Assembly (NCBI RefSeq): GCF_025526975.1
Contig: NW_026515675.1
Coordinates: forward strand, 62,001-126,000
Length of the DNA: 64,000 bases
DNA from: Fimicolochytrium jonesii
Taxonomy: Eukaryota
Direction of reading: 5' to 3'
How positions within the stretch are numbered: the first letter of the stretch is position 1; every line of letters begins with the position of its first letter. The notes below the pieces were generated by a model. That model searched no databases and was not told where the DNA came from. It saw only the letters and a program-made list of their open reading frames with translations. This document shows, piece by piece, positions 1 to 64,000 of the stretch. The translations under genes were made by a program, and so were the position numbers.

Positions 1-100
1 TTCTTCAGGCTGTCCCCTGTGGTGGGGCCCTTGCCTACTTTCTTCTTGCCCGATGACGGGCCGGCGGCAGTGGGCTTGGCAGGAGGAACTACGCTGGCCA
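1..100 (-). other. 5' end of an antisense ORF in the 3' internal region of an LTR element (MASVVPPAKPTAAGPSSGKKKVGKGP..., runs off window)
   Basis: Minus-strand ATG at 100, TATAAAA-like box at ~203-209, upstream of a PPT+LTR. Confidence 0.4.
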
Positions 101-443
101 TAGTGAAGAGGGGAACGGCGACGCGGAGAGGTTACGAGATTGGGAGCAAGAAATGTAAGTCCGGGGACTGGCGGGAAGGTGCCGAGGAGACTACTGCCTT
201 CCTTTTATATGCCGCAGGGACAAGGACCATAGCGCCCCACGACCAGCTGCGGCCGAATCATCTTTACCTCATATCGGCGTAGATTTGATTGCCATCGTGG
301 TGGCCACCGGTGATGCCAGCCGCTCCAGTAGAGCCATGCGCACTCCTCATGGCCGACACCTGTGTCAGCTCCACATCAAGTAACAGCGGGGAGCGACTGG
401 CAGGTACGGTCGGTGTCGGAGTGACACTTGGCTCTAAGGGGGG

Positions 444-703
444 TGTAATGAGGTGCTGCAGGTGTCACCTTAGTGCGGGGAAGCGCGTAGGGCATGAGAT
501 CACGTGTAGCATAGATTATATTGGGGTTCTACGCTCTGGGGTGACTCCCGAAGGGAAGAAAAGCCTTCGGGCGGCGCCCCGGGAGGTAGAAACTCTAGAA
601 TTCTTTCAATACATCGAGCGGAGACAGAGCTAGCCTCTGGCAACGGACCTAGCATTATTGCACGCTCGCTCAGTCGCCAGTGAACAGCACTCGCACTCAT
701 TAT
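444..703 (+). mobile_element. 3' LTR of an LTR retrotransposon
   Basis: Purine tract AAGGGGGG (436-443) directly before TGTAATGAG; inverted terminal match CTCATTA near 696-702. Confidence 0.5.
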
Positions 704-2160
704 TGGACTAGCCCTATCCAGGCAAATGTGCCATATATGACTTCTGTGTCGCCGGCACCCCATGCGCCTCCTCAGCGCGCTATGGCCTACTCCGTCCCGT
801 ACGCTTATAAAGCCCCGGAACGGCATCCTTACTTTCAACCTCGTTCTCAAAGCCCTCCTTTCAATGAAATTCCTCATGAAAGTGCATCTGTGAGATCTGT
901 TACTCCCGTAACACCCCCTACGGCCGGCAAATCAGCTTCCAAAGTCTTCATCATCACTACCCTTAGTAAACTCGGCTCTACAACGGCGATCCCAATGTTA
1001 CCAAGCTTCAAGGGTTCCTTGATCACATCGACGTAATTATGAAGTACGAGATGATTTCGCCTTCCGAATGCGTAGACTTCGTCGTCAACGCGCTCACTGG
1101 ACCAGCTCTCCAGTGGTGGAAAAGCCTTCCTGAAAACGAGCGCTTCTCCATAATTTCCTGGCACAATATTCAAGACGTCTATGGACTGCCCCCGCGACTC
1201 GGATTACGCTCCGCAATGTTGAGGCGCTTCATTCCCCGGAATCATCTGCCGCAAGTTCTTCACAGACTGCGCGCTCTGAAGCCCAAGTCAATTAACCATC
1301 AAGGTTTAACCGAATTTGTCGCCCAGTTCAACCTTTTGGCTGGATAACTCCCCAGGCTCCCGGAATACGTGCTCTGTGCCGATTTCCTTCAAGCCCTTCC
1401 TAAGAATCTTAGTACCCTGATCACTGCTCAGGCTCAGTACGATGATAGACTTAGTCCTTCTCAAGAAGCCGCGATTCGTATAGCCGCCGAGCACAACGAG
1501 AAGACCCCGAGTATGCCTCAGTCGGGGGCATCCGCTGCCCACGTTACTTCCACTCTACCTCAGAAGAAGAAGAACAAATCCAAGACTGGCGGCTCCAGAG
1601 GCACCCCCTCTACCCAATCCTCATCTTCTGACGCAACCAAGAAGCCTCCCCAATGCAAATACTGCAATAGGGACGGCCACAAGTCGGAAAACTGCTTTAC
1701 TTACAAAGCTGTCAAGGATATCATGGACAAGAACGCGAAAAACAAGGCACCCGCTGCAGCCTCCATGGCTTATGCCATGCATGTTCAAGTTCAACCAGCC
1801 AACCACGACGTCTGCCTCTTCAAGGCGAACGTGGATTCCGGTTGTACGGATCATATGACCGCCTATATCAAGGATCTAGATCCATCTTCTATTCAAGGCT
1901 ACCAACGCCTTATTGGACTCGCGGATTCGACTACCATTACCTCTCAAAAGAAGGGTACCGTACTTATCCAACCTACGTCCGGCGGCGAAGTTCTCGCTCT
2001 TTGCGACGTTCTATTGGTTCCCAGTCTTGCCCAGCCGCTTATATCTGTTGCTAAATGCATTGATAACGGCGTTACCGTCTCCTTTCACCCCACCGACGTC
2101 GTTACGTTCAACACCGACCGACATTTACTCGCGATGGGAATGCGCGAAGGCAACGCGTAC
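704..2160 (+). pseudogene. Ty1/Copia gag-protease region, interrupted by in-frame TAA stops
   Basis: Zinc knuckle CKYCNRDGHKSENC; Copia protease motif DSGCTDHMT; L.DVLLVPSL...LISV motif; ORFs 680-1036, 1039-1347 and 1369 onward. Confidence 0.85.
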
Positions 2161-2173
2161 TACCACCTCTCCG

Positions 2174-2221
2174 GGGCTCATAACCCTGAGGCCCCAAGAT
2201 CGAAACTTGGTGGTGCTACCA
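2174..2221 (+). tRNA. 3' fragment of initiator tRNA-Met(CAT) including CCA (reverse-transcribed copy, not a gene)
   Basis: GGGCTCATAACCC anticodon arm; T-arm CCAAGATCGAAACTTGG with the eukaryotic initiator ATCG loop; acceptor TGGTGCTA+CCA; no 5' half present. Confidence 0.85.
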
Positions 2222-2739
2222 TGTCAAGGGAATCGTCCCGATCGCTCAGAACGCCCCGGAGAGGTGGTACAGTCACAGAAAGAAGAGAAGAATGTTTTTG
2301 GGGAAGGTAGGAATGGAACCCACGCCACCTGGGTGAGAGCCAGGTGCCTTAACCACTAAGCCAAAATGTGTCGGGCCGATTCCCTTGACATGGTAGCACC
2401 ACAAGTCCTTCTCGGGACCATACATATACTGCGATACCAACGACCCGGTCCTAGGTACCCCACAGCGGACCAGAGACCCGGGCTGGTACTCCAACTAAAA
2501 TAGGACCGATCCACTGGTCCATGATACCGATACACTGGTACATATATCCGAGAGGCTGGTACACTCAAGGGGAGGTGTAACGGGAACACACACAATTTGG
2601 CTTAGTGGTTAAGACACCTGGCTCTCACCCAGGTGGCGTGGGTTTGATTCCTACCTTCCCCAAAAACATTTTTCTCTTCTTTCTGTGACTGTACCACCTC
2701 TCCGGGGCGTTCCGAGCGATTGGGACGATTCCCTTGACA
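2222..2739 (+). mobile_element. Non-autonomous miniature LTR element (TRIM) with tRNA-derived LTR and a rearranged (inverted) left LTR
   Basis: 3' LTR 2576-2739 (TG...CA); PBS TGGTAGCACCAC 2391-2402; PPT AAGGGGAGG 2567-2575; ~185-bp noncoding interior; 2222-2371 is the reverse complement of the LTR. Confidence 0.85.
2598..2655 (+). ncRNA. tRNA-Glu(CTC)-like segment inside LTR (A box, anticodon arm, B box); second copy inverted at ~2306-2363
   Basis: A box TGGCTTAGTGG; stem-loop CCTGG-CT CTC AC-CCAGG; B box GGTTTGATTCC (GGTTCCATTCC in the other copy); no acceptor stem. Confidence 0.75.
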
Positions 2740-3350
2740 TATTTCAACTGCCGTCAGCTTCGTCGCACGTCAAGTCTCAGCTCCAACCCAAGCCGACTGG
2801 AATGATGTACTTTGCATCATGCGCTACCTTAAAGGTACCCGCACCTTCAAGCTTACCTACAAGTCCGGTCATTCAGATCAAGCTGGACTTCGCGTCTATA
2901 CAGACGCATCCTACGCAGACGATGTCAACGACCGCAAGTCTACCGCGGGCAACGCCAGCTTCTTCAACGGCCAGCTTATCTACTGGAAAAGCACCAAGCA
3001 GAAGTGCGTAGCTCTCAGCTCCACAGAAGCTGAGTATATTGCCGCATCCCTCAGTTACAACAAGGTCATCTGGCTCCGCTCAATCATCGCGGAGGTCTTC
3101 GGCGACGAATACGGCAACATCAAGAACCCTACGCCACTCCACATCGGCATTCAGAGCGCCCGCGAGATTCTCAACTCCACGGCTATTACTCAACGCTCCA
3201 AAGACATCGACATACGCTACCACAAGCTACGTGACGGCGTGGCAAAGAAAGACGGCGTACTCCTCGACACCGCGACGCAGGAACAGCTGGCTGTATACTT
3301 CACAAAGCCCTTTCCTCCCAAGACACATACAAAATTTATTCAAGCAATTC
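2740..3350 (+). pseudogene. Ty1/Copia RT C-terminus and RNase H
   Basis: TAVSFVARQ...IMRYLKGT, YTDASYA..DRKST, WKSTKQKCVALSSTEAEY, DIDIRYH, FTKP motifs. Confidence 0.92.
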
Positions 3351-3771
3351 AAGGAGGACGTGTCGATAGCAATAGACAGCCGGCGACGACTACGTCCGAA
3401 TGAGACATACGGAACACCCATACCGGGACGGCTTCTGGGCACTATATACAACTTCAGCACCTTACCCCGCCACCGTGATAGCCGCCGCTGCCCCGGCACC
3501 GGGGGCTCCACCGGCTCCGGCTCCGCCTCCACCAGGTGGACCCCCTGGACCACCTCCCCCGCCTCCTCCGTCACGGTCTCCATCCTCACTCAAAGACGAA
3601 TCATCCATGTGCTTTCGCAAGTACTGGAGTCGCTTCATCATCTTGTCTCCCTCCCGTCTCTTGGCCGCATCACTGCGGCGCTTCGTCTCTTTCATCTTTT
3701 CTTTCGATATGCCGCCTTTTGCCTTATATTGCGACCCCGAGACTGCCTTACATCCAAGGTAGTCTGCCTCC

Positions 3772-3948
3772 TGTAACGTCAGAGGAAACGTAGACGATTC
3801 TGGGCCCTTCTGAGAGGGCTGAGAGCAGTGTATTGTAGTGAAGAAAAAAGCAAGGAGCTCTTGGCAGCGGCCGCTCGACTGACAGCTTTATATATGGGCT
3901 GCCAGTGGGGCTTGCGTGGCTTCAGTGAGGCTTGGCGCCTTATGTAAC
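3772..3948 (-). mobile_element. Short LTR-like repeat; diverged inverted copy at ~7000-7172
   Basis: TGTAACGTCAGAGGAAAC at 3772 is the reverse complement of the 7155-7172 end; shared core GCAGCGGCCGCTCGACTGACAGCTTTATATATGGGCTGCC. Confidence 0.7.
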
Positions 3949-4659
3949 GTATCACCGAGAGCTCGGGTGGCCAGCCCGGGTCTCGGATCCAGTAGAAGTA
4001 AAGAGATATAATATGAAATACAAGTGAAGATGAGATATCCCCAACACCTCCTCCATCAATGCTTCGAACAACCCCTTCTTTTGCTTCGATCGATCCAGCT
4101 TCGCCTTCGTAAACGCCAGGTGCTTCGCAAGGTTCTCATGGTTATCCTTGCAGTACCTCAACGTCGATACCTCCGTTGCCAATCAAAGAGCTTCTCTAAC
4201 TTGGGCTTTCAACATCGAAGAGTCGCTTGCGGACGCTGCGGACGATGCGCGCGTAGAGCGCGTAGTCGGACGTGAGGGTCCCGGAGGAGGTGCAGCTGGA
4301 GGGGCTGCGGGCGCTCCCGTCTTACGGGCCGTTTGCTTCTTCTTGCCGTCGCCACTCTTCTTGCCACTCCCGCCGTTCTTGCCTCCGTTTGCCATTGTCT
4401 CGCGTATCGTGTGGTAGTCTGGGATACGGTAGTTGAGTATGGGGAACGTTGGTCCTACCTCTCTGGGGCAACTGACAGCTGTCTCTTGTTTTATACTCGC
4501 GGCGTTTCCCTCTTCTTTCATTTTACTCTTTCATTTCTTTCATTTTTAGTCATAGCTATTCATCCCCCCGACCGCCCGCTTTTCGCGTACGGCCGCACCA
4601 TTGTACTCATTGTTTAGATTTATCTTTCACTTAGATAGACTCGTGAGTTTGAGTGGGGG

Positions 4660-5000
4660 TGTTGGAGGTATCATCCTCCCGAGTCCCCGGTTAGGGTTCC
4701 CGTAGTTTATTTCCTCACGTGACTCCCCTCCCACTTACGCCACGCTTCCGCGTACGGGACTTCACTCTTTCCTTCCCTTCGGACCTCGCGTCCTCTTTAC
4801 ACTTAAGACTTTTCTATATAAGACAATACATACTTCACAGTACAGCATTGCACACTACATAGAGTTCGCTCAGTCATCTGCTTCCTCTGCCGACTACTGC
4901 TAAGTTCACCGAGAGCTCGGGTGGCCAGCCCGGGTCTCGGATCCAGTAGAAGTAAAGAGATATAATATGAAATACAAGTGAAGATGAGATATCCCCAACA
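4660..5000 (+). mobile_element. Copia-type LTR (341 bp)
   Basis: TGTTGG...CCAACA termini, preceded by PPT GAGTGGGGG; TATATAA inside. Confidence 0.85.
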
Positions 5001-5613
5001 CCTCCTCCATCAATGCTTCGAACAACCCCTTCTTTTGCTTCGATCGATCCAGCTTCGCCTTTGTAAACGCCAGGTGCTTCGCAAGGTTCTCATGGTTATC
5101 CTTGCGGTACCTCAACGTCGATACCTCCGTTGCCAATCAAAGAGCTTCTCTAACTCGGGCTTTCAACATCGAAGAGTCGCTTGCGGACGCTGCGGACGAT
5201 GCGCGCGTAGAGCGTGTAGTCGGACGTGAGGGTCCCGGAGGAGGTGCAGCTGGAGGGGCTGCGGGCGCTCCCGTCTTACGGGCCGTTTGCTTCTTCTTGC
5301 CGTCGCCACTCTTCTTGCCACTCCCGCCGTTCTTGCCTCCGTTTGCCATTGTCTCGCGTATCGTGTGGTAGTCTGGGATACGGTAGTTGAGTATGGGGAA
5401 CGTTGGTCCTACCTCTCTGGGGCAACTGACAGCTGTCTCTTGTTTTATACTCGCGGCGTTTCCCTCTTCTTTCATTTTACTCTTTCATTTCTTTCATTTT
5501 TAGTCATAGCTATTCATCCCCCCGACCGCCCGCTTTTCGCGTACGGCCACACCATTGTACTCATTGTTTAGATTTATCTTTCACTTAGATAGACTCGTGA
5601 GTTTGAGTGGGGG

Positions 5614-5953
5614 TGTTGGAGGTATCATCCTCCCGAGTCCCCGGTTAGGGTTCCCGTAGTTTATTTCCTCACGTGACTCCCCTCCCACTTACGCCACGCT
5701 TCCGCGTACGGGACTTCACTCTTTCCTTCCCTTCGGACCTCGCGTCCTCTTTACACTTAAGACTTTTCTATATAAGACAATACATACTTCACAGTACAGC
5801 ATTGCACACTACATAGAGTTCGCTCAGTCATCTGCTTCCTCTGCCGACTACTGCTAAGTTCACCGAGAGCTCGGGTGGCCAGCCCTGGTCTCGGATCAAG
5901 TAGAAGTAAAGAGATATAATATGAAATACAAGTGAAATGAGATATCCCCGACA
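5614..5953 (+). mobile_element. Second full copy of the same LTR (3'-end fragments also at 3952-4046 and ~6943-6983)
   Basis: TGTTGG...CCGACA, preceded by the same PPT. Confidence 0.85.
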
Positions 5954-5964
5954 AACACTGCCAT

Positions 5965-6500
5965 GCCCCACGGGCTCTGCGTGTTGAACCCAACAACACT
6001 CGAGCATGAGAGTAACCTTCTCATTCAGCTCTTTGAGTTCGGCTTCGCTCATATGCCGTAAAGGATTAAAGACTGGTTTCGTACCAGGCTCCAGCTTGAT
6101 ATGGAAATCATCCTCTCCTCTATTGGACGGCAACTCTGCGTGCTCGACAAACAAACCATCCACGTGCTTCTCTAACGTTGGATATAGAAGGTGATCCAAT
6201 GGCACGCCCAAGTCAACCTTCTGTCCTGTAGCTTCGCACATCTGAACCTCTGGCTCTGGTTCGGCGCGATTGCGCTCATCTGCGGGGACATAAGCTGGTG
6301 ACGCATTCACTGCAGCTTCTATGTCCATAGCGTACGCTATGTAACACTTCCCATACACCTTTTTTCGAAATAAGCGAGTGAACTTCTGATAAGTTACAAC
6401 CCCTGCACTCGGGTCTTCTCGTTCAGGCATCGCCGCCTTGAATCGTTTACACTTCTTTCTGGTGTCAAAGGACCGCAGATCAGCCGCATTACAAGACGAT
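5965..6500 (-). pseudogene. Ty3/Gypsy pol fragment (region leading into RT)
   Basis: ELPSNRGEDDFHIKLEPGTKPVFNPLRHMSEAELKELNEKVTLML..WV resembles the Gypsy pre-RT segment; truncated by the LTR. Confidence 0.75.
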
Positions 6501-6571
6501 TGGGATTCCCATTTCCCTGTCTGGTCTGGCAATCAGGGTATGTTCAACTTCATCCGCACGGAATCCCACGG

Positions 6572-6826
6572 CAGCTATGGGTAGTAACAAGGCTGGCCAC
6601 GGCAATGGCGGTGGCAATGGCGGTGGCAATGGCGATGGCAATGGTGGCAACGGCGGTGAGAGGGTGTGGAAGAACCAGTGAAGAAGACCTCTGCAGCTAC
6701 GGGTAGTAACAAGGCTGGCCACGGCTCTAATAGTAGAAGGCTGGTCCAGAAGGCTCTAAGTCCGCGGTGAAGGCTCTAAGTCCGCGGGTAAAGGCTCTAA
6801 GTCCGCTGGTGAAGGCTCCAAGTCCA
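6572..6826 (+). repeat. Low-complexity cluster: 32-bp direct repeat (6572, 6694) flanking GGCAAT/GGCGGT hexamers, then ~4 copies of a 20-21-bp unit GAAGGCTCTAAGTCCGCGG
   Basis: Read directly from sequence. Confidence 0.8.
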
Positions 6827-6999
6827 GCTCCAGAAGGGTAGGAACGGGCCATAGACGCATTACAGTTTTGATTTTCAGTCAAGGACTGCTTGCTAATGGG
6901 ACCTAGGCCCCAGTCCCATAACACGGCGCGATTATATCTGCAATATAATATGAAATACAAGTGAATGTGAGATATCCCCAACAGAATCTGAGGGAGGTA

Positions 7000-7172
7000 C
7001 ATCATCCGCCAAGCCTCCTTGAAGCCACGCAAGCCCCACTGGCAGCCCATATATAAAGCTGTCAGTCGAGCGGCCGCTGCAAATGACTTCCTACTTTTTT
7101 CTTCACCTGAATACACTGTTTTCAGCCCTCTCGGAAGACCCCATTATCGTCCAAGTTTCCTCTGACGTTACA
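7000..7172 (+). mobile_element. Short LTR-like repeat (partner of 3772-3948)
   Basis: Purine tract GAGGGAGG before it, TATATAAAG inside, ends ...GACGTTACA. Confidence 0.65.
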
Positions 7173-9196
7173 GTTCGGGAACGCTTCCTGCCCGAGACCG
7201 TAACCCGCGGAACTCCTGATAATATTCTTGGCTCAAGGCGACAGAAATGGCTGCTTGCATTTAGAAATGAGCTCTCAGCTTGTGAGGTTGGTCGGATTTA
7301 CGGGGCTCGACGTTCTTCCGCTTGATCCCATCACCGTTTTACTTTACGCCGGGGCTCGACCTAACTGTACAACAATGATAATCCCAGTGCTTTCCAAGGC
7401 TCTTTCATCGCTGGTTTCGTGCTGGTCTATAGACCGCCCACATTTTTGGTGAAGCTTGATGTCGAAAGACATTCTTGGCTGAGCACTGACAAGCGCAAAG
7501 GAGTTGAATCAAAACTAGTTGGACTTTGCATTGAAAGCTGTCATCCCGCATGATGCCAGCGTGACAGCAACCACAGTCTCACACAACATTCGGCGTGATG
7601 GCCCTCAGTCGTGGAATGGACACTTTGTGGGAACCGTGCGAGATCACAAACAGGGAGCCGCTATGGCTACACAGGCACATTGGGCAGGCATTTCTCATTC
7701 TGTTCATCAGCGGACTCTCAGGTTGTAACTAGCTTCAAGGGTAGCGGTAAGTCCGCAGGGTGGGCCTATTCCCACTCCTTTTCTGATGCGGGCACAACCC
7801 ATATTCCAGCCACCAATCACAAAATGATTGGCTCTGTACGAGTAGGACTGTATTTTTATAACCATATCTATTTGCATCACAAACCCACTGTAATCCCAAA
7901 GGATGGCTGGTGGATGGTGATGATGGCATGGTTTTCCACACCAACGATTGGTCACATTTGGAGTGTAGTCTCTGAGGAACTAGATGATGGTCTGATCTAC
8001 GATTCTTGATTTTCTCCGATGACGTAGTCATCCAAACACAGTTTCGATTACATGACTATCGTAAGGTTCATCTAGCACCAGCGGGTTGCTTACATTTTCA
8101 ACTGAATCATCCCCCCCCCCCCCCCAGACATGATGTCCTGGGAAAGACCCTGCCAAAAACGCGTAGGAAGGTTCTATTACCTCGCGTTTGGCGAACCTGG
8201 ATGAATAGCGGCAAGCAAAGAGCGCATATGAACGGCCGTCATGGCATGGCACAGGTCCGGCGACGGGTAGGCTTAAATCACACGCCGATTTATGTGTCCC
8301 AAACGTATCCAGAAACCGGTCCGGCGAACGAGCAAAGCAAGGTGCCGCAAAGGCTTGCGTGCACAGCGAGAGAAGCGACTGCTCCAGGCCAGTGAGAGTT
8401 GAAGGCGGTATCCTTGCGTATGTGCTGTCAATAAATGCACGTTACCCCGGAGCACTCGCTCGCTGTGAGATCTCTAACAAACCTAGGCGATGCCTTAATT
8501 GGATCTAATGACGGGCAGCGCCTCATATGGGTCCCAACAGGCAACGTATGGGAAATTACGTATGGGCCTAGCTAGACGACTGGTGGCACCGAGTCCCAGA
8601 GTTTTCGGGACTGACACCGTTTCGCCTTATGTACTGTCGAAAACAAGGGACGCGGATGTTGCATAAGCAAAGCCAGCCGAAACTCCGATCTGTGGACTCC
8701 AATATTGGAGAGAGTACGAGAATCGACAGCGCGTTACGCGCTCGTTTCCGGGCCCAAATGACACCCCGACGGGCCCTCTATGGTCCATAAGTTCAAATTG
8801 CTCCGAGGGGATTATACAACACAGTTACCATTCGCCAAGCAACCTTAAACCCTTCTGATGATCGGACAGCGGCCGAGAACTGTCAACTGGGAAGGACCCG
8901 AGTCAGTTAGTGAGAGTTGCGTATTTCCCGTGCCGTGGCCCGCCGAGAGCCCTCCTGGCCCGGCTCTGCCACAGTCTCACATAGAACGCTCAACATCCAG
9001 GCGACGAGTATAAAACAGCAGCCTCGACTGTCGTCCCCTTCAATTCTCGCTTTCGCACTTCCTCCGAATCCGTCAATAACTGCACCACTACGCTCCGCTT
9101 CCTCGAGACTTCAGGTCAATCTTGCACCGCTGCACGCTCCACGCTGTTCATCAACGCATATTATCAAGTCGTCAAACCACTTCGAAACGATTCATC

Positions 9197-9916
9197 ATGT
9201 TCAGCGAAATCTCTCGAGCCAACATCCTGGCGGCGGCGGTCTTGGCGTCCACGCTCGGCTCTTCGCTTGGCGCCGACGTTCTCAACGTAGGCACATACAC
9301 ACTGGTTGGCGGCTTCAACGGCGCCGCAACCGTCCCCAGTTGCGATAACGCTTGTCTCAAGGAAATCGGTGTCGCTGGCAAGGATTCCAAGTACAACATC
9401 CAAGGCACCAACAGCAACTGTGAATGCAAGGCGATTACCGTGACGGTCGCAGCAAACGGCGCGATCTCAGCCAGTTCCGGTCCTATCAGCAAGGACGGTG
9501 GTTCTTGGGGCGTCTCCGGCCAGTTCTCAGCCGGCAGTAAAAGCACCCCCTCGGTGGTCGCTAGCGTGTCTTCTAGCACCTCCAAAGCCCCCAACAATTC
9601 TGCGGGCACTACCGCGACCAGCAACGTGACCGTCTCCGCAAGTGCGACCTCCAGCTCTACGTCAAGCTCAACTACGGGCAGCCCGGCAGCCGGCGCGGGC
9701 GGGCGCCGTGACTTGTTCGCTCGCGCAGACCAACCCGTTTACGACACGATCGTCCTGCAGCTCACCGACTCGGCCAACAAAGTCTCCAACGCAACGTACG
9801 TGAAGACCAGCGTGAGCACCACGATTGCAGCTCCGACTTCTTCGGCACGCAGCCTGGCTGTTTCCTTCGCGCTCCTATCGGCTGGTATCGTCGCGGGTCT
9901 GGTTGGAATATTTTGA
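9197..9916 (+). CDS. Secreted Ser/Thr-rich, probably GPI-anchored surface protein
   Basis: Signal peptide MFSEISRANILAAAVLAST; 4-Cys N-domain; S/T linker; hydrophobic C-terminus after SSA; TATAAAA at ~9009. Confidence 0.8.
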   Translation: MFSEISRANILAAAVLASTLGSSLGADVLNVGTYTLVGGFNGAATVPSCDNACLKEIGVAGKDSKYNIQGTNSNCECKAITVTVAANGAISASSGPISKDGGSWGVSGQFSAGSKSTPSVVASVSSSTSKAPNNSAGTTATSNVTVSASATSSSTSSSTTGSPAAGAGGRRDLFARADQPVYDTIVLQLTDSANKVSNATYVKTSVSTTIAAPTSSARSLAVSFALLSAGIVAGLVGIF

Positions 9917-10519
9917 GCATGCATCGATCGTTTTCTGAATTGTCATGGTTTCATTCGGTCTGTCCCCATCATTTACACTGCCTGGGTCCTTACAAGCTAT
10001 ATTTGTTCACCCTTCCACCCTTGTATCCAATTGGAATGCTTTGACTTATCCCCTATAACCCCTCCCCTATAATTGTTACGTTGTATTCGAGGTCCGTATG
10101 CGCCGTTGGGTCTTTGTAAAACTTTAATCCAAAACGTTCAAACCTAGCTTCCTCGCAACTGAGTGGAACGTTCTTCGGAGTTCTGATGGTGCCCGTCCAA
10201 TACACTTCCGGCTCTTCTACGGGTTTCGCATCCTGGCCCTGTCGTACTTCCACTGTTACCCGTCTCGCTGCATGTGAGGCCCATATGCGCGCGTGTGGCC
10301 GGATGTGTGACTGGATAGGAGGAACACCTAAGCGACATCTATTACCCAATATACAGCGCGGGTCATATGGTATGGTATGCCTCAGGAAGAAGATGGTATA
10401 TACAATTTCAGGCAAGATGCCGGAACTTGGGCGAATCGCTGGATATGTACAATATGGTCTTCGTTGAGGCCATGCTATTATAAGCGCATGAACACTTGCG
10501 TGTTTGGGAATTGGGGTTT

Positions 10520-21427: not shown

Positions 21428-24342
21428 ATGACTCCAAACACAATACCTGTACATATACAGAGCAACAGTAGCCTGCGACAAGCCAATCCTCCTACTCCAA
21501 CGTCCGCGCCCACCGGTATTGTTGTTCACACCCCCAACGCTGCTGTCGTTGTCACGCCCGGGGCGAACTTCCAGGGGGGAAATGGAACACCCGCACGAGT
21601 GTCTAACGCAACCACATCTCAATCGTCGCCTGCAGCCCCTGCAAACGGAGCAACGACAAAGGCAGGCCATCCCGTGCCCGCTACGCGTCACGGCTCCCTG
21701 TATCCCACAATGGGCCGCAGCAAAAGCGGGGCAATGGTCGAGGCCTTGGTCGCTTCAGCAGCTCCTCAACCGTACAACATTGGTCCGAACGCCGCCCGTA
21801 TCCTTGCTCTCCACCTCGGCGACGAGAGACCTGGTGATCGTTTGAGAGGTGAAAGCTTACAGGCCCAGAAAAATAGACTTTGGAGCGAACTTCTCAAAGG
21901 TACGTTTACATCTCAAATGATTAGGGTTTTGCCAACCCTAACCGGCAAGGTGTTTTTTTCTCATCCCTAACCCATCACTCTTGTTTTTGTAGATCCCACA
22001 TATCCGCAATTTTATGAGCTTGCTTGGTCGCCGAATGACTTTGTGAGACAAGTCAAGCTCGTGCGGGCCCTAGAGCTGCTTGAGTTCGCCAACGCTCACC
22101 GGGATCCCCAACATGATCCCCCTTTCATGAGTCGACGGGAATGTTTGACACAAATGTTGAAGTTGTTTGAAAAAGATGTGGTTCCTGGGGATATGGCTCG
22201 GACCGCTGCCTTCAACGTTGTTTTGGTCGATATAATGCTGCAGGTAAGAACCAATCTAAGTAGTTCGCGTCCCTGCATTTGTCCCAAGTTAGCAATCCTT
22301 TCCCAACAGAGCTTCATTGCATTTGTCTCGTCGAACGGCCGCATATGGGACTCAGAGGATGTCGAACGTGAGCATATTCGCCTGTTCAAAACGCCCGAAC
22401 GATACCCAAATGTCAACGAGACGGCGTTGGAGCTTAGGAAGCAAAGCGAAACCGCCTTTGTGAGTACTAAATGATGAGACGGCTCTTGGTAGGCGGTACA
22501 AACTACTATAACAGCAATCACTGAAACGACCCACAGATACTCAAACACAACCTCGAATCATTGCTGGAGGCACGCCCCTGGTCAGACTGTTACCTCAATA
22601 TCACCAACTTTTTCAGAGCCCTGGCAATAAGGCTCGCCAAGGACGGCGATGATATTCCGTACATGGCAGCCAGTGCGGCAGGAATTTCGGCGTCGCCCAA
22701 TCAGAAAGGTATGGACTTTCGTCGCTCGCGCGTAGTCGGCTGACACGGATGTGACAAATCCCTAACGCACATGGAAAAACCCTGTCTAATGCGCGACATG
22801 CACGCGTTTCCTCAGTGAGCACGACAGGAGCCAACGGTGATAGTCAAGATGGTGGAGATGAGGGCATTTTCTCTTACAATGCTTCCCCGACTCTGCTGTG
22901 AGTACACTCCGTTTTCGAAGTATCGTACGTCGCTGACTGACACGCTAATTCCTTCATGTAGTGGCGAACTGATGAACGAGTTGGAAGCCCGGGAAGCTGT
23001 CGTAGAAGACGGGCAAGGGGATCCCTCTTTGGGAGCTGTTGACGAAGTCGAGCAGCCGTCACAGGAATCAGTGAGCCAGAACACCCCAAAGGCAAAGACT
23101 ACGCGCGCGTCTCGTCCTCGGAAAAGCGATGTTGGTGCTGCTCCCACGACGACGAGTTCCGGTGCGAAAAAGAAGAAAGTTACTCGCCGGGCAACGAGCA
23201 CAGCTGCTGATGTCATTCACGGCCTCGACGTTGCCCAAGACAATTTACGGTGAGTGGAATATAGCCTAAAGAAATTAGGCCATGCAAGACGAAATGGATG
23301 ATTCCGACCGGTATGCCACTTTGTCGCAGTTTACTAATGAACCGGTCCGATGTAGACGTGACGTTCCAGATCCCATCGATCGCATATACAACGAAGTCGA
23401 TGCGGAATTCCCTAAGGAGGTGCCGCCGAAACGGACACGTACGCGAAAATCCACATCTGCGAAAAAAGGTCAAGGGGAAGATGTATCTCTTGAAAATGGT
23501 GAACAGGTCAGCACTCCCGCAAATGGCCGAGGACGGAAACGAAAGGCGAGGGCCAGTGAAGGGTTATCGCAAGACAACGCCGAAGATGGTGAAGGAAGCG
23601 ACGTGAAGCGGCAGAAGATCGACTCTGCGAGGCAGCGACGAGGTATGCATTGAGGTGAAATACTCGATAGCTTTTTATCTAATGATTTTCTGTTCCACCA
23701 GCGGAGCGCATCAAACGCAAAGCCGAGGAGGAGCGTGACAAGCTACCAATTGGAGTTGCCCCTGACAATCTTCACATCGTCAATAGCATTCGTCGAAGCC
23801 GCGGGCTCAGCTTCGACCCGAACAACGCCGGTGCAGCTCAGGACGCCTCGTCTCCCATTTCTCCAGCGACTCCATCGGCCAGCGCGGTCCCTGCGAACCA
23901 AGCGCAACGGCGGGCGAAAGGTCAGCTGGAAATCACGGGGGGTAAGCTCACGGAGCCCAGAGGTTCTGGATCAAAGGAAAACACCCCGGTGCTCGGCCAA
24001 GATGCTGATGTCCACGACGAAAACGCAGGGACTGACTTACATGTACAACAACCAGCTGTCGACGTGAAGCCTGCGCCAGGCACACCTCAACAACGTAAAC
24101 GACGACGATGGAGTGCAGAAGACGAGGCGGAGTTGGAACGGGGGTTGTTGAAGTTCAAGCATGCTCCGAGACGCTGGCGCCTCATACTTGACGAGGGCAA
24201 AGCGCGAGGTTGCTTTCTTGGGCGGAATAATGTAGATCTGAAAGACAAAGCTCGGCAGATGAAGGAGGCTCGTGCAAAGAGTGGAATTGGGTTGGGTGGG
24301 TTCGAGTTTGCGGTGGATCGTGGCACGCCCGGCAACATGTGA
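21428..24342 (+). CDS. Telomere-repeat binding factor (Tbf1/TRF-like) with C-terminal telobox Myb domain, multi-exon
   Basis: RRRWSAEDEAELERGL...W..IL...GRNNVDLKDKARQMK telobox signature; helical N-domain; basic linker. Confidence 0.8.
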
Positions 24343-24480
24343 AACGTTCGTTTTGAAATGTTCGCTTCGGAGTGTATTTGCAAGCGGTTTGTAAATTTTT
24401 GATACCTGTGTCACATATACACAATATAAACACATCGCAATAGCTTCTCCTACTTGAGAAATCTATTGTCAACTATCTAT

Positions 24481-26866
24481 CTACATCCCGCTAGCACACA
24501 CTACATCACCATTCTGCAACGCGCCGAAGAAACGGTTAGTAGAGAGATATGAGCAACCTTCCCAAGCCCGAACGTGTAAGTTTTACCTCGAAAAACCATT
24601 CAACAATGCCTTTGAGGAAAGGGCCCCCGCGTTCCATGGTTTCCGAATCGCAGATCAAGCACACATGTCGTCTAGCTCTCGTTATAGCGACGTTCAATCG
24701 TCTTGACTCGGACAGGAACCCAACGTCGCCGTTATCATTCGAGCGAACTAGACTGAGAATTATTGCTTCCTTTTCTCGGCCTTGAAACCCATCAACGCTT
24801 CCCACTTCACATCCTCTGAATCGATCCTTGATCCGAGACTTGATGAGGCCCGCCTGCCCATTATACGGCGTAATGACGGCAATGTCGGCAGTCGACAGAC
24901 CGGCGTTGACCAGGGCTTCAAGGTGTTTCACCACCAAATCTGCCTCTCCTTCGTTGTATCTGCTTTCGCCGTCGGCCGCCACATTTTCCAGCATGTCGCA
25001 ACCTGCTGTGTCTATCAGCAGAAGCGGCACTTCCGTCTCGCTAGTGCTCTCGACACCAGGGAGTTCGTTCAAAAGTCTCGTTCGCACCGAGTCGTGGGAG
25101 ATCAGTTTTCCCTCGTACATAGCATTCGACGACCATTCCCCTATCTTGTCGTGCATTCGGTACTGAGTATCCAATAGTCGTTTGATTTTATCTCCGTGAG
25201 CCGAAAGCAGTCTGTCAAAGATCGTTCGGCCAAGCCCCTTCTCAGCAGCTGCAGCAGACTTAACAGTCGGGGGAAGTTGCTTGTGGTCACCGGCTAGAAT
25301 AGCTTTCGGCGCTAAAGACAACGCGATCCATGATTCCGGCTCTAGGGCTTGAGTGGCTTCATCGATAACCACCACGTCGTACTTCTTGCTGAGACACACG
25401 TTTTTGGCCCCTGCGCCATTCAAGGTGCATAGAACTACGCTGGCATTGTCGATCAAAGCGCGCACAGCAGTCTTCTCGCGTTGCTTCAGATCCTTGCGGA
25501 GATCCCGATTTGTTTGCCACAACTCCTTCTTCTCGGTACGGGATTTGGATTTGGCCAACTTCTTCAGATTCGAGTCAATCTCCTTTCTCATGTCGTTCAC
25601 TAAGCTTGTAGCGTCGGAATATCGTACTTGCATGTCAAGCGTAGCTTCTAGGCAGGCCGGTACGACACGTGCGGGATGTCCAATGCGCACGAGTGATATT
25701 CCGGACGGGACAAGTCTTTCAACGATGTTGTCTGGATGTCACCCAACAGAGTAATCATTGAACAATCCTTGAAACTCGCAGAATAGTTCGATACAGGCAT
25801 ACATACCTACAGAGATATTGGAAGGGCCGCACACCAGGACTCGAAGCCCTTCTTTAACCAACTGCTTCAGGACCTCTACGAGGGTCTCAGTCTGGAGGTG
25901 GTTACGGTGAGTCAGAAGTCCCACTACCAGCTTTCATTGGGGGCAATCAATACCTTTCCCGTCCCTGGTGAAGGAAAATTTCCAGAATTAATAACTGCGT
26001 CTACAAGACAGATCTTTTGAGGTCCATACAAATCCAATGCCGTATCGGCATCTTCAGCCCTTGTGACCCAATGAACCTACCAGGCGGCCCGTGTATCAAT
26101 GCAATCTCTGGCGAGCCTACCGCTAAGCGCACTGCCTCTTTCTGACTGTCATTGATTCGATCGTTAAAGAATGTCAAGTTGACATTGGATGATTGGAACG
26201 ACGTCGGATCGCGTTTGCCGAGGAGGATTTCTTGCAAGTTCGAAAGAGAATTCGTGGAGGCGGCGACGTTTAGTGCCGAAAGAGAAAATACCATTCGCTT
26301 ATAGGTGATCTCATTTGCTAATTTATTCCTTCGAGGTAGGTGAGATACACGGATTCGCGGTAGCATGCTCCAGACGGCAGTCTAGTGAAAACTCACATCC
26401 GGCAAATTCTTCCCTCCCAACCGCCTTCCACGTCTTCCTTGAAGGCCACTGTGATTCTGGTGTCCTCGACTTTCACAAGGACACCCTCGCCTTCAGCAGC
26501 CAACTTCTCCGTCTTCTTGGCCTGCTTTCCACTGCCTTCGACAACCCCAACCACGTCACCCACTCTGAACGAATGTGGCGGGAGAATATCTGCGCCTGAA
26601 TTACGCTCAAACTCAACAACGACCTTTCCCGCCAAGCCAGTGCGTGTGGCCGCCGCCCGCAAGTTGAGTAAACATACTCCACGTGCCTGCAAAGACTGCG
26701 GTGCCAGGTGCGCTAGGTTCTCCCGTGTCTCGCTGATTTCCGTATTGCGTTCCAACTCAAGCAGGGAAATCAAGTGGTCGATATGAGCTTCCCCTTCCAG
26801 AAGTAACCGCTCTTCTCTCCCGTTTGTGGTTCGATCAGGTTTCTTGTCAGCGGCGGTGACGCTCAT
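24481..26866 (-). CDS. HCS1: IGHMBP2/Hcs1-type superfamily 1 helicase, multi-exon
   Basis: IHGPPG|TGK, GPSNI, VIDEATQALE, LAGDHKQLPP, QYRMH, VDGFQGREKE, RRLNVAITRAR. Confidence 0.92.
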
Positions 26867-27909
26867 GATGCCCAGGACGCCAGTAAGGCTCTCCAAGTGG
26901 ACCGGAATACAACCGCCCAAAGGTGTATGAACTCACACTTGGTCTCTACTCCCCTGCGCTGTTGTCTGTCTCGATCTGGATTTACCAATTCACTACCGCA
27001 GACGCAGATAGACGCACAGAATATTGAGTACTAATTGTTCACATATGTGCGCATATCTGAATTGCTGGTTATTACTTTAGTCCTTACAGCACATATCAGC
27101 GAGCTCTGGTGTCACCGGCTGACGGGATTCGACAGCGCGCTTCACCAATGCCAGTCGCAACTAGAATGAGTGTGGAGAGAGGAACGTCGTCGCCCCACTC
27201 TCAGCAAAAAGTAAAGCATCTCCACGAGGTTCACGAGCTCAATGAAACCCCTAATATTATGAAAAAAAGAAGGGAGATGGCGGCAGATCGTCGGAGTTGA
27301 AGCATATGGCGGCTCAATTGTCGGTCTTCTTGTGTTGTTCATGCGGATGGGCTTCACATTTCACGCTCTTCTCCACAGCGAATCTCACGAAAAAAAGGGT
27401 GGACCCGCCACACAAAGTTCCGCTAATTTTCATTTCATGTCATTCGATTTCCGGCGGCAACGTGGGAAGAGTGGAGAACGGACCTGCATAGACGTAGTGC
27501 ATTAAAGTGGCGATTATTGCTCGCCTTGGCCAGTACGATTCCTTCACGCACGTAAGGGATGGTAATCTCTGCCAATACTACAAGAGGGGTATTCTTCCGG
27601 AATTGCCTGAAAGGGGTACACTTCTCGGCACCACGAGTGGCCTGGTGGATGCTGGAACCTCCACAGGCACATCGCCACTTCCTTGGCTTGACGTTTCCGA
27701 ACCCCGCATACTGTTTCGCTGCGGAAAGATGTACGTGCAAAATTATCCCGCACCCCAGACCCAGCATATAAAGCGGGGTTGGCAATCCAACCGCCGTTGG
27801 TTGAGCAGCAGTCCGGTAGCAAGTGCAAGCATAATAAACCTCCTCGTCTCCCATTCGCGTGGAGGTTCGGCCGCTCTTTCAAGAAGCTTCGACTCGCTAC
27901 GCCGGCAAG

Positions 27910-29158
27910 ATGCCTCATATACTAAAGTTCCTCGTTTCCACTGTCCTCCTGGGACTCTACCATTCTGCGTTTGCCCAGCCCGCCGCTGGCGCCCCGCCGG
28001 CTGCAGCTCCAGCCCCAGCTCCAGATGGTGCAGCCCCGAACCACCCCCTTCCAGACTTCGCACCGGATGGAGACCATGCGCAAGCCACCCTCTACATTGA
28101 TCATGTGGATGCCGCTGAGGATCCTTGCCTCCAAAACGAAGGCTGCTTAACTGGAAACGGTTTGTCATGCGCTTTTGTTTCATTCAAAACCACATCAAGG
28201 TCGACTGACCTGTCTTTTCATCCGTAGGCACTCGCATGCTTCTGCGTTTTGGGAGCATGGTGAGTTTGAGTGAACGCATCGTGCGCAATTCTCCCGCTTG
28301 GCGTCATCTCATAATTTGTCTATATATAGGTTCACAACATTGGCGACGCAGACGGCTATCTCGGAAACCCCCCTGAAGCTCATAATGACCCAAATAATCC
28401 ACGTTACTGGTAATGGCATACGTTGTTTGAGCACGTCCGCCGGACTGCATAATTTTGACGTTACGTCTTTCTTTCTGCTATGCTTTCACTCAGGCATTGG
28501 GATACTTGTCACGGGTACTGCAGCTCTTCCTCACTCCTTCGCTTCCTCCGGCACCTCATGCACTAACCGAGGGTCTTGATTTCAGACACTGGCATTTCAC
28601 CGCTTACGCCAACTACCGACTCCTGAGCGCAGATCGCCAAACTGTCATCCTCAACGGTCACAAGAATGGCTTCTGTCTCGAAGATGTAGGCTGTGACGTC
28701 GAAGGCCTGGAACCAGTCTACAATTGCAACAATCAGGGCATCTCGGTGGGGTGTCATGATCTTTACGACGAGACGCTGCCCTGTCAATGGATCGATGGTA
28801 AGAGCGAAGATTTGTTCCGTTTCCGTGTGCCTCTCCAATGACACTCCGGTACCGAAACGCAGTGACCGACTTGCACCTACAACCCGGTTACACGGCCAAC
28901 ACCGAGTACACGCTGGAGATCGACATCAACCCGGACGGCTTCTTCCCCGAAAAGACCATTGATAACAACAAGGCGTTCGCGAAAGTGGTCATTGGCGATG
29001 TTCCGGCTTACGACGGTCCTACTCTTGCCCAGGTGACGGTGCCGAATGGTCCCACAGGCGCCACAGGCGCCAGTGTTACGGATGCATCTGTGCACAATAA
29101 CCCGGTGGTTGCTGGCGGTAGAAACAGGCGTAGGAAAAGGTGGCTCCAGAGCTGGTGA
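27910..29158 (+). CDS. Secreted lysyl oxidase (LOX domain), 6 exons
   Basis: Signal peptide; R.LLRF; spliced WHWDTCHGHWH Cu motif; GHKNGFCLED (LTQ Lys); QGISVGCHDLY (LTQ Tyr); CQWIDVTD; INP. Confidence 0.9.
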
Positions 29159-30349
29159 AGGATTTGTGTTTCATAAGCTCAGATAGTTAGCGTCATCAGA
29201 TCCTACCGGACTCTGATTCTTGATCTTGTTTCGTGGTTCCTCGAATACTGCGGATGTAGACAGTAACGATTCTCAAATGTTAGCTTAAATCTCTTTTTTA
29301 CTGTACGTACCATTTTGATTCCTGAAGAGCTAATGCAAATACAAAGCTAGCTCTCAACTTTGTACCGCGCTGGTGCTTTTCGTGCTCATTATATTTCCAC
29401 CACTTCTGCCCTCACCGTGAAATACGATCGTATTCCCACCACATCATGCTCCAGATACTGTCGCTACAGTAGGATTGGAAATCATACACACAACGTGTAT
29501 AAGGTGCATCTGAAATGGCATGCAATGAAGGAAGAGGGAAAAGTGGGGCTATAATCCTACTAGCCCCTCGGTCGCTGCGGAGAACGAGGCGGTGAAGAGG
29601 AGATGGATAAGATTGGGCGGCTCGCTTCCCCGCCTCCAGTTTCTTCTTCCTCTGCTTCAACATCGCCTCCGCCCGCTCAACCTCCTCCTTTTCCTTATCA
29701 ATCGCTGCCCTCCTCCTTAGTATGCGGGGTGTTTTTCCCTCCATCTCGCGGATTTTCGCCAGGTACTCTCCCCTTTGCGCCCACAGTGATCACACACGGC
29801 CCTCGCCACTTTGACTCCCCCAATGAGTCCCGTCCGCCAGTGCAGTGTCTGTTTTACAGACCTCGCAAATCCCGTCTTCAGGCCCATGCAGAAGCGACCC
29901 ATTTGGTCCTTGTTGCCCTTCATTCTCCTCTCCCAGGAGCCGACCGTGTGCGACAGAGGGGTTGTTGCGAGAGAAGATAGGTTGGAGTGGTTAGTGGACG
30001 ACGGTAACTGCGGCATTTGAGAGACGGTAGGAGTGGAGAGTGAGGTGAATCAAGACCGGTCAATATTTCTGTCAGAAGCTGTCAGTGACACTTTGACAGT
30101 TTGACGGATTGCAACACCTGCGAGAGTCACGTGCCACCATCTCCTCATCAATTCGGAACATTGAAATTCAATCGATAAAGAAAGTGAGATGCGGCGGGGC
30201 GCGCTGGGGTAATTAATATATGTACATCAGTACTTCAGATACAAAGGAAGTTATAGTTCGCGAGAGAGGGTGAGGACATGTGATGCTATGCAAAGGGGAG
30301 TATATTCTGGGAGAGGCCGACTCATCTTCAACTACAATCCAAAGACAAT

Positions 30350-31967
30350 CTACCACCCGTAAGGAAGCTTTCCGCCGTTGGTCAACTTCGCCTGTTCTTC
30401 GAGTTGATAGCATTGGTAGAGCCCGCGATTGATATATTCCTTCGTCTGACCAGGGGCGCAAACGATCGATGCGCATTGCTTCAACGTAGGAGACCCGGTT
30501 CGGTCAAAGTACTCGCGGGCCGAGGGGCACGAATATTCCTTGCCAGAGTAGGAGTAGTCTTTGCCGGAGTAGGAGTTCTCTTTCTGACCGTAGTTCTCTT
30601 TCTGACCGTAGTTTTCTTTCTGACCGTAGTTTTCTTTCTGACCGTAGGAGCCTTGTTGCTGACCATACTCGCTTTGGTCGCCGTACGAGCTGGCGGCCTT
30701 GTAGGAAGACCCAGAGCCGTACGAGCTTTGTTGCCAAAAGTCGGGCTTCCAGCAGTAACCCTGGTGGCGGTCAACAGCAGAGATACACTTATCGAAGGAG
30801 GTGACTACTTCGTCAATGCACCGGCCATGCGCGGTGGAAGCGGGACCCTTGCAATAGTGTTCCTTGACCCAATCGAAGGTCTAGTGAAGAAAAGGGAAAT
30901 GAATGAATGAGTGAATGCAAGTGAAGGTAGGGAAACTCGGGAGATGCGAGCCTTACTTGACGACATTCATGATAGGAGTCATCCCTGTATTTTGCATCGC
31001 ATTTGGGTCCGTCGTACGAAGAAGGCTTGTTGTAGGATTCCTCAGGCTTGTACTCGCCCTTGTTCTTGTAGGATTCCTCAGGCTTGTACTCGCCCTTGTT
31101 CTTGTAGGATTCCTCAGGCTTGTTCTCGCCCTTGTTCTTGTAGGATTCCTCAGGCTTGTACTCGCCCTTGTTCTTGTAGGATTCCTCAGGCTTGTACTCG
31201 CCCTTGTAATCCTCCTTTTTATAGTCGGATTGATAAGATTGGCCAGCGGGTGGCTGGTAGCTGGTGGCTGCGAAGTATTTTGGTGTACCATGGCCGTACT
31301 TCGAGTCATCCTACAAAGATGCAACGGCAGCAAAAGGATGAGCGATAAGGGAATGAGTTTCCAGCCCATCAAGCTTGACGTACCTTGTTCCAACCATAGC
31401 CCTTGCTGGTTTCGTAGTTGTTTTGCTTGGAACCATAGTCGTTCTGCTTGTATCCGTAGTCCTTCTTCCATTCGTCCTTCTTCCAGTCGTCCTTCTTCCA
31501 GTCGTCCTTCTTCCAGTTTCCATAGTCGTTTCCACCATATTTCTTTCCATAATCGTCTCCGCCATAGTTCTTGTAACCATAGTCGTTCTTCTGTGGAATA
31601 CGGGAATGTGTGAGCGCGACGCGATTGAGAATACGAGGGTCGGATCCAGTCGAACCGAAAACAGGGCCCATACCTTGTAGTCTTTGGCGAGACAAGCCTT
31701 GTTGGCGTAAGTATCCCACCCATACGCAACACCGTTGTTGTCGTACCAAGTTTTGTCTTGCTATTTGTTTGGGGGAATCAAGTTGTGGAAGGGACCGAGT
31801 CAGGCACAGGATTCGGTCAAAGAGTCACATAGATCACGGGGGCAACTTACGTAGGACTGGTACTTGCAGGGAGAATAGCGGGGACCGTCGTAGTTGTTGG
31901 TGTTGTAGTAGGGAGCCGCCTGCGTCGCAGAGACGAGGAGAGCAGTGGCAAGAAGCACTTTGACCAT
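30350..31967 (-). CDS. Secreted Lys/Tyr/Gly-rich repetitive protein with Cys-containing domains, multi-exon
   Basis: Signal MVKVLLATALLVSATQA; repeats WKKDD, YKNKGEYKPEES, YGQKEN; ends GKLPYGW*; TATAAAAA at ~32160-32166. Confidence 0.8.
30575..30647 (-). repeat. 18-bp coding tandem repeat x4 (YGQKEN)
   Basis: GTTTTCTTTCTGACCGTA units. Confidence 0.9.
31030..31207 (-). repeat. 36-bp coding tandem repeat x5 (YKNKGEYKPEES)
   Basis: TTGTAGGATTCCTCAGGCTTGTACTCGCCCTTGTTC units. Confidence 0.95.
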
Positions 31968-32774
31968 CGTGGGAAGTGTGTGTCGGGGGTTGCAAGTCAG
32001 GTTGGGTGGGAAGATCACGAACTGTCTTCGAGGGTGGATATCTGGATATGGAGCGCGGTGCTGAACGTCTGTAGAGCAGGAGCGGACTCGGTTCAGACCG
32101 TCTAAAAGGCGTAGGGAAGTTGTGAACAAAAAAGGGGAATTGTAGATGAGGGTGGTTCTTTTTATACACGGAAGCGGTGGCAGCAGCAGCAGGGACGCTC
32201 TCGAGAGAAGGCCAATTCGCTGCTGAGACGACTGCGACGGAGGCTTGTCCTACTAATGTTTGTGATTAGGGAATAGATCATTTTGCGACCCGCAGCAGGT
32301 TGAGTGCTACATTGATGCGCGACGAGTCCCGCCGAGAAGCCTCCGTAGCACATGGCCCCCCCCCGCCCTCGTCCCCAACACTGTCGAATTCGCCCCGCTT
32401 TAACAGCAGCCTTGGCGGACGGCCGCGCAGAACCAGGATCCAAATGCGAAAAGTCCACCAGGCCACCAAAGCTTCGGATGTTGGGACGCGCGAAACGGAC
32501 TGGAGGCTTGGGCATCCCTTGCGGTCTGGGACTAAGTGAATGCGCCACAAAGCCGACGTGTTACTCTCTGCGGCAGCCGTGCGGCGCGGCGCGGTCCGCC
32601 CAAGAACGGCAACCCCACAGCCCATGCATGCGCCACTGAACCCGCTATGGGCGATATGCAGTGTCATGCACATAGCAACATGGAAATGAAAGTACTGTAC
32701 GTATTCTACAAAGGTCACAAACATTCTTCTACATAGGAACGGGTCCATTGTCCGAAGTGAGATGTGAGAAAGGT

Positions 32775-38532
<5,758 letters not shown>

Positions 38533-39444
38533 GTGCATTCGATGGTTATTAATATGTTCAAACGTAATATCGGAGCTTGCGTAAAAGCATGAAAGTGCGA
38601 TCGCCAGACATCTGCAAGACTGGTGGAGCGGGGCAATGTATATGCAGCACGGACGCCCCTGCGGTGGGCAAGTTGCCACTGTTCGTAGTGGATAATAAGT
38701 CGGCAGCTCCTGTCGTCGAGTTGAGGGCTCAGCATGATACGCTTGATCCTACAGCCCACGCGTCGCGACTCCGCCGCGCACATATACTGTACAGTACGGG
38801 ACCATTGGCATCCCCCTGCTTGTCTCTTCGGGGGAGAGCTCCCCATCGTATATACAACACAACCAACGGAGATCGCCAGGTATACACGCACCCTATTAAT
38901 ACTTCACGAGCGTCGTGAGAGAGAGATCCATAAGTCTAACCCATTAATCTGTTTATACAGTACCAACCCACAGACCTTCGCCTCATAGTGAGAATGTGCA
39001 CCGAGTACGTGGCGTAAGGACCCTAGTTGTGGGTGTGTATGAGATTTGAGTGCAGAGTGGTTGTCGTCAAAACAATGGCTAATAGACGCTGGACTGGGAA
39101 TAGGGATGTTCGCACTCGGTCTTGGTTGCCAGTCAAGGTCAATTGGTCAAGACGGAGTGTGAGCCAGAATTATATTGTACATCATGTAGAGATAATTCTG
39201 TGCGTTGGCTGTATAGACACCCCCCGTGCACAGCATCCTGCACGTACGTACAACTATAGGATAGCGTAGTTAACCCCATACAGTGCCGAGGGGCATGGGT
39301 TTAGTCAGTCTTGTACTGTACACCGGTGATGACGAAATAATCGCGTCGGCGGTCAAAGTGAGATACTGTATATTCATTGCCAAGAAGGATTTACAAAAAA
39401 GAAACGATATGGAGAAACTATGCGTATCCGACAAAGCGGGGTTG

Positions 39445-40206
39445 CTACTGAGTGGCGATGTTCCGGGCGTGGTTCAACTCCGACGTTCCCAACTCCCGGA
39501 TGGGTCCGGTCTCTGGGAGAGCTCCAGTCACCGCACCCTTCACCACCTCAAAAAGAACGGTGGGCGTGGATTTGTCTTGCAGTTGGTAGTGCACAGAATC
39601 GGCGGTAATGTAGAGCAAAGTGATGCGAGGGTCCTCCGGGCCCCCTGTGTGCACGCCGTCACCGAGGTCGCCAAACCATGCCTAGATGATTGATAGTGTG
39701 CAAATGTGAGCGAGCCATCATCAGCATTTACATCGGACAGACCGCATCAATCATACCTTCAGATCAGGCTTGTACAATTCCTTGATCTTCGTCCTGTCGT
39801 TCACCAAGGATGCAGTTCCTGATACGCTAACCCAGTTCTGGCCCTTGGAGTACGCCACATTCACGTGGTTATCGTAGCTCAAGTCGTCCAACTTGTGAGA
39901 TTGGTTGTTGGTGACGAACACAATATCAGGTCCGCCTTCGATTCGCTCGCGGGTAGCCATCGGTCGAGACACCAGGGATCCATCTCGGGCGCGAGTGGTG
40001 AAAGTTGCGATCTAATGACATGAACAGAAGTTGAGTGAGTTGGAGAACCGAAACGGGATGTGTGAACGGACGACAGATACCTTGATTCCATCGATGAGTT
40101 TGTAGAGGTCCTCAATCTGCTTGTTCGTGTTGGTCGTCGTGTCCAAGTTCTTTGCCTTGGTTGCGTCCATGCTTTGAGGGTCGTGAGGAGCAGATGTCGG
40201 GGACAT
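39445..40206 (-). CDS. bli-3: Bli-3 / general stress protein, FMN-binding split-barrel, 3 exons
   Basis: LVSRPMAT, WVSVSGTA, LKAWFGDLGDGVHTGGPEDPRI. Confidence 0.88.
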
Positions 40207-41630
40207 TTTGTGGAATGTGTGTGCGGCGATGCGAGTAGTGAGGAAAGGATGTGATGAAGGTTTGCTGATTGCTGATTGGAGAAGGAATGAAGCGCCCCGA
40301 GAGTGTCCCGTCTTTTTATATGAGGACGCTAAGGGCGCCCGGGATCGGATTCCTCGGATTGCGTTCATGGCGAGGCTGCGAGGACCTGGAATGGCGCGAA
40401 AGCAAGAGCGATGACGTGATGGCGAGGAGTGGATACGAACGAACGCTTGTCTCACAACGAATAAGGCGATTTATTGGGGGTACCATCACGATGCCCCGCC
40501 CCTTTTATCGATTCCTCAAGTTTGCCGTTCAGCCGCTTGCCAGTGGCATGCATATTATTGACGGGTTGAGCACAAAACCACAAAACACTACTGGGAGTTT
40601 TCCCGCAGGGCTTGTGACGTATGTTTGAGTTCAAGTGACGGGCCCTGTCATAATCTCTCAATAACGCGCCTTCGGATATCCTCCCTTTCGAAATTGTCAT
40701 GCCTGGAAAGGGACCAAACCCTTCATAAAAGAGGAGGTTACGGGTTGGCTTCCAATTTCTGCAACTCCGCACTGTTACGCTGGGTGGGGGTGATACTTGG
40801 GACGAGATGAAGCGTCGTCTTGCGCAGACATATACTGTACATGTTTTATCGACAAAACTGCGGAAGTTGATTGAGTGTTTGATTGCAAGATTGAGCATGG
40901 TCTATGAAGGGACGATGAAGTTATGTACACAGATGGGGGGACCCAAATACAAAAACTCGACCAAGTTATGATTTTCAGTCGGTGATCGGCTCACACCGTT
41001 CCAATCGACGACATTAGAACCACAGTATGCATGGGCCATCGAGCCCGTAGCGCTTCCAACTATGGCGCCGCATTCCCTAAGCAGTAGGTCCGCTGTGCTC
41101 GACGTCGGTGGCCTCAACAGATTTCCGCATCAAACTCATCAGGCGCTGCGTCGCATTGTCTAGCATTGCAAAATGATGTCGAGGAAACGGTAGCAAAACC
41201 AACGAACGTGCTAAGGGTAGATGAGGGCGGCCGGCTGTCGCCCCTGTATCAGCCGATGTGCCCAAAAAGAAGTGCACGTTGAAGTGAAATCCCCTTTCGA
41301 CTACCCAAAGCGAACCGGGCCGCTTATTTAACGTGATCAGAGTACGGCGGTCGAGGGAAGAAGCTGGGCCGGGATCAAGCCGAGTGGTTGCAGATATAGA
41401 GGCCGCGATGCTGAAACTGGGCAAGTGTGATTGACCCTGGTTGCAGGCTGGAACGCGCGGGGGCAAAAGGAACGGGGGAGACGCCAAACCGGCTTGGGCC
41501 GGAAGACCTGGGAGAGCGACTCGGAAAACGGCTGTCGTTGCAATGTGACGTAGGATCGATTGCAAGCGGATATATAGAGTGGTGCGAAAGAGTGTGGCGA
41601 GAAGCGCTGATGCAAAGAGGGTAGTGCTTG

Positions 41631-43332
41631 TTATCCTTGCGAACCGGTAGGGCGCGAGAGAGGTTCTCGACTGTTCTTGACGCTGAACTTGCGCACGTGT
41701 ATTGGCACTCCTTGTTTGGCAAAGTGCTCTGAAATCGCCGTGGTGCTCAATAGACCAGGGAACCGCTTTGGCTGATAGACGGATATAACGTCGCTCAGTG
41801 CTGTGGCGAGGATCGGTGTAGATGGGCTACTTTCCACCGTTGCCCTGGTTGTAAAGAATTTGTAACACAGTTTAGCATTTCGATTATCGAACAGGGCCAG
41901 AACCGGGACCGGAAAACCTTAAACGAGGTAAGAATTGTCTCCCACTCACCCAGTAGCGGGAAACAGCTGTAATAAGCTGAATCGTATTCTATATTCGCCC
42001 GGCGTTCGAATCGATAAGTCGGAGAAGATCGCAAAGTACCCATGCTGACCGCTTAGATCCTGCAAAGGGAGGCATTGGCTGACGACGGAACCGACTAACG
42101 TTTGAATCATATCGCGTCGTTCTCTCCCGCTGGCTGAGGATTCTGGTGAGGACGGCGCCACTGGCTGCCAAGGGCTCACGCTTTCCGCGTCCGCGGTCAG
42201 AGACGTTTCAGACGGTCGCTTTAAACGAGTAATGGGATCTACCGTCGATGGAGACCGATTCCGGAGGATGTCTTGATCATGGTCTACGGCCGGTTTTAGG
42301 ATAGCAAGGTTGGGAGGAGGGACTGAATCGGCTGCTTGTGATGGTTCTGGCGTACTTGACGACCCATCATGCCAATTGTCCGGATTCTCGTGGTCGTCCA
42401 TCATGTCAGCGCCGTCCTCGCCGTCCCTTGCTGATATGCCTGCCTCGTCGTCGCCTGTCCCATGACCGGTCCGCGATACATAGTAGTATGGACTGACGAC
42501 CACATTCCGGTCTTCTCGACCGTTCGCGCTCCATAGCGATGCATGGACAACGAGCCGTGAAGCTTCATCCGCACTGTCCAACACAGCGGAAGATAAATAA
42601 TTATTATAGGTTCGAATACATGCAACTACCGGCGGTGTGCATGATAGCCAAGAAGAGTGAAGACTCGCGTGTCAGAGGTAAGACAATAAAGGAAACAAAC
42701 CTGATGGGTTGCATTCCGGCGGCATCGAAGGCGGTGACTTGTAGGATCGCTGGCTATTTCGAGAGTTAGACACACTTCACACATACAGACCGATAACCGC
42801 CGGTAACAGTGGGGCACGCTAGAATAGTAGGATGGTGAACTTACTGGATCTACCGGTCTCCTATCTGGGGAACAAGGATTTAATGATTTCCCCTCAAAAG
42901 CGACAGTACAAATTGGCAGCACCAAAGCAAAAAAGTTTGCGATTTGACATACCGGAATTTCCGAATCCAGACATGCGCGCTCTTGAGGGTTGCTGTAGGA
43001 TCTGTAGGGCGTACGATTGTCTGGAAGGAACAATGAAGGCAGTAGGAGCCAGAGTCAGCCAGCCATGCAAGGTCATCATCAAAGGTTTGTGGGTGGGTGG
43101 GGGGGGGGGGGGGGGGGGTTGGGTGTTGGGTTTTGGGAGCGGGGGGGCGGCGTGAGTGTTTTTTCTCGGGGGCCTCATTGACGGCGGTGGGTGGCAGCGA
43201 AAGCGACGCGATCACGAACTCCGAATCCAGCGCGGTGGGAACTCGCAGCGGGGGGGCCTCGCGTGGCTGGCTCGATCGCTCGATGGGAGACCGCGCAAAA
43301 GCGTGTGAGCCACCCTCGAGACGTCTCGCCAT
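41631..43332 (-). CDS. Velvet-domain transcription factor, multi-exon (start uncertain)
   Basis: YALQILQQPSRARMSGFG, DRRPVD, LVGSVVS, GYFAIFSDLSIRTPGEYRIRFSL, SDVISVY..KRFPG...T..S..FAKQG. Confidence 0.88.
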
Positions 43333-46252
43333 ACGCAAAACACACACACAAACACACACACATGAACGGCCCCTGGATGCATCATCCATGCTTTCCGCAG
43401 ACACCCATCCCAGATTCTAAAGTCACACACACCACTACTAGCAGTGGATGGAGACACAGGGAGGCACATGGTGGTGGTGCCACTGCCCTCCCCCGTACCC
43501 ACTACGACTGTCTGTTGCGAACTCACCTCGGTGGAGTAGTGCCGCTCGGTGTCTGCGGCAAGCCACGATGGGAATTTTGCTGGGACGGACCTGGCTGTTG
43601 ATGATGGATGAGCCCTTCCTGCTGTGGCGGAACCGGTGTTCTTGAAGTGCCAGAGGAGTTGTTATAAGGACCCATAGTTGCTCAAATCCAACAGGGCAGG
43701 TTGCCCTCCAGCTGTCGAATCGAGCAAATAAAAGCGGTGGACGGAACTTGAAATCCGCTCGCTCACAAAGCGTCAGGGCCTCGGAGGGTCTGCTCCGATC
43801 AAAGAGGCGAGACCACCTTACGCTGCTGCTGCCGTACAGTACAGTACAGTACGGTACGGTTTCACGTCGCCTGCGCGGCTTTTTCTTCCTGACAACCGTG
43901 GCCGACCTCTGGGCCTGACGCAAGTGCCGATGGAAAACGCCGATGTGGCAGGCCCCGCAGTCGGTTGGGGGACAGTCGGTGGGGGACAGCAGACCGGTAA
44001 ACGTTCGCGAGTCGTATGTGTGTGTTTTATATGCCAGTGGCTGTCTATTTTCAACTGGCCCGGAGGAGAAAAAATGGGCGGGAAGGCGTGCGCAACCGAT
44101 TTGGATTCTGGATAGCGGTGACGACGTGTGACAGGGGTTCGGCACGGTTGGCGTTGCTGGGAGACACTGGACGTTGCTGGAAGTTGCGGCGTCGCTTGGT
44201 TCAAGCTACCTGTAATGTATTGGTCGGTACTGCCACGGCGAGGATTTCGGGATTTCGGTCGAAGAGGATATGGAAGCGATCCTATTCCAGCGAATTGAAG
44301 GGCAAGTAAATATCGTCGTAATGTACAGACCGCTGGTACGGCGGGAATGAGATCGAGCACGAGGAAGGAAGGAAGGACGGGAGGACCGTAATGAATGGTG
44401 AGCCGGCGTGCGATCAGGGCCTGAGGAGGGGAAGGACGACCAAGGAGGCTTCACAGTCGTTGCCGCAGTTAAATCTCCACCGGGCAGCCGGCTTCGACTC
44501 CATTTAGTATGTCGCCAACGCAGCAACAAGCCCGCCGGGGTGTGAGATATGGACTCTGATTGAACGGTGACGAACAAAGGCAAGCCGCTAAAGGCCTAGA
44601 ACCGGCCGAAGTTTAAAGCCCCTCCCCTCCGGTATATATATGAAAATCGTCTCCCAGACGCGATCGGGCGCTGAAGCCCCCTTTGCAACTCTTCTGAATC
44701 TTCGCAACAGACAACAAAACCCCAAATGCCCCCTTCACGTCCATCGACATGAACGGGGCGGCCCTTCGATATGCATGCACGCAGCACATGCTCCGCAGTT
44801 GTCCTCGCGCGTCACCAGTAATCCATCACTCACTTACCTACGGTAATCGCTGAACCCTGATCGCTCGGGAGTTGGGATTCTGCTTTTGTAGCCCGCAAGC
44901 TTGTAAGTTCGCAATGTTACGAGAACCAGGGTAGTAGTGTGACTAGCGACAAAGTGCTCAGGGACTTGGTCATGTCAGTGTTTTTCTGGAATTCCACCGA
45001 AGCAGAACCCTTGATTGTATACCTGAAGTTTGATGGCTTTTAGGAACCGAAAGTTACCGAACGCACTGAACTCTCCGAGCGGGAGTAGGAATGTTTTGGC
45101 CATCAGCTGGAACTGGGAAAGCCATGCAGGGTCCGGTTTTTATTGTGGTTCAGTCTCCCAATCGAAGGCTTCGGAAATTGGGAGAGGGGAGATCATCGTC
45201 TGACAGTTTTAAACGCTGGGGTTGGATCCTGGACCTTCAGTCAGTTCGCAAAAAGCTGTGGACCCCCCTGAAATAAATCAGCGACTGCCGTAACGCCAAA
45301 TTCACATGAATGACCGACATTGATTTCAATTGGAGGGGGCGCACAGCTTTTTGCTAACTGACTGTCCTTCCCGTTCAAGCCACCTATAGTATAAATCAAA
45401 GAGGATCCAAGGCTTATCCCTAAACCGGCGGATGGCCTCCGAAAGCGGTCCGATTTGTGGCCCTGACTCATCATGTGGCTTTTCACCATATACTCACAGG
45501 CTGTTCGGGATCTGGACAAGTACTACATGGTCCAAATCTCATGATATCTGCCGCGAAATCAGCTCACTCCAGATCCAGCTCCTTTGTACAGTACAGTATA
45601 TAGTACTAGGTATGTACAGTATGTATACGCTCGCTCAGACATGTATAACTATCGATATCGGAGCACGAGAGCCATGTCGACTGACACATGCATTTTATTA
45701 GCCCCGTCGGATCACACAAGTCACACGTCGAGACTCGAGACGTGTCCGCGGATTTCGTCCCCTCCTTTGTGATGAACACGCACGGCTGGCCTGTTTGCCC
45801 TCATGGACCCTTCTTGGACTTGTTCAGCTTTGTCTCCCGATGAATACATGTGCGTAATACAGTAAGCGTGAAACAAGAGGAATGGTTTGAACAATGTCAC
45901 GACGCCTCCGCGGAACGAAGCCGCTTCGCAACGCTTCGCGAGAAGGATATCAAAATTCAGGCTAGTAGACAAAACGTGCAGCCGGCTTCAGGTTGAGGTC
46001 GGTACGGCGGAAAAGGGGTTGGGTGATAGTCGTCCACGATGATACAGCTTTGCACCCAATGGGTGGCTGCTCCAAGCCGAAGTCTCAATATGCTCTCGAA
46101 AGTCCCACACTTGTTCAGCGGCATCACGGCACCAATTTCGAGTGACTTCCCGGAGATTCTCGAGCTCCGAAAAAGAGAGGCACATGCAAAGCAAAATGAA
46201 CAGCACATGGACAGGACAATAATGGTTTATCTATGCAATGCAGCAAAAAAGA

Positions 46253-47350
46253 TTACACAAGGGCTGAAAGAAGGAGAAGAGCTTAGTTCAAGATCCCAGG
46301 TCAATCGACGCACAAACCAAAGAGCATACCTTCGTATGGGACAGGGGTGATGGTGGTGGGGGCGTTGTTCTTGGTGGAGACGTGGTGGGCCTTGACGGGT
46401 CCGACGGGTTGACGCTTTAAGTTGAAAGAGACTGATTGAAAGACAATAGCCATCAATGTCTCATACTTCAACTGCACTCGTCGCATCTTTCGTCGATTGA
46501 GATTACTTACCACCCTTCTCTTTCGCCTCCTTCTTAGCAGCAGCGTTAGCCTTGACTCGGCGCAAAAAGTCCAATCGGCAGTTGCTGTGCTTGATGTGCT
46601 CCACACGAATGTTCACACGCTTCTCAATGTACCGGTTGCCCACTTGCTTGTGAACAATGATACCGACCGAAGACTTGGTCACGTTGTAGATGATACCGGT
46701 CTTTCTGGAAGGGTTGTGTTTCGTGTCAGCGACATCCATGCCTCCGTAGAACTTCCTCCCACGCTTCTATGCAGCTATCAATTGTCGACCCCGCTGCCAA
46801 GCTTCACTTGTTGACTCCCGACTGGCTAACTACTGCAATCGCCCACGTTTCGTTCCTTGCACAGGCTTTGCTAACTGTTGCATGCAAGCTACTCCCCCAT
46901 ATGTTCCCACCACAATCTTTCGGCATATCGCATCCCATTATTGCCCCTCTCCCCACTCCACATCATCTCAGCCCACCTCCCAACTTCCCCCTCGTCTGCT
47001 TCCACCAACTCGCACGCTCGAAGCTACCATGACACGCACCCGTGGTAGAACTTGTGGGGCATACCCTTGTGGACAGCACCGTTGGCCTTAATGTCCACAA
47101 TGTCTCCAACCTTGTAGCTCTTAAGGTAAGTGGAGAGGGGAATGGAACCCTTCTCACGGAAGTTCCGGGAGAAAAGGTGCCTGGTGCGAGCCCTGAGACC
47201 TATTGGGAAGAAAGAAGTTTAGAAACTTGGACCGTATATCGTTACTCTTCGGAACGCCGAAATTGAACGGGCATAGGTTCTCCCCGCAAATCCAAAATTC
47301 GAACGGGCAGGCGTTCTCCCTCCATCTGACGTACCGAAGGAGTGAGGCAT
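46253..47350 (-). CDS. RPL21: 60S ribosomal protein L21 (eL21), 5 exons
   Basis: [48 protein letters not shown]. Confidence 0.97.
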
Positions 47351-47456
47351 GGCGAAATTAGTATGTGGTGGGAGGTCGAACCAAGCGAATGTTGGTTGTT
47401 GGCCGCGTGAGGAAGAAGCCTTTCCTCACCAACTTGCAAAAAAAGGCATCCGACAG

Positions 47457-47466
47457 TCACGTGACG
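47457..47466. promoter_or_regulatory. Palindromic GTCACGTGAC (Cbf1-type bHLH site) upstream of RPL21
   Basis: Perfect 10-bp palindrome ~110 bp before the ATG. Confidence 0.45.
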
Positions 47467-47572
47467 CGCCGTTGTATGGAGACGACAGTCAAAGATGTCA
47501 AGATGATAAATGGAATGAAAATGGATATATGGGACAGAATTTCCATTTAGGGCTTGGAGGGATGCAGGATGA

Positions 47573-50500
47573 CTACGTAAAATCAAGTCCATCATTCTCC
47601 GCCTTGTCCTGTTCTTCGTGCTCCTTCCGTTGGCGCTCGTCTGACCCCGAAGAGGGGTATTCTGACGCGAGGGCGCGGTCCGTATTCGATGGAGCGCTCT
47701 CAGCTGCTTCTGGTGGCTGGCCAGATACCTGATGCGAATCATTTGACACAAGTGTGATCGCTGCTATTGAGGACGATGTGTCCCCAACAGGCATGCCAGG
47801 CTTGGCCACAGATTCGTCGGGCTGTAAGAGATCGTTGTTGCTGACAATCCAGCCACCTTCGCCTCTCATGGTTGGTCCATCTCCATCAGCGTCGCCGATA
47901 TCCAGTGGCGCGTCTGGGATGCCCAAATCTGGTAACGCCTCGGCATCCACACCACCTGACTCGATTAAGCCGCTAGCTAACGCTCCGGCGTCATCTCCAG
48001 CGTCTGTGTTGATGGTCGAAAAGGTCTTTCCGATGCCATGTTCGGGTATCAGTGCAATGGATTCTTGTGCTTGCAAAGCCTCCATGCTGCCGGTAAGGGA
48101 TGTGCGACTCGCGCGGGCACTTAGGGCTTCCCCTTCCGTCATGATCCCGAACGTCATTCCGGTGCGGATGAGTAGCGCGTGCAGTACGAGCCTGATGTCA
48201 GGAGTCACGTCTTGGCCGAGAAGATTGACCACCTCGCCGTAGAAATGTGGCATCTGGAGACGGAACTGATCGTTATCGAAATCAATGAGAGCGTTGAGTA
48301 TCGTCACGACTACCGGCCGCCATGCATTGACATTCCGCCGCTTGGATTCGGGATCCAATGAGTTGTAATGTGTAAGAATGTCGTGACATAATCTGAACAG
48401 GCAATACAACATGTAAGCCTCTTTCCATTGCCCTGCGCAGATTTCTACACCAAGACAGCAAATCACTTACGGCACTAATCTCTTCGCGATCTCCGGCCTC
48501 ATGCCTGTCCTTTCATCGCTTGGATCTAGGTACATCTTGATCAGCACGCCCACATAAGTCGACACGCTGCTCGTCTCTTGTTTCAGCAAATTCGGTAGCT
48601 GTTTCATGAAACCCATGCGATATAACGCCATCCGTAGTTCCATGTCGCCGTTGAAAGCGCGGGCGAAGCGGTAACTTCGCTCGAGACAGTCTAGTAACGT
48701 GAAGAGGTTTTTGGAGTTCAAGCTGCGATATACGGCGTCGTCAGACCCTGACGCAAGCACTTCCTGCAGAGTTTGAATGACGAGAAGATGAAGCACGCAT
48801 TTGACGATGATTTGCTGAAACTCCTTCTTCTGAGGTCTTGGGCGTTTCGGACGGGTCTCAATGGACAGACCCTTCTCTTCTCCAAGTGGCATAATAGTTG
48901 GTGGTTGAATGGCTGAAGCTGGCGCTGGGATATCTCCACTCTCATTGGGGTCGAAGAACAGAGCATTCGGTGTTGTCACATCGAAAAGATGGACGAACAT
49001 GGTGGAAATCTTCTCCCATATATCGCCATCCAATTTGGACACGTTGCCCTCGATAAATTGCTGAAGACAGGTACTTCCGATTCTCGCAAGCGTCTCGTTC
49101 TCTTGCGTCATGCAGACTGTCAGGAGCTCCAAGACTCCATCGATCTGAAAGCTCAGTGTATCGAAATAATGACCAAACAAGTCGATGAACTGCCGTAGTG
49201 CTTGGATGAGCGTGGTAGAGAGCCAGACAGACATGTCTTCCTTGTTGGCGAACTTCGTGTGCTCCTGCCTGGATAGGCGCAAGTCGTCGAATATAGGGAA
49301 GAGAACCCCTTTGGAAATGACCTCCCAAAAGTCGCGTGAAAATGATGCACCGTATTGTTTCAAAGTATCGAAAAGGTAATTCAAAGCCCTGCATTGCGCA
49401 TTTTGAATCAACCGTCCTGCTCCTTCGTAGCTCTCAACTCATAGCGGAGAACGTACCTGGTTCGAACCTCCAAGTCGCAAGTCATGATAACCTCGTATAG
49501 CCCAAACAAGATCGGGAACCAAAATCTGAAGCTGGGGTCGTCTTCCGGGCCTAGCCCACCAGCTGCCGTGGCAGCAGGTACAGCCAACTTCGCTTGGCCA
49601 GTCGCCACAGCAGCAGGTGTAGCAGCAGATGTCGGCGTGGAAGCCAAGAGTCCCTGATGTACCGACTCTGTCAGGTTCTCGTTCGACCGCATCACATTCA
49701 TAGTGCTAGCAGCGGTGATGAGAAGCTTCGACCCTTGTTGCGTCTTGGAGAGCTCGTAGATGCGAGGGATGGATTGCTTGAGAATCTCGACGGATTGGAG
49801 GCTGGTTCGCGCGAATTTGCGGTTCTTGCATAGTTCCACCAGGCAGGATACAGCATCTGGGAAAGTTTGATTGACGACGACACTTTCAAAATTTGTCTTG
49901 AAGATTCCCTTTACGATGTCGAAGGCGAGCAGAACGATGGGTTCTGAGTTGATGGTAGCGTCAGCAGTCAAGCCATTGTGATGATCGTGCGCGAAACGTA
50001 TAAGATCTTACCGTGGGTCTCCCTGGCGGCCCGAATGAACGCGCCAAACATAGCTTTCCAACCACTCTTGATGCTTTTGCTTTTCGCCTGGATCATTTGT
50101 TGCAAACACGCCAACACCATGTCCTTGATCTTCACATCGCTGTTATTCCCTAGTACATGCTCAAAAGGTCGTAGGAAGTCCTTTTGGAACTTGAAATTGG
50201 GTAGCTCCTCCAATTCCAAGAATTTCATGGCCAGCTGGCGCAATTTGTCCAAGGCAAAATATCCCACGTTGCTGTTGGGATGGCATCCGACCTGATTGAA
50301 GTGATCTCCAAGGATGGCCCAGATGTTGGACCACTCGACACGAATACGCTTCATGTTATAGTAGGAGATTTCGACGAGCCGCTGAAGGCAGTACATACGT
50401 GGATGCTCGCGATCGGAAGAGAACGTAATTTCGTCCCATGAGACCTCGCATAAGGCTTTCACGAACGCTACAATGGCGGAACCGGAGAGCTTCACGCTTC

Positions 50501-53500
50501 CCGTGAAGATTCGATCAACTACGACAGTCATGCTCTGCGAACTAGCTTCGGCCGCAGCTTCCTGGAGGTATCCAGTACGCGTGAGTCCATGCGACGACTC
50601 GCGTCGTTGAAGTCTGTCGGTCGACGCGCGTGGTCTTGACCCGTCTTGTTCGTTCTCTCCTGCGACTTGGAGCTTTTCCAATTGACTCACACAAAGCACC
50701 ACGTCCTTCCAGTTTTCCCCTAAATGGTTTCCTTCGGTGAACGCGATGTCCAGTAAGCACTTGGTTGCCTCCAGATTCTTCGCTTTCATCTCCTGCATGT
50801 TGCCCAGCATGGTGAATTTGCTCAGTGTGGAGATGAATGCTTTCTTTTCCAGGTCCATATCGAACAGACAGGCGATGCGCGTAGCGTGCTTGAACCCCTC
50901 CAATGCGACGAGAATGGTCTCGACATCCTCGCTCTCCTGTAATGGTCCACTGATGCCGGTGAGAATGCTCATCCAGATGATTTGGAACATTCCCTTTACG
51001 TGCTCATAGTGTCTTGCAACGTAGAATTCGCCCGAGGCCGTGCTTTCCTTATTCGACGCAATGAGAGTGCTGCGCTTGCTCTTCCCTTTCAGCATGGTAT
51101 TGAACATAGCTTCCGTTTTCAAAGCCATTGTTTCGCTCGCCAACGCGAATTGCGCGACTTCACGCTTGGCACCTGCGGCGCCAGCACCGGAGGCCGAGTT
51201 TGGTCCGCCAGGACTAACAAGACCGGCGGCCGATTGTTCATCCTTCATCACAATTTCGTTCTTGTTGATCTCATCGTAGATGGCTTCAAGAACTTCCGGT
51301 GGGATGTCTTGACCATTGTCAATGGCGCGGTTGTTCTTGATGAACTCCGGCTTCGTCATGCGCTTTTTTACTTGCGCATTGTGTTGATCGGTGTTGAGCA
51401 TAATCACGGAGTAAGCTAATACATAGGCTGTGTCAGCACTACTAAAACTTTGAGGGTTGCCTTTAACGTAACGCTCCGCGTATTTCAACATGAATCGATC
51501 GATCTTCTGGGCTTCTCCAGGCAATCGGAACGATTGTAGAAAGAGTCGCAAGGCGTCGGTGAATGTGAGGCCTGTGAAATCCATCTCATCAACAAAAGCA
51601 TGCATGATCGCGATATTCTCCTCTTCGCCTTCGCCCAAGAATTCTCCAATCATCGACTTGTTGAGTCCGTCGTTCGTGAGCAAGAATCGAGCGATATCGC
51701 GCGGCGTTCGAGAAGCGATGCAACCAGAATTCAGAAGGTACTGCATGCCCTTTTTGGGTTTGAAGTTGAATTGCTTGATGCCTTCACTCAACACCTGTTT
51801 CCGCTGTTTGAGGTTCTCGAACGCGGTCGGATCGTCGGCGGTTCGCTTCACCGCTGAAGCCTTCTTCCCATCCTCCTCGGTTAGCAGACCCAGTTTCCCT
51901 GATGTGTCCCCTTCCTCGCTTTTACGAGCCTTCTCCTCGTCTAGCGCCTGGGCCGCCACAGGACTTCTTGTACTGCACCAGGCAATCAGAGGTCGCAGCA
52001 CGCCTCTGACCATCAGCTCCAGCCCGCGCTTCTTCAACTCCATGTAATCGCCGGTAGAAGAATAGAGCTCGCGCACTTGGTCTTTCGTGAAACTGGTCAT
52101 ATTCGCGGTGGTGATTGCGGGTGGACCTCCAAGGCCGATTTTTTGCGTCTGCTGCGCTGCTTGCGCGGTGGGTGTGGCACTCGGCTCGTAGTGTTGCGTC
52201 ATCACTTTCGCCAATGCGTTTATCAGACGTTCCCAAATGTTTTCTCGGGCTCCTGCTTCGACATCGCAATCATAGTTGAGATAGATCTCGACGAGGATCC
52301 TCCCCCCATCTCCTTGTGGATCGGAAAGAATACGTTCCAGCGATTTCAGCAACGACATGCGCTGGTGAAAGGTTATAGACGACCGTGCTTCCACAATCGG
52401 GATCACGATCTCGGTGAATATGACGGAAAGCTCTTTCTACTCCCAGTTTACGATCAGCAAAAATAAGACTGGCGTCAGTGGGCAGAGCCGGTGGCTTACC
52501 TTCAATACAGTCCGCAATCCCGTTAAAACCTTCCCGAAAATCTCCAGCGAGATGTCGAACACTTGTGGAACCACGCTCACAGCATTGCGACTCAAACTCA
52601 AACATAAATACTGCTTCACAGCGTGGACGAAAAAGACCGCGCTAGGATCGCCTTTCGTTGCAGTGCCGGAGGAAAATAGAACTGGCGCAGGAATAGTAAA
52701 TATGTACATATGAGTGGAGAGGATTGTGAAGACGAGGTGGAGCGACAGGAGCTTGGACCGCATCGCATGAGATTTGAGATCAGTTGCCCTGATGAATGTG
52801 CCAGGTGAGCGGTATTGCAACGAAAGTGAAAAAGTGTCACTTCGAAAATTAGACCTACCCCTCTGGAGCTGGGATTGGCTTCATGCTCAACTTGCACAAA
52901 GCCCTGAAGACAAGATACGCGTCTTTCAAGTATTGGTCAGCCGGCGACCCTTTGACTTGCTTGGACGACTCGTTCAGAATGTCCTGAGATGCCCGAACTG
53001 CCGCGCCACGCGTTAGATCCTTCAAAGCCTGTGTTGCACCAGTCTGGTCACCATCGTAACTCCTGGTCATAAAATATTAATTTCAGCACATGACACCCGC
53101 AGTCATTCGGGAGACCGCCGCAACTCACATGCTATCAATGCTGCGCGAACCCTTCATATGCGGCTCTGACCGTGCTGACCGAGCATCGTCTACGCTTCCC
53201 TCCGTCGCTGGAAGTTTCGGCTCGGATTCTGACGTAGGTGTGCCTTTTCCTTCTCCAGCCATATTGGATATTTTGTTTCCATCCTCCGCAGGGTTTGACT
53301 GCGCGTCTTCAGGCACTGGGGTCCCTGGATTCGCCTCGATCTTGTGAACTTTCGGCACGCGACCAAAAACGGCCTGTACCATCTGAGTCAAAGTCGCTTG
53401 CGCGACAATCTGCGTGTTTGCAGATTTCGAAAGCAAAAAGATGTTGTACGTTGTGCGGACTGCTTTCAAGAGCACTCCGCCGTGGATGGCGGCGTTGGGA

Positions 53501-54288
53501 TCGGTAGCGGAGACTGCTGCCAATAAAGCCTGTAATCGAGAGGTCAGCCCTTCCGGATGTTTTGCGCATTGCGTGGGAAGTGCCACACCTTACCTTCACA
53601 ATCTGCAATTGGACTTTCTCGTCTGTATTCTCTCCACCACCAAACGTATCGCATATGGTATCTACCACCAATGCAACCATCCCGCCGCTCCCATCCGGCT
53701 CACTCTCCATGCTACTACGGTCATCATCCCCCGATAGCCGACCCGACTCCTTCATCGGCGGTTCCATATCCAGATCCGCCACGGATCCGCCAACGGCGGC
53801 GCCTCCCTCCAATATGACCTCATGCTTTCCCCAGTAGTTGTACGTGAAAAGCTTCCCAAGACAATCGATCGCAATAGTGGCGAGAACGGGTTGGCGGGTC
53901 CGACACGCGATTTGGAACGGGGAGAAGATGGTCTGTATTGATTGCGAGTCCATGATCGTGTGGGATTCCAGTGCCTCTGGAAGGTTTGAGAAGGTGCATC
54001 AGAGGATTTCCCCATACCCATAATCGTATAGATTCGCTTACCCAGCGCCGATTGTGAGGCATTTCTAAGAGGCGTCAACTTCTTGGCCTCCTTCGCGGCT
54101 TGCAACTGCTCCAAGGCCAGTTTGATAAATACATCACTGGACTGCGGTTGCCCCGTCGGTGGAGGTGTTCCAGAGGAGTAGGAAGGTCTAGGCGGGGCTG
54201 CGGCGGATGGCAGCGGTGGATTCGCGGGCTCCGGCGCGGCTTTGGAGGCATCTACCGGCTCAGACTTCCTGAAAAGATTGTTGAACAT
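47573..54288 (-). CDS. SEC7: Large Arf-GEF Sec7/BIG, multi-exon
   Basis: DCB; HUS box YLNYDCD; catalytic FRLPGEAQKIDRFM; YSVIMLNTDQH; HDS domains. Confidence 0.97.
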
Positions 54289-54902
54289 GGCGTTTTATGA
54301 AATGAAACGCTCCACCCGTAGCCCGGGAAGCCGAGCTGGGGCGAGTGACCACCGGAAACGTCGGGAAAGTCCAATTCGGCAAAACTCTGGAATTCACCGA
54401 TTTTCTCAGAGATATATGCCAAGGTTCCGTGGAAGAGCCAAGACCGGCGAAGTACATAAACGGGTTGACTTCGTCCCCAGAATAGCAGCAGTATGGCAGA
54501 GCGATGTGTGATTCCGGTACGGGATAACACGGTAACCTAGTTTGTGTGCTGGCGAAGATGCCCAATCGATGCTTTATATGCTTTGGGTACAGCGCGAGCA
54601 ATATGGTGGGCACGCCGGTGACGTTTAGACCTAACGTGGCAGAGAGGCGCGTCGGGAGGACACTGACTTAAACTCGATCGTCGGGGAGAGACGGCTTTCT
54701 GTCCCCTGACTGTACGTACTGTCAGTAACACTTGGCGCGACGCACTCAGGGCGGGTCGCGACAAGAATGATTTGGCCCGGAAGAGACGTACAAACCGTGC
54801 CCAACTTGGAAAACGACATCATATAAGCTATATGTAAAATACAAGGGGGAACAGAGGAAATTGTAAAGGATGTGTTGTGGGCTGAAACGGGGGTATATCT
54901 GT

Positions 54903-57239
54903 CTACTCATTCTGGCCGGCTGTATCTGTGAGACTTGCGGACGGTGCAAGGCCCAAGCCCACTGTCTTTGTGAACTCTGCCTCATACACATAGCTCAAAC
55001 GCAGATGTTCGTCGATCGTCTGTTGTTCCGTCTTCCCTGCGGAAGTAGTAACGTCTGCGTCGACCTGCTTGCCGTTCTCGACATCCACAGCATCCGTGTC
55101 CGACGCCAAGATATCTTCCGGTTCTTCGGAAAACACCCCACTTCCCTTCACAACCGCGTGCGCCCCCGTGATCGCGGCCTCCTCCGTCTTATTGTAGGCC
55201 TGAACAGCCTTCGCAACCTCATCTACCGAACAGCCAAACTTTCCTTCGACCCATCCATTCAGCCACGGGTTGTCCAATGGCACAATCTCAGACGCCTCAA
55301 GCCAGCCCTCGCAGTACAGGACGTAGTATTCCGTGTCGGCTAGCTGTTCGGGGGTTGTGTGCTGGGAGCGGAGGGTTGTAAGGTGGTAGGCGTGCTCATC
55401 GAGCTTCTTGGAGAGGCGAGTCAGTGGTGGGTAGAAGCGGGAAGATGTAGGAAGTTCCGATAGTCTAGAAAGTGCAATATGGTATATGGTTCAGACTCGG
55501 CCGAAAGTTATTGAACAATTGAAAAGGAAGATGTCTTACCGCTCCTGCAATTGACCCTTCAATTGCGCAACTCGATCGAGCATCATGTCGCTCGCACTAT
55601 CATACTCATCGACATCTTGCGGACTTTCCATGGCTTTCTGTTGCTGGCCACCTTGCTGCTGCTGTTGCGACTGTTTTGCTCCCCTGGAATCTTGCCTTGT
55701 CCTGGACCGATTCCGTGACGTCGTTCGCGTGGACTGAGCATTTTGGTCAGGAGTTTTGGATAATCCAAAAACGGAGGAAAAGAAAGAACCTATGCCAGCC
55801 GATGAAGAGGGCGAACCGGCCGCGGTAGAAGCGGATGGCAGGATGGCAGCGGCTGGGGGTTGAATCGTGGGAGATGGGAGACTGGCGCCCATCAGGCTCC
55901 AGCCTCGTTTGGGATCTTTCGTTTCGAGTTGAGCTGAAGAGGCTGCGCGCAGTAAAAGACGCCCGCCTTCCTCTGCCTCGACGTTTCCATCGATGGGAGC
56001 GCCGTAGATATACCCAGACCCTTTGTTTGCCGCACCTCCCAGCTTGACCTCGACGACGGACCCGCCACCGCCGATGGAAGACTTTACATCATCATCGAGA
56101 TCAAATGCATCACCGGCGTCAGGAGAGAGGCCGTCACTGAAGTCCCCTGCAGCGGCATGCCGAAATAGGTCTTCGTAGATGGCAGAATCTACCGGCGGGA
56201 CAGGCATCGGGCCGGTGTAGTTGACGTTCATCTCGGGTTGCACGTCGGTTTCGCGTTTGGCCCAGGACAGGGCCGCTTTGAGGCCAGGGTAATCGATGTT
56301 GGTATCGGTGGCAGTTCCCACGGCGACAAAGTAGTGCATCATTTCCGAAGAGGATAATCCAACCAAAAGTAAAGGTGGGTTCTTTCTTACGGTTTGGATG
56401 AGGACCTTTTCCAAGCGCGGAGGGAGACCTTCCCAGATGCACTCTCGGTCTTCGAACATGACAAACCAGCCACCCAACTTTGAAATGGCGACGTAGTCTA
56501 TCCGCGGATCTCCACGGCCCCTCTTATTCAGCAGATCGTTTAAAGTCGTTGGCAGCCTCTCAAACACGTACGTTCCATCCTCTCTTGTCAACAAGAAGCC
56601 GCCGCCGGGCGCAAACACTAGGTTGGTGATATCGGCGTCTGCGTCGCTATGAAGCGCATCCCACAGCTTTCCACGAGGTGGGAACCCAGATGTTGCGATG
56701 GAGCCATCGTCGAAGGACACGAACCATTCGCTGTTATCCGATATACTCAATTGCCGGACACCGGGTAGGGATGGTAGGCGCTTGTTGAGTTTGGCGTGTA
56801 GAGACGGTGGAAGAGATTCCCACCCGCTTGTTCCATCTGACCAGCGGACGTACCAGCCATTGCGCGGGCCGAATGCGACTGTGACGGGACACCGTGGTGC
56901 ATTTGGTAGGGGTGTAACGATGGTACTGATGGAGACATCGTCATTGGAGTCTGGGAAAACCGGCGTGTGTGTGCTCAGAGGCGGGAGGTCGTCGCCAGAA
57001 TCTGCGGGTTTTTGTGCGCTGCCATCGTTCTCTGGGATAGCCTCATCGTACTTTACAGCCGAGTGATTGACAGCATCCGCAACGGAACCGGGGGCCGCCA
57101 CTTGGGCCCCGTATGCCTCCCTTTCGAGAATCCCATCCTCATGCTGCGCCTCCAGCGGCTTCTTCACCGGTACGGGCCTATCGCTCTCGAGGACACGTTG
57201 TTGCCCACCCACTACGTCAGGCTCAACAGTGGCCATCAT
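54903..57239 (-). CDS. Uncharacterised protein with four ~46-aa internal repeats, 2 exons
   Basis: 567-aa ORF, GTAAG donor at ~55539, in-frame exon 2 to stop at 54903; repeats like VAFGP..GWYV.W.DG...W..LP..L. Confidence 0.75.
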
Positions 57240-58289
57240 AATCCTCCTTCCGAAAGGCAGTCAGGTCAAGAGCGTGCGAGTTGATTGTGTGGCGTAATCG
57301 CAACTTCAAGGGAAGCCTACAAATCCTGACAGGTCGGAAAATGTGTGATTCGGAGAGAACGCTGAGACTATATGACGAGGAGTGTGGTCGTTGAATGGCT
57401 GAGTCCGCTCAAACCAGCTGCCTCTTCAGCTTGCAGGACAGATTCGTCCGATGGAGAATCGAACGGACTGATGTGGAAAACCTTCGAGAGGGCACGCCTC
57501 GCGTTGTGATGCAATGTCGATTGGAAGGCGATGCAAGGGTGATAGCTCCTACTTACTGCGACTGGGACGGGATTCCAGTTGCTGTTCAGGAGTCCAACGT
57601 TATGTGGCTATAATCTCCGTCTTTTGCCGGTGGCCTGTTGATAGTGTTGATATGAGGAAGCCGTGCTCAGTTCGTGGTCGGTGTTTGCGGCCGCTGATCG
57701 TTGCCTTGATTGATCCAGCAGATGAACTCAATTGATTTGATTTCCCAACTTCCCACGGCCGCATTATGTTCGTTCACCTCGCGGTATTGCTCGATCAGAG
57801 TGCCACAGATATGACACTGCTATGGCTTGCGAACTCGGAGGGGATCCATTTGATTCCATCTCAGAGACAGCACAACCACGGGCCCCAACAAGTACGGTAC
57901 AGTAGTACTGCTCATTGTTGGGCTTGTGTGAGCAAAGGGACACGCCGACAAGCATCGTCTTTGCTTTTGTTTCAATGCTTTTGCTGCACAAAGGTGCGTT
58001 CGGCACATTTTCGCAATTCTCTCGCATTCCGAGTCGTTCGTCTCTATATCTAGTATCTACCAACGCCTGGAAGTTTGAAGTCTCCCTAACCGCATAGCCT
58101 GTGCCCAGCAGAACGACTTGGAGCCAACAACTGGGAGACTGGGCAGTCATTTGGCAGCCATTCTACGAACAAAACTGCACGAGAAGACAGGTCCTGGAGT
58201 ACTGTACAGTATATGGTCGTAAAACTGCGGTCGTTATTAGTACTTGTTGCGTAACGTAATGGACAACGCGACGCGTGAGAAAACTTGCG

Positions 58290-58310
58290 AAAACGTGTCG
58301 GAAAACGTGC
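58290..58310. promoter_or_regulatory. Two Pho4-like CACGTTTT sites upstream of the acid phosphatase
   Basis: AAAACGTG twice, 12 bp apart, ~60 bp before TATTTATAA. Confidence 0.5.
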
Positions 58311-58421
58311 ATGGTCTTCGTTTCGTCCACAAGCTGAGGGCCAGGACAGCATCCGCCCAAGCGGCTATTTATAAGATGCTCTGTGCTTCACGCCCCTCTC
58401 CCAACAAGTAACGAGCTTCAG

Positions 58422-59918
58422 ATGCATCGCTTTTTCCTTCTCGCAACGGCGGCAGTATCGTCCCTCGTCGCTGCCGCCCCTGCTGCACCCGGTGTCGAGG
58501 TCAGGGACGCCCACTTCAACCCCCTCGAGCACCTTGGTGGGAACAGCCCATTTTTTGCGGGTCCCAATGTATTCGGTATTGATCCAGAACCGCCCGCGAA
58601 TTGCGTAGTCGACCAGGCCGCTTTTACGTCTCGCCACGGCAGCAGATATCCAGACCCTGGAGCTTGGGACCAATGGAATGCTCTTCGTAACAAGGTATGT
58701 TGTTGAACAGTTGCATTAATCTCACATACAACACTAATCATAATCAACTCTCAGATCCAAGCGGCGAATTTCACTGTCACTGCTGGGGGCTTGAATTTCT
58801 TGCACACCTGGAAGCCGGTGGTTCGAACTCCCTCATCCAACAACCAAAAACTGTCCATCACGGGCTGGAAGGAGCTCCATCAAATGGGAACCCAGTATCG
58901 CTTTAGATACGATCCGTCATTCTTCGATGACAATGGAATGGAATTCCATCTGTGGGCGAACCAATATCCCGCATCGCCTCGCGTGATCGACTCCGCTCGT
59001 TTGTTTGCGCAGGGATACCTTGGCCCAAATGCCACAGCCGTCGGTCATGTGCATCCCGTAGCGAGCCGTGATCCCCGCTCGATTGCCAATAGTCTGGCGG
59101 CTTCCGACCTGTGCCTCAAATACGTGGACAATGGAGGCGGCGAAGCTTTCAATACCTTTGCCGCCACGTACTTGCCGCAAATGACAGCGCGGCTCAACTC
59201 CAAGATCCGGGGTGGGTTCAACTTCACCACAGCCGATGTATACATTATGCCGTACCTCTGCGGCTTCGAAACACAGATTACGGGCAAAAGATCCCCTTGG
59301 TGTGGTCTTTTTGCGCCTCATGAGTTCGAAGCTTACGAGTACGCGCAGGACTTGCGCTACTATTTCGGCCACGGACCCGGCAACCGGCTAGCTGGCAAAG
59401 TGATGCTGCCGTTCTTGTCGGCCGTCATCGACCGTTTTGTCGACGGGCCCGACGCGACGTATACAAACTCGGATGGAAGCACCTTCAAGCCAAACAAGCT
59501 GATTGCGACATTCACCAACGACGGGAACGTCAATCAAATCGTGGCCGCCTCCGGGATCTTCGACGACCAAGCCCCTTTACCCGGTGATGCCATCCCTCGC
59601 AACCGGATCTTCCGCGCGACCCGATACACATCCATGCGGGGCACCATCACCTTCGAGCGTCTCAACTGCGGCAAACGAGGCTTGTTCGTCCGAGCGAAGC
59701 TCAACGACGCCGTGTACCCCATCGCCAAGTGCCAGAACGGGCCCGACAGGAGCTGCAAGTTATCGGACTACCAGGCACTTTTGAGAAAGCGGCTGGAGGA
59801 GGCTGGTCCTTTCCAGACTTTCTGCGGTGTAGTGAACTCCACCATCCCTGTAGGGTTAGAGAAAACGACTTTCTTGAAAGACATAACATTGCCTTTCGAG
59901 TTTGATGTTAAGCCTTAG
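58422..59918 (+). CDS. Secreted histidine acid phosphatase / phytase-like, 2 exons
   Basis: Signal peptide; HLGGNSPF; RHGSRYP; RVIDSA; FTNDG at the usual HD site; LNDAVYP. Confidence 0.92.
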
Positions 59919-60300
59919 AGTAGATAGGGCTTTTTTACAGATGTGCCTCTCGACCCCATAAAAAGTCATATAAAAGGGTTCGCCAAATCGACTGCATTGC
60001 TAGCCTGCATAAAACATGCGACCATACATTGAAGGTCACAATACTATAGCAACGAACGAGATCTAGAAGTTTCCTAATTCGGTTATGTAAAATCGATAGA
60101 CTATCGTTTATCAAGTATTGAATGTATTGAGGAAACGGCAGAGTACAACGGGGTCAGAAGGTAGGGCTGTCAGAACGTGGGGTACGAGCCGCATCAGGAT
60201 GAAAAGGGGTAGGATTTGAGAATATCGCAACAGAAAAAAATCTAGCTTAATGGGGTATATGTGAAGATGTGGCCAGTCAATGACCTACTACGCCGCCTGT

Positions 60301-62403
60301 TCAATGTCGCTGAAGATCGCTGATAGTCCCAGCACCCGCATTCGTCACTACGGTGGCATCCACCTTTTCTGTCGCCGTTCGGCTGCCGATGGTTGACACC
60401 ATCACAAACTCCCCGGTGACCTTCTCAGGGGTGATTGTGGTAACGAGATAGCCGTGATCTGCGCCGTTTGCGTACTTGATGCTCTTGTTGGCCAATTTCA
60501 GCGCGCCTGCCCCGATGGCTCCGGCGCCGGGAGAGGTAACGGAGGTCGTGACAAGTTCGACCAGGCCGGAGGCGCCTGCTTTGCCGGGCGCGTTGATGGC
60601 GAAGGCGGTGTGAATGTCGCCGGTAAGGATGACCTTAGTAGCAGCGAGTGGGATGGTTCAGATGACGAACAGATGAGAAGCGAAATGGAAGGCAAACACT
60701 TGGAAGGCAAACACTTACCGTATCCTTAATCCCGTTGGACGCCATAGAAGTAAGCAATCTATCCCTCGCGGCAGGGTAGTCGTCCCAAGAGTCAAGAAGG
60801 ATGGACGCTCCGACGACCTTGAGCGGGGTGAACACAACCTGGTTGCCGAGCACGCGCCATTTCGCGCCACGGTTCTTGGATTGCACGAGTTGTTGGTCGA
60901 GCCATGCTTCCTGGTCGTAGCCGAGGATCTATATTGAAACATTGATGAAGAAAGCATTAGCGGAAGCCTCACATTCAGGAACACGGTCGCATGTCCCTAC
61001 CGTCCGCTTGGGGTCGTTCTTAATCCAAGGCCAAAAGATATCAGTCTCATTGCGTCCATTGATACGAGTGTCGAGCATGATCAAATCCAGAAGCTTCCCG
61101 ACTTGGAATGAGCGGTATATGTGCCCTGTCTGGTCGATCGTGACGGGCCTTATCGGCATGTATTCAAAGTACGCTCGAATCGCGTTGGCTTTCCTGGTCT
61201 CCCACGGCCCTTCGGTTTTGGGGTCATGGTGCTGGGCACCGTCATGCCATGCCTACATGTGCAAAAAGAAGGAGTTCAGCTTACCCCACAGAGCGGCACG
61301 TATGGGCAATCGAAGACTTCTTACGTCATTTGCAAATTCGTGATCGTCCCATACTAGAACAACCCGTTAGTCTCCGCAGAAGAATGTCATCTTAGGAGCA
61401 CGGACCGCAACACATACCGGTGACCCAAGGGACGTTAAGATGAGCGGCCTGAAGGTCAACATCCCTCTTGTATTGAGCGTGGCGCTGGCGATAATCATCC
61501 AAACTGATTTTGAAAAAGGATGGATTTGCATAGAGGGTCAGCACCTGCTCTCGATAACCAGCCGGTTACAAGACAGTCCATACCTAGTAATGTCTTTATC
61601 AGGCTGTGGGATGCGGCCAATCTTACTCCCATCGCCGTAGCCGCCGTTTTTGTACTCGTAGATGTAATCACCGAGATGGAGAACCACATCGACATCCTTC
61701 CTGTTCCCGATGCCGGCATAAGCGTTGAAGAAGCCATGAGGAAGGGAGGAGCAGCTGACGACGGCTAGCTTGTAGCTCGCAACGGATGCATCGGCGGCGG
61801 GCAGAGTGTGGGTCTTTCCGACCGGTGAAGTAACGCTGCCCGAAGATGTGGTGAACCGGTAGTAGTAGGTGGTACCAGGCTGAAGCCCCGTGATGTCGAG
61901 TTTGACTGTGTGGTCGACGCTGGCGTCGGTTAGGAGAACACCGGTGGAGACGATCTGGGAGAAGTCCGCTGTCGAAGCGACCTGGTACTGGACCGGCACA
62001 GGGTTCGTGTCTTTCGTGGTGATCTTGGTCCAGATGCTTGAATTGATGCGAATGGATCAATGAAAAGTTAGGAACATTCTCTGTTGGAATACGTGAACAC
62101 GCACACACAAAGGGAAGGGCCTCAAACCTACATCACTGCATTCGCTGTAGGATCTCCGGAAGCGACAGAATGCTCAAAAGTGACTGGCACCGAGGCGTTC
62201 GCAACCAGGGATGACGTTGGGACGAACTTGGGATGAGTTCGCCCGAGCGCCGGGATGTTGATGATGGGCTGACTGTAGGCAAGATTGCTCACGACCGGGG
62301 CCAGGCTCGGCTTTGTCGCAGACGGCGCAGCGGCCTCCTTCGCCGAAGCATCGCCGAGGGAGAGAACAATCGCCCAGAGGCTTGCTGCGGTGATCAATTG
62401 CAT
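60301..62403 (-). CDS. phoD: Secreted PhoD alkaline phosphatase, multi-exon
   Basis: FEHSVASGDP, AVVSCS, LHLGDYIYEY, WDDHEFAND, MLDTR, WDDYPAARDRL, LTGDIH. Confidence 0.93.
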
Positions 62404-62728
62404 CGCGATGAGTACTACCTAATGCCCGGGATGCCAGACTCGTGGATTGTAGGGGAGGGAACTTTGCACATTCGCTTTTTATACGCGGACAAGCCAAAGG
62501 ACCTGTTCGTTTCCTCTTCCAAATCTCAGTAGACGCTTTCGAACGCATCACCATCTTGATCGAACTGACGACCCTCTGGCGCACAGAACGCAGCCTGAGT
62601 AACGCTGGTGAGAGCCATAGATGAAGGACAAGTGCTCCTCGTGGTGGGACTCGTGCCGGAGACCACTACGGGAGCGGTGCGGGAGCGGGGAACTGGAACA
62701 TGAGGAACTGGTTGATGTCGGGAAAAGA

Positions 62729-62787
62729 CCACGTGCACTGTCGAATGCGCCTGTCAACGTCCTCGCGGTCACACAGCAAGAACGTGG
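62729..62787. promoter_or_regulatory. Pho4-like sites (GCACGTGG at 62729-62736; CACGTT at 62781-62786) upstream of phoD
   Basis: Motif matches on the minus strand, upstream of TATAAAAA at ~62476-62483. Confidence 0.45.
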
Positions 62788-64000
62788 AAAGCGCGTGTTT
62801 TTTCTCCGCGGCCTCCGATGATATTTGAATGCGACCGGAGCAGACATACACTTTGCCCAGCATCTGCAACGACCCCAAGGAGGGATGATTGGAAGGTTTC
62901 TGTGCCAGTGCTCATCAGATCAGGTTGAACGATTTGTGCTGGTCATTTCATAAGTTTCCCAATCAACGTTTAGGCATGGAGTCCATTTTTCTTCCCTAAC
63001 AGATGCTGCATTTGATAGTGCCTCAACACAGGGTCTTGCAGAAAGCCTTTCAATTCTGCATCAGCGCCCAGGGAGTTCGTTGTTGAAACCGTTGTTCTGT
63101 CTGCGGTTGGTTAGGTTTACCGTTGTTGGTACGGGACGTAGCGCAATTTGGAGCGTTGAGCCCACAGCAACACGTAACATCGCTATGCTCCCCGTCCAGA
63201 CAACTCGTTGCCTGTTGGTATGTAGGATGGGATCGCCCATGCAGTTCGAGCGACGCGAGCAATCGGGTTCTTCGAGATGGTTCATGAAGCACCAAGCCCC
63301 GTTTTGAGGCGGCTGTTTGGGATTCGGCGACGTGCAAAGGGAATGCACTTGAGAACTGGTGCGTTGCAGAACGTCATTTTTGACGAAGTCCCGCTCCGAT
63401 CTGTTCCGGCCACACAGAAAGAAATAATTTGACAGGGACTTTGCCGTATCCGAGTCCGTGGTTATAGTGGGTTGGGATTCCGGCGGCACCACGGGTCTGG
63501 TTCCGGGTGTGTCGCCCACCCAGCTTGTGTCAAATGTTTGTCATTTGTGCGCGATGCGGTGTTCCATTGACATGGACGTCCACCAGTGGAAATTGTCCCT
63601 CCACACGATTCATACATATAACAATCCTTGGGCGCCCGCATGTGTTGCTGCCACAAGAGACACGCAGAGACACGCCACCGCTGGAGAACAGGGAAATGTC
63701 ACTCTCATCAGGCTGCTTGAGCTGGTCCCTGTTTTCGGTTTGTGTGCTGTATGTCAACCGTTTAGCAAGAACGGAACGATCCCCATTCCGTGTGTTTCGA
63801 TTGCGCCGAGTCCTGTAAAGTGTCCGTGTAGGAGGACGTCTTTCCTATTCCATTCAGGCCTCCAACGTTTGGCAAGTGTGAGGTGTGAGGAAATCCTCAA
63901 GATTCTACGATACGCGTCGTCGCCTGCTCGCCTGAACGCCCTACTATATTATATACTGTACAAGGCATTCGTATCAACATTTGCGGTCTTGAACGTTGGG

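Follow-up and report, generated by a model that had tools for sequence, protein, structure and literature searches.

Clustered retroelement remnants occupy the left end of the window (the whole 64-kb stretch of DNA that was analysed, to which all positions refer), and among them is the insert analysed here, which interrupts the remnant of a Copia element on the + strand. To its left is a gag-protease remnant (970..2163, + strand) with a Pol_BBD match (E 1e-12) and one in-frame stop at 1345-1347, which belongs to the Copia protease/pre-integrase region and closes on a G-x-x-Y-Y motif just ahead of the pre-integrase domain; to its right are the end of the reverse transcriptase (RT) and the RNase H (2740..3403, + strand), identified by mapping on full-length relatives, and the Pfam search of the window's right flank returned no match of its own. 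Both flanks map onto full-length relatives ordered Pol_BBD, rve, RVT_2 (the protease-integrase-RT-RNase H order, as in Ty1/Copia). Across 14 of the 16 relatives that match both flanks, the other two being out of range and left out of the count, the gap at the insert has a median of 717 aa (range 691-947); the missing Copia pol amounts to about 700 codons, or about 2.1 kb, and comprises the pre-integrase, the integrase, SH3 and the whole RVT_2 domain. An earlier note, made from the letters alone, had held that the insert replaces the Copia integrase and most of the RT, and the gap in the relatives bears this out. No paired Copia LTRs were found in the 64-kb window, where all scores stayed within those of shuffled sequences, and the same comparison of the window sequence placed the homology between Copia and the short LTR element of the insert (the TRIM, described below) within the shuffles as well. 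The lack of such a pair means that the surroundings of the Copia remnant are rearranged, and two or more events may be superimposed at this site.

Several further features were seen in the neighbourhood. The gag part of the left flank (970-1344) matches Retrotrans_gag and Ty3_capsid, not the copia-type gag family of the full-length relatives, and none of 687 candidates proved to be a longer relative of the Copia protease region. At 436-447, a polypurine tract followed by TGT may be where a further LTR begins, for which the window contains no partner. Between 3952 and 5953 a 954-bp unit is repeated in tandem, in about two copies (99% identity); a Gypsy-like RT fragment, judged by eye, lies on the minus strand at 5828-6532, and 176-bp inverted repeats (86%) at 3771-3946 and 6998-7173 form the two ends of this stretch (3771-7173). 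Within the TRIM, 2467-2486 in the internal region is complementary at 18 of 20 positions to the 954-bp repeat (3971-3990, 4925-4944), with a score above 100/100 shuffles. Far to the right, an ORF at 30953-31777 contains a short tandem repeat (31027-31207, period 72 bp).

The right-hand part of the insert is a short LTR element on the + strand. It has a complete TG...CA 3' LTR of 164 nt (2576..2739; A box 2598-2608, B box 2641-2651), a short internal region (2403..2566) bounded by a primer-binding site (PBS, 2391..2402) and a polypurine tract (PPT, 2567..2575), and, ahead of the PBS, a stub of the 5' LTR (2371..2390, LTR +145 to +164) that is the only trace of a direct 5' copy and is identical to the 3' LTR at 18 of its 20 nt. 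The internal region counts 185 nt with PBS and PPT and has no visible protein-coding sign at 2403-2566; an intact element would by arithmetic be 513 nt long, under 1000 bp and non-coding. The PBS is complementary to the last 12 nt of initiator tRNA (nt 65-76), then to 4 more past a 1-nt gap, as the earlier note had proposed for the site at 2391, and its 12 nt end just before G64 of the tRNA. Both copies of the LTR (the 3' LTR and the inverted copy described below) pass the Rfam tRNA gathering threshold of 29 bits, with 32.4 bits for the 3' LTR and 40.5 bits for the inverted copy, and both contain the A box TGGCT...TGG, whilst the B box reads GGTTC in the inverted copy and GGTTT in the 3' LTR. 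Judged by these sequence features, the element is a TRIM of the Helenus type. Its host is a chytrid-like fungus: among named sequences, a host exon (49968-52436, minus strand) is most similar to those of chytrids (52-64% identity), no close relative of it was present in the collection compared, and an exact look-up of a host exon gave no hit. The element is present once in the 64-kb window, and exact-motif searches gave no further copies, neither with an LTR 22-mer and a tRNA 21-mer in metagenome contigs nor with a U5-PBS 24-mer in prokaryote genomes and an LTR A-box 23-mer in viral contigs, all of them collections from which the host is probably absent.

Two further observations concern the element itself. 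Positions 2569-2575 of the PPT can pair 7/7 (one G-U) with the acceptor-like strand that follows the T-stem (2655-2661), which accounts for ARAGORN calling a tRNA at the 3' LTR alone; with such pairing, a tRNA-processing enzyme could cleave the RNA at the 3' LTR only, against which the PPT pairs elsewhere in a longer fold and z is only -1.4. The CpG observed/expected ratio is 0.63 in the insert (2161-2739) vs 1.01-1.16 in flanks, genes and the whole window, which may reflect methylation of the element.

To the left of the stub, and overlapping it by 1 nt, lies an inverted LTR copy (2222..2371, minus strand; LTR +15 to +164, tRNA-like unit at 2307-2363), which is the reverse complement of 2590-2739 at 143 of 150 positions. 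It is joined without spacer, exactly at the primer-U5 boundary, to the 3' end of an initiator tRNA (nt 29-76 including CCA; 2174..2221, + strand), the arrangement of about 48 nt of tRNA and some 150 nt of LTR that the earlier note had described. The fragment is not simply a second TRIM inserted head-to-head, as its 'PBS' runs 48 nt into tRNA and not into an internal region.

The 48-nt fragment is of the eukaryotic initiator type, with a CAU anticodon loop, three G-C pairs in the anticodon stem, a 5-nt variable loop, a perfect 5-bp T-stem, A54/A58/A60, T72-A73 and the CCA end. A motif taken from it (anticodon loop plus T-loop) matched at least 119 loci in viral contigs; these yielded, among the matches listed, at least 90 distinct genes in the register of the fragment, with one match with a longer spacer and those cut by locus ends set aside, and ARAGORN placed a tRNA-Met(CAT) at the motif site in all 20 loci submitted out of the at least 119. 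The chance that the 22 fixed motif bases would arise in 64 kb is about 4e-8. Since the references were picked with a motif derived from the window, the shared motif itself is circular; no such circularity attaches to the pairing of the T-stem, to the register or to the agreement with the element's own PBS. Neither Rfam nor ARAGORN called the half-tRNA, and Rfam gave only a chance match on 2140-2240. Among the matches listed the best identity to a reference is 39/45, and position 47, a C in the fragment, is C in only 2 of 90 references. Four viral loci retrieved as possible parallels (one by an LTR-end-plus-PBS 17-mer, three by a T-loop-to-CCA-TGT pattern) were discarded as chance, having no tRNA or LTR context. 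In two of the viral contigs (L081, 78-822; L024, 35-821), 6-7 initiator tRNA genes of eukaryotic type stand in tandem arrays.

At its inner end the tRNA copy stops 2-3 nt short of G26, which is present in 86 of 90 references among the matches listed and which we take to be dimethylated and a stop for RT. Two earlier obstacles were passed, with A58 and G64 both copied faithfully, so that the fragment bears no misincorporation mark of an RNA template. In other systems, m1A58 is a stop in retroviruses (PMC11251516), position 64 of yeast initiator tRNA bears a ribosyl phosphate (PMC7694415), and plus-strand synthesis of yeast Ty elements ends once 12 nt of the tRNA have been copied (PMC5371799).

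The earlier note had pointed to the CCA, which eukaryotes add after transcription. The CCA is not diagnostic of an RNA template: the PBS lies directly against the LTR and contains the sequence complementary to CCA, so that a DNA-level switch out of the PBS into a tRNA gene would produce an identical junction. A replication or repair strand coming from LTR and PBS would then have run into a host initiator tRNA gene via 9 shared bases, with CCA supplied by the PBS, which agrees with the position of the PBS next to the LTR, its match to the tRNA and the several other microhomology junctions in the insert. However, this requires that one of a few remote 72-bp genes was hit, whereas every round of reverse transcription yields a molecule in which the primer tRNA is covalently joined to the LTR end; moreover, the insert contains no tRNA gene flank, and no initiator tRNA gene was found in the window. 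Because of the remote 72-bp target we rate such a switch as quite improbable.

The left end of the insert is formed by a 17-nt piece in LTR sense (2161..2177, + strand; LTR +117 to +133), the exact reverse complement of 2253-2269, as the earlier note had seen. Because 2692-2708 has the identical sequence, the piece may stem from a fold-back or from a template switch to any LTR copy. The 17-nt piece shares 4-5 nt with the tRNA fragment, and the chance of the 13 nt not shared with it is about 2e-5. The GGGGC microhomology that had been proposed for this join is present, but only four of its five bases are surely tRNA: position 28 is G in the window and A in 30 of the 31 references that have the same partner bases at positions 42 and 43 among the matches listed (G in the remaining one), so the sure part of the tRNA starts at G29 and the sure fold-back overlap is 4 nt. 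The bottom-strand fold-back stem is perfect (z -5.4, 0/200 shuffles), as expected by construction given the repeat. On the Copia side, relatives carry G-x-x-Y-x followed by a hydrophobic residue, and 3-4 bases at 2161-2164 are, by sequence, probably common to Copia and the 17-nt piece. The absence of a target-site duplication (TSD) stated in the earlier note was confirmed for 4-6 nt at the left junction, and it says nothing about the TRIM family, as the left flank is deleted.

One base to the left of the junction, an in-frame Copia stretch (2142..2159, + strand) resembles the D-arm of initiator tRNA (nt 10-28; best 14/18) and ranks third of 127,966 positions under a matrix built from the references among the matches listed. 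The per-position chance is 2.4e-5, or about 5e-4 within 20 positions, values that are uncorrected for a resemblance spotted post hoc. The stretch was rejected as real tRNA because it is in-frame Copia and has none of the conserved A14, G15 and G22; the likeness may be fortuitous; alternatively, pairing of a longer tRNA copy at this place may have determined where the deletion ended.

A different kind of explanation is that the arrangement is a normal family structure, in which a mobile Copia-TRIM chimera would make an RNA whose built-in tRNA end folds onto the PBS and, after a cut behind the CCA, self-primes in the manner of Tf1. Such a fold is provided for by a 32-nt inverted repeat, in which 2210-2241 pairs with 2371-2402 (97% complementary), and Tf1 is described in PMC7175516 as priming itself with the 5' end of its RNA, which is complementary to the PBS. 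The fold-back insert and the short overlaps nevertheless look like one-off repair, there is a single copy in 64 kb, the Copia frame carries a stop and its paired LTRs were not found, and no known cut would free the CCA end; we give this explanation hardly any weight.

In contrast to the left end, the right end is clean. After the terminal CA of the LTR come a T and the Copia frame I-S-T-A-V. As RPD precedes the corresponding position in 114 of 136 relatives, the T at 2740 is likely the third base of the Asp codon of RPD, and an overlap of at most 1 nt indicates an integrase-like clean LTR terminus. The stub, for its part, begins at the 3' edge of the 4-nt GCGA loop of a U5 hairpin (2709-2726; the hairpin is found in both LTR copies).

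Both this clean terminus and the 1-nt overlap at 2371 are also compatible with a history in two steps, in which a normal TRIM with TSD was inserted in the Copia RT region, and a break at a later time took away 2.1 kb of Copia together with the left TSD and the greater part of the 5' LTR and was patched through end joining by a free tRNA-LTR intermediate of the same family. The patch would have been either a minus-strand strong-stop hybrid or trimmed, over-extended plus-strand strong-stop DNA. There is experimental precedent in the accessible parts of the yeast literature: Ty1 cDNA intermediates are captured at breaks and 40 of 56 3' LTR insertions carry extra cDNA-only nucleotides (PMC11372161, PMC7175516), whilst Ty3 particles accumulate dead-end plus-strand strong-stop DNA (PMC5371799). 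A single-stranded plus-strand piece would, in addition, fold back without resection. As in over-extended plus-strand DNA, the tRNA was copied beyond the normal stop, over 48 nt vs the 12 nt of the PBS. An over-extended plus strand should, however, start at LTR +1, whilst the inverted part starts at LTR +15/+16 and not at the first U3 base, which trimming could explain. Two steps also demand that the patch shares its family with the element at the break, and by private changes the inverted copy is not the younger one, although this test has low power. We regard this history as unlikely, but as the strongest competitor.

Comparison of the LTR copies bears on their age. Over the 150 sites shared by the inverted copy and the 3' LTR there are 7 differences, and the stub differs from the inverted copy at 1 of 20 positions and from the 3' LTR at 2 of 20. 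Polarised by the B-box consensus, stem pairing and three-way comparison, 2-3 changes are private to the inverted copy vs 4-5 to the 3' LTR (equal-age test p 0.45-1.0, low power), and CpG transitions make up 3 of the 7 (p 0.03, with one of these CpGs deduced from the B-box consensus). Private changes on both LTR copies together with CpG transitions point to ageing in the genome and argue against a fresh chimera; the 7/150 differences also fit two different source copies or two events.

Whole-genome-amplification chimeras usually take the form of inverted repeats with a deletion, and the insert has that form, so a library or assembly chimera, for example an inverted one from such amplification, has to be weighed. 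It would need three or four separate joins inside 210 bp, one of which would have to reach a distant tRNA gene and hit the exact primer boundary. Moreover, overlaps of 1-12 nt give an assembler too little to join on, and the inverted arms show 7 differences over 150 sites, with changes on either arm; we consider such a chimera very improbable. The insert is real and beyond chance.

The most economical reading, which we hold with good confidence over both of its versions (one event, or the two steps above), is that a tRNA-primed reverse-transcription intermediate was copied through its primer and became fixed in the genome. Between the versions we lean slightly towards the insert being the scar of one botched retrotransposition. 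In this one-event version, Copia RT would have primed TRIM RNA with the whole initiator tRNA, and the resulting tRNA-U5-R minus-strand piece would have failed to jump. A second, full-length minus strand would then have copied the PBS and 20 nt of U5, stalled at the loop of the U5 hairpin and jumped, with a 1-nt overlap, to the free 3' end of the tRNA-U5-R piece, from which it would have copied R, U5 and the tRNA past the usual 12-nt stop to about position 29-27. The integrase would have joined the right (U5) end, which was normal, to the Copia RT region; the left end, having no att site, would have folded back on the GGGC overlap and been extended by 13 nt, before it was end-joined via 3-4 shared bases about 2.1 kb away with deletion of the intervening sequence.

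What favours the single event is, first, that the tRNA in the insert is the one named by the element's own PBS and sits at the exact primer-U5 boundary, and that the shared family of patch and adjoining element needs no coincidence. The clean right end before the Copia frame also speaks for it, as does the 17-nt piece, which resembles yeast fold-back inversions in the accessible text of bioRxiv 10.1101/2024.03.07.583931. The 12 nt of the PBS stop before G64, in agreement with the Ty 12-nt stop and the position-64 modification, the tRNA copy ends just before G26, and the private changes on both LTR copies are compatible with equal age. It is weakened by the best tRNA reference reaching only 39/45, with C47 so rare among the matches listed, by the need for the polymerase to pass positions 64 and 58, both normal stops, and by the lack of a misincorporation mark at A58 and G64. 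The LTR differences fit two source copies or two events as well, the jump at the stub has a 1-nt overlap such as host end joining would also leave, and the window contains no LTR pair for the Copia remnant.

The earlier note had proposed that an uncleaved tRNA-cDNA was copied through and captured at a break. Copying through the primer is retained as the most economical reading and a break fits the left end, but the right end is a clean LTR terminus. Similarly, the layout does match minus-strand strong-stop DNA, yet a trimmed over-extended plus-strand duplex gives the same sequence. This matters for what the end of the inverted part means, because it would be the RNA 5' end only if that part is minus-strand strong-stop DNA. 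The end had been put near LTR position 14 and was found at +15/+16, on an A inside an (AC)4 run, 8 nt before the A box, where it coincides with position 0/+1 of the tRNA-like unit. The spacing from start to A box in yeast tRNA genes is roughly 18-20 nt, and both the (AC)4 run and the closer A box here make a start site at +15 doubtful; that 84% of yeast tRNA transcripts begin with A, according to PMC5095917, is a point in its favour. From the sequence it is conceivable, but not our expectation, that LTR +15/+16 marks the RNA 5' end of the element.

Taken jointly, these features would allow a more specific and rather doubtful picture, in which the inverted copy would be the complete minus-strand strong-stop DNA of a Pol III-driven Helenus whose RNA starts at LTR +15/+16, the first position of the tRNA-like unit, leaving a U3 of 14-15 nt; Copia RT would jump end-to-end and read the whole initiator tRNA past 64 and 58, and pairing of the tRNA copy with 2142-2159 may have set the end of the deletion.

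What resulted is a single dead copy that shows no sign of function; by analogy with yeast and HIV experiments its formation would draw on known processes, with a precedent for each step. It is a rare and unusually complete natural example, not a new mechanism. As a fossil of the primer it shows which tRNA primed the element, and in a form of at least 48 nt, not as a short fragment; it also offers a testable RNA 5' end for a Helenus-type element. Aberrant cDNA ends of the kind seen in yeast and HIV cultures can evidently become fixed in a natural genome together with a kilobase deletion, and such scars, collected across genomes, could map RT stops on native tRNAs and the RNA starts of elements that are intractable in the laboratory. 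Primer-plus-strong-stop DNA has also been proposed as the origin of tRNA SINEs, a proposal that our search of the open-access literature did not recover. No report of a natural genomic fusion of tRNA primer and strong-stop DNA in a TRIM was found in the open-access literature.

Among known systems, the element itself is closest to Helenus (TRIMp3, Kojima 2024, PMC10886601), as described in the available part of that paper: both are short non-coding LTR elements with PBS and PPT, whose LTR contains a tRNA-like A/B-box unit followed by a pyrimidine tract. Some Helenus families, including rust ones, use the 3' end of initiator tRNA as primer, as here, and Helenus is linked to Copia, with which our element is likewise associated (PMC10886601). 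The available text reports fungal Helenus only from rusts (Pucciniales) and three agarics, gives a 5-bp TSD for the fungal families and notes an anticodon-loop intron in rust initiator tRNA genes; it states Pol III transcription as unvalidated, the elements being known from sequence only, and contains no tRNA-primer fusion (PMC10886601). In contrast, our host is chytrid-like and thus outside Pucciniales and Agaricomycetes, and our copy has neither a complete 5' LTR nor a TSD; a name and string search of the supplement of PMC10886601, in the part available, gave no chytrid names and no matching PBS or A-box strings. The finding extends the Helenus type to a chytrid-like host.

Capture of Ty1 cDNA at yeast double-strand breaks was reportedly described by Moore and Haber (1996) and by Teng et al. 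(1996). In the accessible accounts (PMC11372161, PMC7175516), the captured sequences resemble our scar in being LTR-derived RT intermediates with extra cDNA-only nucleotides, end-joined and with no TSD, but they arose at induced laboratory breaks, whilst this scar is natural and aged, and here 48 nt of primer were copied and fused to an otherwise complete element with a clean right end. The left junction has its counterpart in yeast fold-back inversions, which at breaks are templated over 5-34 bp, primed by microhomology and end-joined via 0-5 nt; in the available text these start from a primer overlap of about 10 bp on a chromosomal substrate (bioRxiv 10.1101/2024.03.07.583931), whereas here the overlap is 4-5 nt and the substrate a retrotransposon end. 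The tRNA junction compares with over-extended plus-strand strong-stop DNA of HIV-1, in which synthesis past a modified base or an unremoved primer leaves tRNA at the U5 end, and 2-LTR circle junctions show tRNA/PBS sequence at unprocessed U5 ends in the available portions of PMC11251516 and PMC5618025. Unlike the HIV-1 case in these sources, read-through here extends to the anticodon stem of initiator tRNA, the LTR part starts without its first 14-15 nt, and the product is chromosomal.
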